A stretch of DNA of 64,000 bases from Candidatus Tenebribacter burtonii (GTDB taxonomy: Bacteria; Cloacimonadota; Cloacimonadia; Cloacimonadales; TCS61): assembly GCA_030765625.1 (NCBI GenBank), contig JAVCCF010000037.1, forward strand, positions 1,716-65,715, written 5' to 3'. Position 1 is the first letter of the stretch, and every line of letters begins with the position of its first letter. The notes under the pieces are model-generated. The model saw nothing but the letters and a program-made list of their open reading frames with translations, was not told the origin of the DNA and did no database searches. The position numbers and the translations under genes are program-made. Of this stretch, positions 1 through 64,000 are shown one piece after another.

Positions 1-52
1 AAATAAGCAGTAATAGAAAGTTGCTAATAAAAAAAGTAGGAGGTGAGTAAGT

Positions 53-418
53 TTGACTATATCAATAGATCCTAATAAAAAATTCAGAAAAGAATTGAAC
101 TCGGGAATAGTCTCTATGGTGCTATTGAGCATAATGACTCAAGCAAAAGAACCGATGTATGGTTATCAGATCGCCAAGAATCTTGAAGGAAAAGGAGAAG
201 ATGTACAGATGATGAAACAAGGTGCGCTATATCCTGTATTACGCTCTTTAGCTGCATCAGGTTTATTACAAAGCCATGTAGATCCATCAATAACCGGTCC
301 ACCAAGACGTTATTATCAGATCACTGATTCAGGTAGAGAAACATTATTAGAATGGAAGAAGATTTGGAATGAGACGAAAACCTATATCGACAGTATAATA
401 GGAGATGAGAATGTATAA
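53..418 (+). CDS. PadR-family transcriptional regulator
   Basis: TTG start 9 nt after AGGAGG (38-43). Winged-helix PadR signature MYGYQIAKNL...GALYPVLRSLAASGLL...RRYYQITDSGRETL. 121 aa. Confidence 0.85.
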   Translation: MTISIDPNKKFRKELNSGIVSMVLLSIMTQAKEPMYGYQIAKNLEGKGEDVQMMKQGALYPVLRSLAASGLLQSHVDPSITGPPRRYYQITDSGRETLLEWKKIWNETKTYIDSIIGDENV

Positions 419-1298
419 AAGTATTGATGAATTTTTATTAGTTTTGAAACAGGAATTGAAAGGGAATGATAAAGCATTGATACAGGATGTTCTATCAGAT
501 GCTGAAGAACATATTCGTACTGCTATTGAGAACATTACAAATACTGAACAAAATATAACAGAAGAAGAAGCACTTTCTCAAGCAATTGAAAGTTATGGAA
601 ATCCACCTGAAATAATTGCAGATTATAAAAAGATGGATGCATATCTGAAACCTATGCTTGCTCCATCAGAAAATATCGATAACAGACCATGGTGGAAGAA
701 GTTCTTACTTATTATTGCAGATCCTAGAGCATGGGGTGCTTCACTTTATATGGTAATCTCAATGCTAACCGGGATAATTTATTTTACTTGGGCTGTTACA
801 GGATTATCAGTTACGTTGTCCCTGTTGATACTCATTATTGGTCTTCCCCTTTTAGGAATTTTCCTGCTTTCGGTACGAGGAATTGCTCTTTTAGAAGGTA
901 GAATTGTGGAAGCTATGCTCGGAATAAGAATGCCAAGAAAACCAATGTTTGTAGCAAAAGACAAAGGATGGTGGGGAAAATTCAAGGCTCTTATCTCTTC
1001 GGGAATAACGTGGAAATCATTGATTTATATGGTATTGCAAATGCCATTGGGAATCTTCTACTTCACTCTTGTTGTAACCTTATTCTCAGTTTCATTATCG
1101 CTAATTGCTGCACCAATTCTTAAACTGATATTTCATCAATCAATGGAGATTAACAACACAGATGCTTATAATATCAAATGGCTTTTTCCGTTGCTACCAT
1201 TTGTTGGAGCATTTCTTCTGCTTTTATCACTACATTTAGCCAAATTAATTGGAAAATTGCATGGTCTCTTTGCTAAACTGATGCTGGTTAATAAGTAA
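411..1298 (+). CDS. PadR-associated membrane protein (helical N-terminal signalling module plus two repeated two-TM sensor-like modules)
   Basis: ATG 411 lies 6 nt after GGAG (401-404) and overlaps the PadR stop (416-418). N-terminal soluble helical part ends in YGNPPEIIADY. It is followed by two similar hydrophobic modules (WGASLYMVISMLTGIIYFTW... and TWKSLIYMVLQMPLGIFYFTL...). Confidence 0.6.
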   Translation: MYKSIDEFLLVLKQELKGNDKALIQDVLSDAEEHIRTAIENITNTEQNITEEEALSQAIESYGNPPEIIADYKKMDAYLKPMLAPSENIDNRPWWKKFLLIIADPRAWGASLYMVISMLTGIIYFTWAVTGLSVTLSLLILIIGLPLLGIFLLSVRGIALLEGRIVEAMLGIRMPRKPMFVAKDKGWWGKFKALISSGITWKSLIYMVLQMPLGIFYFTLVVTLFSVSLSLIAAPILKLIFHQSMEINNTDAYNIKWLFPLLPFVGAFLLLLSLHLAKLIGKLHGLFAKLMLVNK

Positions 1299-1315
1299 GG
1301 AATTTATTAAGAAAT

Positions 1316-1352
1316 AAAAATAACCTTCGATCAATGGTCGAAGGTTATTTTT
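1316..1352. terminator. bidirectional intrinsic terminator between convergent genes
   Basis: Perfect 13-bp stem AAATAACCTTCGA / TCGAAGGTTATTT with 7-nt loop. A-run on one side and T-run on the other. Confidence 0.75.
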
Positions 1353-1381
1353 GAAACTATTAGAAAGTTAAGAGCTAGTTG

Positions 1382-3442
1382 CTATTTTTCTCTTTTCTTC
1401 AAAATCTCTTCTTCAATAATTTTTGGTACCGCTTTATATTCACTAAATTCCATCGTAAAATCTGCTTTACCCTGTGTTACTGATCTAAACTGTGTTGCCA
1501 GTCCAAAAGTCTCAGAAAGTGGCATTTCAGAATCAATCTTGGTAAATTGGTTATCTATCACTGTATCTGATACAAGTCCTCTATTCTGATTTATTATAGC
1601 CATTATATTTCCTCGAAATTCTGAAGGAGTTTCCACTGAAACTTTCATCACGGGTTCGAGTATAATTGGCTTAGCCTTGCGATAGTTCTCTCTAAAGGCA
1701 GATCTTGTAGCAACTTCAAAAGCAAGTTGCGATGAATCCACAGCGTGGAAATCACCATCATCCAAAGTCATTTTTACACCAACCACAGGAAACCCAGCTA
1801 GATCTCCCTTTGCCAATGCAGAGAAAAAACCTTTTTCACAGCCGGGAATAAACTGGCTGGGAATATTTCCACCTCTTATCTTATCTTTGAAGTAATTATC
1901 ATCTTTTCCTGAATGAGTAAGAATTCCTTTAACACGTGCAAATTGACCACGACCACCAGATTGTTTCTTATGAATATAATCAAATTCGATTGCTTTTGTA
2001 ATGGTTTCTCGATATGAAACTTGAGGTGCACGAACTTCCAGATTCACACCATATTCTCTTCTCATCCTTTCGATATACACATTTAAATGCAATTCACCCA
2101 TACCATTAATTATTGTTTCATTGGTTTCTTCATCCACGTTTGCTTTAAAGGTGGGATCTTCTTTAGTGAATCGGGACAGAGCTTTAGAAAGTTTATCTTG
2201 ATCAGCACTGTCTTTTATTCCCAGTGCCAAAGATATAATAGGTTTTGGAACATATGATTCACGCATTGTATAATTAATATTTCTACCATTGAAAGTGTCA
2301 CCCAAAGCGCAGTCAACACCAAATAGAGCTACAATGTCACCAGCTTTTGCACTTGTGATATCTTCCATATTATTAGCGTGCATTTTCACAAGTCGGCCTA
2401 CTTTTACTTTGTTTCCTGTTCTTGCATTTCTTAGTTCAGATCCTTTTGATATAGTACCTTGATAAATCCGTAAGTATGTAAGCTGGCCATATTGTTGATT
2501 TTCTAATTTGAATGCTAAAGCAACAGCTGGTAAATCAGGGTCTGAAATCAATTTTATATCTTTCATATTATCATCTTTGTCGCGAGCAATATTTATACCT
2601 GTTGTTGGATCAGGGAGATAGCGAACCACTGCATCAAGAAGTAATTGAACACCTTTATTCTTGAATGCAGATCCCATAAATACTGGTGTCATCTCCATTG
2701 TAATTGTTGCTTTTCTCACGGCTTTGATGATCATCTCTTCAGTTTCATTCCCTTCCAAAAAAGCTTCTGCCAGTTCATCACTAAACATAGAAACAGCATC
2801 GATCATTTCTTCACGCATTTCTTCAGCTTTATCTACATATTCTGCTGGAATATCTTTTTCTAAAACTTGTTCACCTTTGGGTCCTGTAAAATATCTTGCT
2901 TTGCGGGAAATAAGATCAATAATACCTTCAAACTTGTCTTCCAGTCCAATTGGAATCTGCATAAGAACAGCATTATGATCCAGCTTTTCACACAATTGAT
3001 CTTTCACTTTTTCCGGATCAGCTCCCACTCTATCCAATTTATTTATGAAGGCAATATGAGGAACTCGATATCTCTTTAATTGTCTATCTACTGTATAAGA
3101 TTGAGATTGAACTCCGCTAACTCCACAAAGAACGAGTATCGCACCATCTAAAACTCGAAGTGCATTTTCTACTTCTATCGTAAAATCCACGTGCCCGGGG
3201 GTATCAATAACATTTAAGTTATGACCATCCCATCTTACATTTGTTGCAGCGGAGGCAATAGTAATACCTCGTTCCTTTTCAAGCTCCATGGAATCCATAG
3301 TTGCTCCCACACCATCTTTTCCCCGAACTTCACCAATTCTATATATTTTATTACAATAATATAATATCCGTTCTGCCAGAGTTGTTTTACCGGAATCTAT
3401 ATGAGCACTAATCCCGATATTTCTAAATTTTTTAATATCCAT
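1382..3442 (-). CDS. fusA: elongation factor G (stand-alone copy, not in an rpsL-rpsG-fusA-tuf context)
   Basis: G1 [10 protein letters not shown]3 DTPGHVDF, G4 NKLD. Full five-domain length, 686 aa. Confidence 0.9.
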
Positions 3443-4067
3443 TTTATTTCCTCTTTTTTCTATATATCATTTCCCCATTTGAAGTTATACAAATTGAAAA
3501 AAGTACAATTAAAGATAATTAATCTATCTTATTAATTAACGTGACTATAAATTTTATGAAGGGTTATTATACAAGAAAAATATTTTTATGATTGAATTAT
3601 ATTTCTTTTCTTTCATTGATGATGAACAAGAAGCAAAATAAGAAAAAGTAATTAATGTGGTTTAGCAACTACTCCGATCATAAAATTATTATCTAATCTC
3701 TCTAAATAAACAAAATTGTAAATATATTGGGTATTATTTTCTAAAGTAAGAAGATTGATATAATTTAACCCATCATATTGCTTGATATTTGTTATGTATT
3801 CCTTAATAAACAGATATTTTCTGGAATTTTTTATAGAGAACATGTTCTTTCCGATAAAGTTTGGGTTACCTGAATATATTAACGCATTGCTATTTGTATT
3901 AAGGTAATTATTGGTTCGTATTTATGAAATTTTGATAGGGGATTTGTGGTTTAATAAATCATGTCTTTATCATTTTTCATTTATATAACAATTAAAATCT
4001 TGACATAATAATTACATAAACAAACAAATTGATTAGTTTATTAACTAAAAAATATTGGAGGAAAATT

Positions 4068-5075
4068 ATGAAAAAGATTTTTGGAATTTTGATTTTCACA
4101 TTTGTAGTATCTGTAGTATTTGCTACAACAATTTATGACATTCAGTATACTGATGTCCCTGGACCAGATGGAACATATCCTTCACTCTTTGAAGATCAAG
4201 AAGTTACAGTTACTGGTATTGTTACAGGTGTAGAATTTTCTCATTATAAAGACAACTTTTTTATTGAAATGTCAGATGGTGATCCTTGGTGCGGTGTATA
4301 TGTATTTATGGCTGGTGATACAACATTAGTGGTTGGTGATGAAGTTGAGATAACAGGAACAGTAAGGGAGTATAATGGTTTGACTGAAATCTCGGGCTAT
4401 GATGATACATTCATTAGTGTAACTCTGTTAAGTTCTGGAAATACTATTCCTGCACCAATAGTTGTACAAACTGCTGACCTTACTGATGCAGCAACTACTG
4501 AACCTTATGAAGGTGGTCTTGTTGAAGTAAACGATGTAGTTGTAACAGAAGAGCAAATAAATTTTGGTCAATGGTATGTAACTGATATTTCAGCAATTCC
4601 GTGTCAAATTGATGATGGATTCTTCTATTTAAATTCTGTAACCCCTGAAATTATAATTGTTTTAGGTATGGAGTGGGCAATTATTAGAGGATGTCTTGAT
4701 TACAGTTATGATGAATATGGAATCAATCCGAGAACTCCTGATGATTTAATAGATGAAGTTTCTTCCGATGAAAACACAGTTAATATTAATTCAGAATTCA
4801 TCGGTTGTTATCCAAACCCATTCAACCCACAAACAACTGCTTATCTAAATTTGAAAAATGATAGCAAGGTTACTTTAAATGTTTACAACATTAAAGGTGA
4901 AATGGTGAAAACTCTTGTTGATGAGAATCTTATAAGTGGTGAACATCATATTATTTGGGATGGTACTGATAACAATAACAGCAAGGTTTCAAGTGGTATT
5001 TATTTCTTTGAGTCTGATATTAATAATGACGGTGGTGATTATACAAGCGTTAAAAAGGTGATCTTACTTAAATAA
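4068..5075 (+). CDS. secreted protein with T9SS-type C-terminal sorting domain; N-terminal part unassigned (IYDIQ-type module, weak recall of nuclease-associated OB-like domains)
   Basis: ATG 4068 lies 6 nt after GGAGG (4057-4061). Signal peptide MKKIFGILIFTFVVSVVFA. C-terminus YPNPFNPQTT...VYNIKGEMVKTL...WDGTDNNNSKVSSGIYFF...KKVILLK. Confidence 0.6.
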   Translation: MKKIFGILIFTFVVSVVFATTIYDIQYTDVPGPDGTYPSLFEDQEVTVTGIVTGVEFSHYKDNFFIEMSDGDPWCGVYVFMAGDTTLVVGDEVEITGTVREYNGLTEISGYDDTFISVTLLSSGNTIPAPIVVQTADLTDAATTEPYEGGLVEVNDVVVTEEQINFGQWYVTDISAIPCQIDDGFFYLNSVTPEIIIVLGMEWAIIRGCLDYSYDEYGINPRTPDDLIDEVSSDENTVNINSEFIGCYPNPFNPQTTAYLNLKNDSKVTLNVYNIKGEMVKTLVDENLISGEHHIIWDGTDNNNSKVSSGIYFFESDINNDGGDYTSVKKVILLK

Positions 5076-5097
5076 GATTATGATCGGAAAGGAAATA

Positions 5098-5433
5098 ATG
5101 AGAAAGACTTTTAAAAAATTTGTTACTTTGCTGATAATATCTGGTATTGGGTATTTAGGGCTGAAGATATATCAACTTTTCAAAGGTCTTATTGAATTGG
5201 ATAAAACTCTTCCGCAGTATCTAGGTAATATTATTGGTGAAGTTCCAATTATATCAATTACTGCAATATTCAATAAAATTACTATTACAATTAAATACAG
5301 TAAAACTATCATCAAGAAAAATGAAAATTTAGAAAACATAATCCAAGATTATGTTACAGATTTTTACCCCATCTTTAAAGCTGATAATGTGAAAGTATTA
5401 ATAGAAGAATCCATTAAGGAAGAGCAGAAGTAG
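5098..5433 (+). CDS. hypothetical small membrane-anchored protein
   Basis: ORF with one N-terminal hydrophobic helix (FVTLLIISGIGYLGLKIY). Start ambiguous (ATG 5080 or 5098). Followed by a strong terminator. Confidence 0.4.
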   Translation: MRKTFKKFVTLLIISGIGYLGLKIYQLFKGLIELDKTLPQYLGNIIGEVPIISITAIFNKITITIKYSKTIIKKNENLENIIQDYVTDFYPIFKADNVKVLIEESIKEEQK

Positions 5434-5452
5434 TTCACTTAATATACTAAAA

Positions 5453-5485
5453 GGAGCTGAGAAATTTCTCAGCTCCTTTTTTTTT
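5453..5485 (+). terminator. intrinsic terminator
   Basis: Stem GGAGCTGAG / CTCAGCTCC, loop AAATTT, then a run of 9 T. Confidence 0.8.
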
Positions 5486-5574
5486 ATTAAATTCATAATC
5501 ATAATTCCATTTTCTGAAACAGAATGAATAGAATTATAAAAATTTACATATATTCATTATTATAGGTTAATATT

Positions 5575-5603
5575 TTGACATGTCACTTAAAATGATGTAT
5601 TAT
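5575..5603 (+). promoter_or_regulatory. sigma70-like promoter candidate
   Basis: TTGACA (5575-5580), 17-nt spacer, TATTAT (5598-5603). Lies immediately upstream of the truncated CTD reading frame. Confidence 0.35.
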
Positions 5604-5608
5604 CTTAA

Positions 5609-5947
5609 ATTTTAGGATTCAGTGTAGATGAACCAACAGACACAAACAATAACCTGCTTAACATCCCCAATGAATATTGCTTGCAGAACAACTACCCGAA
5701 TCCTTTAAATCCTTCTACAACAATTCGTTTTGGTTTAGCAGAAAGTGTTGATGTAAATTTGCAAATTTATAACGTAAATGGTCAGCTTATTAAAAGCTTG
5801 GAATCCGGTGTCTGTGAAGCCGGCTTCCATGAAGCTGTCTGGAATGGAGATGATAATAACGGCAAAAATGTTTCCAGCGGAATTTATTTCTATAAATTAT
5901 AAACGTCTGACTTCACATCAATGAAGAAAATGATTTTGCTCAAGTAA
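5609..5947 (+). pseudogene. remnant of a T9SS cargo gene: only the C-terminal sorting domain survives, interrupted by an in-frame TAA
   Basis: The frame opens at 5609 right after a stop, with no N-terminal domain or signal peptide. It encodes ...NNYPNPLNPSTTIRFGL...IYNVNGQLIKSL...WNGDDNNGKNVSSGIYFYKL, then TAA (5900-5902), then in-frame TSDFTSMKKMILLK-stop. That tail completes the consensus seen in the intact paralogs (YFYKLSTKDKTIMKKMLILK). Confidence 0.7.
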
Positions 5948-5968
5948 AAAATAAGAAAAGAAAAAATA

Positions 5969-5997
5969 GGGGAACCAGTAAGTTCCCCTTTTCTTTT
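5969..5997. terminator. bidirectional intrinsic terminator
   Basis: Stem GGGGAAC / GTTCCCC with 6-nt loop. T-rich tract downstream on both strands. Lies between the pseudogene and the convergent receptor gene. Confidence 0.65.
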
Positions 5998-6002
5998 GTC
6001 TT

Positions 6003-9000
6003 TTAAAACTTAACTTCCATTGTAAGGAACATATTGAAAAGTGGAGATGGTGTTAAATACATATACCTATTACTAGTTAGGTGATCATCTTGAAATTCAC
6101 CGTCTTCATCATAGTACCCTCGATTATAGTCTGAGGCAACCCGAGCTGAAAGGTAGTTTTCGTCTTCATTTAAAATGTTATTTAAATCAAATCTCAAAGA
6201 AGCATTCAAACCATTAACTTTGAAGGCATATTTAAAATTTACACCAATTTCATTAAATGCTGGTAATTTTGATGATACCATTTTATCTCTCAGACTAAAA
6301 TCACCAAGCCCTGCTCCTACGTATTCATAATTGTCCGGGCTTCCGATAACGTAATCTCCACCAATTGTTTGATAATATTCCTGCTCCGGAACGTAATCCT
6401 CAGCACCTGGATCCCAAACATAGTTACTTACATATTCATTCTCATAATTGGCATAATAGCCATCCCAGTATTTAGCGGTAAAACTAATTCTAAGTTTACC
6501 TTCCAGAGGCATATCTTCAAATGTGTAACCGATTGAACCGTTCAACATTGTTTCAGGTGAAAAAGGTACAACCTTTCCGATCATATCATCAGCGTCCATG
6601 TCGAAGATCTCATCGACATTCATCTCCGACCAACGATTAGTAGATAGTGTTACGGAAGTATTAGCATCAACGTTATTCCACTTCATTGTTGTGCTTAGTT
6701 CCAAGCCTTGATGGGTTGCCTGCCCAGCATTTAAGGTAAGGCTTGCATCATACTCATTAGTTACAATTGAAGTATCTGAAGTAGCAAATTCTTCAGTAAC
6801 AGGAATAGATACAGATTCGATCTTATCTTTGTATTTACTTATATAATAGTTTGCATTTACATCAAAAATCACTCCGTCATAACCTAAACCAAATTCAATG
6901 GTATTGATCTGCTCAGGTTTAAGCTCACCATAGAAATGCTCTTCGTTCTGATTGTAATAATTACCCCAACTTCCCATCACAATGTTTTTCATATACAATT
7001 GATTTCCATCCGGTCCATCATAACCGCTATACCATTCGCTGGTTCTTGGTTCCTTGTATGCCAAAGAATAATTTGCCATTATGTTGAAATATTCAGTTAT
7101 ATTATAATTAACGCCAAACTTGGGAGAGAAGAAAGAATAAACTTTCTTGTAATCATTATTATCGAATTTCAGAGTTGAATCAACATTAGTCATTTCCTTA
7201 GTAGAATAGAAATAATGACCTGTCGGTTGACCAGTTCCAAGATCATAAATTTCGATCTTGTTTTCTGCAATACTAGAAGTATAAACAGCATATTGTCCAT
7301 CAGCCATTATGTTGAGGTTGGAAATAGGTTTATATTGGAATCGAGCAAAACTAGACAAATTTAATACATCTGTTATGTAATCGTAAGATGTTTGCATCTT
7401 ATCATAAGTTGCAACACCACCATTATCATCATAATGCCTAAATGCTTCTACTTTGCCAATATGATTGGCATGCCAGCTTCTTAGTTCTCCACCAAGAACC
7501 ATCTTAAGCTGTTGGTTCAGATCATGTTGGTAATAAGTGTTCATTCCTGCCTGGAAATGATCGCTAATTCTGTTGTTCCGCCAACTATATTCATAGCGAG
7601 ATGGATCACCAAAGAAATCTGAACCGTTACCGCTAATTGGTACTGCTACACCTTCAGAATTCTCGTATGTAATCGCAGGTATCCAAATATTTAAGACTTC
7701 GATATAGGTGCTGTCATTTGGATTGAAGCCATCCACGATAATGTCATATTCTTCATATAAATAAAGAGCATGTTTACCAAAAACCTGGTTTTCCCACACT
7801 CCAGGATCAGTCTCATCTAGGAAGCCATCGTTGAAAGAAACATCCCCAGTGTTAATATCAAATTTATCCTGGCTCAGATATTTACCTCCACCATCACCTT
7901 TAGTTATAAATACATTGGTCATTAGAACCTGAGTTTCAGATATTTTCCATTCATCACGAACAGAGAATTGAGGTTTGAAATAATAGTTTTCTTGGTAACT
8001 GTGGTTATTTCTACTATAAGAACGACCCAAAGTTTCAAAGAGATCTGGGTCTGATTTAAAATAAACCTGATTATGTTCTTGAGGAGCACCGATAAAACTA
8101 GTATTTACCGTGTGAGATCCAATAATGTTCTGAGCTTCTAGTCCAAAAGAATAACCATCGTAATTGGTTCCATTCAAATAATAATCTCCACGTTTGCGTT
8201 CTAACATAAGATTATAATTAAATTTTCCACCAAATAAGTTTCCCGAGTTGTAGCGTAAGAGGACATTATAATTGTAAGGATTATAATCTTCAAGTTCACC
8301 TTCTCCATCTGCAGTATCTCCGTCTGTGTTGTATTGACCATATGAAGAACGTACTGTGATTTCAGGATCTGGAGTCGATCCCATTGTTTCGATATTTAAG
8401 GAGCCACCAAACGCACCAGAGCCATAAAGTGAAGAACCAGCTCCTTTTTGCACCTGAACCGATTTAACACTGGAAGAAAGTCCCGTCCAGTTACTCCAGT
8501 AAACTTTTTGACTCTCAGGATCGTTAACTGGGATGCCGTTAATTAAAACCTGAATCTTATCTGCTTCAAATCCACGCATTGTTATTTCAGCATCTCCGAT
8601 ACCTGTTGTGCTGGCAAATAAACCAGGAACATCTTCCAGCATTTGCGGCATATCACCTGTTGTATATTTATCTGAGATAGCTTCTTGATCAATATCTGTA
8701 AATGCGATGGGAGTTTCCCGCTTGACTGCTCTGTTAGCTGAAACTTTAATTCCTTCAATTTGTATTGCACTACTCTTAATCTGGAAATTTACGATTGCTG
8801 TGATATCATCTTCAACAAGTTTATTAGTTTTTTGGGATTCATAACCCATTAGGTGAACATTTATAGTATGTTCTCCTACTTGTACATTCTGCAAAATATA
8901 AGTTCCATCTGCTTTAGTATAGATTCCTGTTTGGGAATCTTCTAAAAAAACAGATACACCTTCAATTGCTTTTCCTGTTTCTGCATTTGTAACCCTTCCA

Positions 9001-9080
9001 GCTATTTTACCTGTTTGGCCTAATAAACTAATTGGAAGTAAAAAAATTAAAAAAATAAGTAATAGATTTTGATTCTTCAT
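6003..9080 (-). CDS. TonB-dependent outer-membrane receptor with N-terminal carboxypeptidase-regulatory-like domain
   Basis: Start at ATG 9080 (GGAGGA 4-5 nt upstream) rather than 9092. Signal peptide. GKIAGRVTNAETGKAIEGVSVFL beta-sandwich, plug region (ITMRGF...IQVLINGIPVND). Long barrel ending in the aromatic terminus ...TMEVKF. Confidence 0.85.
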   Translation of the reverse strand: MKNQNLLLIFLIFLLPISLLGQTGKIAGRVTNAETGKAIEGVSVFLEDSQTGIYTKADGTYILQNVQVGEHTINVHLMGYESQKTNKLVEDDITAIVNFQIKSSAIQIEGIKVSANRAVKRETPIAFTDIDQEAISDKYTTGDMPQMLEDVPGLFASTTGIGDAEITMRGFEADKIQVLINGIPVNDPESQKVYWSNWTGLSSSVKSVQVQKGAGSSLYGSGAFGGSLNIETMGSTPDPEITVRSSYGQYNTDGDTADGEGELEDYNPYNYNVLLRYNSGNLFGGKFNYNLMLERKRGDYYLNGTNYDGYSFGLEAQNIIGSHTVNTSFIGAPQEHNQVYFKSDPDLFETLGRSYSRNNHSYQENYYFKPQFSVRDEWKISETQVLMTNVFITKGDGGGKYLSQDKFDINTGDVSFNDGFLDETDPGVWENQVFGKHALYLYEEYDIIVDGFNPNDSTYIEVLNIWIPAITYENSEGVAVPISGNGSDFFGDPSRYEYSWRNNRISDHFQAGMNTYYQHDLNQQLKMVLGGELRSWHANHIGKVEAFRHYDDNGGVATYDKMQTSYDYITDVLNLSSFARFQYKPISNLNIMADGQYAVYTSSIAENKIEIYDLGTGQPTGHYFYSTKEMTNVDSTLKFDNNDYKKVYSFFSPKFGVNYNITEYFNIMANYSLAYKEPRTSEWYSGYDGPDGNQLYMKNIVMGSWGNYYNQNEEHFYGELKPEQINTIEFGLGYDGVIFDVNANYYISKYKDKIESVSIPVTEEFATSDTSIVTNEYDASLTLNAGQATHQGLELSTTMKWNNVDANTSVTLSTNRWSEMNVDEIFDMDADDMIGKVVPFSPETMLNGSIGYTFEDMPLEGKLRISFTAKYWDGYYANYENEYVSNYVWDPGAEDYVPEQEYYQTIGGDYVIGSPDNYEYVGAGLGDFSLRDKMVSSKLPAFNEIGVNFKYAFKVNGLNASLRFDLNNILNEDENYLSARVASDYNRGYYDEDGEFQDDHLTSNRYMYLTPSPLFNMFLTMEVKF

Positions 9081-9493
9081 TTGTTCCTCCATTTTATAAT
9101 TAAGATAGATTTACTTGTTGTATGATTTACGTGTCAAGAATATTCATAATATCATATGTCTTTTCCCATGAATTAACGTATTTTATCTGTATATTATTGC
9201 TCTTATATTCCTGAATGGCAATTTGTTATACATTATTCATGATCTGGGAATATCATTGATAATGAGAGAAACTTTTTAGTGTATACACTGTCTTAGCATG
9301 TTTAACTTGTTCTTTTAATTTACGAATTTATTGGTTACTTAAAATGAAATTATAAACGGATGGGCAATTATTAATTCATAAAAGTAAAACTACGAACTAG
9401 AACTTTTCTAAAAAATTATTTTATTCCAATAATTTCTAATTGACAAAATTAAGCTCAAAAACATTTTTTCAAAAAAAATAACGTGGAGAATTT

Positions 9494-10444
9494 ATGAAAA
9501 AAATCTTAGTTACAGGCTCAGTCGGACAGATCGGTTCGGAATTAACAATGCTATTAAGAGAACTTTATGGTAATGACAATGTAGTAGCAGGTGGAAATAG
9601 AACAAAACCCAGCAGAAAGTTATTAGAATCGGGTCCTTTCGAGATTGTAGATTGTACAAATGTAAAACAACTAGCAAAAACAGTTAAGAAATACAATATT
9701 GATACGATATATCATTTAGCAGCAATACTTTCTGCAGTCGCAGAAGCAAAACCGAATTTAGCTTGGAACGTAAATATCAATGGTTTGTACAACGTTTTAG
9801 AAGTAGCTCGAGAAAATAATTGTGCGGTATTTACTCCAAGTTCTATTGGTGCCTTTGGTCATTCCACCCCTGTAAACAATACTCCCCAAGATACAATTCA
9901 ACGACCAAACACTATGTACGGTGTAACCAAAGTTGCTGGAGAGTTGCTTTGTGATTATTATTTTAAAAGATTTAATGTAGATACGCGTGGTGTAAGGTAT
10001 CCAGGGATTATTTCTAATGAAACTCTTCCTGGAGGTGGAACAACTGATTATGCTGTAGATATATATTATGAAGCAATAAAAAAGAAACAATATACAAGTT
10101 TTCTAAAGGCTGGGACTTTCCTTGATATGATGTATATGCCGGATGCTTTGAAAGCAGCAGTTGACATTATGGAAGCAGATCCTGCTAAACTTATTCATAG
10201 AAATGCTTTCAATATTTCAACAATGAGCTTCGATCCCGAGATGTTAGGTGCTTCGATCCGTAAGCATATTCCTGAATTTAAACTGGATTATGAAGTGGAT
10301 GAAATGCGTCAGGCTATTGCTGATAGCTGGCCAAATAATATGGATGATTCTGCTGCTAAAGGAGAATGGGGCTGGAATTACGATTATAATCTGGCAAAAA
10401 TGACCGAAGATATGTTAAATGTACTATGTAAAAAACTGAAATAA
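9494..10444 (+). CDS. tdh: NAD-dependent epimerase-fold dehydrogenase, probable L-threonine 3-dehydrogenase (short-chain type)
   Basis: Rossmann motif ILVTGSVGQIGSEL and catalytic YGVTK. About 316 aa. kbl lies 1.1 kb downstream on the same strand. Confidence 0.65.
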   Translation: MKKILVTGSVGQIGSELTMLLRELYGNDNVVAGGNRTKPSRKLLESGPFEIVDCTNVKQLAKTVKKYNIDTIYHLAAILSAVAEAKPNLAWNVNINGLYNVLEVARENNCAVFTPSSIGAFGHSTPVNNTPQDTIQRPNTMYGVTKVAGELLCDYYFKRFNVDTRGVRYPGIISNETLPGGGTTDYAVDIYYEAIKKKQYTSFLKAGTFLDMMYMPDALKAAVDIMEADPAKLIHRNAFNISTMSFDPEMLGASIRKHIPEFKLDYEVDEMRQAIADSWPNNMDDSAAKGEWGWNYDYNLAKMTEDMLNVLCKKLK

Positions 10445-10458
10445 TTCTAGGAGGGATT

Positions 10459-11190
10459 ATGAAAAAGATTTTTGGATTATTAATGCTGAGTTTGGTGTTA
10501 TTTACTGTTTCATGTGATCTATTTGGACCTAATCAAGCAGGAGATGTTTTTATAGAAATTACACCTTCAACGAGTGGATATGTTTGGGAATCTGATATTG
10601 AGATCATTGTAACTTTAGATAATGAAGAAAAAGTGAATTATGTGAAGATTTTTGTGGATAATGTTGAGATTATCGAAGATCATTTATTACCTTTTAGCAA
10701 AGTTATCAGTACAAACCAGTGGCAATATGGTGAGCATACTATAAAAGCTAAAGCCTATTATGATGATGATTCAAGATCTGATAAACAAATAACAGTTTCA
10801 TATATTTGCTGTCCCATTTTTGAAGAGGATCTTATTAATATTAATGGAATAACAGAAACTAATGTGCAAGGTGAACTTATTGGTAATATTGATGAAAGTG
10901 ATTGGCATTTTGGTGATGGTATTGTTGGCACTACTTTTGGTCCTGCTTTTCCAAATCCATGTCAGCTTAGTTGCTCAATTCAGTTCAACTTAGAAGTAGA
11001 AAGTACAGTTTCTATCATAATTATTAATTCCGAAAACGAAATTATTGAAGTTTTATTAGATAATTCAACTTTAGTTGTTGGTGAGCATTATCTCCAATGG
11101 GCTGCACCTGAAAATGTGAATGATATTTTCAGGGTGATTTTTCATGCAGATGATGATTCTCATTGGCATGGAGATGTGGAAGTTCAGTAG
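10459..11190 (+). CDS. lipoprotein with Ig-like module and a degenerate T9SS-CTD-like C-terminus
   Basis: Lipobox LFTVSC. Ig-like segment VNYVKIFVDNVEII...GEHTIKAKAYYDDD. C-terminal AFPNPCQLSCSIQFNLEVESTVSIIIINSENEIIEVLL...GEHYLQW resembles the CTD but lacks the KKMxLLK tail. Confidence 0.5.
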   Translation: MKKIFGLLMLSLVLFTVSCDLFGPNQAGDVFIEITPSTSGYVWESDIEIIVTLDNEEKVNYVKIFVDNVEIIEDHLLPFSKVISTNQWQYGEHTIKAKAYYDDDSRSDKQITVSYICCPIFEEDLININGITETNVQGELIGNIDESDWHFGDGIVGTTFGPAFPNPCQLSCSIQFNLEVESTVSIIIINSENEIIEVLLDNSTLVVGEHYLQWAAPENVNDIFRVIFHADDDSHWHGDVEVQ

Positions 11191-11565
11191 ATGATCTTCG
11201 GAATTGGTATCGATAACATTGAAGTCGTACGGATTAAGAAACAGATTGATGATTCAATAAAATTCAAAGAAAAGATATTTACAGCTAAAGAAATTAAATA
11301 TTGTGAATCTAAAAAGAATTATGCTGAAAGTTATGCAGTTCGTTTCGCAGCTAAGGAAGCATTTCTAAAAGCTATTGGAACCGGCTGGAGTAACGGTATA
11401 CAATTTAAAGATATTGAGATATTGAATGATAAAAAAGGGAAACCAGTAGTTTGTCTACATGGGAAAGCAAAGCAGATAAAATTAGATAAAGAACTTGGAA
11501 ATATTCAGGTTTCATTATCGCATTTAAAAGAAATAGCTACAGCAATAATAATAGTAGAAAAATAA
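11191..11565 (+). CDS. acpS: holo-[acyl-carrier-protein] synthase
   Basis: MIFGIGIDNIEVVRI...FAAKEAFLKAIGTG; 124 aa. ATG directly abuts the previous stop. Confidence 0.85.
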   Translation: MIFGIGIDNIEVVRIKKQIDDSIKFKEKIFTAKEIKYCESKKNYAESYAVRFAAKEAFLKAIGTGWSNGIQFKDIEILNDKKGKPVVCLHGKAKQIKLDKELGNIQVSLSHLKEIATAIIIVEK

Positions 11566-11582
11566 AATTAGGAGAAAAAATT

Positions 11583-12809
11583 ATGGCACTTGAAAGATTG
11601 AATGCTGCACTGAACAAAAACTTGGAAGAATTACGTACAACAGGAAGAGATAAGGGTGCAGAGCTGATTATTAGTGAAATAAAAGAAGCAAAAGGTGAAT
11701 TTGGTCCTCGCTACAATTTGGTTGGTTACGGAGAACAGGAATTCATCAAGATGAATGCAAATTCCTATCTTGGAATGTCGATGAATCCGGAAGTTATCGA
11801 AGCTGAAGAAGCTGCTGCTCGAAAGTTTGGTGTAGGTCCTGGAGCTGTTCGTTTTATCAGTGGAACCCATACTCCACATATTGAACTTGAGAAAAAGCTT
11901 GCAGAATTTCATGAACGCGAAGCTGGTATGATATTCAGCTCTGCATATGTAACAAGTTTGGGTGTAATATATCCACTCATAACAAAAGAAACAGTTGTAG
12001 TATCTGATGCATTGAACCATAACTGTATTATTCAGGCAATGCGTCTTTCACGTCCTGCAGCCAAAATGATATATAAGCACAATGATATGGTTGATCTGGA
12101 AGCCAAAATGAATGAAGCTGTTGGAATGGGAAAACGTTGTCTGGTTATAACTGATGGAATTTTCAGTATGCGTGGAGATTTTGCACTACTCAATGAACTT
12201 ACAGAGATTTGTGCTAAATTCGATGATAAATTTGAGGAAGGTGTTATAACTATTGCTGATGACTCTCATGGTGTGGGCGCTTTTGGAAAAACAGGTAGAG
12301 GAACTGAGGAATTCACAGGAGCAAAAGTTGATATTTTAATAGGAACTTTAGGAAAGGCTTTTGGTGTTAATGGTGGTTATGTAGTAGCTTCTAAAACTGT
12401 ATTAGATTATCTGCGTGAATCTGCTCCAATGTATATTTATTCTAATCCGATAACATGCTCAGAAGCTGTAGCTACATTAAAAGTTTTAGAAATTGTGAAC
12501 AGCGATTTTGGTATAAAAAGATTAGCACACCTTGCTGCTATGACAAAAAAATTCGAGGATGGATTAACTGCTTTAGGCTTTGAAACAATTGAAGGACCAC
12601 ACCCGGTTGTTCCATTAATGGTACGTGATACAGCAGAAACTACAAAACTGGTTGATTATCTTACAAAAAATGGTGTTTTGGGAACTGGTTTGAATTTTCC
12701 GGTTGTTCCAAAAGGTGATGAAGAGATTAGATTCCAGGTTAATGCAGATCATACTGAAGCTGATATAAATAAAGTACTGGAAATCTTGAAACAATATAAA
12801 AATTTATAA
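11583..12809 (+). CDS. kbl: glycine C-acetyltransferase (2-amino-3-ketobutyrate CoA ligase)
   Basis: Alpha-oxoamine synthase family. DDSHGVG and the PLP-lysine context GTLGKAFG. 408 aa. Linked to tdh. Confidence 0.8.
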   Translation: MALERLNAALNKNLEELRTTGRDKGAELIISEIKEAKGEFGPRYNLVGYGEQEFIKMNANSYLGMSMNPEVIEAEEAAARKFGVGPGAVRFISGTHTPHIELEKKLAEFHEREAGMIFSSAYVTSLGVIYPLITKETVVVSDALNHNCIIQAMRLSRPAAKMIYKHNDMVDLEAKMNEAVGMGKRCLVITDGIFSMRGDFALLNELTEICAKFDDKFEEGVITIADDSHGVGAFGKTGRGTEEFTGAKVDILIGTLGKAFGVNGGYVVASKTVLDYLRESAPMYIYSNPITCSEAVATLKVLEIVNSDFGIKRLAHLAAMTKKFEDGLTALGFETIEGPHPVVPLMVRDTAETTKLVDYLTKNGVLGTGLNFPVVPKGDEEIRFQVNADHTEADINKVLEILKQYKNL

Positions 12810-12841
12810 TACGCACAGATAGATTATTTTTATAGCAATTA

Positions 12842-12873
12842 ATGGCTCAAGATTACTTGAGCCATTTGTTATT
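12842..12873 (+). terminator. intrinsic terminator after kbl
   Basis: Perfect 10-bp stem ATGGCTCAAG / CTTGAGCCAT, loop ATTA, then TTGTTATT. Confidence 0.7.
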
Positions 12874-12952
12874 CCATGCTCCAAATTATATAATTCTTGA
12901 CACTACACTTGATATAAACGAATAAATAACATATTACAAAAGAGGATATAAT

Positions 12953-14494
12953 ATGGGATATGAAAATGCAACACGATCACTTACCAAAGTGATTGAGATG
13001 AAAAACATTACCAAAAAATTTGGAGATTTTGTAGCAAATGATTCGGTCAATCTTGATATTTTCAAAGGAAAAGTCCATGCTTTGCTGGGTGAAAACGGAG
13101 CAGGAAAATCCACCTTGATGAATATTTTGTATGGTTTATATAGTCCCACTTCCGGTGAAATATTGATAAATGGGAAAAAGGTAAATATCACAAATCCCAA
13201 TATTGCCATAGATCATGGAATTGGGATGGTTCACCAGCACTTTATGCTTATAACACCTTTTACAGTAGCACAGAATATCATCTTAGGTAGAGAACCAACG
13301 TCTAAAATGAGTGTACTTAATATGAAGAAAGCACTCATGGATGTTAAGGAAATATCTGAACGTTACGGGCTTTATGTAGATCCTAATGCTAAGGTCGAGG
13401 ATATTTCTGTTGGAATGCAGCAAAGGGTTGAAATACTAAAAGCATTGTACCGTGGAGCTGAAATTTTGATACTTGACGAACCAACAGCTGTTCTTACACC
13501 ACAGGAGATCGTTGAGCTTATCCAGATAATTAAAAATCTTACAAAAGAAGGGAAATCAATTATTCTTATTAGCCATAAACTTAAAGAAATAACAGAGGCT
13601 GCAGATTTTTGTTTGATTATAAGACGTGGAAAACATATTGATACTGTTGTGGTTTCAGAAACAGATGAAGCGGGATTAGCCTCTAAAATGGTTGGAAGAG
13701 AAGTAAGTTTTAGTGTTGCCAAAGAAGACAAAGAAGCTGGTGATGAGATATTCTCAATCAAAGATCTTGTTGTTAAAGATAATAGAGGTATTATTGCTGT
13801 TGATAAACTTAATCTTTCTCTTAAGAAAGGTGAAATATTTGGATTAGCAGGAATTGATGGGAACGGGCAAACTGAATTACTGGAAGCGATTACAGGTCTT
13901 AGAAAAGTTGAATCAGGTCAAATTATGATCAACGGTAAAGACATAACAAATAATACACCTTTCCAAGTTATTAGTAAAAAGATCTCACATATTCCGGAAG
14001 ATAGACAGAAACGGGGTTTGGTTTTAGATTTTGATATTTCGGAAAATACAATTTTAGAGAATTATTATAAAAATCCATTTGCCAGAAAAGGAATTCTTCA
14101 ATACAAAAATATTAAAGTTTATGCCAAGGAGTTGATTAATAAATTTGATGTTCGTCCAAAGGATGAAGCAAAGATGGCAAGAACTCTTTCCGGTGGTAAT
14201 CAACAGAAGGTGATCATTGCAAGAGAAGTATCAAATAACCCGGATCTACTTATTGCAGCTCAGCCAACAAGAGGTCTTGATGTTGGAGCAATAGAATTTG
14301 TTCATAAATCATTAATTGAACAACGCGATAACGATAAAGCAGTTTTCTTGATCTCTTTTGAATTGGATGAGATCATGAATGTTTCAGATAGAATAGCTGT
14401 TATTTATGAAGGTAAGATAGTTGGAATTGAGGATGCAAAAGATGCTAAGATTGAAACATTAGGATTGATGATGGCAGGCGGAGGCAACAAATGA
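12953..14494 (+). CDS. ABC transporter ATP-binding protein, duplicated ATPase (BMP/nucleoside-sugar type)
   Basis: Walker A GENGAGKST. Second half carries LSGGNQQKV. 513 aa. Confidence 0.9.
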   Translation: MGYENATRSLTKVIEMKNITKKFGDFVANDSVNLDIFKGKVHALLGENGAGKSTLMNILYGLYSPTSGEILINGKKVNITNPNIAIDHGIGMVHQHFMLITPFTVAQNIILGREPTSKMSVLNMKKALMDVKEISERYGLYVDPNAKVEDISVGMQQRVEILKALYRGAEILILDEPTAVLTPQEIVELIQIIKNLTKEGKSIILISHKLKEITEAADFCLIIRRGKHIDTVVVSETDEAGLASKMVGREVSFSVAKEDKEAGDEIFSIKDLVVKDNRGIIAVDKLNLSLKKGEIFGLAGIDGNGQTELLEAITGLRKVESGQIMINGKDITNNTPFQVISKKISHIPEDRQKRGLVLDFDISENTILENYYKNPFARKGILQYKNIKVYAKELINKFDVRPKDEAKMARTLSGGNQQKVIIAREVSNNPDLLIAAQPTRGLDVGAIEFVHKSLIEQRDNDKAVFLISFELDEIMNVSDRIAVIYEGKIVGIEDAKDAKIETLGLMMAGGGNK

Positions 14495-15636
14495 AAATAA
14501 AATTTAAAGAACTAAGAAAGAGTATTTATATTTTTGCCACCGAAAAAACAATTGGATTTACTTTGATTTCTATTTTTCTTGGACTTGTGGTAGGTGCAAT
14601 TTTTCTTGTTGCTGCAGGGTTTAATCCATTTCAAGCTTATTGGATAATGCTGATAGGCATATTCTCAAAACCTAGTTACATCTCTTATACGATCATTCGT
14701 GCAACTCCTTTGATCCTAACCGGGCTTTCAATAGCATTTGCCTTCAAAACAGGTTTATTTAATATTGGAGCTGAGGGACAATTCATTATCGGCTCAGTTG
14801 CTGCAACAGCAACAGGTTATTTCTTGCATTTACCTTTATTAATACATATTCCAGTAGTAATAATTTCAGCAGTTATTGCTGCAGGCGTATGGGGCGGAAT
14901 TGCCGGATATTTCAAAGCGAAATTTGGTGTACATGAAGTAATATCGACAATTATGCTTAATTGGATAGCACTATATTTCCAAAATTTTCTCATCTATACC
15001 AAAGGATTTCAGAAACCGGGAGGAGAAACTTCATATTCCATCCAGCCTACGGCAAATATGATGATCCTAAAAACTTGGAAACAATCTGAGGCTGGTCGCG
15101 AATGGTTATTGCAGCATCCATTCTGGAAAGATCTTTTAAGAACACCAATGAACTGGGGTTTTATTATTGCTATTCTAATGGCAATATTAGTTTGGTTTGT
15201 TTTGAATAAAACTGCTCTTGGTTATAGATTACGGGCAGTTGGTTTTAATAAATTTGCAGCTGAATATGGTGGAATAAATGTAAATAAAAATATAATAATA
15301 TCAATGTTCATCGCTGGAGCATTGGCAGGTTTAGCTGGAGCCTTACAAGTTGTTGGAGTATCACACAAAGTAACACTGATTGCAGCTATGGAAGGTTATG
15401 GTTTCGATGGTATTGCCGTTGCTCTTATTGCTAACAGTAATGCACTAGGATGTATATTAGCGGGATTATTATTTGGAGCTCTGAAGTATGGTGGTACAAA
15501 AATTCAGATGTTTCCTGTAAAAGCACCTTCAGAAGTTATTAGTATTATGATAGGTTCCATAGTCTTTTTTATCTCAATACCAAAACTGATTAAAGTTATC
15601 TTATCAAGAAAAAATAAAAAAGGGGGTACAAAATGA
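14491..15636 (+). CDS. ABC transporter permease (BMP-family system)
   Basis: Polytopic membrane protein. ATGA start/stop overlap with the ATPase gene. Confidence 0.85.
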   Translation: MKIKFKELRKSIYIFATEKTIGFTLISIFLGLVVGAIFLVAAGFNPFQAYWIMLIGIFSKPSYISYTIIRATPLILTGLSIAFAFKTGLFNIGAEGQFIIGSVAATATGYFLHLPLLIHIPVVIISAVIAAGVWGGIAGYFKAKFGVHEVISTIMLNWIALYFQNFLIYTKGFQKPGGETSYSIQPTANMMILKTWKQSEAGREWLLQHPFWKDLLRTPMNWGFIIAILMAILVWFVLNKTALGYRLRAVGFNKFAAEYGGINVNKNIIISMFIAGALAGLAGALQVVGVSHKVTLIAAMEGYGFDGIAVALIANSNALGCILAGLLFGALKYGGTKIQMFPVKAPSEVISIMIGSIVFFISIPKLIKVILSRKNKKGGTK

Positions 15637-16583
15637 TAGATACAATATTGAGCAATATTGCCTTAATAATCGGTACAACTTTAATGTATTCAACACCCCT
15701 TATTTATACATCTCTTGGCGGTGTCCTCTCAGAAAATTCAGGAGTGATCAATATCGGTTTGGAAGGAATGATGATTATCGGAGCTTTTGCCGGTGCAGCA
15801 ATTGGATACTTTGTTGGAGATCCATGGATTGCTTTTATCGGTGCAGGAATTGTCGGTGGTTTATTCGGACTTCTTCATGCTTTTGCCTGTGTTACATTTG
15901 GTGCAAATCAGGTTGTTTCAGGAATAGCAATTAATTTCTTGGGGGCTGGTATCGCTCTATTTCTAAGCCGGATGTTGTTTGAAGGTGCCACAATGACAAA
16001 ATCAATTGCTCTCGATAATAAAATGCCAAGACCATTAAATGGAGTTTTCCATGATGGATCCTTTTTGAACATTATTTTTAATAATCAATATGCAACAGTT
16101 TATCTGGCATTTATCATGGTCTTTTTGATCTGGTTCTTTATGTATAAAACAAAATATGGTTTGAGATTAAGATCAGTAGGAGAACATCCAACGGCAGCTG
16201 ATACTTTGGGAATAAATGTTATAAAGATTCGTTATCTTGCTGTAATTATGTCAGGTGTTTTCTCCGGATTTGGAGGAGCAGCTATGAGTCTGGCAATAGT
16301 ATCGAATTTTAGACCTACTTTAGTATCTGGACATGGATTCATTGCACTAGCAGCAATGATATTTGGGAAATGGAAGCCACAAGGAGCTTTGCTGGCATGT
16401 CTTCTCTTTGGTGGTGCTCAGGGTTTAGCAGTATTCTTAGGACAATTTGATTTTGAAATATCTTCTCAATTAATAAGTATGTTGCCATATGTGATCACAA
16501 TTGTTGTTCTTATAGGTTTTGTAGGAAAGTCTGCGGCACCATCAGCTGATGGTATTCCATATGAAAGAGAACAGAAAAATTAA
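15633..16583 (+). CDS. ABC transporter permease (BMP-family system)
   Basis: Polytopic membrane protein, translationally coupled to the upstream permease. Confidence 0.85.
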   Translation: MIDTILSNIALIIGTTLMYSTPLIYTSLGGVLSENSGVINIGLEGMMIIGAFAGAAIGYFVGDPWIAFIGAGIVGGLFGLLHAFACVTFGANQVVSGIAINFLGAGIALFLSRMLFEGATMTKSIALDNKMPRPLNGVFHDGSFLNIIFNNQYATVYLAFIMVFLIWFFMYKTKYGLRLRSVGEHPTAADTLGINVIKIRYLAVIMSGVFSGFGGAAMSLAIVSNFRPTLVSGHGFIALAAMIFGKWKPQGALLACLLFGGAQGLAVFLGQFDFEISSQLISMLPYVITIVVLIGFVGKSAAPSADGIPYEREQKN

Positions 16584-16681
16584 TGTTTATCACTTGACAT
16601 TATAAGCAGCATAAAAGTGTTTTGGAAATAATAAAAAATACTACTGGAAGGTAGCTTAAAAAAATAGGAAAGGAGATGCAA

Positions 16682-17692
16682 ATGTTAAAACGAATTATTA
16701 CGATTTTTGTTATTGTACTGTTTGTGATATCTGTTGTTAGTTGTGGGCAGGCAAAAAAAGAATCAGGTATTAAGATTGCAATGGTAACCGATGTTGGTGG
16801 AGTAAATGATCAATCATTTAATCAATCAGCTTGGGAAGGATTAAAAAAAGCTGAAAAAGAATTCGCTATTTCTGTAGATTATCTTGAGTCAAATCAGGAT
16901 GCAGATTATGCACCCAACATGGAAACATTGCTTGATGCCGGAAATAATTTGATTTGGGGTATCGGTTTTAAAATGGGTGATACCATTAAAGAAAAGGCTC
17001 TGGAGAATCCAGAACAAAATTATGCTATAATTGACTATGCTTATGGTGAAGAAACTCCAGCAAATTTAGTTGGTGTTGTTTTTAAAGAGCAAGAGCCATC
17101 ATTCTTGGTTGGTTACATTGCAGGTAGAATGACCAAAACAAACAAAGTTGGTTTTGTTGGTGGAATGAAATTCCCACTTATTGAAAAGTTTGAATATGGT
17201 TTCAAAGCTGGTGTAAAATTAGCAAATCCTGATGTAGAGATTTTTGCACAATATGCTGATTCTTTTACAGATGCTGCAAAAGGCAAAGCTATTGCAAATC
17301 AGATGTATAAAAATGATGCAGACATAGTATATCATGCTGCTGGTGGTGTTGGTGATGGTGTTATTGAAGCTGCAAAAGAACAAGATAAATTTGCTATTGG
17401 TGTTGATAGAGACCAAAATTCACTTGCTCCTGAGCATGTGATCACATCAGCTATGAAAAGAGTTGATAATGCAATTTTCAATGTAGCTGCACTTTTAGTT
17501 AAAGGTGAATTCCCTGGTGGAACAACTGTTAGCTATGGTTTAAAAGAAGGTGGAGTTGGAATTGCACCTACATCCTATAAACTTGTTCCTGCTGAGATAT
17601 TAGAAGAAGTTGAAGAACTTAAAGCTAAAGTTATTTCTGGGGAGATTGTTGTTCCAAGTACACCAGATACTTTTGCAGAATGGATGAAGTAA
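16682..17692 (+). CDS. BMP-family (Med/PnrA-like) substrate-binding lipoprotein
   Basis: ATG 16682 lies 6 nt after AGGAG. Lipobox VVSCG. IAMVTDVGGVNDQSFNQSAWEGL signature. Confidence 0.85.
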   Translation: MLKRIITIFVIVLFVISVVSCGQAKKESGIKIAMVTDVGGVNDQSFNQSAWEGLKKAEKEFAISVDYLESNQDADYAPNMETLLDAGNNLIWGIGFKMGDTIKEKALENPEQNYAIIDYAYGEETPANLVGVVFKEQEPSFLVGYIAGRMTKTNKVGFVGGMKFPLIEKFEYGFKAGVKLANPDVEIFAQYADSFTDAAKGKAIANQMYKNDADIVYHAAGGVGDGVIEAAKEQDKFAIGVDRDQNSLAPEHVITSAMKRVDNAIFNVAALLVKGEFPGGTTVSYGLKEGGVGIAPTSYKLVPAEILEEVEELKAKVISGEIVVPSTPDTFAEWMK

Positions 17693-17721
17693 ATTTAATA
17701 AATTGTAACTTATTATAATTT

Positions 17722-17753
17722 GGAAGCCCCAACTATCGGGGCTTCCTTTCTTT
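17722..17753 (+). terminator. intrinsic terminator
   Basis: Perfect 9-bp stem GGAAGCCCC / GGGGCTTCC, then TTTCTTT. Confidence 0.8.
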
Positions 17754-17769
17754 ATAAAAAGGAAAATAA

Positions 17770-18600
17770 ATGAGTAAAACAGGAATATTGTTTATTGTTC
17801 CAACACCGATAGGAAATTTAGCAGATATTACTTTTAGAGCAATTGATATTCTAAAAAAAGTCTCATTGATCGGTGCAGAAGATACTCGGAATTCCAAGAA
17901 ACTATTGAAACATTATGATATTAATACGCCAATGATAAGTTATCATAAATTCAATGAACGTAAGCGAGTAGATCAGTTATTAGATAGATTGCAAAATGGT
18001 GAAGATATAGCAATAATATCAGATGCTGGAACTCCTGGGATATCTGATCCATCCAGTATTATTATAAAGGAAACTATAAATTGTGGAATAAAAATAGAAG
18101 TATTACCTGGTGCAACAGCGTTCATTCCAGCTTTAGTTGCATCTGGGTTGAATTGTGAAAGATTTCAATTTATTGGTTTCTTACCAGAAAAAAACAAAAC
18201 TCGAGAAATATTATTGGAAAATATTAAAAGTAATGAAAATACTTTAATTTTTTATGAAGCTCCTCATAAATTACACAAATCCCTAAAATATTTATTTGGT
18301 TATTTGGGAGATCGTAAAATTTCTATTGTTCGCGAAATTTCTAAAATTTACGAAAACCATTATAGAACAACATTAAAGGATATTGTTAAAAACCCAGAGC
18401 AAATTATTGCAAAGGGTGAGTTTGTGATCATTGTAGAAGGCTCACAAAAAAGCATAATCACTGACAGTGAATTAAGTGATAAACTTATTAAATTATTAAA
18501 AAAAGGTGAAACAAAGAAAACAGCCATAAAAAGTGTTACAAACGAAACAGGTGAGCAGAAGAATAGAATATATCAACTGGCTTTAGAATTGCATGAATAA
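17770..18600 (+). CDS. rsmI: 16S rRNA (cytidine1402-2'-O)-methyltransferase
   Basis: Tetrapyrrole-methylase fold. LFIVPTPIGNLADITFRAIDILK...GAEDTR...ISDAGTPGISDP. Confidence 0.9.
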   Translation: MSKTGILFIVPTPIGNLADITFRAIDILKKVSLIGAEDTRNSKKLLKHYDINTPMISYHKFNERKRVDQLLDRLQNGEDIAIISDAGTPGISDPSSIIIKETINCGIKIEVLPGATAFIPALVASGLNCERFQFIGFLPEKNKTREILLENIKSNENTLIFYEAPHKLHKSLKYLFGYLGDRKISIVREISKIYENHYRTTLKDIVKNPEQIIAKGEFVIIVEGSQKSIITDSELSDKLIKLLKKGETKKTAIKSVTNETGEQKNRIYQLALELHE

Positions 18601-18670
18601 TAATTTGACTTAATGTAGCTGTAATAATTTTTTTGAAAAAAATAATGAGTTCTGCATAATAGAGTGTTTT

Positions 18671-18772
18671 TGTTATCCTGACGGATATTGCACGTTCTTC
18701 TTTGGAAGTATCTCCGCTTATAATGAGATTCTTCGTGAGAGAATTCCCGAAGATCTCCTCAGAAAGATAACA
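18671..18772. repeat. palindromic intergenic element (TGTYATCCYGA-end family), copy E1
   Basis: 5' end TGTTATCCTGACGG pairs with 3' end CCTCAGAAAGATAACA (outer 7 bp, then CTGA/TCAG, then GGA/TCC). About 100 bp. Shares TCCCGAAGAT with E2. Confidence 0.5.
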
Positions 18773-18822
18773 TTATTTCATTTTACAGAACCTTTAAAAA
18801 AATAAAATATGGAGGATTAGAT

Positions 18823-19149
18823 ATGTTCCCAGGTGGAAAAAAAGGAATGAAAGACCTTATGAAACAGGCTAAGAAAATGCAGGATGAGATGATGAAAACT
18901 CAGGAAGAACTGGCAAATAAAATTGTAGAAGGAACTTCCGGAGGTGGAATGGTTAAGGCGCAGATGAATGGTAGAAATCAACTCATCTCTTTAAATATTG
19001 ATAAAGAAGTTGTAGATCCTGAAGATATTGAAATGCTTGAAGACTTAATAATTGCCGCTGTTAACGAAGCTCATGAAAAAATTGCAAAATCCAGTGAAGA
19101 AGAAATGGGTAAACTTACAGGTGGTCTTAAAATACCAGGAATGTTTTAA
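18823..19149 (+). CDS. ybaB: nucleoid-associated protein YbaB/EbfC
   Basis: 108 aa. MKQAKKMQDEM...GGGMVKAQMNG. Adjacent to recR. Confidence 0.9.
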   Translation: MFPGGKKGMKDLMKQAKKMQDEMMKTQEELANKIVEGTSGGGMVKAQMNGRNQLISLNIDKEVVDPEDIEMLEDLIIAAVNEAHEKIAKSSEEEMGKLTGGLKIPGMF

Positions 19150-19188
19150 TATTATTGAGATAATCTTTAAAATAAGAGGTAAAACAAA

Positions 19189-19788
19189 ATGTTTAATGGC
19201 TTTTTAGAAGATCTTGTAAACAATTTAAAGAAACTACCTGGAATTGGCTCAAAAACAGCTCAGCGATTGGCAATACATCTGATCAGCAAAGAAAAAGCAG
19301 ATGCAATAAATCTGGCTGAATCCATAAAAGATGCAGTACAAAGTTACAAACATTGTTCAATCTGTAATATGCTTTCTGAAACAGATCCTTGTTTGTTTTG
19401 TGAAGATTCTACAAGAATGGAAAATGTTATCTGTGTTGTAGAAAATACTCAAGATGCTTATTTAATAGAGAATCTACATGAATTTAGAGGTAGATATTTT
19501 GTTTTGAACGAACTGCTTTCTCCTCTAGACGGAATTGGTCCGGAAGAAATTAATTTTCCAAAATTAGAAAGGATCATTAATTCAGGTGAAATAAATGAAA
19601 TAATTTTAGCCCTTAATCCTTCTGCTGAAGGTGAGAGTACTATCAATTTTTTAGCATCACAATTTGAAGTTAAGAATATTAAGATAACAAGACTTTCTAC
19701 AGGTTTGCCATTTGGCGGAGACATCGAGTATACCAGCTCACTCACTTTGAGTAATGCTTTTAAAAGAAGATATTCGGTAACTGAATAG
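19189..19788 (+). CDS. recR: recombination protein RecR
   Basis: KLPGIGSKTAQRLA helix-hairpin-helix, Cys4 zinc finger CSICNMLSETDPCLFC, Toprim segment. Confidence 0.95.
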   Translation: MFNGFLEDLVNNLKKLPGIGSKTAQRLAIHLISKEKADAINLAESIKDAVQSYKHCSICNMLSETDPCLFCEDSTRMENVICVVENTQDAYLIENLHEFRGRYFVLNELLSPLDGIGPEEINFPKLERIINSGEINEIILALNPSAEGESTINFLASQFEVKNIKITRLSTGLPFGGDIEYTSSLTLSNAFKRRYSVTE

Positions 19789-20513
19789 TGCATAAAATAA
19801 TCCTAATTATTTTCTTATTTTCTTCAAGCTTTTTTTCAAACAATTTAATTGCAAGATCCCTTAACGAAAGTGTGATCTTATTACATGGATTGGGTGATTT
19901 TAAACTTTCGATGTTAAAATTAGAAAATGCACTGAGAGATGAAGGATATACAACAAAAAATATTGGTTATTCTTCAACCGGAGAAACTATTGAATCTTTA
20001 TCTGATAAAGAGTTATCGAAAGTAATTGAGCAATATAAAAAGATCGGTTTTAAAAAGATTCACTTTGTTACTCATTCGATGGGTGGACTAATTGTAAGAT
20101 ATTATTTACAAAATCACACTCTTCCAACCGGAAGCCGCATTGTTATGCTGAGTCCACCAAATCATGGTTCAGAAATTGCTGATTATTTTCAGGAGAGCAA
20201 ATTCTATAAACTTATCGTTGGTGATGTGGGGCAGGAGTTAGCAACGAATTCTAATATTCTATCGAAACTTAAACCTATAATTCCGGAGGTTGGGATAATT
20301 GCTGGAAATAAAAGCACAAATCCATATTTTTCTAAGATCATACCAGGTGAAGATGATGGTAGGGTTGCTGTTGATAAAACAAAGCTCTCTGAAATGAAAG
20401 ATTTCTTGATCGTTCCCAACACACATCTTACAATTAAATATAATGATGAAGTTATAAAGCAAACGACATTCTTCCTAAGAAATGGAGAATTCAAACATCG
20501 CAATAATGGATGA
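19788..20513 (+). CDS. secreted alpha/beta hydrolase (lipase/esterase-like)
   Basis: GTG start overlapping the recR stop. Signal peptide. LLHGLG and nucleophile elbow THSMGG. Confidence 0.75.
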   Translation: MHKIILIIFLFSSSFFSNNLIARSLNESVILLHGLGDFKLSMLKLENALRDEGYTTKNIGYSSTGETIESLSDKELSKVIEQYKKIGFKKIHFVTHSMGGLIVRYYLQNHTLPTGSRIVMLSPPNHGSEIADYFQESKFYKLIVGDVGQELATNSNILSKLKPIIPEVGIIAGNKSTNPYFSKIIPGEDDGRVAVDKTKLSEMKDFLIVPNTHLTIKYNDEVIKQTTFFLRNGEFKHRNNG

Positions 20514-20525
20514 AACCATTAATTT

Positions 20526-21755
20526 ATGAAAAAAATTAAAAAGAATTCTTATTCTCCTGCAACTAACTTGATTTTATATACTTTGCTTCTGGTTGCAACT
20601 CCCTTTCTTATTGTACAAAATTATTTACAACAGGTAATTGGTATGACATCACAATTATCTTTTTCATTTTTAGGAATGAATATACCATTTATCATTGCTA
20701 TTGCTACTATTTTTATATTAATACTCATAATAATTCTTCGTCACAAAATAACAATATTTCGAATCTACTCAATAATTGTAGTTATTGTTATGATGATTCT
20801 TGGTCAAAACTCAACTGATTATTATTTTAATCATAAATTCTATGAACTTCAGCATAACTGGCATTATATTGCTTATGCTATTTTTTCTTACATTATATAC
20901 AGGTATCTTAAACAAAAAAAATATTCTTCAAAACGAATCATTTTATACACTTTCATTTCAGCTAGTTTTATCTCTATTTTTGATGAAGCAATACAAATTC
21001 TGATCTCAAACAGAATATTTGATGTTTGTGATATTGCAAAAGATATTTGGGGTTCTGTAATTGGAATGATAGTGATTTTTTTTGTAGTTGAACAAGGAAA
21101 AATTATGAAAAAGGGATGGAGATTAAGGCAAAAAAAAATCAGCGACTATATAAAAAATCCACTTTCATTACTTTTTCTGGAAATGATTTTTGCATATCTC
21201 CTGCTATTAATTAGTTCAATACTTTCTCATAACGAATATCTGGGAGAAGCAATTTTATTCTCTTTTATGTCCTTTGTTGTTTTCTTTTTTATATTTCACA
21301 ATTTACAGAGAAAGAAATTTCGTCTAACAGTCATTTCATTTATTGTCACTATCCTATTATTGCAAACCATATTTTTTATTAAATACCATAATTCAAATAT
21401 TGTATATAATAGAAAAGGAATGATTGTTTACAAAGGGATTCCAATTCCATATTTTGATATTATGATATTCCCAGATGGTACATTTAGATTGGTAGATAAG
21501 AAAATCTATTTTAATCAGAAAGATAAAGTTAATAGAATTTTTAAGTATGCTAATGATATTCTTCTAATTGGAAGTGGTGAAAATGGGGAAGGTGGAATGG
21601 GATTTATTGATGAACAAAGAGAAACCCAGTTTATATTTAATTCACAGAAAAAACTTCCTCTACAGGTTATTGTTCTAAAAACTCCAGATGCGTGTAAAGA
21701 ATTCAACCTATTAAACAAAAAAGGTTATGATGTAATGTTCATTATTCATAATTAA
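20526..21755 (+). CDS. polytopic membrane protein, VanZ-like region fused to a C-terminal Mth938-like soluble domain
   Basis: VanZ-like motif FDEAIQILISNRIFDVCDIAKDIWGSVIG. C-terminus ILLIGSGENGEGGMGFIDEQ...LQVIVLKTPDACKEFNLLNKKGYDVMFIIH resembles the Mth938/DUF498 fold signature (recall-based). Confidence 0.5.
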   Translation: MKKIKKNSYSPATNLILYTLLLVATPFLIVQNYLQQVIGMTSQLSFSFLGMNIPFIIAIATIFILILIIILRHKITIFRIYSIIVVIVMMILGQNSTDYYFNHKFYELQHNWHYIAYAIFSYIIYRYLKQKKYSSKRIILYTFISASFISIFDEAIQILISNRIFDVCDIAKDIWGSVIGMIVIFFVVEQGKIMKKGWRLRQKKISDYIKNPLSLLFLEMIFAYLLLLISSILSHNEYLGEAILFSFMSFVVFFFIFHNLQRKKFRLTVISFIVTILLLQTIFFIKYHNSNIVYNRKGMIVYKGIPIPYFDIMIFPDGTFRLVDKKIYFNQKDKVNRIFKYANDILLIGSGENGEGGMGFIDEQRETQFIFNSQKKLPLQVIVLKTPDACKEFNLLNKKGYDVMFIIHN

Positions 21756-21779
21756 TTAAAATATAGGTATTTTAGAGAA

Positions 21780-22670
21780 ATGAAAAAAAATTATAAGCTT
21801 GAAGATAAGTTCATACGATTTTTATTAATTTTGATTTGGTTCATTCTTATTAGTTTTGGATATATTTCTATAATAAAACCTGCTTGGCTTATAAATTTAT
21901 CAGAAACTGGTAAAAGCATGGAAGCGCAACAAAGTATTAATAAAGCTTATGAAGCTTTAAAAAATGAAAATTACAAAATAGCTGTGCAATCATATAAGAA
22001 GGCTCTTGAGATTCAACCAAAAATGGAAGGAGCACAGATAGGATTGGGTGTTACTTATTCTAAAATAGGAGTGTATAATAAAGCTATCTCAATTTTTAAA
22101 AACCTCCTTAAAGATAAACCGGGGAATCCATATGCATTATATTATAATTTAGCAGAAATTCATGAGAAAACAGGGAAAATTGAAAAAGCAGTAAATTATT
22201 ATATAAAATCAGCAGAAAGTGCTCCAAGTGCATTTTATCCATATGGTAAAATCGGGCAAATATATTTAAATAGAAAAAAATGGGATGATGCAATTGTTTA
22301 TTATAAAAAAGCAATTGAAAATAAACTAGATATTAAAACATCATATTTGAGTATGCTGAAAAGTAGCTTATATGAATATAGCGACCCAGAAATCATAGAA
22401 AATTTAAATAAAATACTAGCAAGTGGTTTCCCTCCAGATTTTCAGGAACGTTATTACTCAGAGAGATTCCAAAAAGTGCTTAGTGAAGATAAAAATCTTG
22501 CAAATATTTATAATGATATAGGATTTGCTTATGCTATGAAAGGCGAGATGGATATAGCAATTATATATTTTCGTAAATCAATAAAGATCTGGCCGGAATC
22601 TGAGAGAGCAAAACAGGATTTGAAAACTGCTCTTGAAATTCAAGATGAAAATCAGATTAAAGTAAGATAG
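21780..22670 (+). CDS. membrane-anchored TPR-repeat protein
   Basis: N-terminal TM helix. Repeated 34-residue units (AYEALKNENYKIAVQSYKKALEIQP..., AEIHEKTGKIEKAVNYYIKS...). Confidence 0.7.
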   Translation: MKKNYKLEDKFIRFLLILIWFILISFGYISIIKPAWLINLSETGKSMEAQQSINKAYEALKNENYKIAVQSYKKALEIQPKMEGAQIGLGVTYSKIGVYNKAISIFKNLLKDKPGNPYALYYNLAEIHEKTGKIEKAVNYYIKSAESAPSAFYPYGKIGQIYLNRKKWDDAIVYYKKAIENKLDIKTSYLSMLKSSLYEYSDPEIIENLNKILASGFPPDFQERYYSERFQKVLSEDKNLANIYNDIGFAYAMKGEMDIAIIYFRKSIKIWPESERAKQDLKTALEIQDENQIKVR

Positions 22671-22697
22671 AAAGAGGAAAAATACACTGGAGGAAAC

Positions 22698-23099
22698 ATG
22701 AAGGTTAAACATTACTCTGATATACTATTAGAAGAAGTAACAATGGAAGGAGCCAGAAAAGCGAAGATTCGCTGGCTTATTTCAGAAAAAGATAAAGCAC
22801 CAAATTTTGCAATGCGCATGTTTGAAGTTGAACCTGGTGGTTTTACTCCTTATCATTCCCATAGTTGGGAACATGAAAATTTCATTGTTGAAGGAACTGG
22901 ATCACTGGTTACAGAAGATGGTGAATTGCCATTTAAACCAGGGGATGTAATCTTTGTTGATTCACACATGAAACATAATTATAAAAACACAGGTGAAACA
23001 ACACTAAAATTTCTTTGTCTGATTCCACTGGAAAAACCGGTAAAACAAGTTAAAAAAAATGTGAACCCCTTTGCTACAGGGAAAGCAAATAATTGTTAG
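22698..23099 (+). CDS. cupin-domain protein
   Basis: GGFTPYHSHSWEHENFIVEG and GDVIFV...H motifs. 133 aa. Confidence 0.8.
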   Translation: MKVKHYSDILLEEVTMEGARKAKIRWLISEKDKAPNFAMRMFEVEPGGFTPYHSHSWEHENFIVEGTGSLVTEDGELPFKPGDVIFVDSHMKHNYKNTGETTLKFLCLIPLEKPVKQVKKNVNPFATGKANNC

Positions 23100-23126
23100 A
23101 TAATAATTTTATCTTATTAAAATTCA

Positions 23127-23252
23127 TTGTCATCCCGAAGATTCTTTTAGATTTATTCTCGGAGGAACTAAAGATCAGTTTTTCAGCTTTACATCTCGTT
23201 CAGGGCAAAGATTCTTCCAAAGATTTACGTAGAAGATACTTCAGCATGACAA
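23127..23252. repeat. palindromic intergenic element, copy E2
   Basis: Terminal inverted repeat: TTGTCATCCCGAAG (23127-23140) against CTTCAGCATGACAA (23239-23252), 11 of 14 complementary. The 62-aa ORF called over it (23093-23281) is probably spurious. Confidence 0.5.
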
Positions 23253-23308
23253 CTATTTCTTTAGTGGACAGAACTAATTAAAATAATATTAAAAGGAGAT
23301 GAAAAAAA

Positions 23309-24364
23309 ATGGAAAAGAAATTCTTTAAAGATCTTGTAATGGCACCAAGTCCATCAGGATTTGAACAACCCGCACAAGAAGTGTACAGAAATTTTGTGAG
23401 AGAATATGCAGATGAAGTTACAACCGATGTTCATGGAAATGTGATTGCCCTGAAAAAAGGAACTGGAAAACTCCGTCTTATGGTGTCGGGTCATGCTGAT
23501 GAGGTTGGCCTTATGGTAAATTATATTGATGATAAAGGTTTTATCAGGTTTACATCTATTGGTGGTGTAGATGCAACATTGCTTCCGGGGCTTCGTGTGA
23601 ATATCTATCACAACAAAAAAGTAGTTCGAGGTATTATTGGTAGGAAACCAATTCATTTGATGAGTCCTGAAGACAGAAAAAGTACACCAAAAATGTCTGA
23701 TTTGTGGATTGATATTGGAGCAAAAGATAAAAAAGCTGCTGAGAAAAAAGTATGTGTTGGTGATCATGTTACATATTCTCCCGGATTAGAAATTCTTTCT
23801 GGAAGCATAATTACAACAAAAGCTACAGATAATAAAGCTGGGGTATACATTGTTGGATGTCTTCTAAAAGAACTTGCAGGAGAAAAAATTTCTGCGAATG
23901 TCTATTCTGTTTCTTCTGTTCAAGAAGAAGTGGGTCTTCGCGGTGCAAGAACAAGTGCTTTTGGAATAGATCCTCACGTTGGAATTGCTATTGATGTTAC
24001 TCACGCAACCGATTATCCGGGAATGAACAAAAATCAACTTGGTGATGTTGCATTAGAAAAAGGACCAACTATTTCGGTTGGTGCAAATATAAATCCAAAG
24101 GTATTTGAACTTCTTAAAAAAGCTGGCGATAATGTTAAAGTTAAATATCAGATAGAAGCAGCACCACGCGGAACAGGAACTGATGCAAATGCAATTCAAG
24201 TAACAAGAGCAGGTGTTGCTGCCGGGCTCATCAGCATTCCAAATAGATACATGCACACTCCAAACGAGGTGATCTCTTTTAAAGATCTTAATGGAGCTGT
24301 TAAATTACTTTCTGAATTTGTGCGCTTGATCGACGATAGCACAGATTTTATTCCGAAAGTATAG
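23309..24364 (+). CDS. M42-family aminopeptidase (FrvX/CelM-like)
   Basis: MAPSPSGFEQP...SGHADEVGL...DNKAGV...VQEEVGLRGA...YMHTPNE. 351 aa. Confidence 0.85.
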   Translation: MEKKFFKDLVMAPSPSGFEQPAQEVYRNFVREYADEVTTDVHGNVIALKKGTGKLRLMVSGHADEVGLMVNYIDDKGFIRFTSIGGVDATLLPGLRVNIYHNKKVVRGIIGRKPIHLMSPEDRKSTPKMSDLWIDIGAKDKKAAEKKVCVGDHVTYSPGLEILSGSIITTKATDNKAGVYIVGCLLKELAGEKISANVYSVSSVQEEVGLRGARTSAFGIDPHVGIAIDVTHATDYPGMNKNQLGDVALEKGPTISVGANINPKVFELLKKAGDNVKVKYQIEAAPRGTGTDANAIQVTRAGVAAGLISIPNRYMHTPNEVISFKDLNGAVKLLSEFVRLIDDSTDFIPKV

Positions 24365-24368
24365 ATTT

Positions 24369-24432
24369 TGTTATCCTGAGCATAGACGAATGATTGTAAT
24401 TATATGGTTCGTCTTTGCTCATCATGATAGCA
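24369..24432. repeat. palindromic intergenic element, copy E3 (also a likely terminator of the M42 gene)
   Basis: TGTTATCCTGAGCATAGACGAA ... TTCGTCTTTGCTCATCATGATAGCA. AGACGAA/TTCGTCT and TGAGCA/TGCTCA pair around a 17-nt loop. Confidence 0.55.
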
Positions 24433-24471
24433 TTTATTAATTTTCTTTTTATAATGAATTTATGAGGTAAA

Positions 24472-25221
24472 ATGATAACTGTAAATAACCTGACAAAAGT
24501 ATTTCAACAACAAAATGGGGAAGATCTGTATGCTGTTAATGATCTTACCTTCACTGCTGGTAAAGGTGAGATTGTTGTGCTTTTAGGAGTGAACGGAGCA
24601 GGTAAAACAACCGCGATGAGAATGCTTTCTACAGTGTTGCAACCAACTAGTGGAAATGCAACTCTCGAAGGTTATAGCCTTAAAAGTGACCCCCAGAATG
24701 TGAGAGCAAATCTTGGTTTTCTTTCCGGAGATACCGGTCTTTATGCTAGACTTACTGCACACGAGACAATTACATATTTTGCACGGTTGTACGATGTCCC
24801 AGAAAACAAGATCAATACAAGGATTAATGAAATGGCAGATCTTTTGGATATGCATGAATTTTTGGATAAAAAGATAGATTTTCTTTCAACGGGTATGAAG
24901 CAGAAAGTATCTATTGCACGTTCAATTATTCACGACCCTCCAATAATGATTTTTGATGAACCAACAGCAGGACTCGATATCCTAACTGCAAAAAATATAA
25001 TTTCCTTCATTCATAAATGTAAAGAAGATGGAAAATGTGTTCTTTTCTCAACTCATATTATGCGCGAAGCTGAACGAATTGCAGATAAAATTATTATGAT
25101 CCATCAAGGAAAAGTCCTAGCTCAAGGTAGCTGGGAAGATTTTAAAACAGATACAGGTCTGCACGATCTAGATGATATCTTCATTCATTATGTAAATAGT
25201 ATTACAGAAGAGGATGTATGA
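24472..25221 (+). CDS. ABC transporter ATP-binding protein (NatA/ABC-2 type)
   Basis: Walker A GVNGAGKTT, signature LSTGMKQKV, Walker B IFDEPTAGLD. Confidence 0.85.
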   Translation: MITVNNLTKVFQQQNGEDLYAVNDLTFTAGKGEIVVLLGVNGAGKTTAMRMLSTVLQPTSGNATLEGYSLKSDPQNVRANLGFLSGDTGLYARLTAHETITYFARLYDVPENKINTRINEMADLLDMHEFLDKKIDFLSTGMKQKVSIARSIIHDPPIMIFDEPTAGLDILTAKNIISFIHKCKEDGKCVLFSTHIMREAERIADKIIMIHQGKVLAQGSWEDFKTDTGLHDLDDIFIHYVNSITEEDV

Positions 25222-27251
25222 ATTTAAAAAAAATTATAATAATATATAAAAAAGAGATGCTTGATCTTGTTCGTGATAGAAGAACCATAATTACTTCCTT
25301 CATACTTCCTATAATACTATATCCACTTCTAATGATTGGTTTTTCTTCAATGATGTCACGTCAGGAAATGAAACTTGAACAACAGGGAATTGTCATATAT
25401 CTTAATGATATGGTTCATGATGAATCTTCAAATGAATTAAAAGAATCACTTTCTCAAATTGAAAATATCCAGATCATAGACGAAGCAATTGTTTATAACG
25501 AAAGTACATATCTTGAACTACTCCAAGATAAATCCATTCAAGCACTTATCAATATTGAAGACAGTCTCTCTTCATCTGGTTACAGGATTTTTAATATTAC
25601 ATGTTTCTATGATGAAACTTCCGAGAAAAGCTCTATGGCTTACAACAAGGTCAGAGACAATTTTCAAGAAATTGAAGAAGTTCTTATCAGCAAAAGATTA
25701 GAAAAGATCAAAATAAATACGGAAATTCTAAATGCGGTTGAGATCAAAAAGGAAAATATTGCACCTCCTGAGCAAATGGTTGGTTTTATTGTTGGGAAAT
25801 TCCTACCTTATCTTTTAATTATTCTTACTATAAGTGGAGCTTCTGTAATTGCATCTGATCTAATTGCAGGGGAGAAAGAACGTAAAACTCTTGAAACAAT
25901 TCTTGTAAGTGCCGCCAGAAGAGATGAACTGGTAATTGGTAAATATCTTACAATTATTACAATTTCAATCATTACTGTTCTCTTGAATTTATTGAGTATG
26001 TATCTATCTTTCCGACATATATTTATGCAGTTGGGAACAAGTATGGGTGAGTTCCAATTACCATTAGGTAATTTTGCACTTATTCTATTATTGATGCTTC
26101 CATTAATAACTTTATTTTCAGCCATCTTACTTTCAATTTCAACTTATTCCAGGAATATTAAAGAAGCTCAAAGTTATCAAATGCCACTTCTCTTTGGAGC
26201 AATAATGCTGTCAATGGTCAGTTTCCTGCCTGGATTTGAATTAAACCTGGGATTTTCTCTCATTCCCATTGTCAATTTTTCTTTGATGATGCGCGATATA
26301 ATGTTGAATAATTATCAATTAAATTATCTAATCATAATAATTGGATCCACGATGGTCCTTGATGTTATCACGGTATATATTTCAATTAGATTATTTCACA
26401 GTGAAAAAGTTTTGTTTAGAACAGTAGAAGAGAAATCTCTGAAATTCTGGGGTAAAAGCAAGAAAAATGTTCTAAACTTACAATTTGTCATGCTATATTT
26501 TGTGCTAATGATAATTGCTCTTTATTATATCGGTGGTAGTTGGCAGTTAAAAAATATGATGAGTGGCTTAATTAAAACGCAATTAGTATTAATTCTATTA
26601 CCAGTTTTATTGATAATGCGAATTTCAAAAACAGACATTAAATCTACATTTAGACTGAATTACACAAATCCATTAAATTTCTTGTTAGTATTATTTGCAG
26701 CACTTCCACTTCTATTATTGTCAGGTATTCTGGGACAACTCATTAACTTTATTTTTCCTGTTTCAGAAGCATATTTAGAAGCTTTGCAGAATCTTGTGAC
26801 CGTTAAAGAAAATGGTCTATGGTTCACAATCTTCGTGGTTGGAATTCTACCCGGAATTTGTGAGGAAGTAATGTTCAGAGGATTTATTCTAAATGCTTTA
26901 AGAAAGAAAGGACTCTGGTATGGAATCATTCTTACAGCTGTTTTATTTGGTGCATTTCACCTTGATCCATTCCGTTTTCTACCAGTAACTCTTCTTGGAA
27001 TATGGCTTGGTTATCTCGCAGTTAAAACTAATAGTTTATATGTTCCAATTCTTGCACACTTTGCACAAAATTCACTGGCAATTTTAATAACAAATTATGC
27101 AGAGAAAGTTTCATTTATCAAACTGATAATTAGAGAGGATGAAATTGCATATTGGGTTGTTATTCCATCAATAATAATACTCTATTTAGTTATAAAAGGA
27201 TTAAATAAAATAAACCCTGTAGCAAATAAAATAATGAGTAATACTTGGTAA
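25218..27251 (+). CDS. ABC-2 (NatB-like) permease fused to a C-terminal CPBP (CAAX-protease/Abi) intramembrane protease domain
   Basis: ATGA overlap with the ATPase gene. N-terminal ~400 aa is an ABC-2 permease with a large extracytoplasmic loop. C-terminus carries CPBP motifs EEVMFRGFI, FGAFH and HFAQN. Confidence 0.7.
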   Translation: MNLKKIIIIYKKEMLDLVRDRRTIITSFILPIILYPLLMIGFSSMMSRQEMKLEQQGIVIYLNDMVHDESSNELKESLSQIENIQIIDEAIVYNESTYLELLQDKSIQALINIEDSLSSSGYRIFNITCFYDETSEKSSMAYNKVRDNFQEIEEVLISKRLEKIKINTEILNAVEIKKENIAPPEQMVGFIVGKFLPYLLIILTISGASVIASDLIAGEKERKTLETILVSAARRDELVIGKYLTIITISIITVLLNLLSMYLSFRHIFMQLGTSMGEFQLPLGNFALILLLMLPLITLFSAILLSISTYSRNIKEAQSYQMPLLFGAIMLSMVSFLPGFELNLGFSLIPIVNFSLMMRDIMLNNYQLNYLIIIIGSTMVLDVITVYISIRLFHSEKVLFRTVEEKSLKFWGKSKKNVLNLQFVMLYFVLMIIALYYIGGSWQLKNMMSGLIKTQLVLILLPVLLIMRISKTDIKSTFRLNYTNPLNFLLVLFAALPLLLLSGILGQLINFIFPVSEAYLEALQNLVTVKENGLWFTIFVVGILPGICEEVMFRGFILNALRKKGLWYGIILTAVLFGAFHLDPFRFLPVTLLGIWLGYLAVKTNSLYVPILAHFAQNSLAILITNYAEKVSFIKLIIREDEIAYWVVIPSIIILYLVIKGLNKINPVANKIMSNTW

Positions 27252-27299
27252 AATGGACTTGATTTCACGGGAATAAGACTACAATGGAGTTAAGAGCAA

Positions 27300-27416
27300 G
27301 TGTTCAACCTTTACGGAAATTTGCATTCCCAAAATCCCGAACTCTTTCAGGAGGAAGGAGAAGATAATAACACTGTATGTCATACTGAGAGAAGACGAAA
27401 TGTTGAGCACATACAC
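27300..27416. repeat. two adjacent palindromic elements, copies E4a/E4b
   Basis: E4a (27300-27373) runs GTGTTCAACCTTTACGG ... TTTCAGGAGG...AGATAATAACAC and parallels E1 at both ends. E4b (27375-27416) contains TGTCATACTGAGAGAAGACGAAATG, bracketed by GTATGT/ACATAC. Confidence 0.4.
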
Positions 27417-27455
27417 AAAAATTAGATGTAGTCCGATTTAAGAATAAGGTAAAAC

Positions 27456-28199
27456 ATGAGCAGAGATATAAAAACTAAAGGGATAATAATCAAGAAGATC
27501 AATTTTCGTGAAACAAGTATTATTCTCGATGTGCTAACTCCCCAGTATGGTGTTATCTCTATAATGGCAAAAGGAATTCGTAAGCAGAAGAGCAAAAATA
27601 CCGGGTTGCTTGAAATCCTTAATGAACTTGAACTCGATCTTTATAAGAATCCAAGTTCAGAATGGTACATTTATAAATCATCACAAATCATTAATGCACA
27701 CCTTTTTAATATAGACCTTTCCACCAGCATACTCATGCAAGCTGCTGTAGAAGTGATCCGACAGATCATAATTTCAATTGATGATTCTCAAGCGATTTAT
27801 AAATTACTCGAAACTTATTTGCAATTTATAAGAACAGTTAATAAAAACGGAATTGCTATCTTCTGGCGTTTTCTTTTAAAACTTTACAAAGTTATGGGAA
27901 TTGAATTCAATATCTCAAATTGTATAGAATGTTCTCAAAGAAAACAATTCTTTGCTTACTTTCCACAAAAACATGGTTTTATCTGTGAGGATTGTTATCA
28001 TCCCGTAAATAATGATCAAGTATTCAAAATAAATGAAAATGCGGCTGATTTGATTTCAAAATTAAAAAATATCGGAAATTATATTGAGGAAATAACAATT
28101 TCAAAACCAACTGTTAAGCAACTTAATAGAATTTTCATTACACATCTATCAGAACATTTTAATAAGAAGATCCATTTGAAAAGTATTGAATTATTGTAA
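27456..28199 (+). CDS. recO: DNA repair protein RecO
   Basis: OB-fold N-terminus GIIIKKINFRETSIILDVLT...ISIMAKGIRK. Zinc-finger cysteines CIECS...CEDC. Confidence 0.9.
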   Translation: MSRDIKTKGIIIKKINFRETSIILDVLTPQYGVISIMAKGIRKQKSKNTGLLEILNELELDLYKNPSSEWYIYKSSQIINAHLFNIDLSTSILMQAAVEVIRQIIISIDDSQAIYKLLETYLQFIRTVNKNGIAIFWRFLLKLYKVMGIEFNISNCIECSQRKQFFAYFPQKHGFICEDCYHPVNNDQVFKINENAADLISKLKNIGNYIEEITISKPTVKQLNRIFITHLSEHFNKKIHLKSIELL

Positions 28200-28684
28200 T
28201 TTATTCTTAACTACACAGTTAACATTTTTCTGAATAATAAAAACAATACAAAATTTATTCAATTGTTCCGTAATTTCTTTCTGTAAGCTATCTATCTGTA
28301 AATAAATACGTTAGAACAACTATAAATCATTCAAACGTAAAACATAAATATTTTTTTTAAGTGGCTTCGTCACAATTTCAGGATTTTCGACATATATAAG
28401 TAGTAGGGATAATTACATCCAAAAAAAAGTAATAAAACATGTTTATTAAAAAAATGAAATTTACACACTTAACAAATTTACTCTTTACAGAAAAAAACAA
28501 TTTAGCAGTTTTAGAAAGTGAAGTATATAAATCAAATAACATATTCTACATAGTAAAGAATAAGTTCATTCGGATAACTCCTCTCTGAGCGATCGGAGAG
28601 GACTGGGAAGAATTAAAGTAGAGAAATAAAGAAATTGACAAATAAAATTGAGATGAAAATAAAAATAAACAAATGGAGAAAAAT

Positions 28685-31471
28685 ATGAAAAAATATATTT
28701 TACTCGCAATTACCTTATTAATAATTTGCAGTTTATCAGCTAATACTGTATCCGGTTATGTATACTTAAATGGAGGTTCCGGTGTTATTACCAGTGTACA
28801 AGTTAAATTCAATCCACAAAGTAATGGAACAAATAATGTATATCTAAACCCGGATGAAACTGGATTCTATTCATATGAATTCAGTTCTGATGAATTTGAT
28901 ACTTATGATGTTACATTCAAATTGTATAGTAGTAATGGGGATTATTATCTGGTTCCCATTAATAATGTCCTGATTGATAACACTACTACACCATTAACTT
29001 TGGATGATGTTACGTTACAACCAATTACTAATTCAACCAATGTGGTTGTTTCCAACAATGAAAGTATACCAGCTTTCCGATATATTCAGGATGCAGTAGA
29101 TTATTTGTCTATTCGTAATAGTGGTACAGTTACAGTTCTTCCAGGAACCTATACTGGTAATAGGAATAAGAATATTAATTGGTCACCAACGGGTGCAAAT
29201 TTCAACGAGAGACATATTAAAGTAATAGGAGTAGGTGAATGTATAATTGATTGCGAAGGAAGTGGGTATGCGTTTTGGTTTGAAGCTCCGTGGTGGTCAA
29301 ATTATCAATATACTATTGATGACGTGGCAGAAAATCTCATTATCAAAAAAGCCTATAGGGGGATTGTTATTACAAATGGTTCTCCGTTAATCAGAAACAA
29401 TATAGTTGAGAATTGCTCAATTCCAGGTTTTCATGAACTACATGGTGCAGGTATATATTGTGGGAGTTCTGCAATTATCGTAGGTAATACAATAAGAAAC
29501 AATGTTGCGAATTGGACAGATTGGGAAGATTCTAAGTCACTTGGGGGTGGGATTTATATTGAAAATAGTGATTTTAATAATGCTGCGAAAATTATAAATA
29601 ATATAATATCCGGTAATAGTGCATATAATGGAGGTGGAATTTATTGTACAGGTAGTGGTAGGATTGATCTATCTGGAAATACGATTACAGAAAACACTCT
29701 CGTAGAGGGTTCAGGTAATTTTCCTTACCCTGATGATCATGGGACTGGAATATATTGTCAGTTTGTTGATGATATAACAATTAAGGATAACCTTATATAT
29801 GGTAACATCCCGTACCCAGGTAGTTATGGAATTTCGCTTTTTATCGATTGTACTGATGCATTAATTTATAATAATACTATAATTGATAATATTGCTCATT
29901 ATGGAATTAAAATAAAAGCTTCTTCTTCTGCGATTATCGAGAATAATGTAATTTCAAACAATAGATATGGAATTCATAGATTTAATGGAGGAATACCCTT
30001 AACTGCTACTTATTGCTGTATAAGTAATAATACATCTGGCAACTATATCGGTGTAACTTCAGGAACAGGTTGTTTAGCAGAAAATGTTGATCCAAATCTT
30101 GATCAACAAACTTACCAGCCCCTCTGGATTTCAGATGCAAAATCTCCTTGTATTAATGTAGGTGATCCGGCCTTACCACTCGATCCAGATGGTACACCTT
30201 CTGATATTGGGGCAATACGAGCAATTAATCATACAATTGATACGGTTGAATTATTTGATGCTAACGAAGGTATCAACTGGAAATGTTTCCCTGTTCTGGA
30301 TGATATATATGCAGAAGAAGATATTGCCGCTAATGTACTCTATGACATAATGTCACCGCCTATTCCTGCCGCACTTGAATTAGTCGAAACTCAGGGTGGT
30401 GTTAATGACATTTATTTTGACACTTATTGGCATCATGATGATCAGCAATTTACAAGTGTAAAGGGTTATAAATTAGAAATGAATGAAGCTGCAACGTTAG
30501 AAATTACCGGTTTCTTGGAGTACCCTGAACAAATAATAAACCTGGTAGCAGGTGGAGAGAATTGGACCGGTTATTTCCTGGAAGAGAGCATGAATCCCTT
30601 TGATGCTCTGGCAGAAGTACTTGATAAGATAAATAGGATAACAACAAGAACTTTTACTTATATAAAATTAGCTGATAATAGTTGGCTGGGAATAGGTAAT
30701 ATACCAAGGGTTCCTACTTTAAATTATGGTGATCTGGTAATTGTTAATTGTACAGAAAATGGAAGTTTCTTCTGGGGAGAAGGTGGTGCCGGCACAGTTC
30801 CAATAGAAACACGCTCATCCTCCCAGGATTTTACCTATACGGAAGAAGCAGATTACATTCCTGTATATGTTGAACTCGATCTTGAAGCTCTGGATAATCC
30901 AACAGAAATAGGTATCTTTGTTGAAAATGAATGTAAAGGTGCAGAAGTAATTGAAGACACACTGGTTCAAATCCGTGCTTATGTTTTTAACGATTCTCTA
31001 ATATTGGATCCTGGTTCAGTAGAATTCCAACTTTCTTATGGTTCAAGAGCAGAGAATGTACTTATAGATTCATACACTATTAAAGAAAATCTTGATGATG
31101 CAGGTAGAATGGGAAAACTTGATTTCACACAAACACAAAATAGTTATTATTTGATTTCTCTAAATGAAGACGATAATAATGTACCTGAAGTAGCCAAGAC
31201 ATCTCTAAATCAGAATTATCCCAATCCGTTCAATCCATCCACTACTATTGCATATTCAATTCTAAATGATGGTATGATTGAACTCAAAGTTTACAACATC
31301 AAAGGACAATTAGTGAAAACTCTGGTAATGGGTGAACAACAAACAGGATCATATGAAGTTGTTTGGAACGGCAAAGACAATAACGAAAAGAATATTTCAT
31401 CAGGAGTATACTTCTACAAATTATCAACGAAAGATAAGACAATAATGAAGAAAATGTTGATTTTGAAATAA
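28685..31471 (+). CDS. large secreted right-handed beta-helix repeat protein with T9SS C-terminal sorting domain
   Basis: ATG 28685 follows GGAGA. Signal peptide. Many PbH1-like turns (GGGIYIENS, NGGGIYCTG, GTGIYCQ). Helix cap SPCINVGDP...DIGAI. Extra ~330-aa domain. CTD NYPNPFNPSTT...VYNIKGQLVKTL...SSGVYFYKL...KKMLILK. Confidence 0.75.
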   Translation: MKKYILLAITLLIICSLSANTVSGYVYLNGGSGVITSVQVKFNPQSNGTNNVYLNPDETGFYSYEFSSDEFDTYDVTFKLYSSNGDYYLVPINNVLIDNTTTPLTLDDVTLQPITNSTNVVVSNNESIPAFRYIQDAVDYLSIRNSGTVTVLPGTYTGNRNKNINWSPTGANFNERHIKVIGVGECIIDCEGSGYAFWFEAPWWSNYQYTIDDVAENLIIKKAYRGIVITNGSPLIRNNIVENCSIPGFHELHGAGIYCGSSAIIVGNTIRNNVANWTDWEDSKSLGGGIYIENSDFNNAAKIINNIISGNSAYNGGGIYCTGSGRIDLSGNTITENTLVEGSGNFPYPDDHGTGIYCQFVDDITIKDNLIYGNIPYPGSYGISLFIDCTDALIYNNTIIDNIAHYGIKIKASSSAIIENNVISNNRYGIHRFNGGIPLTATYCCISNNTSGNYIGVTSGTGCLAENVDPNLDQQTYQPLWISDAKSPCINVGDPALPLDPDGTPSDIGAIRAINHTIDTVELFDANEGINWKCFPVLDDIYAEEDIAANVLYDIMSPPIPAALELVETQGGVNDIYFDTYWHHDDQQFTSVKGYKLEMNEAATLEITGFLEYPEQIINLVAGGENWTGYFLEESMNPFDALAEVLDKINRITTRTFTYIKLADNSWLGIGNIPRVPTLNYGDLVIVNCTENGSFFWGEGGAGTVPIETRSSSQDFTYTEEADYIPVYVELDLEALDNPTEIGIFVENECKGAEVIEDTLVQIRAYVFNDSLILDPGSVEFQLSYGSRAENVLIDSYTIKENLDDAGRMGKLDFTQTQNSYYLISLNEDDNNVPEVAKTSLNQNYPNPFNPSTTIAYSILNDGMIELKVYNIKGQLVKTLVMGEQQTGSYEVVWNGKDNNEKNISSGVYFYKLSTKDKTIMKKMLILK

Positions 31472-31482
31472 CTCACCATGCT

Positions 31483-32134
31483 GTTCCTCTCTTTCCCGTA
31501 CTTAAAGAGAGGGAACATAAGATGCCATTGTGTATTTATGTTTGCGAAAGTAATCCTTCCGAAGGTTATGTAACTTTTAAAATAAGTCTTTGCCTTCGGA
31601 AGGTTATTGCTCATTATATTTCACTTGTATGCAAGTTGAACTTGCATACGCAGCCCAAGTTGATAAGTCCAACTTATCAACAAGAAGAAAGAATTCCAGT
31701 CAAGCTGAGGACGGTGTCCGGCAACTGACGGATGACAAAAAAGGAAAAATAAGTTTTCAAAGGCTTATAAAATGTAATCATCCTAAAAGCCCCTCTCTTT
31801 ATGCGTTGGCTTCGCGGACAGCGAAACACCGCTTGTCTTAACAAGGTTACTATGAAGAGAGGGGTTGGGGTGAGTTCGAGGAAATGTAATCCCCCTTTAG
31901 AAGGGGGAAAGTTCGGCTTAACCGAACAGGGGTTTCTTGAAAATAATACAATTAAAGATGTCGTTTTGCTTCAGTTCCTTCGTCGAATGTCGAAGAAGAT
32001 TTTCTCAGGAAGACGAAGCAAAAAAGGAGATTTATTTGAAAACTAAAACTATTTTTTCACTTGTTTTTAGCTTATTAGTTCTCGCCCCAAACTTCGTATC
32101 GGGGCAAGTCCTAATTTCCCCCTGTCAAGGGGGA
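31483..32134. repeat. intergenic array of at least ten distinct GC-rich stem-loops
   Basis: Examples with perfect stems: 31627-31649 GTATGCAAGT-TGA-ACTTGCATAC; 31659-31681 GTTGATAAGT-CCA-ACTTATCAAC; 31790-31799/31855-31864 CCCCTCTCTT/AAGAGAGGGG (long range); 31890-31908 TCCCCCTT-TAG-AAGGGGGA; 31911-31927; 32117-32134 TCCCCCT-GTCA-AGGGGGA. Also the near-identical 15-mers CCTTC[C/G]GAAGGTTAT at 31555 and 31593. Confidence 0.65.
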
Positions 32135-32147
32135 CAGATGGGGTTAA

Positions 32148-34454
32148 ATGAATTATAAATATATTTTTTTGTTCGTGCTAATTTGTGTAAATTCGCTGCT
32201 AAACTCCGTTACCTGGCACATCAAACAAGACGGCACAGGTAACTTCACCACTATACAGGCAGGGATAGATGCATCTGCTGATTTCGATTCCGTACTCGTT
32301 TATCCCGGAACGTATTATGAAAACCTGAATATAGATGCTAAGAATATTACTTTATCCAGCTTGGAGATGATCACCGGTGATCCACAATATATTGCTTCTA
32401 CGATTATAGATGGTCAACGTCAAAATAGTTGTATCATTTTGGAATATATAGATATTGATGTAACGATTCGTGGTTTTACCATCCAAAATGGTTATGGTAC
32501 ATTTTTACATGCATTTGAAGGTGCTGGAATCTATGCTATATACATAGAGAACGGAACAATAATGAATTGTAATTTCCAAAGTAATATTGCAACAAGAGGT
32601 GGAGCAATTTACACATGTAGAGTAGATCTCACTTTTTCCGGTCTTAGGATTACAGAAAATTCTGCGGGATTAGGTGGTGGTGCATTTTGGGATTACGACA
32701 GTACAATCATTTTTGATCCTGAAAATCGGTGTAATATTTATAATAATAATGCCGGCAAGGGCGCAGATTTATGTGCACAATATGAGGTAAATGTCAATGT
32801 TGTTGTCGATACTTTCACTGTATTCAATCCGGATAGATTTTTTGCAGAGTATAGAATGGATGCTTCTTATACATTCGATATACAAAATAACTGGATGGAG
32901 CTAGTGTCACAGGATCTTTATGTAGCAGTGGATGGAGATGATAATAATTCAGGCTTAACTCCTGGTGAGCCATTAAAAAATATATCATGGGCTGTTCGCA
33001 AAATTCAAGCAAATGAACAAGATCCCCATACTATTAACGTCTCAGCTGGTACATACTCACATGAGATAAATCAACAAATATTTCCCATTGGTTGTAAAGA
33101 ATATGTTTCTATAATTGGTGAAGATATGGAAACAACTATTTTAAATAATAACTATATGAACATTACAATTTTGGGGCTTAATTTAGCCGGTTTTACTGAA
33201 ATATCAAACTTTACTATTCAAAATGATTTTGATTTTGAAGCATGGTGTATAATGAATTTTCGAAGTATTGAATATTTAAAAGTTAACAATATAACCACAG
33301 ATGGAAATTCAAATATTAGGAGTATAATAGTAAGTGAGCATGTAGACAATCTTTTTGATAATATTATTGTAACGAATAATACTGCAAAAATCGTGGCAGG
33401 TTTTGCTTTGTTTGATAATACTGGTATTTTAAGGAATTGTATTATTAGTAATAATTCTTTAGTTTATAATCCTATATATCCAGGATCAACAGGTTTACAT
33501 TTAAATGCTTATGATCATTTTATTGTTGAAAATACTATTATTTCAAATTGTATTTCTTATGATAATGCTTCCTGTGTAAGTCGTTTAGCAACAGAATATG
33601 GTCAAAACGATAGTATAACTGTGAATAATTGTCTTATTTCAGGAAATAGTAGTAATGATGAATTTGTTATTGTTGTAGGTGGAGATGGTAATATAGAAAT
33701 TAACAACAGTACTATAGTCGATAATTACAATAATGCTAACACTATAAAAGCATTTGGTAATTTGACATTAAGAAATACAATTATGCATAATAATACAGAT
33801 TATGAAATTTATATGGAAGATAATACACAATATGGTTATATTTATGAACTTAATTTAGATCACTGCAATATCAAGAACGGTACAGATGGTGTTTACAACA
33901 TGAATAATGCCAACATCATTAACTGGCTGGAAGGCAATATAGAAGATGACCCGCAATTTGCAGGAGTTGGAGAATATCCATATCAATTAACTTCAGCTTC
34001 TCCTTGTATAGATGCAGGTACACCGGATACAATCGGCTTATTCTTGCCACCCTGGGATCTATTACATAATCAAAGAGTATGGGACGGTGATGATAACGGA
34101 ATTGCTATCATTGATATGGGTTGCTATGAATTTGGAGCAGATTCTGTTGGAGTATTCAATGATCCAATTCCAGTAACAGATTATCAATTAACTAACTATC
34201 CAAATCCTTTTAATCCGGAAACAAAGATAGTTTTCGATCTACCGGAATCCGGTCAGGTTAAACTGGAGATCTACAACATTAAAGGGCAGAGAGTAAAAAC
34301 ATTGTTAGATTGTTATATGAGTCCCGGCAGAAGCGAAATGGTTTGGAACAGTAAAGATGATAATGGTAAAAGAGTTTCTTCAGGAGTTTATTTCTATAGA
34401 TTAAATGTAAACGATAAAACTGAAAAGACAAAAAAAATGCTGTTGCTTCGCTAA
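32148..34454 (+). CDS. large secreted beta-helix protein (GGAI/GGGAF Pmp-like repeats) with T9SS C-terminal sorting domain
   Basis: Signal peptide MNYKYIFLFVLICVNSLLNS. Repeats RGGAIYTC and GLGGGAFW. Cap SPCIDAGTP...DMGCYEF. CTD NYPNPFNPETK...IYNIKGQRVKTL...SSGVYFYRL...KKMLLLR. Confidence 0.75.
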   Translation: MNYKYIFLFVLICVNSLLNSVTWHIKQDGTGNFTTIQAGIDASADFDSVLVYPGTYYENLNIDAKNITLSSLEMITGDPQYIASTIIDGQRQNSCIILEYIDIDVTIRGFTIQNGYGTFLHAFEGAGIYAIYIENGTIMNCNFQSNIATRGGAIYTCRVDLTFSGLRITENSAGLGGGAFWDYDSTIIFDPENRCNIYNNNAGKGADLCAQYEVNVNVVVDTFTVFNPDRFFAEYRMDASYTFDIQNNWMELVSQDLYVAVDGDDNNSGLTPGEPLKNISWAVRKIQANEQDPHTINVSAGTYSHEINQQIFPIGCKEYVSIIGEDMETTILNNNYMNITILGLNLAGFTEISNFTIQNDFDFEAWCIMNFRSIEYLKVNNITTDGNSNIRSIIVSEHVDNLFDNIIVTNNTAKIVAGFALFDNTGILRNCIISNNSLVYNPIYPGSTGLHLNAYDHFIVENTIISNCISYDNASCVSRLATEYGQNDSITVNNCLISGNSSNDEFVIVVGGDGNIEINNSTIVDNYNNANTIKAFGNLTLRNTIMHNNTDYEIYMEDNTQYGYIYELNLDHCNIKNGTDGVYNMNNANIINWLEGNIEDDPQFAGVGEYPYQLTSASPCIDAGTPDTIGLFLPPWDLLHNQRVWDGDDNGIAIIDMGCYEFGADSVGVFNDPIPVTDYQLTNYPNPFNPETKIVFDLPESGQVKLEIYNIKGQRVKTLLDCYMSPGRSEMVWNSKDDNGKRVSSGVYFYRLNVNDKTEKTKKMLLLR

Positions 34455-34527
34455 CAACTTCGCAAAGCTATGTAGTTCAAGAAAGCTATAAAGTACACCT
34501 GTTGTTAAATTAGCCTTGCGTCTGTAA

Positions 34528-34752
34528 ATCCTTCGATACTTGGCTGAAGCCAAACTCAGGATGACTGATGTAGGGTCAATTCCCCGAATTGATCGATAAG
34601 TAATGTTAGCTTGTTTGAAAATCTACGGGTCAATTCTCCGAATTGACCGGACTAACGGACGATTAGGGATAATCGTCCCTACAGTACACTCTTGTTGATA
34701 AGTTAAACTTATCAACTTAGATTGTGTCCGCTATCCGGCAACTGCCGGATGC
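34528..34752. repeat. second intergenic stem-loop array sharing modules with 31483-32134
   Basis: 34528-34565 is a minus-strand GTCATCCTGAG element (ATCCT/AGGAT stem with inner TTGGC/GCCAA). 23-mers GGGTCAATTC[C/T]CCGAATTGA[T/C]CG at 34573 and 34627 match at 21 of 23. 34657-34678 GGACGATTA-GGGA-TAATCGTCC. 34694-34716 GTTGATAAGT-TAA-ACTTATCAAC has the same stem as 31659. 34724-34752 is homologous to 31713-31736. Confidence 0.65.
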
Positions 34753-34797
34753 GAACGAGAAAAAAAGTGCATGCTATTAATTTTTACTTTATTATTT

Positions 34798-34824
34798 ATC
34801 CTGTCTATCCTGTTGATCCTGTCA
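34798..34824. repeat. 3 x 9-bp tandem repeat
   Basis: ATCCTGTCT ATCCTGTTG ATCCTGTCA. Lies 87 nt upstream of the apbE start. Confidence 0.7.
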
Positions 34825-34910
34825 AAAAGAAAACTTGTATACTTAAAGTATAATTAACTTAAAACCATAAGAATTGACAAATTAACTGCCCGAAATTTTG
34901 TGACAAATAT

Positions 34911-35900
34911 ATGAAAAGAAAAGATATAATTAATATAATTTTGTTTATAATGGTTTTTGCTTTTGCAGCATACCGGTATTTATCACGAACATATTCATCG
35001 CAAAGATCGGCTTTCGTAATGAATACATTAGTTGATATAAAAATTGAAACAAAACATAAAGAGACAAATGATATCTTGGATAATGCACTCAAATTAATAG
35101 AAGATTATGAAAATAAATTCTCATTCTATAAAAATGGAAGCCAAATTTGGAACTTTAATAATTCTGTGATAGACAGTTTATACATAGATGAAGATCTTGC
35201 TAAAATTCTATCCATTTCAAAAGAGCTCTTTCAAAAGACACATTCTCATTATGATATCACAATTGGTGCTTTATCAGAGATATGGGATTTTGATGATGAG
35301 GTCATTCCCACAAATGAAGAAATCGAAAAAGCAATTCAAGTTACAGATTTTAAAAAATTGAAGATCCAAAACAATTATTTGTATAAACCGGATGGGATAA
35401 AGATCAATTTGGGAAGCCTGGCAAAAGGCTTAATTATTGATAAAGTAGTTGAGTATCTAAATCAGCAGAATGTGATTTCAGGTTTTGTTAATGCCGGAGG
35501 AGATATGCGTATTTTCGGCACAGAAAAACCTTTTAAAATTGGAATCCAGCATCCCAGAAGCAAATCAAATGAGATAATAGATGTTATTAATGTGGGGAAC
35601 AGGTCTGTTGTTACATCAGGTGATTATGAAAGATACTTTATGAAAGATGGTAAACGTTATCATCATATTATTGATCCGCTTACAGGTTATCCTTCAAGAA
35701 ATGCTATTTCTGTTACAGTTATCTCTGAAACAGCTTTAATTGCAGATGCATATTCAACTGCTCTTTTTTTGTTAGAACCAGAACAAGCAATAGAATTTGC
35801 TGAAGAAACTTACGATCTTGAAGCTGTAATATATGTTATTATAGATAATGAGATAGAAAAACTTGAAACTCTTGGAATGAAGGAATATTATGAAAGATAA
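34911..35900 (+). CDS. apbE: FAD:protein FMN transferase (ApbE family)
   Basis: N-terminal membrane anchor. Motifs DITIGAL, GSLAKG, NAGGD, SGDYER, HHIIDPLTGYP. Confidence 0.85.
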   Translation: MKRKDIINIILFIMVFAFAAYRYLSRTYSSQRSAFVMNTLVDIKIETKHKETNDILDNALKLIEDYENKFSFYKNGSQIWNFNNSVIDSLYIDEDLAKILSISKELFQKTHSHYDITIGALSEIWDFDDEVIPTNEEIEKAIQVTDFKKLKIQNNYLYKPDGIKINLGSLAKGLIIDKVVEYLNQQNVISGFVNAGGDMRIFGTEKPFKIGIQHPRSKSNEIIDVINVGNRSVVTSGDYERYFMKDGKRYHHIIDPLTGYPSRNAISVTVISETALIADAYSTALFLLEPEQAIEFAEETYDLEAVIYVIIDNEIEKLETLGMKEYYER

Positions 35901-36672
35901 AATTGATATACAAAGTTTGGAAGATAAAAGAAAAATAACAATAAACAAAGTTGGTGTAAAGAATGTAAAATATCCAATAATTGTTGATGACCGTGAGAAT
36001 AAATTGCAAACTACAGTTGCTGATCTTGATATATTTGTAGAATTACCTCACCAACATCGTGGAACGCACATGAGCAGATTTCTTGAGATTCTAAACCATT
36101 TTCACAAAGATAACTTTATTCAAAGATTACCTGAATTTCTTGCTGAGATAAAAAAAGCACTCAATGCTGATTATGCTTATGTGAATATCAGATTCCCATA
36201 TTTTATGAAGAAGACAGCTCCTGTTTCTAAAACAAACTCATTGCTTTCTTATGATTGTTTTTTCCAAGCTTCATTAAATGAAGGGTTCAAAATGCAGCTC
36301 GGAGTTGAGGTACCAATCACTACTCTGTGCCCGTGTTCAAAAGAGATAAGCGAAAAAGGTGCTCATAGCCAGAGATCAATTGTTAATGTAATGATCAGTT
36401 ATAATGAATTCATCTGGTTAGAAGAGATAATTGAACTTGTTGAAAGCTGTGCTAGTTGCGAAATATATTCACTTCTTAAAAGAGTTGATGAAAAATATGT
36501 TACCGAGAAAGCCTATGATAACCCAAGATTTGTTGAAGATATTGTAAGAGAAGTTACATTAAAATTGCAAAAAGAAGAACGAATTGACTGGTTCAAAGTA
36601 CAATCAGAGAATTATGAATCAATCCACAATCACAATGCTTATGCATGTGTAGAAATAGATAAAAGGAAATAA
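35890..36672 (+). CDS. folE2: GTP cyclohydrolase I type 2 (FolE2/MptA family)
   Basis: HQHRGTHMSRF and TTLCPCSKEIS motifs. 260 aa. Overlaps apbE by 11 nt. Confidence 0.8.
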   Translation: MKDKIDIQSLEDKRKITINKVGVKNVKYPIIVDDRENKLQTTVADLDIFVELPHQHRGTHMSRFLEILNHFHKDNFIQRLPEFLAEIKKALNADYAYVNIRFPYFMKKTAPVSKTNSLLSYDCFFQASLNEGFKMQLGVEVPITTLCPCSKEISEKGAHSQRSIVNVMISYNEFIWLEEIIELVESCASCEIYSLLKRVDEKYVTEKAYDNPRFVEDIVREVTLKLQKEERIDWFKVQSENYESIHNHNAYACVEIDKRK

Positions 36673-39195
36673 ATGAAAGTTACCTCAAGACTCCTGAAAA
36701 ATAAATTTAAAATTATCACAGCCAGAGATAATTCAAATCCTCTGGTATGTCTTCAACTTTACATTCGAATTGGCTCAGCATGGGAAGATAGATTAGAAAC
36801 AGGATTTTCTCACCTTACAGAACATCTTGTATTTAAATCTACAAAATCATTTGCTGAAAATGCAATAATGAATAAGGTTACAAATCTTGGTGGATCTTTG
36901 AATGCATATACAGAGTTCGATTCTACCTGTTTTTATATCTCACTTCCTTCTAAATTTATAGAAGAGGGAATTGAAATACTATCTGAACTTGCAATTAATG
37001 CAAATTTTTCTGATGTAGATTTCGTTTCAGAAAAAAAAGTGGTTATTGAAGAACTGAAACAATTTAAGAACGAACCTGAAGATTCTTTTATAGAAGATAT
37101 TGCGGCTGACTACTTTACAAAGAATCCGTACAAAAAACCAATAATTGGAAATTTGCACTCTTTAAAAAAAGCAGATCCCGGTTCACTTCGCAATTTTTAT
37201 AAAAAATATTATGTTCCCAATAACTGTTTCTTAGTGGCATCGGGTGACATTAATGGAAATGAATTTGATAACGTGATTGAAAAGTACTTTGGGAAGTGGA
37301 ACCCTTCAAATTTGAAAGATCGAGTCAGGGTGAGCAATCACTTTCCAATAAAGCATAAGATCAAATATATACCAAAAGATATATTGAGCAATATTCTTGC
37401 TTTTGTTATTCCTGATCTTGCAGAGACCGATCCTGATTCTTATGCGCTTTCATTAGCTACCAAAGCATTTGCAATTGGTAAGAATTCAAGATTGTATAAA
37501 AGACTATTTACACAGGAAAAACTTATTGATAATGTGCACGTACATTCTCTAAGCGGTATAAATGATGGTGCCTCTGTAATAGTAATCATGCCTAAACAAA
37601 AAGCTGATTTAACGAAGATAAGTAAAATATTTTTGGAAGAACTTAAACAGTTTTTTCTGCATGGATTGAGCGATATAGAATTAGAAGATAATAAAAAGGA
37701 ATTAATCTATTTTTATCGCTATACATTTGAATATATGGAATCACTTGCGTCCGGTTTGGGAAGCGAAGAGATTCTTTCTACTTATAAAAAATTCTTTGAA
37801 TATCCAGAAATGATAAGAAATATTACAAGTAATGATATAAAAAAAATAATAAGAAAATATTTTAGTAAAGAATACCTTTATATTTATTGCACTGGTAAAG
37901 ATAAAGTAAATGAGAACATACTTGGTAAATTACTTAAAGAAAAATATCAATCTAATAAAATTATAGAAAGAACATTTTTTGAGACCCGTTTAGATAATGG
38001 AATTAAGATTCTATTGAAAAAGGTAACCGGAAAACCTACCGTTGGAATTTCACTCTCGTACGAAGTTTCCCAATTGAATGAGACTAAGAAAAATCTTGGA
38101 ATAAATTATCTTACATCTGCTTTGTTACTTTACGGTAACAATAAACGCAATTACCAGCAGTTTCTAAATCACTGTATCTCAAATGGCATTAACTTTGGTA
38201 TTAGTTCACAGAGTGAGACAACTAATATTAATGCAAAGTGTTTTAAGGAAATGCTTCCTGCCAGTTTGGAGTTACTTTCTGATGTTGTACTCCATCCTAC
38301 ATTTCCAATGGAACATTTCAACAATATTAAAGCAACCATAAAAAGTAATTTAGATAGAATAAAAGACTATCCACAACATAGCTCTTCACTTTTATTTAAG
38401 GAGCTGATCTTCGGAAAAAAGAGTAATCTTAATAGTCGCTCAGGTTCAAAAACATCAATTCAAAATATAACTTTGAAGCAGGTAAAAGAATGGTATGGAA
38501 TGCATTACCAGCCGGAAAATATGTCACTTGCTATTGTTGGCGATTTCAATTTTGATGAAGCGTTAAGAATATGTGAAACTAACTTTGTCTTTAAGAAAAA
38601 TAATTATTCCAGATCTATCCAAAAAGCAATAATTAATTCTTCCAAAACAAAATATAAATTAACTAAAAAAGGGAAGGATCAGGCAATTATCAATATTGGT
38701 GGATTTGCCTGCAATGCACATGATAAGATTAAGAACACAGCATTTCATATTCTCTCGCAGATCATTGGCGGTGAAAATGATTCGATCCTTTTTACAGAAC
38801 TCCGTGAGAAACGAGGACTTGCCTATAGTGTTGAATTCGGTTTTAGTTCAGTGAGAACTACTGGATTTTGGGTAGCTTCAGCGGTAGTTGATAAAGCAGA
38901 TAAAGACGAAGCAGTCAAAGTTATACGAGATGTTTTAAAAGATATAACAACTAACGGTATAACACCAAAAGAGCTTAAAACTACAAAAAATTTCATCAGA
39001 GGTCAGAGAGTTATGGAACAAGAGAGTGTGCTGAATCTGGCGCAAACACTTTCTGTTTTGGAATCCTTAGGTTTGGGATATTCTTACTATTTGAAAAGAG
39101 ATGAACGTTTGGATAAGGTAAATGTGAAAATGATTCATGATCTTGCATCTGAATATTTCAAAGAAGAAGATCAATTCATTCACATCATGATTTGA
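36673..39195 (+). CDS. M16-family (pitrilysin/insulinase-like) zinc peptidase, two fused M16 units
   Basis: Inverted zincin motif HLTEH (HxxEH) in the N-terminal unit. Second, inactive-type unit follows. 840 aa. Confidence 0.85.
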   Translation: MKVTSRLLKNKFKIITARDNSNPLVCLQLYIRIGSAWEDRLETGFSHLTEHLVFKSTKSFAENAIMNKVTNLGGSLNAYTEFDSTCFYISLPSKFIEEGIEILSELAINANFSDVDFVSEKKVVIEELKQFKNEPEDSFIEDIAADYFTKNPYKKPIIGNLHSLKKADPGSLRNFYKKYYVPNNCFLVASGDINGNEFDNVIEKYFGKWNPSNLKDRVRVSNHFPIKHKIKYIPKDILSNILAFVIPDLAETDPDSYALSLATKAFAIGKNSRLYKRLFTQEKLIDNVHVHSLSGINDGASVIVIMPKQKADLTKISKIFLEELKQFFLHGLSDIELEDNKKELIYFYRYTFEYMESLASGLGSEEILSTYKKFFEYPEMIRNITSNDIKKIIRKYFSKEYLYIYCTGKDKVNENILGKLLKEKYQSNKIIERTFFETRLDNGIKILLKKVTGKPTVGISLSYEVSQLNETKKNLGINYLTSALLLYGNNKRNYQQFLNHCISNGINFGISSQSETTNINAKCFKEMLPASLELLSDVVLHPTFPMEHFNNIKATIKSNLDRIKDYPQHSSSLLFKELIFGKKSNLNSRSGSKTSIQNITLKQVKEWYGMHYQPENMSLAIVGDFNFDEALRICETNFVFKKNNYSRSIQKAIINSSKTKYKLTKKGKDQAIINIGGFACNAHDKIKNTAFHILSQIIGGENDSILFTELREKRGLAYSVEFGFSSVRTTGFWVASAVVDKADKDEAVKVIRDVLKDITTNGITPKELKTTKNFIRGQRVMEQESVLNLAQTLSVLESLGLGYSYYLKRDERLDKVNVKMIHDLASEYFKEEDQFIHIMI

Positions 39196-39361
39196 TGAAT
39201 AAGTAAATTTAATGTTAAGTAAAAGTTTGAATCTACACATTTGATTTTCTATTCCATTTAACTCCCATTTGGAAGGTAAGATCAAGAGGGATTATCTAAA
39301 TGGAAATCAAATATGACAGAAGATTGTTTATAGAATAATAATTCAATAGAAAGGAAACAAA

Positions 39362-40138
39362 ATGAAAACGATTGGAATCGATCTTGGCTCGAGAATGTCG
39401 AAGATCGTTGTATTGGATGATAATAAAATAGTTTATTCAAATGTAACAGATACCGGAGTAAATCCCAAAAAAGTGGCTGAAACTCTATTGAATGATGCAC
39501 TGGGAAAAACTTCTCTTTCCAGATCTGACATCACAAATATATACTCTACGGGTTATGGCAGGAATATTGTTCCGTTTTCCGATAAACGTATTTCTGAGAT
39601 CAGCTGTCATGCCAGAGGCGTCAATTACTTTTTCCCTGATGCCAGGACGGTAATTGATATCGGAGGACAGGATTCCAAAATTATCCTAATCGATGAAAAA
39701 GGACATGTAAAAGATTTTGTGATGAATGATAAGTGTGCTGCTGGAACAGGTAAATTTTTAGAAGTAACAGCAACAACCCTTGAAACAACCATTGATGAAT
39801 TAGGTAAAATATCACAATTATCGACTAAAAAATTAGATATAAATAGCACCTGTGTAGTTTTTGCTGAATCTGAAATAATAGGTCTTATTGCTGAAGGCTA
39901 TGAAAAGCCAAATATTATCAATGCTATTCACCGATCTATTGCAAAAAGAACTAAAAATCTTACTTCTCAACTTCATTGGCAAAAACCGATTGTCTTTACG
40001 GGTGGTGTAGCAAAAAATACTGGAATGCAGATAGCAATTTCTGAGGTTGTTGAAGCAGTAGTGATTGTACCCGAGAATTCGTTTATTACTGGTGCATTGG
40101 GAGCTGCAATATTTGCAAAAGAGAATATTGCAAAATAA
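39362..40138 (+). CDS. BcrAD/BadFG/HgdC-type ATPase (2-hydroxyacyl-CoA dehydratase activase-like)
   Basis: Acetate/sugar-kinase fold. GIDLGSRMSKIVV, DIGGQDSK, cluster-ligand context DKCAAGTGKFLE and STCVVFAESE, GGVAKN. Confidence 0.85.
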   Translation: MKTIGIDLGSRMSKIVVLDDNKIVYSNVTDTGVNPKKVAETLLNDALGKTSLSRSDITNIYSTGYGRNIVPFSDKRISEISCHARGVNYFFPDARTVIDIGGQDSKIILIDEKGHVKDFVMNDKCAAGTGKFLEVTATTLETTIDELGKISQLSTKKLDINSTCVVFAESEIIGLIAEGYEKPNIINAIHRSIAKRTKNLTSQLHWQKPIVFTGGVAKNTGMQIAISEVVEAVVIVPENSFITGALGAAIFAKENIAK

Positions 40139-40209
40139 ATTACATCTTGACACTTAGATCATTTATAAATTCGTTAATTGCATTTATTAAAGGAGTTTAA
40201 TAAACTAAA

Positions 40210-41187
40210 ATGAAAGCAATTACTTTAATATTAATTATCATTTTCCTCTGCATTAATTTATATGCGCAGAGTGAAAATGGATCTAATATTAATGATTTAA
40301 AATATAATATAAACCTGATAAAATTTTATATAGATAAAATAGAATATGACAATGCGCTTGAGTATATTGATAAAACACTTGAAGAGGCAATAGAAAAGGA
40401 TTCTCTTTATTATTTTAAAGCTTACATTTATAAAGAAAAGGAAGACTGGTTGCAGGCATCAGAATTCCTTGCCAAAGCAATATTATATTCTACTGAAGAA
40501 CAGATAATTAATGAACGTTTAGTAGAATTTAAATTAGCAATTATCCATGTTTCTCCTTTATCATCATTTGATATTGTATCTGCTGCTGTCGCCAGTGCAC
40601 AAAATACTCAAAAACATACTGGTTTTCTTAATATACTTGCACGATTGTATGAAAACAATCAACTTTATGGCGAAGCAAATGATGTTTATAGAACCATTCT
40701 TCTGGAAATTGATGGATCTGAAAGCTGCAATTTACAAATGAAAATAGTCACAAATAACATATTCCAAAAGGAATATAAGGAAGCTTTGAATATTCTTAAA
40801 CCTCTTATTGTCCTTGATGATTCCTTATATATTGAAAAATTGCTTTTCTTAGATTATATTGCTAATATTTCACTTGAATATTATGAAGAAGCAAAGACAC
40901 CGCTTATCAGACTTTATTTAGATTTCCCCGAAAACATAAACCGTAAGGAGATCCTTGCAGGATTAGCAGATATCTATGAACATCAAGAACAGTACCTTAT
41001 GGGTTGGTTTATTTTAAATGAGCTATTTATTATTAGTGATGAAGTAGGAAGATTCCAAATACAAAAAGATATTGAACGTATTAAACAGATAATCTGTGAA
41101 AGTAATAATATTGAAGATCAATTTAGATATTTCAAACCTATCTTTGAATTGAAAGAAAAGAATGAAATACCTGATAAAATTGAATAA
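40210..41187 (+). CDS. secreted helical-repeat (TPR-like) hypothetical protein
   Basis: Signal peptide MKAITLILIIIFLCINLYAQS. Helical repeat character. No catalytic motif seen. Confidence 0.45.
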   Translation: MKAITLILIIIFLCINLYAQSENGSNINDLKYNINLIKFYIDKIEYDNALEYIDKTLEEAIEKDSLYYFKAYIYKEKEDWLQASEFLAKAILYSTEEQIINERLVEFKLAIIHVSPLSSFDIVSAAVASAQNTQKHTGFLNILARLYENNQLYGEANDVYRTILLEIDGSESCNLQMKIVTNNIFQKEYKEALNILKPLIVLDDSLYIEKLLFLDYIANISLEYYEEAKTPLIRLYLDFPENINRKEILAGLADIYEHQEQYLMGWFILNELFIISDEVGRFQIQKDIERIKQIICESNNIEDQFRYFKPIFELKEKNEIPDKIE

Positions 41188-41287
41188 AAATATAGAAAGC
41201 ATTTAATATATTGACTCGCAAATGTTATATTAATTTTTTGTAATAAAAATTATGAAATAGTAATGAATAATTAATAGAGGAGCTAAA

Positions 41288-44200
41288 ATGAAAAAATTTA
41301 AAAAAGTTACTTTAGACGGGAATTTTGCTGCTGCGCATGTTGCTTATGCTTTCAGTGATCTTGCTGCAATTTACCCGATCACTCCGTCATCTACAATGGG
41401 TGAATATGCAGATGCCTGGGCATCGAATGATCGTAAGAACATTTTTGGTCAAACTGTTGATGTAATTGAAATGCAGTCGGAAGCTGGTGCAGCAGGAGCT
41501 GTGCATGGTGCACTTTCAGCTGGTGCATTCACAACCACATTTACTGCTTCTCAAGGTCTGATGCTTATGCTCCCGAACATGCATAAAATTGCCGGTGAAA
41601 TGTTACCTACAGTTTTCCACGTTACAGCACGAACACTTGCCACTCATTCTCTTTCTATATTTGGAGATCACTCAGATGTGATGTCAGCAAGAAACACAGG
41701 TTTTGCATTAATGGCTACCAGTTCAATTCAAGAGATCATGGATCTGGGAATTGTTTCACATCTTTCTACTTTGAAAGCCAGCATTCCATTCTTGAATTTC
41801 TTTGATGGATTCAGAAATTCTCACGAGATCCAAAAGATCGAAGTTATAGATTATGACACAATGTGCGAAATGGTAGATATGAAATATGTTGAAAAATTCA
41901 GGAGTAGATCCATGAATCCTGAAAGACCAATGGTAAAAGTTGGTGCTCAAAATCCCGATGTATTTTTCCAGTGTCGCGAAACTTCTAATAAATATTATGA
42001 TGTAGCTCCTGAGATAGTACAGAAATACATGGATAAATTAGCAAAAGTGATTGGAAGACAGTATCATCTATTTGATTATGTCGGTGCTCCAGATGCAGAA
42101 AAGATAATTATTGCCATGGGTAGCGGCGTAGAAACAATCGAAGAAACAATTAATTATCTTAATGCCAAAGGTGAAAAACTCGGGCTTATTAAAGTTCGTC
42201 TTTACCGTCCTTTCTCTGTTAAAGCTTTTATTGATGCCATACCTGCTACTGTTAAGAAAATAGCAGTTTTGGATAGAACAAAAGAACCTGGTGCAATTGG
42301 TGATCCATTATATTTGGATACTGTTGCAGCACTTAAAGATAAAAAGGATATCACAATTCTTGGTGGACGTTACGGTCTCTCTTCAAAAGAGTTTACACCT
42401 TCAATGGTTAAAGCAGTGTATGATCATCTGGATGGTGAAGCTTTTCATGGATTCACTGTTGGTATAAATGATGATGTAACTAATAAATCACTTAAAATTG
42501 GTGCTCAACTTAACACTATACCCGAAGGTGGAATTAGTTGTAAATTTTGGGGATTGGGATCTGATGGAACAGTTGGTGCAAATAAAAACTCAATCAAGAT
42601 AATTGGTGATAATACCGATATGTATGCTCAAGGTTATTTCCAATACGATTCAAAAAAATCTGGTGGAATTACACGATCACACCTTCGTTTTGGAAAAAGT
42701 CCTATCCAGTCTGAATATCTTGTAGAAAGTGCAGATTTTATTGGATGTCATAATCCTGCTTTTATCGGACGCTACGATATTCTTGAGGGTATTAACGATA
42801 ATGGTGTATTCCTTTTAAATTCACAATGGAAAACTAAAGAAGTCTTTGAAAATTTAACAGAGGATATGCAAAAAACAATAATTGAAAAAAATATAAAACT
42901 TTATAATATAAATGCTTTAAAAATAGCTAACGATGTTGGGCTTGGTGGTAGAATTAATACAGTTATGCAAACCGCCTTCTTCCTTATTTCCGGTGTGTTA
43001 GATAGAGAAGAAGCTATCAAGATGATCAAAAAGGCTATTGAAAAAACATTCATTAAAAAAGGAAAGAATGTAGTTGAAATGAACTGGGCAGCAGTTGATA
43101 AAACAAATGAGGCATTAGTAGAAATTTTCGTTCCCGATGCAATTCCAACAAATCATACAAAAATGAAAAAACTTGTACCAGATGATGCAGATGAATTTAC
43201 AAAGAATATTATTGAAAAGATAATGAGAGAAAAGGGAGACAGTATTCCTGTTTCTCATATGCCGTTAGATGGCTTTGTTCCATCCGGTACCACAAAACTT
43301 GAAAAGCGCGGGGTATCACCTTTCGTCCCACATTGGGATGCAGATAAGTGTATTCAGTGTAATCAGTGTTCCATTGTCTGTCCTCATGCAGCTATCCGTC
43401 CTAAACTTATTAAAAATGAAGATATGAAAGGAGCACCTGAAAGTTTTAATACTCTTACCGCAATGGGTAAAGATAAAGAAGAATATCAGTTCAAGATCCA
43501 GGTTTATATCGAGGATTGTCAGGGATGTGTTGTATGTGTGAATGAATGTCCAAAACAAGCTCTTGAAATGAAACCGATTGAAGAAGAACGTGCTCTTGGT
43601 GAAAAAGAAAACGTGGATTTTTTTGAATCACTTCCAAATGATGTTATGGGCTCAAATTTAGAGACAACAGTAAAAGGAAGTCAATTCAAACAGCCTCTTT
43701 TGGAATTCTCCGGTGCTTGTGCTGGTTGTGGTGAAACTCCATATGTTAAACTTATTACACAGCTTGTTGGGAATAGAATGATCGTGGCAAATGCTACAGG
43801 CTGCACATCCATTTGGGGTGGAACTTTCCCGACTATTCCTTATTGCAAAAACAAAGACGGACATGGTCCAACCTGGGCGAATAGTCTTTTTGAAGATAAT
43901 GCCGAATACGGTTTTGGAATGAGATTGGCGGTAGATTCCAATAGAAAACAACTTAAATTTAATGTAGAGAAACTCCTCACAAACGGGACGGATAGTAAAC
44001 TTGAAACTGTATTGAGAAAAGCTCTTGAATTATGGAACGAAACAGATAATGCAGCTGTACAAAATTCAATTCAAATTCAGAATATCCTTCCGGAAATATT
44101 GAAAAAAGCTTCAGGAGAAAATGAAGGAATCATCAGAAAAATTGTTGAACTTAAAAATTACTTTGTAGATAAATCTGTTTGGTCTTTCGGTGGTGATGGC

Positions 44201-44812
44201 TGGGCTTATGATATTGGTTATGGTGGTGTAGATCATGTAATGGCTTCCGGCAGAAATGTAAATATCCTGGTCGTTGATACTGAAGTTTATTCCAACACCG
44301 GTGGTCAAGCTTCTAAAGCCACTCCACTTGGTGCAGTAGCAAAATTTGCTGAATCAGGTAAGGAGACAGTTAAAAAAGATCTCGGTCTTATGCTGATGAG
44401 TTATGGATATGTTTATGTTGCTTCGATAGCATTGGGTGCGAATAAGAATCAAGCACTCAAAGCAATTCGCGAAGCTGAGGCTTATGATGGACCATCAATA
44501 ATATTGGCTTATGCTCCTTGTATCAATCACGGATTCCCAATGTCTCAAACTATGATGGAAGAGAAGAAAGCGGTTGATACAGGTTACTGGCTTCTTTATA
44601 GATTCAATCCTAATTTGAAAAAAGAAGGAAAGAATCCATTTGTATTGGATTCCAGGGAACCAAAATTACCGGTTAAAGAATTTCTGGAAGGTGAAAGACG
44701 TTATACCTCGCTGGAAAGAACATTCCCTGATAAAGTAGAAGGTTTCAGGGTTGGATTTGATAAATATGTAAAAGAGCGTTACGAAAAATATGTAAAGATG
44801 GCAGTAGAATAA
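41288..44812 (+). CDS. nifJ: pyruvate:ferredoxin (flavodoxin) oxidoreductase, single-polypeptide form
   Basis: 1174 aa. Ferredoxin-like CIQCNQCSIVCPHAAI and CQGCVVCVNECP. TPP-binding GGDGWAYDIGYGG. Confidence 0.95.
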   Translation: MKKFKKVTLDGNFAAAHVAYAFSDLAAIYPITPSSTMGEYADAWASNDRKNIFGQTVDVIEMQSEAGAAGAVHGALSAGAFTTTFTASQGLMLMLPNMHKIAGEMLPTVFHVTARTLATHSLSIFGDHSDVMSARNTGFALMATSSIQEIMDLGIVSHLSTLKASIPFLNFFDGFRNSHEIQKIEVIDYDTMCEMVDMKYVEKFRSRSMNPERPMVKVGAQNPDVFFQCRETSNKYYDVAPEIVQKYMDKLAKVIGRQYHLFDYVGAPDAEKIIIAMGSGVETIEETINYLNAKGEKLGLIKVRLYRPFSVKAFIDAIPATVKKIAVLDRTKEPGAIGDPLYLDTVAALKDKKDITILGGRYGLSSKEFTPSMVKAVYDHLDGEAFHGFTVGINDDVTNKSLKIGAQLNTIPEGGISCKFWGLGSDGTVGANKNSIKIIGDNTDMYAQGYFQYDSKKSGGITRSHLRFGKSPIQSEYLVESADFIGCHNPAFIGRYDILEGINDNGVFLLNSQWKTKEVFENLTEDMQKTIIEKNIKLYNINALKIANDVGLGGRINTVMQTAFFLISGVLDREEAIKMIKKAIEKTFIKKGKNVVEMNWAAVDKTNEALVEIFVPDAIPTNHTKMKKLVPDDADEFTKNIIEKIMREKGDSIPVSHMPLDGFVPSGTTKLEKRGVSPFVPHWDADKCIQCNQCSIVCPHAAIRPKLIKNEDMKGAPESFNTLTAMGKDKEEYQFKIQVYIEDCQGCVVCVNECPKQALEMKPIEEERALGEKENVDFFESLPNDVMGSNLETTVKGSQFKQPLLEFSGACAGCGETPYVKLITQLVGNRMIVANATGCTSIWGGTFPTIPYCKNKDGHGPTWANSLFEDNAEYGFGMRLAVDSNRKQLKFNVEKLLTNGTDSKLETVLRKALELWNETDNAAVQNSIQIQNILPEILKKASGENEGIIRKIVELKNYFVDKSVWSFGGDGWAYDIGYGGVDHVMASGRNVNILVVDTEVYSNTGGQASKATPLGAVAKFAESGKETVKKDLGLMLMSYGYVYVASIALGANKNQALKAIREAEAYDGPSIILAYAPCINHGFPMSQTMMEEKKAVDTGYWLLYRFNPNLKKEGKNPFVLDSREPKLPVKEFLEGERRYTSLERTFPDKVEGFRVGFDKYVKERYEKYVKMAVE

Positions 44813-44882
44813 CATTAAACCCTTGCTGTTCCCTTAACAGGGAAACGTAGAAAAGCAAGGAGATTTATAACAGCTGATAAAT

Positions 44883-44921
44883 AGAGCCTGCCGGAGATGA
44901 TCTGGTAGGCTCTGTTTTTTT
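44883..44921 (+). terminator. intrinsic terminator after nifJ
   Basis: 10-bp stem AGAGCCTGCC / GGTAGGCTCT (one G-T pair), then 7 T. Preceded by a nested hairpin at 44821-44860. Confidence 0.8.
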
Positions 44922-44931
44922 GGGAGAGAAG

Positions 44932-46491
44932 ATGAAAATCAAAATTTTACAAGTTATCAATGAACCATTTTATTATGATAGAGGAGATTTGAAAGAATTC
45001 ATCACCGATAGAAAATGCGAAGTTGAATTAAATGGAGTAAATATTGGTTTCTATGGTTATCCTCAAATTGATGAAATATATGATGCAATCAAAAAGAGTA
45101 AGCCTTTATATTATCCAAAATGTGTTATTGAGGATTTTTCGTTAAATGATTTTAAAGAGAAAAATAATATAAGTAAGTATGAATCAGTAAAATTCATTGA
45201 TTCCAATTTTACATGTAGTATATTTTATTTAAAAGAGAATAAAGAAATCGATTTTTATAATTCATTATTTGAGGGACATTTAAGTTTTCTTAATACAATA
45301 TTTTGCGATGGTGATGTTATATTCAGTGATTGTGAGTTTACTGACCCTAAAATGACTGATTTTTGTAGAGCACAATTTGGAAATGGGAATAAATATTTCT
45401 CAGCTGTGTACCACAGCGAGAAAGTTAATTTTATAGGAGTCAACTTTGGTAATGGAAATGTTCAATTTACTGAAGCAGAATTCAAATCTAAAAAGATCGA
45501 TTTTGCTCATTCTGAATTTGGAGATGGGAATTTATTATTTGAGGAAATACAATTTGAAGCCGATAGAATTCGATTTAATAATTGTAGTTTTGGGAAAGGA
45601 GAAATAAATTTTGTTGGGACTGATTTTGGAGATGCAGACATTTGTTTTAATAATTCAACTTTTAAATCAGAGAGTATTTATTTTTGCAGTACAAGGTTTG
45701 GTGTTGGTGGATTAGATTTTACTAATACAAAGTTACATTCAACTTTTATGGATTTTGAAAATGCTCAATTTGGTGATCTTGATATTAGATTTGATAATAT
45801 GCATTGTTATTCAATAAAATTTGATAATTGCTACTTATTTGGGGATATATTTTTTAATAAAACACAAATATCTGGAGTTTTATCATTGATAAATTTTCGG
45901 ACGGATGGTTCTATCTATTTCGATTTACTGAATAAGAAATTGAATGAATTAATTTATGGTCAAAACGTAACTTTTGCAAAAAAATCTCAGCAGTTCTTAT
46001 TACTAAAACAGAATTTTAACAAGCTTGGACATTATGATGATGAAGATTCTGCTTATGTAGAATTTAAAAGATGCCAAGCAAAAGCTCATTTGAAAGATAG
46101 TAAGAAGAAAAGTTTCATAAAGAAGATTAGTGGATTTCTGATTTATTGCGGTAACCGACTTATGTTTGATTTTGTAGGTGGTTACGGTACGAAACCCAGA
46201 AGTGTTTTCAGATTTATGGTAATGGTTATTTTAGGATTTGCTCCGCTTTATGCATTTATTCCAGATTTCCTAAAATGGGATGATATTTCAAAACAATTTT
46301 GTAGTATTGAGTTATTAAATAAATTACTTGTTGGATTATACCACAGCATGATTACTTTCTTAACAATTGGTTATGGAGATGTTGCACCTAAATCAGTGTA
46401 TGGTTCATTATTATCTGGCATTGAGGGATTCGTTGGATTATTCTTAATGGCTTATTTTACTATCGCATTTTCACGGAAAGTACTGAGATGA
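44932..46491 (+). CDS. pentapeptide-repeat domain fused to a 2-TM potassium-channel pore
   Basis: ATG 44932 follows GGGAGAGAAG. About 40 consecutive 5-residue repeats with Phe at the centre position (…AQFGN GNKYF … FGNGN VQFTE AEFKS KKIDF AHSEF GDGNL…). C-terminal TM1, pore helix, selectivity filter TIGYGD (46363-46380), TM2. Confidence 0.7.
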   Translation: MKIKILQVINEPFYYDRGDLKEFITDRKCEVELNGVNIGFYGYPQIDEIYDAIKKSKPLYYPKCVIEDFSLNDFKEKNNISKYESVKFIDSNFTCSIFYLKENKEIDFYNSLFEGHLSFLNTIFCDGDVIFSDCEFTDPKMTDFCRAQFGNGNKYFSAVYHSEKVNFIGVNFGNGNVQFTEAEFKSKKIDFAHSEFGDGNLLFEEIQFEADRIRFNNCSFGKGEINFVGTDFGDADICFNNSTFKSESIYFCSTRFGVGGLDFTNTKLHSTFMDFENAQFGDLDIRFDNMHCYSIKFDNCYLFGDIFFNKTQISGVLSLINFRTDGSIYFDLLNKKLNELIYGQNVTFAKKSQQFLLLKQNFNKLGHYDDEDSAYVEFKRCQAKAHLKDSKKKSFIKKISGFLIYCGNRLMFDFVGGYGTKPRSVFRFMVMVILGFAPLYAFIPDFLKWDDISKQFCSIELLNKLLVGLYHSMITFLTIGYGDVAPKSVYGSLLSGIEGFVGLFLMAYFTIAFSRKVLR

Positions 46492-47006
46492 ATACTGAGA
46501 AAAAGCAGAAAGAAATAATTTTTAATCCAATCGGAATCATACATTCACCTTTCAAAGACTGTGAAGGAATGCCGATCCAAACTATCGGAGCACAAGGAGT
46601 AAAGGCTCAAATAAAGATCTTTCCTGAATTCAAAGATGGTCTCAAAGATCTGGATGGATTTTCCCATATCATTTTAATTTATAATTTCCATTTATCAATA
46701 GATTATAATCTTTCAGTTAAACCGTTCATGGAAGATACGATAAGAGGTGTGTTTGCAACTCGTGCTCCGCGTCGTCCCAACCAAATTGGAATGTCTATCG
46801 TTAAACTGGAAAGTGTTAAAGATAATATTCTGCATATTTCTAATGTTGACATTGCGGATGGGACACCAATTTTAGACATTAAGCCATATATAAAAAGAAT
46901 TGCTTGTATTGAAAGTGAAAAGATTGGCTGGTTAGAAAAAAAAGCAGATAAATTCGATAATAAAATTTCGGATGATAGGTTTATAAAAAATAATGGGAAG
47001 AATTAA
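46488..47006 (+). CDS. trmO: tRNA (t6A37) methyltransferase TrmO/TsaA family
   Basis: IGIIHSPF..., GFSHIILIYNFH, RAPRRPNQIG, DGTPILDIKPY. Confidence 0.85.
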   Translation: MNTEKKQKEIIFNPIGIIHSPFKDCEGMPIQTIGAQGVKAQIKIFPEFKDGLKDLDGFSHIILIYNFHLSIDYNLSVKPFMEDTIRGVFATRAPRRPNQIGMSIVKLESVKDNILHISNVDIADGTPILDIKPYIKRIACIESEKIGWLEKKADKFDNKISDDRFIKNNGKN

Positions 47007-48828
47007 AGTATTAGCCGAAGAAGTTGCAAATAGGATAGCAGCAGGAGAAGTAATTGAAAGACCGGTTTCTGTAGTTAAAGAACTGGTAGAAAATTCAATT
47101 GATGCCGGTGCAACACAAATTACAGTACATATTGAAAGCGGTGGCAAGAAACTAATGCGCGTGATAGATAACGGAAGAGGAATGAGCGAAGATGACGCCT
47201 TACAGGCTTTCGAGCGTCATTCAACCAGCAAGATTGAAACAGTCACGGATATTTTTAACATATCAACACTCGGCTTTAGAGGAGAAGCTCTTCCAAGTAT
47301 TGCTTCGGTAAGTCAACTCATTCTTATAACTAAGGATGCAGAAAGCGATACTGCTTCCAGGGTTGAATTTAGAAGTGGGAAGCTTACAGATTTTTCCAAA
47401 ACTTCTGCAAATAGCGGAACTACAATTGCTGTAAGAAATTTATTCAGCAATGTACCAGCAAGAAGAAAGTTTTTAAAATCTGATCCAATTGAATTTAAAC
47501 ATATTCTCAATTATTTACATTATCAATCCATTTTATATCCGCAAATTCATTTCCGCTTTTTAGTGGATGGAAAAGAAAAGCTCAATTATCCAGCAGTTGA
47601 TGAAATGAATACACGATTAGCTACTGTATTCGGAAGTGATTTTCTTAAACGAGACCTGATAGAAGTATCTGCAAAAGGGAATGAAATTGAACTATCAGGT
47701 TATATAGGTGGATTAAATGAAGAGAAAGAAGGTTTTGCCGATTACAGATACCTTTTTGTAAATGGAAGGTATATTCGCGATAAAATTGTTTTACACAGTT
47801 TAAAAGCGGCATATGGTCCATTCATAAAGAAATTACGAACATTTCAGCAAGGCAAGACACCACCATATATTTTGTTCTTGAACGTTGACCCCCAGCAGGT
47901 TGATTTTAATGTTCATCCTGCAAAATTAGAAATTAGATTCAGAGAACCTGGCAAAGTTCATACGTTTATAAAATTAACAATTGAGAAATTACTCCTACAA
48001 TATGAAAATGATAAATTTAAACAGATAAAGAATATAATGAGTTCCGCTTATCAAAGCGGCAGAACGACCAGTGTTGAATCTAGGATCTTTTCTAACAAGA
48101 TGGAGAAAAAACGATTCAATCAGGTTAAAAAGGAATTGAAAGAGATATATCAACCTGATCTGTTTAGAAAAAAGACCGATGATGAAATCCAAATTGAAAA
48201 GAATTTTGCTAACAATAAAACTGATATGTTCCTTCGCCCGGAAGAAGATATTATAAATCCTTGGCAACTACATCAAAGTTATATTTTTGTGCAAGTAGAA
48301 GAAGGACTCATGATCATTGATCAGCATGCTGCACATGAGCGAATAATATATGAAAAGATATTACACAGAATTCATGGAACTCCTGCTCAAACTCAGAAAT
48401 TGCTGTTTCCAATAGTGATAGATCTTCCACCACATCTCAGCAATACTATTCCAGAATTGATTTCGGGAAATATTGAAATATTTAATAAAATTGGATTTTC
48501 CATCAGAACTTTTAGTGGAGATTCTATTGTTATTGATGAGATTCCGATAGAGCTTGAAGACTGGGATGGCGGAGATATATTTATCGATATTATAAAGCAA
48601 TTAGAAGATGAATTTGAACAAACCGAAGATTTCAGGGATAGTTTATCAAAATCCGTATCCTGCAAAGCAGCTATTAAAGCCGGCAGAAAAATGAACAGAA
48701 AGGAGATGTTGGCACTAATTAATGACCTTTTCGCTTGCGAGGTTCCATATTTTTGCCCACACGGCAGACCGCTTATCATCAAGATGACAATGCCGGAGTT
48801 TGAGAAAAAATTCAAAAGAATAATATGA
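46993..48828 (+). CDS. mutL: DNA mismatch repair protein MutL
   Basis: GHKL ATPase N-terminus VANRIAAGEVIERPVSVVKELVENSIDAG. C-terminal dimerisation domain with DQHAAHERI and CPHGRP. Confidence 0.95.
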   Translation: MGRIKVLAEEVANRIAAGEVIERPVSVVKELVENSIDAGATQITVHIESGGKKLMRVIDNGRGMSEDDALQAFERHSTSKIETVTDIFNISTLGFRGEALPSIASVSQLILITKDAESDTASRVEFRSGKLTDFSKTSANSGTTIAVRNLFSNVPARRKFLKSDPIEFKHILNYLHYQSILYPQIHFRFLVDGKEKLNYPAVDEMNTRLATVFGSDFLKRDLIEVSAKGNEIELSGYIGGLNEEKEGFADYRYLFVNGRYIRDKIVLHSLKAAYGPFIKKLRTFQQGKTPPYILFLNVDPQQVDFNVHPAKLEIRFREPGKVHTFIKLTIEKLLLQYENDKFKQIKNIMSSAYQSGRTTSVESRIFSNKMEKKRFNQVKKELKEIYQPDLFRKKTDDEIQIEKNFANNKTDMFLRPEEDIINPWQLHQSYIFVQVEEGLMIIDQHAAHERIIYEKILHRIHGTPAQTQKLLFPIVIDLPPHLSNTIPELISGNIEIFNKIGFSIRTFSGDSIVIDEIPIELEDWDGGDIFIDIIKQLEDEFEQTEDFRDSLSKSVSCKAAIKAGRKMNRKEMLALINDLFACEVPYFCPHGRPLIIKMTMPEFEKKFKRII

Positions 48829-49769
48829 TCCAAAAGCAATATAATAAAATTCCTCTTATCATCATTCAGGGAGCAACTGCTGTGGGGAAGAGTGAATTTG
48901 CCATTAAGATTGCAAAAGAATTTAATTCTTCAATTATTTCAGCTGACTCAAGGCAAGTTTACAAATATATGAATACCGGTACTGCAAAACCTACTTTAAA
49001 AGAGCAAAGTAATATTAAACATCACCTCATTGATATTGTAAAACCTGATCAAGAATACAATGCAGGAACTTTCTCTGAAGATGCAGATAAATTAATAAAA
49101 CAAATCTCATCACAAAATAAAATCCACATAATTTGTGGAGGTACGGGTTTTTACATAAAAGCTCTTTTAGAAGGTTTATTCAAAGCTCCTGAAATTCCTA
49201 TTGAAATAAGACAATATCTGCGAAAAAATGTAGAAATAAAAGGTACAGAATTTTTTTATAATCAACTTAAGAAAATTGATCCTGAATCTGCTGAAAGAAT
49301 TAATCAAAACGACGCAAACCGGATTATTCGTGCTTTGGAGATATATGAAACCACTGGGAAAACTATAACACAATTATGGGAAGAAGACATCAGCAGACGG
49401 AGGAACTTCAAAACTGTAAATATAATATTAAAAGAAGATCGGGAAATACTTTATGCTAAAATAAACAATCGAGTTGATAAAATGATAGATAACGGCTTAC
49501 TGAATGAAATGGAAGTACTTATTGAGAAAGGATATAAAAGAACTGATCCCGGTATGAATACAGTGGGTTATAAAGAACTGTTTCCATTTTTAGATGGTGT
49601 ACATAAATTGGCAGAATGCATAGTCAAAGTTAAGCAAAACACACGAAATTTCGCAAAGCGTCAGATAACATGGTATAGAAAAATTGATTTTGATTTGACA
49701 TTAGATAGTAAAAACATTATCTTTTCAAATGTCTTTAAAGAAATAATGAGTAAATTACAGGAGAAATGA
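48825..49769 (+). CDS. miaA: tRNA dimethylallyltransferase
   Basis: P-loop GATAVGKS, SADSRQVYKYMNTGTAKP. ATGA overlap with mutL. Confidence 0.9.
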   Translation: MIQKQYNKIPLIIIQGATAVGKSEFAIKIAKEFNSSIISADSRQVYKYMNTGTAKPTLKEQSNIKHHLIDIVKPDQEYNAGTFSEDADKLIKQISSQNKIHIICGGTGFYIKALLEGLFKAPEIPIEIRQYLRKNVEIKGTEFFYNQLKKIDPESAERINQNDANRIIRALEIYETTGKTITQLWEEDISRRRNFKTVNIILKEDREILYAKINNRVDKMIDNGLLNEMEVLIEKGYKRTDPGMNTVGYKELFPFLDGVHKLAECIVKVKQNTRNFAKRQITWYRKIDFDLTLDSKNIIFSNVFKEIMSKLQEK

Positions 49770-50620
49770 TGATCATTGCAAAGGTAAATGCTTACGAAAT
49801 TAAATTTCATGAATATAAAGCAGAATTGAATGAGGTACTTAAAATTATGCATCTTGAGGAACCTAATAGTGAAGCAAAGAAAAGAGCAATCGAACAACTC
49901 ATTGATGGTAATTTACTTCTTGATTCAGCAAAAAAATCTAACATTGAGATTTCAGAAGATGATATTGAAAATGAATTAGTTGAGTTCAAATTAAAATTTA
50001 AATCTGAAAATGATTTTAATAACATGCTAAATAAAGAAAAAATTGAAATAGAAACCATAAAAAATAGAATTAGAAACAATTTATTAATAACAAAATATGT
50101 TAAAATTAATTTTTCATTTGAGACGGATATTTCATTAGAAAAACTTCAAGAAATATATAAAGAAAATATAGATTCATTTAAAACCTATGAGATGGTTAAA
50201 GCTTCTCACATACTCATTAAGGGCACAGAGAAAGAAAGCTTTTCAAAGGCTCAAGACTTATATAAAAAGATAAAAAATAAAGAAGATTTTGACAAAATTG
50301 CAATTGAATGTTCTGAATGCCCAAGTAATTGTCAACATGGTGATCTCGGTTATTTTACTAAGGGTAAGATGGTAAAAGAATTCGAAGAAGTTGCTTTCAA
50401 TTTAAACCAGTATGAATTTAGTAAACCTGTAAAAACAAAATTTGGGTATCACATCATTATGAATACAGGCAGAAAAGAAAGTGTTGTAGCGGGTTTTGAT
50501 GAAGTTAAAGATGCATTAAAAGACAGACTAAAGCGTATTGATTCGGAATTAAAACTTATAAAACATCTCAAAGGATTACGCAGTAAGGCAAATATTGTGA
50601 TCAACCACAAAGAACTATAA
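49766..50620 (+). CDS. parvulin-type peptidyl-prolyl isomerase (SurA/PrsA-like)
   Basis: Parvulin core ASHILIK...GDLGYFTKGKMVKEFEEVAF...KTKFGYHII. No obvious signal peptide. Confidence 0.8.
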   Translation: MMIIAKVNAYEIKFHEYKAELNEVLKIMHLEEPNSEAKKRAIEQLIDGNLLLDSAKKSNIEISEDDIENELVEFKLKFKSENDFNNMLNKEKIEIETIKNRIRNNLLITKYVKINFSFETDISLEKLQEIYKENIDSFKTYEMVKASHILIKGTEKESFSKAQDLYKKIKNKEDFDKIAIECSECPSNCQHGDLGYFTKGKMVKEFEEVAFNLNQYEFSKPVKTKFGYHIIMNTGRKESVVAGFDEVKDALKDRLKRIDSELKLIKHLKGLRSKANIVINHKEL

Positions 50621-50641
50621 CATGTTATCAGGAGATAAAAA

Positions 50642-51346
50642 ATGGCATTATTAGGTGTGAATATAGATCATATAGCAACACTCCGAGAAGCAAGAAAAGG
50701 AATAGAACCGGAACCGGTTTATGCTGCAAGTATAGCTGAACAAAATGGAGCAGACCAGATTACTATTCACTTGCGAGAAGATAGAAGACACATCCAAGAT
50801 CGTGACCTGCAGCTACTCAGACAGACAATTCAAACAAAATTTAACCTAGAAATGGCACCAACAATTGAAATGGTAAAAATAGCTTCTGAGATTAAACCTG
50901 ATACAGTTACACTTGTTCCAGAGAAGAGGGAAGAACTTACAACAGAAGGTGGCTTGAATTTAACTGAAAATCACAGGGATGTTATTTCTTCATTAAAAAA
51001 AGCTGGAATTGAAGTTAGTGTCTTTATAGAACCAATTTTGAAGATGATACAAGTAGCTAAAGATCTTGGTGCAGATACAGTTGAGATACATACTGGAAGA
51101 TATGCTAACTTGGAGAATGATGGAGATATTCAAGCTGAAGTAGATAAAATATATAAAGCTGCAATTTTAACTAAAAAGCTTGGGATGAGAGCGGTAGCAG
51201 GGCATGGATTGAATTACCACAATACACAAAAGCTTGTTGAACTAGATATTTTTGAGGAATTCAATATTGGACATAGTATTATTTCTCGTGCTGTATTCTC
51301 CGGTCTTGCAGAAGCTATCCTTACAATGAAATTAATTGTTGAATAA
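50642..51346 (+). CDS. pdxJ: pyridoxine 5'-phosphate synthase
   Basis: LGVNIDHIATLREAR...HLREDRRHI...GHGLNY. Confidence 0.95.
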   Translation: MALLGVNIDHIATLREARKGIEPEPVYAASIAEQNGADQITIHLREDRRHIQDRDLQLLRQTIQTKFNLEMAPTIEMVKIASEIKPDTVTLVPEKREELTTEGGLNLTENHRDVISSLKKAGIEVSVFIEPILKMIQVAKDLGADTVEIHTGRYANLENDGDIQAEVDKIYKAAILTKKLGMRAVAGHGLNYHNTQKLVELDIFEEFNIGHSIISRAVFSGLAEAILTMKLIVE

Positions 51347-51480
51347 AAACAAAGTAACGCCAAGAATTAATCCTGAAAATATTCTGTACTTGTTAAGGAA
51401 AATAATTTCTTCATTTGATTAGATTCTCGTTTTCACGGGAATGGCAAATAGAGAAATTAACCTAGATTATATATAATTCT

Positions 51481-52818
51481 TTAAGATTCTATTCTTTCTG
51501 TCCATGTTAGCTTATATACTTCATCAGGTTTAAGTTCTTTTTCAAATTCTATTTGCGTTGCACTTTTCTTTTTAAAAGGTAAACTATTTTTCATAATTGT
51601 CCAATCACCATATAAATTATGAAGGACTGTAATGGTTTTTGTTTTTCCCGATCTGTTTTTCAAAGTTACTTTCATATCGCGTTCAACTATCCTGTTAGAT
51701 ATCTTTCTTCGTTCCATTGTGATGGTTTCAGCAACCAGATCAAAAGCATTTCCTGTTGTAAGGAGGATCTCTTCATCTTTTGCAGTGTGATCAAGAGCAT
51801 CTTCACCAATGAATTCTAATTCGTTATCTGCATCATCTTTTTTGTAAATTTTTACCACACCTTTTGGTAATGGAATTCCTAAACCATCTTTTTTAGAATT
51901 GATAAACTTTATTTTACTTTGAATATTTGTAGAACCTGTGACGTATTCGTATTTTGATTCTGCATTAACTATTTTTGTAGGAAATAGTCGAAGTTGTTTA
52001 GTTTGATTATTATTGATGTTAACATTTTCACTTAGAGTGTACATGTGAAAATCATGAAATGCCTTTTCTGCAAAATCGGGAGTACCAACGTCAGTTGTTT
52101 CCACTGCATATTTTGCGTAAGAACGCTGGTCGAATTGTTTCTTTATCTTCTGTACATCACCGGCAATAAGCTTGAGTTTCGTGTCTATGAAGGCTTTACC
52201 TGTTTTATTGATTATAGTAACCCAGCTATTGATCTCAAGTTTGCCAGTGTCTTCATTCCAAACAGTATTATAGGTAACATCCCATTTCATACCAGTACAA
52301 ATATAAGAAAAATCAATTGGGAATTTTCCTTCTTTTGGAACATTCAATCGCCAATGAAGAGTTGGCTTTAAGAAAAAATTTTTAGGAAGTTTTGCCAGGC
52401 TGATATTTCTAATTTCATCTCTTTGTATAAGGATGAGCTTGTCTGTATTATTCTCAATTATTCCAATTGTAGAACTGTCATTAAATTGTAATGTACCAAT
52501 GAACTTAACATCATCTTCAGCAATTATCTCAATATCTTTTCCAATGTATTTTTCCAGTATTTTGGAAGTATTTGCCAGATCGTATTCATAATTCTGCGAA
52601 AAGATCTCAATATTACCCTTGAGTGGTTTGATGATAACCGAATTTGCCTCTATTGTTGACGGGATATCATCCATAAAATAGCTTTGAATTCCCTTCGACA
52701 GTGTAAGGTCTATCGAAGAACGAACCAGCGAGAAATTCTCATTGTAAATTGTTACCTGATCCTTTGCATTGAGACATGTAATCATAAATACGATTAAAAT
52801 AAATATTTTAAATTTCAT
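51481..52818 (-). CDS. secreted DUF4139-like protein (function unknown)
   Basis: Signal peptide. VTIYNENFSLVR... N-terminus and length are typical of DUF4139/DUF4140 proteins (recall-based). Confidence 0.55.
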   Translation of the reverse strand: MKFKIFILIVFMITCLNAKDQVTIYNENFSLVRSSIDLTLSKGIQSYFMDDIPSTIEANSVIIKPLKGNIEIFSQNYEYDLANTSKILEKYIGKDIEIIAEDDVKFIGTLQFNDSSTIGIIENNTDKLILIQRDEIRNISLAKLPKNFFLKPTLHWRLNVPKEGKFPIDFSYICTGMKWDVTYNTVWNEDTGKLEINSWVTIINKTGKAFIDTKLKLIAGDVQKIKKQFDQRSYAKYAVETTDVGTPDFAEKAFHDFHMYTLSENVNINNNQTKQLRLFPTKIVNAESKYEYVTGSTNIQSKIKFINSKKDGLGIPLPKGVVKIYKKDDADNELEFIGEDALDHTAKDEEILLTTGNAFDLVAETITMERRKISNRIVERDMKVTLKNRSGKTKTITVLHNLYGDWTIMKNSLPFKKKSATQIEFEKELKPDEVYKLTWTERIES

Positions 52819-52834
52819 TTTTCCTCCTTAAAAT

Positions 52835-53449
52835 TTAATCTATGATCTGCTTTATTTTAGATACGATCATATCGATACCAATCTTGTTTTGACCACCTTC
52901 AGGAATAATAACATGAGCATATTTCTTACTAGGTTCAACAAACTCAATGTGCATTGGTCTAACAGTAGAAAGATATTGATCTACTACAGATTGGAAATCT
53001 CTTCCGCGTTCACTTATATCACGCTGGATCCTTCTTAATATTCTTATATCTGCATTAGTATCTACAAATATTTTTATATCCATCATGTTACGTAATTCCA
53101 CATTTTCAAAGATTAGAATTCCTTCGATGATGATAAGTTTCGTAGGAATTTTGGTTATTGTTTTTTTAATTCTTGTATGTGTCTTAAAATCGTAAAACGG
53201 CATTTGAATTATCTGATTATTCTTTAATTGATGAAGTTGCTGTATTAGAAGCTCATTATCGAAAGTATCAGGATGATCAAAATTTATTTTGTTTCTTTCC
53301 TCAGGTGGAAGATGCCCAAAATTTTTATAATAACTATCCTGAGGGATCGTTGTGATCTTATCCTTAACTTGTCTTTGTATTGCATCTGTGATGGTACTCT
53401 TGCCGGAACCTGTACCACCGCAAATTCCAATTATTACAGGAGATTTCAT
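52835..53449 (-). CDS. udk: uridine kinase
   Basis: P-loop IGICGGTGSGKSTI. 204 aa. Confidence 0.9.
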   Translation of the reverse strand: MKSPVIIGICGGTGSGKSTITDAIQRQVKDKITTIPQDSYYKNFGHLPPEERNKINFDHPDTFDNELLIQQLHQLKNNQIIQMPFYDFKTHTRIKKTITKIPTKLIIIEGILIFENVELRNMMDIKIFVDTNADIRILRRIQRDISERGRDFQSVVDQYLSTVRPMHIEFVEPSKKYAHVIIPEGGQNKIGIDMIVSKIKQIID

Positions 53450-53473
53450 TATTTATTGCTCCTTATTCTTAAC

Positions 53474-54037
53474 TTACTTTGCCTTATAAATTGCCACATT
53501 AAGTCCTGAATCTATATTCAATGTTACACTATCAAAAAGATCACTGCTTTCAATGTAGTCAAGATATTCCTTAACTGTATCTTTATGTGAGATGACATTA
53601 TCTGCAACTATTATTGCGTTATTGTTTAATTTATTAATCAGTATCTTAATGTAATCAATGTAATTGATCTTTCCGGCATCAATGAAAACAAAATCAAATT
53701 TATCGGTCAGTTCGGGAATTATCAATTCAGCTTTTCCAAAACGTTGGATGATATTCTTTCTGTTAACAAGATTTTTCTTAGCTAGCTTAAATCTGTCTTC
53801 ATCTACCTCGATAGTATCTACAACAGCATCACAAGATTCTGCAGCAATAGATAACCAAAAAGTAGAAAATCCGTTTGATGTTCCGATCTCCAAAATATGT
53901 TCAGGTGCCTTTATTTTTACGAAAGTATAAAGCAATTCTGCAGTTTCCTGATGTATATTCCATAATCGATGGATATTATTTCTTTGAATATCGAATCTTG
54001 CTAATTCATGTTTATATTTTTCTTTTATTCTTTCCAT
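53474..54037 (-). CDS. class I SAM-dependent O-methyltransferase (family 3, YrrM/CCoAOMT-like)
   Basis: ILEIGTSNGFSTFWL (SAM motif I), FDFVFIDAGK, VADNV. Confidence 0.8.
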   Translation of the reverse strand: MERIKEKYKHELARFDIQRNNIHRLWNIHQETAELLYTFVKIKAPEHILEIGTSNGFSTFWLSIAAESCDAVVDTIEVDEDRFKLAKKNLVNRKNIIQRFGKAELIIPELTDKFDFVFIDAGKINYIDYIKILINKLNNNAIIVADNVISHKDTVKEYLDYIESSDLFDSVTLNIDSGLNVAIYKAK

Positions 54038-55119
54038 TTATATTTCCCAAACGTTCCCTTAAGTCCAAATATAATAAAATATGGAATGTAGATCAACTCA
54101 GCAATTGGGAAAATCCACATTAATTTTAATCTCTTCATTTTAACTAAAAACAATGTTAATAATAGAAATTCTGGAATTATCTTTAAAAATAAAATAATTA
54201 CAAATAAAGTTGTTGAAATATAAGCAAACGTAAATCCCATAAAACATCCGACAAAAACTAAATAATAAACAAATATAAATAATGTCATCATTTTTACAGG
54301 TATTGTATAATTATACCATTTGGATCCACGTCTTGTTTCCTGTTGGATCTGTGACCCTGTAGTTTCATCTCTACCAGTATTAACAATAGAATCAGGATGG
54401 AACATGAATTTCATTCTGCGAGCAATTTTTCCCATTTTTTGTATCATTAAAACGTCATCACCAGATTTGATCAAACCTATATCGTTAAATCCGTTAACTT
54501 TATCATACAGTTCTTTCCGATAAGCCATATTCCCGGCAGTTATTGTAACTCCCCAGTTCCATCCGAAACTTCCTGCAATAACAGCAAAAATAGATGATCG
54601 TTCCAAATTCTTCAGGAACTTGAAAAAAGGATTTTTGTAATATATATAAGAATATCCTGCAACAATATCGGTATCATCAGTAAAATGATTATTAATTTGC
54701 AAGAGCCAGTTATTCGTTGGAACGCAATCAGAATCCGTGAATGCAAGTATATTATGCTTTGCTGCTCGAATTCCTTTGTCCAGAGCTCCTTTCTTTCCTA
54801 AGAGGACTTTAGACTCATTCTTAACTTGAAGAAGCATTATATTACTGTTTTTAGATTTGTACTTATTCACAATATTAGACGTATTATCTTCAGACCGGTC
54901 ATCAACTATAATTATTTCATAATTTTCTTTTGGAAAATTCTGAGAAATTAAAGAATTAAGAAGATTGTAAATATGCTTCTCTTCGTTTCTGGCTGCTATT
55001 ATAACAGATATCTTATTTATCTTCGCATTCTTTGAATTATTTAAAAACAAAATTCCAATGAAAAAAGAGAATATAATCATGAAGTACAAAATTGCGAAGA
55101 TATAAATAGTAAATTCCAT
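54025..55119 (-). CDS. membrane-embedded family-2 glycosyltransferase with processive-type signature
   Basis: N-terminal TM. VIIAARNEE, VDDRSED, TDSDC (DxD), GDDVLM, QQETRRGSKW (QxxRW-like). Three or four C-terminal TM helices. Confidence 0.8.
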   Translation of the reverse strand: MEFTIYIFAILYFMIIFSFFIGILFLNNSKNAKINKISVIIAARNEEKHIYNLLNSLISQNFPKENYEIIIVDDRSEDNTSNIVNKYKSKNSNIMLLQVKNESKVLLGKKGALDKGIRAAKHNILAFTDSDCVPTNNWLLQINNHFTDDTDIVAGYSYIYYKNPFFKFLKNLERSSIFAVIAGSFGWNWGVTITAGNMAYRKELYDKVNGFNDIGLIKSGDDVLMIQKMGKIARRMKFMFHPDSIVNTGRDETTGSQIQQETRRGSKWYNYTIPVKMMTLFIFVYYLVFVGCFMGFTFAYISTTLFVIILFLKIIPEFLLLTLFLVKMKRLKLMWIFPIAELIYIPYFIIFGLKGTFGKYKWKE

Positions 55120-55238
55120 AAATTCCTTAATTCACAGTTGTTATTGCAAAAACCTTGACCGTGAACCCTTTTAAAATAATTTTCTATTTCAAAAATTGAA
55201 ATATTAATTTTTTAGTCAATGATATTGGAGAGAAATAA

Positions 55239-55874
55239 ATGGCATTAATACCAAAGTTCATCTATAAAGTAAAGATCAAAATGAAGCTGGTTGCACTTAC
55301 ATTCGATGATGGACCACATCCCCTGTTCACAAATGAATTGCTTGATCTATTTAAAGAAAATGGCATTAAAGCCACATTCTTTGTTACAGGTAAGAATATA
55401 GTAAAACACAAAAAGATAGTTAGAAGAATGATCAAAGAAGGACATGAACTTGGTAATCATTCATATTCACATTGGAATTTAATATTTAAGAAAAAGAGCA
55501 TGATAAGAGAAGAAATAGAAAAAACAGACAGGTTGTTACGTGAGCTTGGTGTAAAAGATGATATCCATTTCCGACCACCATTTGGTAGGTTTTTATTTGC
55601 AGCATTATCAATTCTGGCTTCTTTGAATAAAAAGATAATTATGTGGAATGTTCCAACAAAAGATTATAAAGAGAACGATCCAAAAGTGATCCTAAAAAGA
55701 ATTTATAAACGTATCAAGCCTGGATCAATAATAGTGTTGCATGATTCTGGAATAGAAAGATCTGGAAAGAAAATTGATAGACAAGCTACTATTGATGCTG
55801 TGAAAATGCTTATTGACGAATTGCCTAAAAGAGGTTACGAATTCAGAACTGTGTCAGAGTTAATTAATAATTGA
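55239..55874 (+). CDS. polysaccharide deacetylase (CE4, NodB homology domain)
   Basis: LTFDDGPHP, ATFFV, HELGNHSYSH, RPPFG, LHD. Confidence 0.85.
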   Translation: MALIPKFIYKVKIKMKLVALTFDDGPHPLFTNELLDLFKENGIKATFFVTGKNIVKHKKIVRRMIKEGHELGNHSYSHWNLIFKKKSMIREEIEKTDRLLRELGVKDDIHFRPPFGRFLFAALSILASLNKKIIMWNVPTKDYKENDPKVILKRIYKRIKPGSIIVLHDSGIERSGKKIDRQATIDAVKMLIDELPKRGYEFRTVSELINN

Positions 55875-57503
55875 ATCTGTATCTTCTATAAAGCTGGCGA
55901 TCGTAGGTGATTCCCTTTTGATATCATCCAAAGTAGGATTTGTTATTACTTTCTTACCTTTTACTTCTTCAAGTGTGAAATCAACTTTAATTTTGAGATT
56001 AAAATGTTTTGTAAAAATATCAGAAATAACTTCTTTTTCATTCTTTAATAAGTCATAGGCAAATGAATTAGCTGATACTAAGTGAAGGAAATTGTTAGAT
56101 AAGTTTTGTATATTACAATTAACAAGATAGTTAGACACAATAGGTTTTTGTTTATATAATATTTTTGCAATATCATCTAAACTCTCTTCAACAGCTTCAA
56201 TGGTCAGTTTATCGATCTTGGGTTTTTCTTGTTCTGCCTCTTTTTGAATTTCAGCTTTTACCTCTTCTATTTTTTCATGCATTGTAATAGTTTGTTGCTG
56301 CGGAATTACTACCTTTTCATTCTCAATAGGCTGCATACGAATTGGTTTAACCTTTTTTGTTCCCATATTAATTGGTTCATCTATATTTATCGAATCAATC
56401 AATTTATCAAGAGATTGAAGTTCAGAAAGACGAGATATCTTTATGAATGCCATTTCTACAACAAGAGTGGGATTACTACAGTTTTTAATATCCATTTTGG
56501 TTTTAATAAGTATAGTCATAATGTAAATAAGGTCACCATCCTGGAATTTATCGGATATCTCCAACATTTGCTTTCTGTTGGCTTCTGAGATAGTTGGAAT
56601 GTCGATGTTAAGCTTTAAAAGAAGCAGGTTTCTAATGTAATCAAGTATTCCATTAAGGAATTCTTGTATATCATTACCTTTTTCTAAAATATCATGTAAT
56701 AATTCAATAATACCGGATGCATTTTTTTCTGTAACAAAAAGTAGGATCTTATAAAATACATCGGTGTGAACAATCCCGAAGATCGTGAGTACATCGACAA
56801 GAGAGATATAATCTTTGCCGTAAGCAATAACCTGATCCATCAAAGATAAAGCATCACGCATACTACCGTCAGCTTTTTTACCTATTGCAAATAATGCTTC
56901 GGGATCAATAGATATGTTGTCAATCTTACAAATGGAACTCAATCTATCTATAATTGCAGGAATCGGAATCCTTTTAAAATCAAAGCGTTGACATCTGGAA
57001 ATAATAGTGGGAATAACTTTATGCGGTTCAGTAGTAGCAAAGATGAACACAACGTTTTTCGGAGGTTCTTCCAGAGTTTTAAGAAGTGCATTAAAAGCAT
57101 TCTTAGAAAGCATGTGCACCTCATCAATGATATAAATTTTATTTCGGGAAGTAGATGGTGCGTACATCAGCTCTTTCTGAAGATCACGAATATCTTCTAC
57201 TCCAGTATTAGATGCACCATCGATCTCAATTACATCAGATGAAATTCCTTGCGTTATCTCAGTACAGTTTTGGCAAACATTGCATGGTGTTGTTGTAGGA
57301 CCGTCATTCAAGCAATTCAGGCTTTTTGCAAATATCCTTGCTAATGAAGTCTTACCAACACCTCTAGGTCCTGTGAAAAGATATGCCTGTGCTGTCCTAT
57401 CCATTTCGATTGTGTTCTTAAGTATCTTTGTTATATGATCTTGAGCATATACTTCATCAAAAGTTTGTGGTCTGTATTTCCTTGCTAAAATTAAGTACGC
57501 CAT
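55860..57503 (-). CDS. dnaX: DNA polymerase III subunit gamma/tau
   Basis: AAA+ GPRGVGKTS, Walker B IIDEVHML, zinc module CNVCQNC, sensor SRCQRF. 547 aa. Confidence 0.95.
   Translation of the reverse strand: MAYLILARKYRPQTFDEVYAQDHITKILKNTIEMDRTAQAYLFTGPRGVGKTSLARIFAKSLNCLNDGPTTTPCNVCQNCTEITQGISSDVIEIDGASNTGVEDIRDLQKELMYAPSTSRNKIYIIDEVHMLSKNAFNALLKTLEEPPKNVVFIFATTEPHKVIPTIISRCQRFDFKRIPIPAIIDRLSSICKIDNISIDPEALFAIGKKADGSMRDALSLMDQVIAYGKDYISLVDVLTIFGIVHTDVFYKILLFVTEKNASGIIELLHDILEKGNDIQEFLNGILDYIRNLLLLKLNIDIPTISEANRKQMLEISDKFQDGDLIYIMTILIKTKMDIKNCSNPTLVVEMAFIKISRLSELQSLDKLIDSINIDEPINMGTKKVKPIRMQPIENEKVVIPQQQTITMHEKIEEVKAEIQKEAEQEKPKIDKLTIEAVEESLDDIAKILYKQKPIVSNYLVNCNIQNLSNNFLHLVSANSFAYDLLKNEKEVISDIFTKHFNLKIKVDFTLEEVKGKKVITNPTLDDIKRESPTIASFIEDTDSIIN
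56352..56358 (-). promoter_or_regulatory. candidate -1 programmed ribosomal frameshift heptamer in dnaX
   Basis: Coding strand reads ACA AAA AAG GTT AAA, so A_AAA_AAG sits in the zero frame at codons 382-384. The -1 frame reads AAA AAA GGT TAA, a stop after one extra codon. Confidence 0.4.
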
Positions 57504-57668
57504 TTATTCCTCTTTATCTAATTTTTACTTTTTGGAATTTCCTTTACAGCTTATATTTGTCAATTAAAAATCTTTCAAATATCATTGAAACCGAAATAAC
57601 TTTGTAACTGATTAGAAATTACTTTTTTCTTGACTCTCAAAGCGTGTTTTTTTTCTTCAATTGCATAT

Positions 57669-57755
57669 GCAGAAGTGGCGGAATTGGTAGACGCGCTAGG
57701 TTCAGGGTCTAGTGAGCAATTGCTTGTGGGGGTTCAAGTCCCCCCTTCTGCACCA
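57669..57755 (+). tRNA. tRNA-Leu (anticodon CAG), type II with long variable arm, CCA encoded
   Basis: Acceptor GCAGAAG/CTTCTGC. Anticodon stem CTAGG/TCTAG with loop TTCAGGG. T-arm GGGGG-TTCAAGT-CCCCC. Discriminator A plus CCA. Confidence 0.9.
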
Positions 57756-57765
57756 TATTTATAAA

Positions 57766-58329
57766 TCACATAAAGAATAAATGCTCAATAAGAATTTTCA
57801 ATCCAATTCCGATTAGAACTGTACCCCCGATAAATTCTATCTTATTCTCGAATAATGATCCAAATTTACCACCAAGATAAACACCCAGTAATGAAAGTAA
57901 AAATGTGATTATGCCAATAATTATTGCGGGTTGTATGATTTGAACTTGCAATGCAGAAAAACTAAGTCCTACCGCTAAAGCGTCAATACTGGTGGCAATA
58001 GATAGAACGAATACAGTTATCAAATTATTTGGATCACATTTACTTTCTGCCTTTTCGATCAGGAAAGATTCATAGATCATCTTACCGCCAATAAAAGTAA
58101 GTAAGCCAAAAGCGATCCAGTGATCGAATGCCGCGATGTAGTGTTGGAAACTAGTTCCCGCTAACCAACCTAACACCGGCATGAGTGCCTGAAAGCCACC
58201 AAAGAAGAAAGCAACTCGAAGAGCAGGACGTACTTTGAAACATTTTAAAGTAACTCCACTGGCAATAGAAACAGCAAATGCATCCATTGCTAAACCAAAA
58301 GCAATTAAAATTATTGTAATTATATTCAT
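57766..58329 (-). CDS. mntP: manganese efflux pump MntP family
   Basis: Two homologous halves with the DAFAVS / DALAVG motif. Six TM helices. 187 aa. Confidence 0.85.
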   Translation of the reverse strand: MNIITIILIAFGLAMDAFAVSIASGVTLKCFKVRPALRVAFFFGGFQALMPVLGWLAGTSFQHYIAAFDHWIAFGLLTFIGGKMIYESFLIEKAESKCDPNNLITVFVLSIATSIDALAVGLSFSALQVQIIQPAIIIGIITFLLSLLGVYLGGKFGSLFENKIEFIGGTVLIGIGLKILIEHLFFM

Positions 58330-58402
58330 TCAATCTCCAAAAACAAAACTTGAATTAAAAGATAATTAGTAAATGATTTTATCCTAACTATAAATTTTCC
58401 CT

Positions 58403-58541
58403 CGTTAACAAGTTGTATTTTTCTCATTAACAAGTTGAACTTGTTAACGCTACTGCTTTGTAAGTTTTACTTACGAACTTGTTTATTATGTAAGAAGTAT
58501 AACTTCAATATCAATTGTGTTCGCAAGTGCAACTTGCGAAC
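58403..58541. repeat. periodic array of AAGT-nnn-ACTT-apex hairpins
   Basis: 58427-58447 TTAACAAGT-TGA-ACTTGTTAA. 58457-58477 TTTGTAAGT-TTT-ACTTACGAA (one G-T pair). 58494-58506 GAAGT-ATA-ACTTC. 58519-58541 GTTCGCAAGT-GCA-ACTTGCGAAC. Centres are about 30-33 bp apart. An extra 5' arm copy at 58403-58414 can pair 12 bp with 58438-58449. Confidence 0.65.
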
Positions 58542-58563
58542 AAGAGATGTATAAATTTTGAAC

Positions 58564-58590
58564 TTGACTTTCAATAACTACAATTATAAT
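58564..58590 (+). promoter_or_regulatory. sigma70-like promoter candidate for the antitoxin/NTPase pair
   Basis: TTGACT (58564-58569), 15-nt spacer, TATAAT (58585-58590). The spacer is shorter than optimal. Confidence 0.35.
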
Positions 58591-58608
58591 TTCACAATAG
58601 GTTTAAAA

Positions 58609-58860
58609 ATGAAGACGTACAATATTGAATTAATTGAGAAAAGATTTGAAGAATTAATTGATCTCACTATTGATCATGACAATATTCTTAGAATTAAAAC
58701 CGGCAAAGGTAATGCAATTATAATCTCAGAAACAAAATGGAAATCAATTAAAGAAACTTTATTTCTTCTTTCAATTTCAGGTATGAGAGAATTGATAAAG
58801 AAAGGTATGAACACTCCTCTGGCTGAATGTAGTGAGGAATTGGAGTGGAAGAAAAGTTAG
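58609..58860 (+). CDS. Phd/YefM-family type II antitoxin-like protein
   Basis: 83 aa. MKTYNIELIEKRFEELIDL...GNAIIISETKWKSIKETLFLLSISGMRELIKKGMNTPLAECSEELEW is typical of Phd/YefM antitoxins. Start at ATG 58609 is preferred over the TTG at 58558. Confidence 0.8.
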   Translation: MKTYNIELIEKRFEELIDLTIDHDNILRIKTGKGNAIIISETKWKSIKETLFLLSISGMRELIKKGMNTPLAECSEELEWKKS

Positions 58861-58885
58861 AATTAAAAAAATAAAGGGATTTAAT

Positions 58886-61699
58886 ATGGAATCAATAATA
58901 ATTAAAATAATTGATTTAATTATAACATTTGCTTCAAAATCAATGAAAAAAGATTTTGAAATTGTAAAGTATCTGAAGAAAATGGGATTATTGAAATTAG
59001 AAGCTAATTTTGATTCAAGACTTATACATTCGTTAATTGAATTTGGTAAAAATAAAACTAATCTCAGATTCATTGAAGTTATGAAAGACAAAGTGTTACA
59101 AGAACTATTTCAAAAAGGAATATATGAAAATAAGCTTGATGAGTTTAAGAAAAAGGCTGAATTTACGCTTCATAAGAAATTAGCTTTTGAGAATATTACA
59201 TTGGATATACCATACGAGCAAATTATAGATGATTTTGTTTCAACTTTCGAAACAATTGATAAACAAACAGAAAGCAAAGCAATACTTGATTTTATAAACA
59301 ATACTAACTTGAAATTATTTGAATTATCTGAAACCAACTATAAAAACTCTTTCGAATACAAAATAGAAAAATACTTGGCTCAATTAATTGATGATTTCTA
59401 TAACAAGTTTGTGAATGATGATCTTTATGTAGACTTAAACGGTGTAACTAAAATTAAAACAAAAGTTCATCTGCATACAAAAGGAATAGTAAAAGAGGAG
59501 ATGAATGATAATTCATATGTTGAACTTAAAGCCGTAGCAGAAATAGATTATGAACCAATTGATAAATACATAAATGAATGGTTGGAAAAAGAAAATAAGA
59601 ATTTCCTGATAATCCTTGGAGAATACGGAACAGGCAAATCAACTTTATGTGAATATATTTCCTGTGATCTGGCAAAAGGTAATTTAAATCAGGGTGAACA
59701 AAAGATACAGGACAAAAAGCACAGAAAACCAATAATATTTAACCTGAGAAATTTTAGAAATCAGGGCCTCGAAGCCTTTTTAATATCTGAGTTAAGTATA
59801 AATGTCAATGAAGTATCATTTATTGAATTTAAAGAGAAATTGAAAAATGATGAATTCATATTGATATTTGATGGCTTCGATGAAATGGCAGCAGAAATAG
59901 ATGTAAGGGGGAAAAAAATTAATTTCGATTATATATTCGATATTTTAAAGTTCTATAAAAATAGTAAAATCATACTTACAAGTAGAATTGAATATTTCCA
60001 ATCATTGCAAGAACAATCGGAAGCATTAAAAGTGAATGAAGAAAATGTAGATACTATTTACATTAAATTATTTGAAGAACCTCAGATCTTAAAATTCCTA
60101 GAAAGAATGAAGGGAGAGCCAAATAAGAACTGGAAAGAGATAGAAGCTATTAACGGATTAAAAGATTTAGCAAAGAGACCGGTTCTCTTAAACTTAATCG
60201 TAAAACATTTAATGAAAATTCTTAAAGAAACAAAACAAGAAGTAAAATCGATTGATGTATTCAGTGCTGCCATCGATGATGAACTTAAAGAGATCAGGAA
60301 AAAATTCCGAAAAGATGATAGAGATTATGGAACAGATGACGCTACAAGGATGAGAATCTTACAGAAGGTTTGTATATCTCTTTTCATCAAAAATCAACTA
60401 AGCATTCCAATTATAGAAATAGCAGATTATGCTAAAAATGATCCTGATTTAAAAAATAAAAACGCAGCACAAATAGAAAACTATCTGACAAATTTCCATA
60501 CTTACACTTTCTTTGCTAGAGATAAAGATGATATTTTTAGAATATCACATAAAGCATTTATAGATTATCTGGCAGCAAAAGAGTTATATGAAGAAATTAC
60601 AAGCAATAAACCAGTGAACTTCGGGAAACAACAAATCAATGTTGCTATAATTCACTTTATCTTCGAAATGAAACCAAGTAAAACCAAATTGAAAAGATTA
60701 TTTAAAACTGCAGCAGAAACAACAGAAAAAACCAAATGGCAAAAAAGCAATGCAGTTAATTTAATTTTGAAAATTGATAATCCTCGATATGCTGGCAATG
60801 TCGATTTCAATTCAAGTGAAGTAAATTTGGAAAATTCTTATTTATATAATATTGATATTTTGATTGAATTGGAAAAATTAACAAATCTAAATTTAGCTAA
60901 GAATCAAATCAGCAACATATCACCACTACAGGAATTGAAGACTTTAGTTAGTTTAGATTTAAATAATAACCAAATCAGCGACCTATCACCGCTACAGGAT
61001 TTGAAGAATTTGACTATTATTGATTTGTCTATAAATAGAATCCGCAACCTAAAACCATTACATGGTTTGATAAACTTAATAAGTTTAGACTTATTCATGA
61101 ATAAAATTACAGACATTAAACCTTTGATTAATTTAAGGAATTTACAAAGTTTAAGTTTAGTAGGCAATGAGATCAATAATATTGAGATTTTGAAAGATTT
61201 TATTTATTTAGAGACTTTATTTTTAGCTGGTAATCAAATTAATGATATCAAGTCTTTGAGAGAATTAAAGACGTTAAAATGCTTAACTTTATCATACAAC
61301 CAAATCATCGATATCAAACCTCTGATAGGTTTAAAAAAACTTACTGATTTGAACTTACGTAATAATCGATTAAATAACATCGAATCTTTGAGAGAATTGA
61401 AGAATTTATTGTTTTTATGTTTAACAACAAATCAGATTAATGATATTGGACATTTGAAAGATCTGAAAAATTTAACAACTTTAGAACTTGCTTACAATCA
61501 AATTTGTGACATTCAACCTTTGAAAAATATGAAAAAGTTACAGCGTTTAATACTATCAATGAATAAAATTAATAATATTGATACTCTGAAAGAATTAAAA
61601 AATTTAACTGAATTATTAATAACTGGAAATCCACTTAAATCCTCTCAAATAGAAGAATTGAGGAAAGCTCTGCCCAAAACAAATATCGAATTTTATTAA
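58886..61699 (+). CDS. NACHT-type STAND NTPase with unassigned N-terminal domain and 12 C-terminal leucine-rich repeats (bacterial NLR-like)
   Basis: ATG 58886 lies 7 nt after AAGGGA; an alternative GTG at 58832 would overlap the antitoxin. Walker A GEYGTGKST (59618-59644). Walker B ILIFDGFDEM (59858-59887). ILTSR, KRPVLLNL, FRISHKAFIDYLAA. Then 12 x 22-aa LRRs. Confidence 0.8.
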   Translation: MESIIIKIIDLIITFASKSMKKDFEIVKYLKKMGLLKLEANFDSRLIHSLIEFGKNKTNLRFIEVMKDKVLQELFQKGIYENKLDEFKKKAEFTLHKKLAFENITLDIPYEQIIDDFVSTFETIDKQTESKAILDFINNTNLKLFELSETNYKNSFEYKIEKYLAQLIDDFYNKFVNDDLYVDLNGVTKIKTKVHLHTKGIVKEEMNDNSYVELKAVAEIDYEPIDKYINEWLEKENKNFLIILGEYGTGKSTLCEYISCDLAKGNLNQGEQKIQDKKHRKPIIFNLRNFRNQGLEAFLISELSINVNEVSFIEFKEKLKNDEFILIFDGFDEMAAEIDVRGKKINFDYIFDILKFYKNSKIILTSRIEYFQSLQEQSEALKVNEENVDTIYIKLFEEPQILKFLERMKGEPNKNWKEIEAINGLKDLAKRPVLLNLIVKHLMKILKETKQEVKSIDVFSAAIDDELKEIRKKFRKDDRDYGTDDATRMRILQKVCISLFIKNQLSIPIIEIADYAKNDPDLKNKNAAQIENYLTNFHTYTFFARDKDDIFRISHKAFIDYLAAKELYEEITSNKPVNFGKQQINVAIIHFIFEMKPSKTKLKRLFKTAAETTEKTKWQKSNAVNLILKIDNPRYAGNVDFNSSEVNLENSYLYNIDILIELEKLTNLNLAKNQISNISPLQELKTLVSLDLNNNQISDLSPLQDLKNLTIIDLSINRIRNLKPLHGLINLISLDLFMNKITDIKPLINLRNLQSLSLVGNEINNIEILKDFIYLETLFLAGNQINDIKSLRELKTLKCLTLSYNQIIDIKPLIGLKKLTDLNLRNNRLNNIESLRELKNLLFLCLTTNQINDIGHLKDLKNLTTLELAYNQICDIQPLKNMKKLQRLILSMNKINNIDTLKELKNLTELLITGNPLKSSQIEELRKALPKTNIEFY
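60869..61660 (+). repeat. 12 tandem 66-bp coding repeats (22-residue LRR units)
   Basis: Units of the form LxxLxxLxLxxNxIxDIxPLxx, e.g. LKTLVSLDLNNNQISDLSPLQD and LKNLTTLELAYNQICDIQPLKN. Confidence 0.9.
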
Positions 61700-61720
61700 T
61701 ATTAAAAAAGGTTTTTCATA

Positions 61721-61750
61721 AAAGGGCAACTCGTGAGTTGCCCCTACATA
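61721..61750. terminator. bidirectional terminator between the NTPase gene and leuS
   Basis: Perfect 8-bp stem GGGCAACT / AGTTGCCC (61724-61743), loop CGTG. T-rich sequence follows on both strands. Confidence 0.7.
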
Positions 61751-61792
61751 TTTTCTCTGTGTTCTTTGTTTCTCAGTGTCTCTGTGTTGATT

Positions 61793-64000
61793 TTATTTCG
61801 CTACTATACTAACAAGCTTCTTCGGTACAATTATCATTTTCAGGATATTTTTCCCTTCAAGTGATTTCTTCACATTTTCTACTTCCAAAGCCAGTTTCTT
61901 TATTTCATCATCAGTTGCATCAACCGAGACATTGATCTTACCACGTACTTTACCCATGATCTGAATAACATAAGTGATCTCATCCTGAACCAGATACTTT
62001 TCATTGAATTCGGGAAGTCCAGCTTCATGGAGCAAGTTTTCGTTTCCAATTTTCTCCCACAATTCTTCGCTGAGGTGAGGAGCAAAAACATACATCAAAT
62101 GCGGGATTGCAATACAGCTTTCTACAAATATAATTTTCTCAGCATTATTCAATTTATCTACATTCTTAATAGAGTAAACATTGTTCAGATGCTCCATGAC
62201 AGCTGCGATGGCTGTATTGAACTGCATTCTGTTTTCGATATCATTCAGTACTTTCTTTATTGTGAAATGAGTACTGTAACGCAGCTTTTTAATTTCTGCA
62301 CTTAATTCGTTATCTGACCCTTCGACTCCGCTCAGGGTGACAGACGTATTTTTTATTAGTTCCAGATTTTCATCAAACAATCTCCAAACACGATTCAGGA
62401 AACGGAATGCACCTTTCACACCTTCATCACTCCATTCCGAATCTTTATCAGGGGGAGAGGCAAACAGCATGAATACCCGCACTGTGTCAGCTCCGTAACG
62501 ATCTATAATATATTGCGGATCAACCACGTTGCCTTTAGATTTACTCATTTTAGCACCGTCTTTTGTAACCATTCCCTGTGTAAGCAATCTGGCAAAAGGT
62601 TCGTTAGATTTTACCATGCCCAAATCCCGCATAAATTTATGGAAGAAACGTGCATACATCAAGTGCATTACAGCATGCTCGATCCCACCGATATACTGAT
62701 CTACCGGAAGCCAGTTATCTGCAAATTCCTTACTGAATGGCATTTTATCATTTTTGGGATCAGCATAACGAGCATAATACCAGGAACTATCCACAAAAGT
62801 ATCCATCGTATCTGTTTCACGTCTGGCAGATTTCCCGCATTTTGGGCATTTTACATTAACCCAATCATCAACTGAAAGCAATGGATTCTGAGTTGTTTTG
62901 CCCAGTTCAACATTCTCAGGAAGTTTTATGGGAAGATCTTCATCGGAGACCAGAACAGTTCCGCAATCTTCACAATAAATTATTGGAATCGGATTTCCCC
63001 AGTAGCGTTGTCGGGAAATTCCCCAGTCACGAAGTCTGTAAGTTACCGTTTCTTTTCCCATGTTGTTTGCAGTCATCCATTCTGAAATAGGTTTTTGGGA
63101 ATTAACGCTGTCCATTCCATCAAATTTATCAGAATTTACCAATATCCCAGGTTCAGTGTAAGCCTTTTTCATCTCTTCCATGATCAGATCTTTATCTGGA
63201 TTCTGAATAACTATCTTCATAGGAATATCATATTTTTTGGCAAATTCGAAATCACGTTGATCATGGGTTGGAACAGCCATCACAGCACCGGTTCCGTAAT
63301 CCATCAGAACATAATTTGTGATCCAGATCTGAACCCTTTCACCATTAACCGGATTGATCGCAAACCTTCCTGTGAAGATCCCTTCTTTCGTTGTATCTTC
63401 AGCAGTTCTCGTAATAGTATCTTCATTTAAAACTTTATCACAGAATTTTTGCATCTCAGAATCTGTCGGTTCGTCTTTAAGCCAATTCGTAACCAGAGGA
63501 TGCTCAGGTGGAAGTGCCATGAACGTACAACCGAATATTGTGTCCGGTCTGGTTGTGAATACTTTTATCAGCTCATCCGAATTTTCCAGTTTAAACCAGA
63601 TCTCAGTTCCGAAACTTTTTCCGATCCAATTAGTCTGCATGGTCTTCACACGTTCAGGCCAATCTATAACTCTACTGAAATCGAGTAATTCTTCGGCATA
63701 ATCAGTAATTTTAAAGAACCATTGTTCCAATTCTTTCTGGCGTACTACACTACCGCATCGCCAGCATTTATTATCTTCTACCTGCTCATTTGCCAATACT
63801 GTCTGGCAGTCATCGCACCAATTCTGAAACGAAGTTTTCTTGTAAGCCAGTCCTTTTTCATACATCTTTTTAAAGAACCACTGTCCCCATTTATAATATT
63901 CCGGGTGACAGGTACTTACTTCACGATCCCAATCCATTCCAAAACCCATCATATCAAATTGTTTTCTCATAATATCAATATTATTATCAGTTGTAATTCG
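61793..64000 (-). CDS. leuS: leucyl-tRNA synthetase, N-terminus beyond window end
   Basis: The frame stays open to position 64000 (…RITTDNNIDIMRKQFDMMGFGMDWDREVSTCHPEYYKW…). Editing domain, KMSKS motif (GAKMSKSKGN), C-terminal anticodon-binding part. Confidence 0.95.
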   Translation of the reverse strand, partial: RITTDNNIDIMRKQFDMMGFGMDWDREVSTCHPEYYKWGQWFFKKMYEKGLAYKKTSFQNWCDDCQTVLANEQVEDNKCWRCGSVVRQKELEQWFFKITDYAEELLDFSRVIDWPERVKTMQTNWIGKSFGTEIWFKLENSDELIKVFTTRPDTIFGCTFMALPPEHPLVTNWLKDEPTDSEMQKFCDKVLNEDTITRTAEDTTKEGIFTGRFAINPVNGERVQIWITNYVLMDYGTGAVMAVPTHDQRDFEFAKKYDIPMKIVIQNPDKDLIMEEMKKAYTEPGILVNSDKFDGMDSVNSQKPISEWMTANNMGKETVTYRLRDWGISRQRYWGNPIPIIYCEDCGTVLVSDEDLPIKLPENVELGKTTQNPLLSVDDWVNVKCPKCGKSARRETDTMDTFVDSSWYYARYADPKNDKMPFSKEFADNWLPVDQYIGGIEHAVMHLMYARFFHKFMRDLGMVKSNEPFARLLTQGMVTKDGAKMSKSKGNVVDPQYIIDRYGADTVRVFMLFASPPDKDSEWSDEGVKGAFRFLNRVWRLFDENLELIKNTSVTLSGVEGSDNELSAEIKKLRYSTHFTIKKVLNDIENRMQFNTAIAAVMEHLNNVYSIKNVDKLNNAEKIIFVESCIAIPHLMYVFAPHLSEELWEKIGNENLLHEAGLPEFNEKYLVQDEITYVIQIMGKVRGKINVSVDATDDEIKKLALEVENVKKSLEGKNILKMIIVPKKLVSIVAK

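Follow-up and report, generated by a model that had tools for sequence, protein, structure and literature searches.

Soluble helical bundles that disrupt membranes once oligomerised are found in the plant CC-NLR resistosome (ZAR1 CC), in MLKL (its four-helix bundle) and in fungal HeLo domains. Death-like domains, EADs and other homotypic adaptors also occur on a second protein, the effector, usually encoded nearby. The names of the NNH domains, found on bacterial NACHT (bNACHT) proteins, come from the survey by Kibby et al. ('Bacterial NLR-related proteins protect against phage', bioRxiv 10.1101/2022.07.19.500537), in which NNH1 is the only one of these domains among the experimentally tested bNACHTs, and in which the NACHT Walker B signature is defined as D[GAS]hDE. 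For bNACHT25, the literature reports that the toxicity of a hyperactive allele depends on the effector. No functional study of NNH5, and no characterised helical bNACHT effector, was found in the literature searched, where NNH5 is nowhere named. In a window of 64,000 nucleotides from Candidatus Tenebribacter burtonii, of an uncultured lineage of Cloacimonadota (the whole stretch of DNA analysed, with a GC content of ~28-39 %), we identified an NLR-like gene whose product carries a predicted NNH5 domain at its N-terminus.

An NLR-like gene with NACHT and LRR domains

The NLR-like gene (58886..61699, + strand, as are all features below) is complete in the ORF list and encodes 937 aa, in which NNH5, a pre-P-loop segment, a NACHT NTPase and leucine-rich repeats (LRRs) follow each other in this order. 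The start ATG at 58886 has AAAGGGA 6 nt upstream, and homologs begin at a matching MESIII/MxxxI position. An identical protein, P0001, is present in an ENA metagenome. With the full-length AF2 model (pLDDT 86.3), Foldseek gave alignments to NLRC4, NOD2 and NLRP3 that extend beyond 900 columns, with E-values of 1e-14 to 1e-18, and the likeness to solved NLRs includes the NBD-HD-WHD module.

Pfam NACHT (PF05729) scores 37 bits against a cutoff of 26.7. The Walker A motif GEYGTGKS (residues 245-252, 59618..59641) conforms to GxxxxGK[ST] and is invariant in 24 homologs; the Walker B motif DGFDE (residues 329-333, 59870..59884) conforms to the NACHT signature, with D329-M334 invariant in the same number of homologs. 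Judged by these motifs, the protein classifies as a NACHT-clade STAND NTPase with intact ATPase motifs. The C-terminal LRRs (residues ~645-937, 60818..61696), the presumed sensor, are matched by Pfam LRR_4 (111 bits) and LRR_8. They are modelled as regular strand/helix repeats with pLDDT >94, and in Foldseek they match internalin A and a Roco LRR (E ~1e-23). Compared with the closest homolog, the LRRs are 45 % identical as against 82 % for the NACHT domain. PADLOC gave no defence-system match above 17 bits for the protein (a weak mad8), and an assignment to EruA was rejected, as NCBIfam EruA scores 45.9 bits where its cutoff asks for 1000.

Two parts of the region before Walker A

The initial annotation had described residues 1-244 (58886-59617), correctly placed ahead of Walker A, as a single unassigned domain. 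The region is Lys/Glu/Ile-rich as described (K 14.3, I 11.5, L 11.1 and E 10.2 %), with a mild excess of K and E over the rest of the protein (10.8 and 7.4 %). It consists of two parts, since the segment directly before the P-loop is common to NACHT relatives whatever their N-terminal domain.

The first part, residues 1-~140 (58886..59305), is not unassigned. Pfam PF22736, NNH5 ("NACHT N-terminal Helical domain 5"), covers residues 2-130 (58889-59275) with 44-45.3 bits and E-values of 1e-11 to 3e-11, the gathering cutoff being 27 bits. The score is 44.0 bits when residues 1-244 are scanned and 45.3 bits with residues 1-150, and the match spans profile positions 3-133 of 134. No NNH5 match was obtained when 400, 640 or 937 aa were scanned, and the domain becomes visible only with the N-terminal piece alone, possibly owing to a HMMER filter or composition effect, which is our guess. 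Routine full-length Pfam scans thus overlook NNH5. A word-indexed search with the 244-aa piece alone returned no homologs; these were obtained with residues 1-640 as query and by an exhaustive phmmer search. NNH5 is matched in all 25 homologs of the resulting N-terminal alignment (A1) and in 35 of 44 exhaustive-search hits, and a local HMM built from the A1 homologs recovers the NNH5 regions of cyanobacteria and actinobacteria with E-values of 1e-11 to 1e-20. As A1 has no conserved stretch of 7-10 columns, related loci were searched with a full-length alignment (A3).

Two AF2 models show the domain as all-alpha, with helices at residues 2-14/17, 19-33, 42-55, 57-65, 69-82, 84-102 and 110-127; the full-length model has seven to eight helices in residues 1-140, where pLDDT averaged by block is ~62-89. 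The domain shares with PF22736 a score above the cutoff, a length of ~135 aa, the all-alpha fold and a place at the very front of a NACHT NTPase, where it starts at residue 2; placement is likewise N-terminal in all 43 hits of the exhaustive search. It differs by its divergence: it scores 44 bits, while the cyanobacterial, actinobacterial and other members that were scanned reach E-values down to 2.6e-46. On sequence grounds, residues 1-~140 are a divergent copy of a catalogued but functionally uncharacterised domain, a known unknown and not the new effector type first suggested, since the family already stands in Pfam under the nomenclature of the Kibby et al. survey.

The second part, residues ~141-244 (59306..59617), lies outside the effector module and has no Pfam family of its own. 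Its limits come from the alignment of NACHT relatives. In both AF2 models a helix (156-176) precedes a beta-hairpin (186-222) whose tip is disordered, variable and rich in K and E; a second helix (226-234, PIDKYINEWL) then runs into beta-1 of the P-loop fold. The original description of the region as helical is thus borne out as far as ~residue 176 and not beyond. The last ~105 aa before Walker A could be aligned for more than 70 relatives, whose N-termini are REase, TIR, protease, ParA-like or NNH5, and give the consensus ..T..EL...F..Y...L...Y..L..[variable]..Y...WL....L..LG. Two of its residues, Y163 and W232, reach a conservation of 90 % or more in the full set of 75 related NACHTs, and in tblastn the matches of relatives with other N-termini begin at query residues 147-228. 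By sequence, these residues are a constant lead-in (helix, beta-hairpin, helix) of this NACHT clade as a whole and not part of an effector. The orphan-looking domain is thus a member of a named family with corrected boundaries, a swappable module of ~140 aa instead of 244, and the ~100 aa that follow belong to the NACHT clade.

NNH5 occupies the effector slot. Before Walker A, the 75 related NACHT genes carry Mrr_cat/NA-iREase1 in 34 cases and NNH5 in 19, with TIR, HD-CE, Trypsin_2, Peptidase_C14, CHAT and Cap4-nuclease in a few each. The effector position assigned to the N-terminal module at the outset is therefore upheld by this census, in which close relatives have nucleases, TIR or proteases at the same place. 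NACHT-pentapeptide/LRR scaffolds pair with either NNH5 or Mrr_cat, and their NACHTs are equally similar in both. In the window, NNH5 is joined directly to the pre-P-loop segment, whereas in cyanobacteria and actinobacteria it is followed by a match to NA-iREase1 (PF22722). As Pfam names NA-iREase1 inactive, NNH5 would be the sole candidate output in those proteins as well.

Proposed output role of the NNH5 domain

We consider the identity of the domain and the anatomy of the N-terminus secure; the output mechanism is conjectural. In family scans of the N-terminal region, none of the nucleases, TIR domains, proteases or sirtuins matched, in agreement with the earlier failure to see a catalytic motif, and nothing informative came from PADLOC, NCBIfam or PHROGs for this region. 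A set of 30 NNH5 domains drawn from the FCB group (Fibrobacterota-Chlorobiota-Bacteroidota and allies), cyanobacteria and actinobacteria has just two positions conserved at 90 % or more, Y46 and F117, and not a single polar residue is invariant family-wide. The FCB subgroup has semi-conserved polar positions from helix 3 onward (S44, H48, E52, D56, E113 and N138), but H48 is Y in the cyanobacterial and actinobacterial domains. The window copy is itself without several of the semi-conserved residues (ERN is KDF, Y46 is L, D56 is N and E113 is I). A catalytic face formed by H48, E52, D56, E113 and N138 was therefore rejected. The best reading of this pattern is that NNH5 is probably a non-enzymatic module.

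Foldseek with the N-terminal model found nothing convincing (best E ~1 in PDB and 0.3 in BFVD, TM-scores of ~0.2 or less). The best-placed matches, to a HEPN toxin, arfaptin BAR domains, PA28 and designed bundles, were dismissed as generic long-helix matches, and MJ0480, the best result of a PDB sequence-profile search with A1, as noise (E 0.022). Neither CC, HeLo or MLKL-type bundles nor Death folds (DD, CARD, PYD) occur among the PDB matches listed for the model, and a resemblance of NNH5 to any of them is thus unsupported. In the 25 homologs, the Pfam families CC/Rx_N, MLKL 4HB and HeLo were unmatched even at E-values up to 1.

The reading we favour, with middling confidence in it as a whole, is that of a divergent, all-alpha and non-enzymatic NNH5 on a NACHT-LRR protein, with the constant lead-in behind it and the NNH5 bundles as direct output. 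By analogy with characterised NLR, bNACHT and Avs proteins, the LRRs would sense a trigger, the NACHT domain would then oligomerise, and the clustered NNH5 bundles would be the output. Having neither conserved catalytic residues nor a conserved partner gene, NNH5 is taken to act directly and not as an enzyme; once multimerised it would act stoichiometrically, the assembly binding or perturbing a cellular target. One possible target is the membrane, which could be reached through the N-terminal amphipathic helix.

This helix, alpha-1 (residues 2-17, 58889..58936; modelled as 2-17 or 2-14), has polar residues at positions 3, 7, 10, 14, 17 and 18. The hydrophobic N-terminal segment noted initially is better described as amphipathic: no transmembrane segment is predicted in the N-terminus, where the 19-residue Kyte-Doolittle maximum of 1.26 lies below the usual threshold of ~1.6. 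Mean H is 0.56 in the window copy (muH 0.43) against a family mean of 0.25 +/- 0.19, so a transmembrane reading of the first 16 residues was rejected and hydrophobicity is no family trait. Amphipathicity is present in all family members examined (muH ~0.39). Alpha-1 lies 0-35 residues from the N-terminus in the 25 homologs, with a median of 2. Support for the membrane-active bundle proposed earlier is therefore weak, alpha-1 being neither transmembrane-like nor consistently hydrophobic and the PDB matches listed including no CC, HeLo or MLKL-like bundle. A more specific proposal, in which NNH5 would be an unrecognised class of non-enzymatic killing module, its amphipathic helix freed by NACHT assembly to breach the membrane or the module sequestering an essential target, parallels the plant CC resistosome and MLKL with an unrelated fold and without a PDB match; we regard it as improbable.

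An adaptor role, in which NNH5 would, after oligomerisation, bring in either an effector that is not genetically linked to it or a host protein with a housekeeping task (protease, nuclease or chaperone), also seems unlikely to us. The absence of catalytic residues agrees with it, host factors are reported to take part in bNACHT25 and Avs7 signalling, and Kibby et al. (bioRxiv 10.1101/2022.07.19.500537) call non-catalytic bNACHT N-terminal domains 'adaptors'. Against it, NNH5 was seen nowhere apart from a NACHT gene: all matches are NACHT N-termini, truncated fragments or split ORFs directly before the rest of the NLR. Short hits that resemble standalone NNH5 proteins are such fragments or ORFs and were discarded as adaptor evidence. 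No scaffold other than NACHT was found to carry the domain. The six contexts compared (L001-L006) share no conserved neighbour of the NNH5-NLR gene, which points to a system of one gene, and the NNH5 model lacks a Death-fold or other match. An adaptor bundle, the other role put forward initially, is thus left with neither a second NNH5-bearing protein nor a conserved neighbour.

It is rather doubtful that NNH5 is a regulatory or auto-inhibitory cap, a localisation module or a nucleic-acid-binding module, with the effect arising from NACHT-LRR or elsewhere. A helical bundle with variable surface residues would suit such a role, the cyanobacterial and actinobacterial NNH5 is an extra domain before a REase-like domain, and the conserved chromosomal slot described below is compatible with non-defence signalling. 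However, the effector slot of the FCB-group proteins holds nothing besides NNH5, and the REase-like domain in question matches NA-iREase1, inactive by its Pfam name. No DNA-binding or regulatory Pfam family was matched in the 25 NNH5 homologs at E-values up to 1, and confident homology to a known non-effector domain was not found.

The genomic neighbourhood bears on whether the protein is immune at all. The gene fills a conserved mntP-leuS slot with housekeeping genes around it and not a defence island; besides the window, the slot recurs in three distinct contexts (L001, L002/L003 and L004), where identity of the flanking proteins is 71-77 %. No adjacent defence genes are present in the ORF list of the window, and PADLOC adds none beyond the weak mad8 match. 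An Rfam scan found no Mn riboswitch upstream of mntP, only a tRNA. The slot would suit a vertically inherited housekeeping NTPase with NNH5 as a structural scaffold, but the gene diverges far faster than its flanks. In comparison with P0004, NNH5 is 30 % and NACHT 61 % identical, as against 76-77 % for the flanking LeuS and MntP, and fast evolution of NNH5 fits a conflict-related output domain. Other family members adjoin a phage integrase and a TIR-pentapeptide protein, or a WYL regulator and an AAA_21/DUF4276 gene pair, and sister NACHTs carry classic abortive-infection effectors. The distribution is also patchy, with 11 loci with N-terminal coverage, all in FCB-group MAGs, among the best 80 loci returned when 185,579 species genomes were scanned. 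A housekeeping role is accordingly held to be very unlikely.

That NNH5 is a cryptic enzyme of new fold is suggested by the six polar positions semi-conserved in the FCB subgroup, yet these are lost across the wider family and in part from the window copy itself, which makes an enzyme highly improbable. An orphan Phd/YefM-like antitoxin gene (58609..58860; PhdYeFM_antitox 27.9 bits, below the cutoff of 29.8) lies 25 nt upstream of the NLR gene. It is probably co-transcribed with it, and its product shares 44 % identity with the Phd that is paired with YoeB in a sister MAG (L001). The short gap, the absence of a terminator-like site between the genes and the lack of YoeB in the window would allow the two genes to work like antitoxin and toxin, with NNH5 as the toxin part that is neutralised. 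This is scarcely credible, as the adjacency is found in none of the six homolog contexts and the Phd homolog of the closest MAG is paired with YoeB beyond mntP; the Phd-like gene is thus not a conserved partner.

Found only with NACHT genes, and having neither a conserved catalytic residue nor a fold match in PDB or BFVD, NNH5 lends itself well to the question of how signalling by bacterial NLRs can do without enzymatic activity. Should NNH5 turn out to be an effector that binds a membrane or another target directly, bacterial NLR biology would gain a non-enzymatic output class.

Comparison with known systems

The protein shares with the bNACHT25 type (Mrr-like REase, NACHT, repeats) the motifs GxYGTGK[ST] and DGFDE, the pre-P-loop segment and C-terminal sensors of the pentapeptide/LRR type. 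It differs in the N-terminal slot, which holds a nuclease in the bNACHT25 type and here holds NNH5, a module without catalytic residues. With the metazoan NLRs NLRC4, NOD2 and NLRP3 it has the tripartite plan in common, an N-terminal helical output domain followed by NACHT and LRRs, whereas no similarity of NNH5 to CARD and PYD Death folds was detected and sequence identity is 13-16 %. The likeness to ZAR1 CC, MLKL and HeLo lies in the small size, all-alpha fold and N-terminal position of the domain, in its amphipathic first helix, in the NLR-type switch behind it and in the lack of an enzyme motif. It is an analogy only, as NNH5 has no fold or profile match to these bundles and the hydrophobicity of its alpha-1 is unconserved.

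Two-part anatomy of the N-terminal region

The 937-aa NACHT-LRR protein (NLR) is the product of the ORF at 58886..61699 (+) in the ORF list; an AAAGGGA motif lies 6 nt 5' of its ATG (58886), and the start position is common to the window protein, its homologs and the identical metagenomic protein P0001. The Walker A and Walker B motifs are intact and, as the Walker A sequence GEYGTGKS starts at residue 245, the limits given in the initial annotation to the preceding region (residues 1-244, 58886-59617) are exact. Its treatment as one domain did not hold. In an alignment of the last ~105 residues before Walker A from >70 related NACHT genes of species-representative genomes, residues ~141-244 were common to related NACHTs regardless of their N-terminal domain, which leaves residues 1-~140 as the swappable module. 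The common segment has the consensus ..T..EL...F..Y...L...Y..L..[variable insert]..Y...WL....L..LG, followed by the P-loop, with Y163 and W232 ≥90 % conserved over the 75 N-terminal regions compared, and in relatives without NNH5 the tblastn matches start at query residues 147-228. Residues 141-244, for which no Pfam family was found, lead into the NTPase and are specific to this clade. In the full-length AlphaFold2 model (pLDDT 86.3) the segment comprises a pre-P-loop helix (156-176), a beta-hairpin (186-222), a helix (226-234) and beta-1 (240-245), the hairpin tip (196-214, pLDDT <50) being the site of the variable K/E-rich insert.

Residues 2-130 match PF22736 (NNH5, NACHT N-terminal Helical domain 5) over nearly the whole profile when the N-terminal piece is scanned alone, scoring 44.0 bits with all 244 residues and 45.3 bits with residues 1-150 only (cutoff 27 bits). 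The match is seen at 244 or fewer residues and lost when 400, 640 or 937 residues are scanned, which is probably why the region had looked unassigned, and why the precomputed annotations of P0001 and of P0002, the homolog in the closest MAG, lack PF22736, although it is annotated in more distant homologs. NNH5 was matched by 25/25 aligned homologs. Rather than the new effector type first proposed, the N-terminus of the window protein is a new and divergent representative of an already catalogued domain family, in its expected architecture.

The helical character predicted by eye was borne out in part: seven to eight helices are common to the model of the N-terminal piece (pLDDT 73) and the full-length one as far as ~residue 153, and the beta-hairpin lies beyond. 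Residues 1-244 are rich in K (14.3 %), I (11.5 %), L (11.1 %) and E (10.2 %), in a window of GC ~28-39 %, but K+E is just slightly above the remainder of the protein.

NNH5 and the effector slot

An exhaustive phmmer search with the 244-aa piece found only 43 proteins among 1.84 billion representatives, all matched at the N-terminus and most over the bulk of the 244 residues, the short ones being truncated fragments. Scanning these together with the window protein gave NNH5 in 35/44, NACHT in 33/44, LRR_4 in 20/44 and pentapeptide repeats in 17/44. Among the best 80 loci in species-representative genomes, 11 had matches covering the N-terminus, from Cloacimonadota, Saprospiraceae, Cytophagia, Bacteroidia/Bacteroidetes and Ignavibacteriales MAGs, the closest being a Candidatus Cloacimonadota MAG (65 % identity).

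A census of Pfam families before Walker A in 75 related NACHT genes gave Mrr_cat/NA-iREase1 (34 members), NNH5 (19), AAA_31 (ParA-like; 4), TIR_2 and HD-CE (3 each), Trypsin_2, Peptidase_C14 and DUF4062 (2 each), and CHAT and Cap4 nuclease (1 each). NNH5 also heads NACHT proteins of cyanobacteria and actinobacteria, where NA-iREase1 (PF22722, in Pfam 'NACHT-associated inactive Restriction Endonuclease 1') stands between it and NACHT, with N-terminal regions of ~350-445 aa (loci L059, L061, L069 and L073-L077; proteins P0156, P0157, P0159 and P0166). Seemingly standalone NNH5 ORFs of 117-249 aa occur in Nostoc, Okeania and Streptomyces hirsutus (L087 6001-9989, L088 6001-8384, L090 6001-7652, L091 6001-9690). 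Since each has same-strand ORFs resembling the rest of an NLR within 0-210 nt downstream, in L091 a 1021-aa iREase-NACHT gene 25 nt 3', we read them as split or frameshifted, or truly two-part, genes. Among the phmmer proteins and loci examined, NNH5 was thus found only with NACHT genes. From the census and these architectures NNH5 occupies the effector slot, in line with the effector position originally assigned to the N-terminal module.

Mode of action, alternatives and genomic context

We give roughly even chances to the statement that NNH5, in the effector slot and clustered by NACHT, would provide a direct, stoichiometric output, by target binding or by membrane perturbation via alpha-1; direct action is favored because the evidence is negative for both catalysis and a partner. 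The membrane variant is doubtful. The helix of residues 1-16 is amphipathic (polar residues at 3, 7, 10, 14, 17 and 18), and no transmembrane segment was found in the N-terminal piece (19-residue Kyte-Doolittle maximum 1.26, below the usual threshold). Alpha-1 is amphipathic across the family (muH ~0.39), but as its mean hydrophobicity is 0.25 +/- 0.19 there and 0.56 in the window copy, the hydrophobic start noted earlier is real only as a local feature.

That NNH5 is instead an adaptor for an unlinked factor seems unlikely, although 'adaptors' is the generic term of Kibby et al. (10.1101/2022.07.19.500537) for non-catalytic N-terminal domains; no conserved neighbor or partner gene was found among homolog contexts L001-L006. 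A regulatory cap is quite improbable.

A non-immune housekeeping role is decidedly improbable. The NLR lies between mntP and leuS (57766-63970), in a housekeeping rather than defence-island neighborhood, as judged from the O-methyltransferase, GT2 glycosyltransferase and polysaccharide deacetylase genes upstream of dnaX (53474-55874), which are syntenic with the closest MAG. Other family members have a phage integrase plus a TIR-pentapeptide protein as neighbors, or a WYL regulator and an AAA_21/DUF4276 pair nearby. The mntP-NLR-leuS order is common to four Cloacimonadota-type contexts: the window, the closest MAG (L001) and two more distant relatives (L002/L003 and L004). The flanking proteins are 71-77 % identical across these, the NLR domains only 30-82 %: against P0004 (L002), LeuS 77, MntP 76, NACHT 61, LRR 42 and NNH5 30 %; against P0015 (L004), LeuS 76, MntP 72, NACHT 39, LRR 33 and NNH5 31 %; and against P0002 (L001), MntP 71, NACHT 82, LRR 45 and NNH5 69 %. 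The position either holds a fast-evolving resident gene or is a variable slot. In L004 it also contains a 1264-aa TPR protein. A tRNA-Leu (anticodon CAG; 57669-57755 (+)) between dnaX and mntP is the sole Rfam gathering-level match in the whole window.

A cryptic enzyme is very unlikely. Semi-conserved polar positions exist in the subfamily of the FCB group (Fibrobacterota-Chlorobiota-Bacteroidota and allies), namely a helix 2 ERN motif, S44, H48, E52, D56, E113 and N138, but the window copy has KDF for ERN together with L46, N56 and I113. In a set of 30 NNH5 domains spanning three phyla no catalytic conservation was found and only Y46 and F117 reach 90 %, a pattern that speaks for a structural or interaction module rather than an enzyme.

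A toxin-antitoxin-like pair is hardly credible: an orphan Phd/YefM-like antitoxin ORF (58609-58860 (+)) precedes the NLR start by 25 nt and no terminator-like site intervenes, but the adjacency is repeated in no homolog context (L001-L006), no YoeB/ParE-type toxin was found within the 64-kb window, and in the closest MAG the homolog that shares 44 % identity with it (L001 4544-4786) forms a pair with YoeB across mntP. The mntP/phd-like intergenic region contains an operator-like repeat cluster (58396-58542) with a tandem direct repeat of 22 nt (58396-58439) and two palindromes, the first perfect and unique in the window (TTAACAAGTT-G-AACTTGTTAA, 58427-58447), the second at 58518-58542 (TGTTCGCAAGT-GCA-ACTTGCGAACA), with a further half-site between them (58476-58486). 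It matches no Rfam family, Mn riboswitch included, and a 59-nt stretch (~58419-58477) is 90 % identical to L001 ~5139-5197.

Relation to known NACHT proteins

Structural relatives of the N-terminal piece, sought by Foldseek with its AlphaFold model, were found neither in the PDB (best E ~1) nor in BFVD (best E ~0.3), with best TM-scores of ~0.2 or less, and a PDB profile search gave no match. New here are the lack of relatives of NNH5 among solved or predicted viral structures and of occurrences outside NACHT genes, its being overlooked by full-length Pfam scans, the systematic domain-swap census of related NACHT N-termini, and the corrected boundary between a ~140-aa module and a constant ~100-aa pre-P-loop segment. 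NNH is among the domain names coined in the bacterial NACHT (bNACHT) survey of Kibby et al. (bioRxiv 10.1101/2022.07.19.500537), whose experimentally tested proteins include, of NNH domains, NNH1 only; NNH5 was not found by name in the literature searched, nor treated in the later bNACHT/Avs literature checked.

The full-length model matched internalin/Roco LRRs, NLRC4, NOD2 and NLRP3, and its predicted overall fold is NLR-like. The LRR region (60818-61696 (+)) resembles the LRRs of internalin A and Chlorobium Roco (Foldseek E ~1e-23, 34-44 % identity), and its divergence from the closest homolog (45 % identity, against 82 % for NACHT) would fit a sensor that diversifies rapidly. By analogy with characterised NLR, bNACHT and Avs proteins, the LRRs would sense a trigger, NACHT would oligomerise, and the clustered N-terminal modules would constitute the output.
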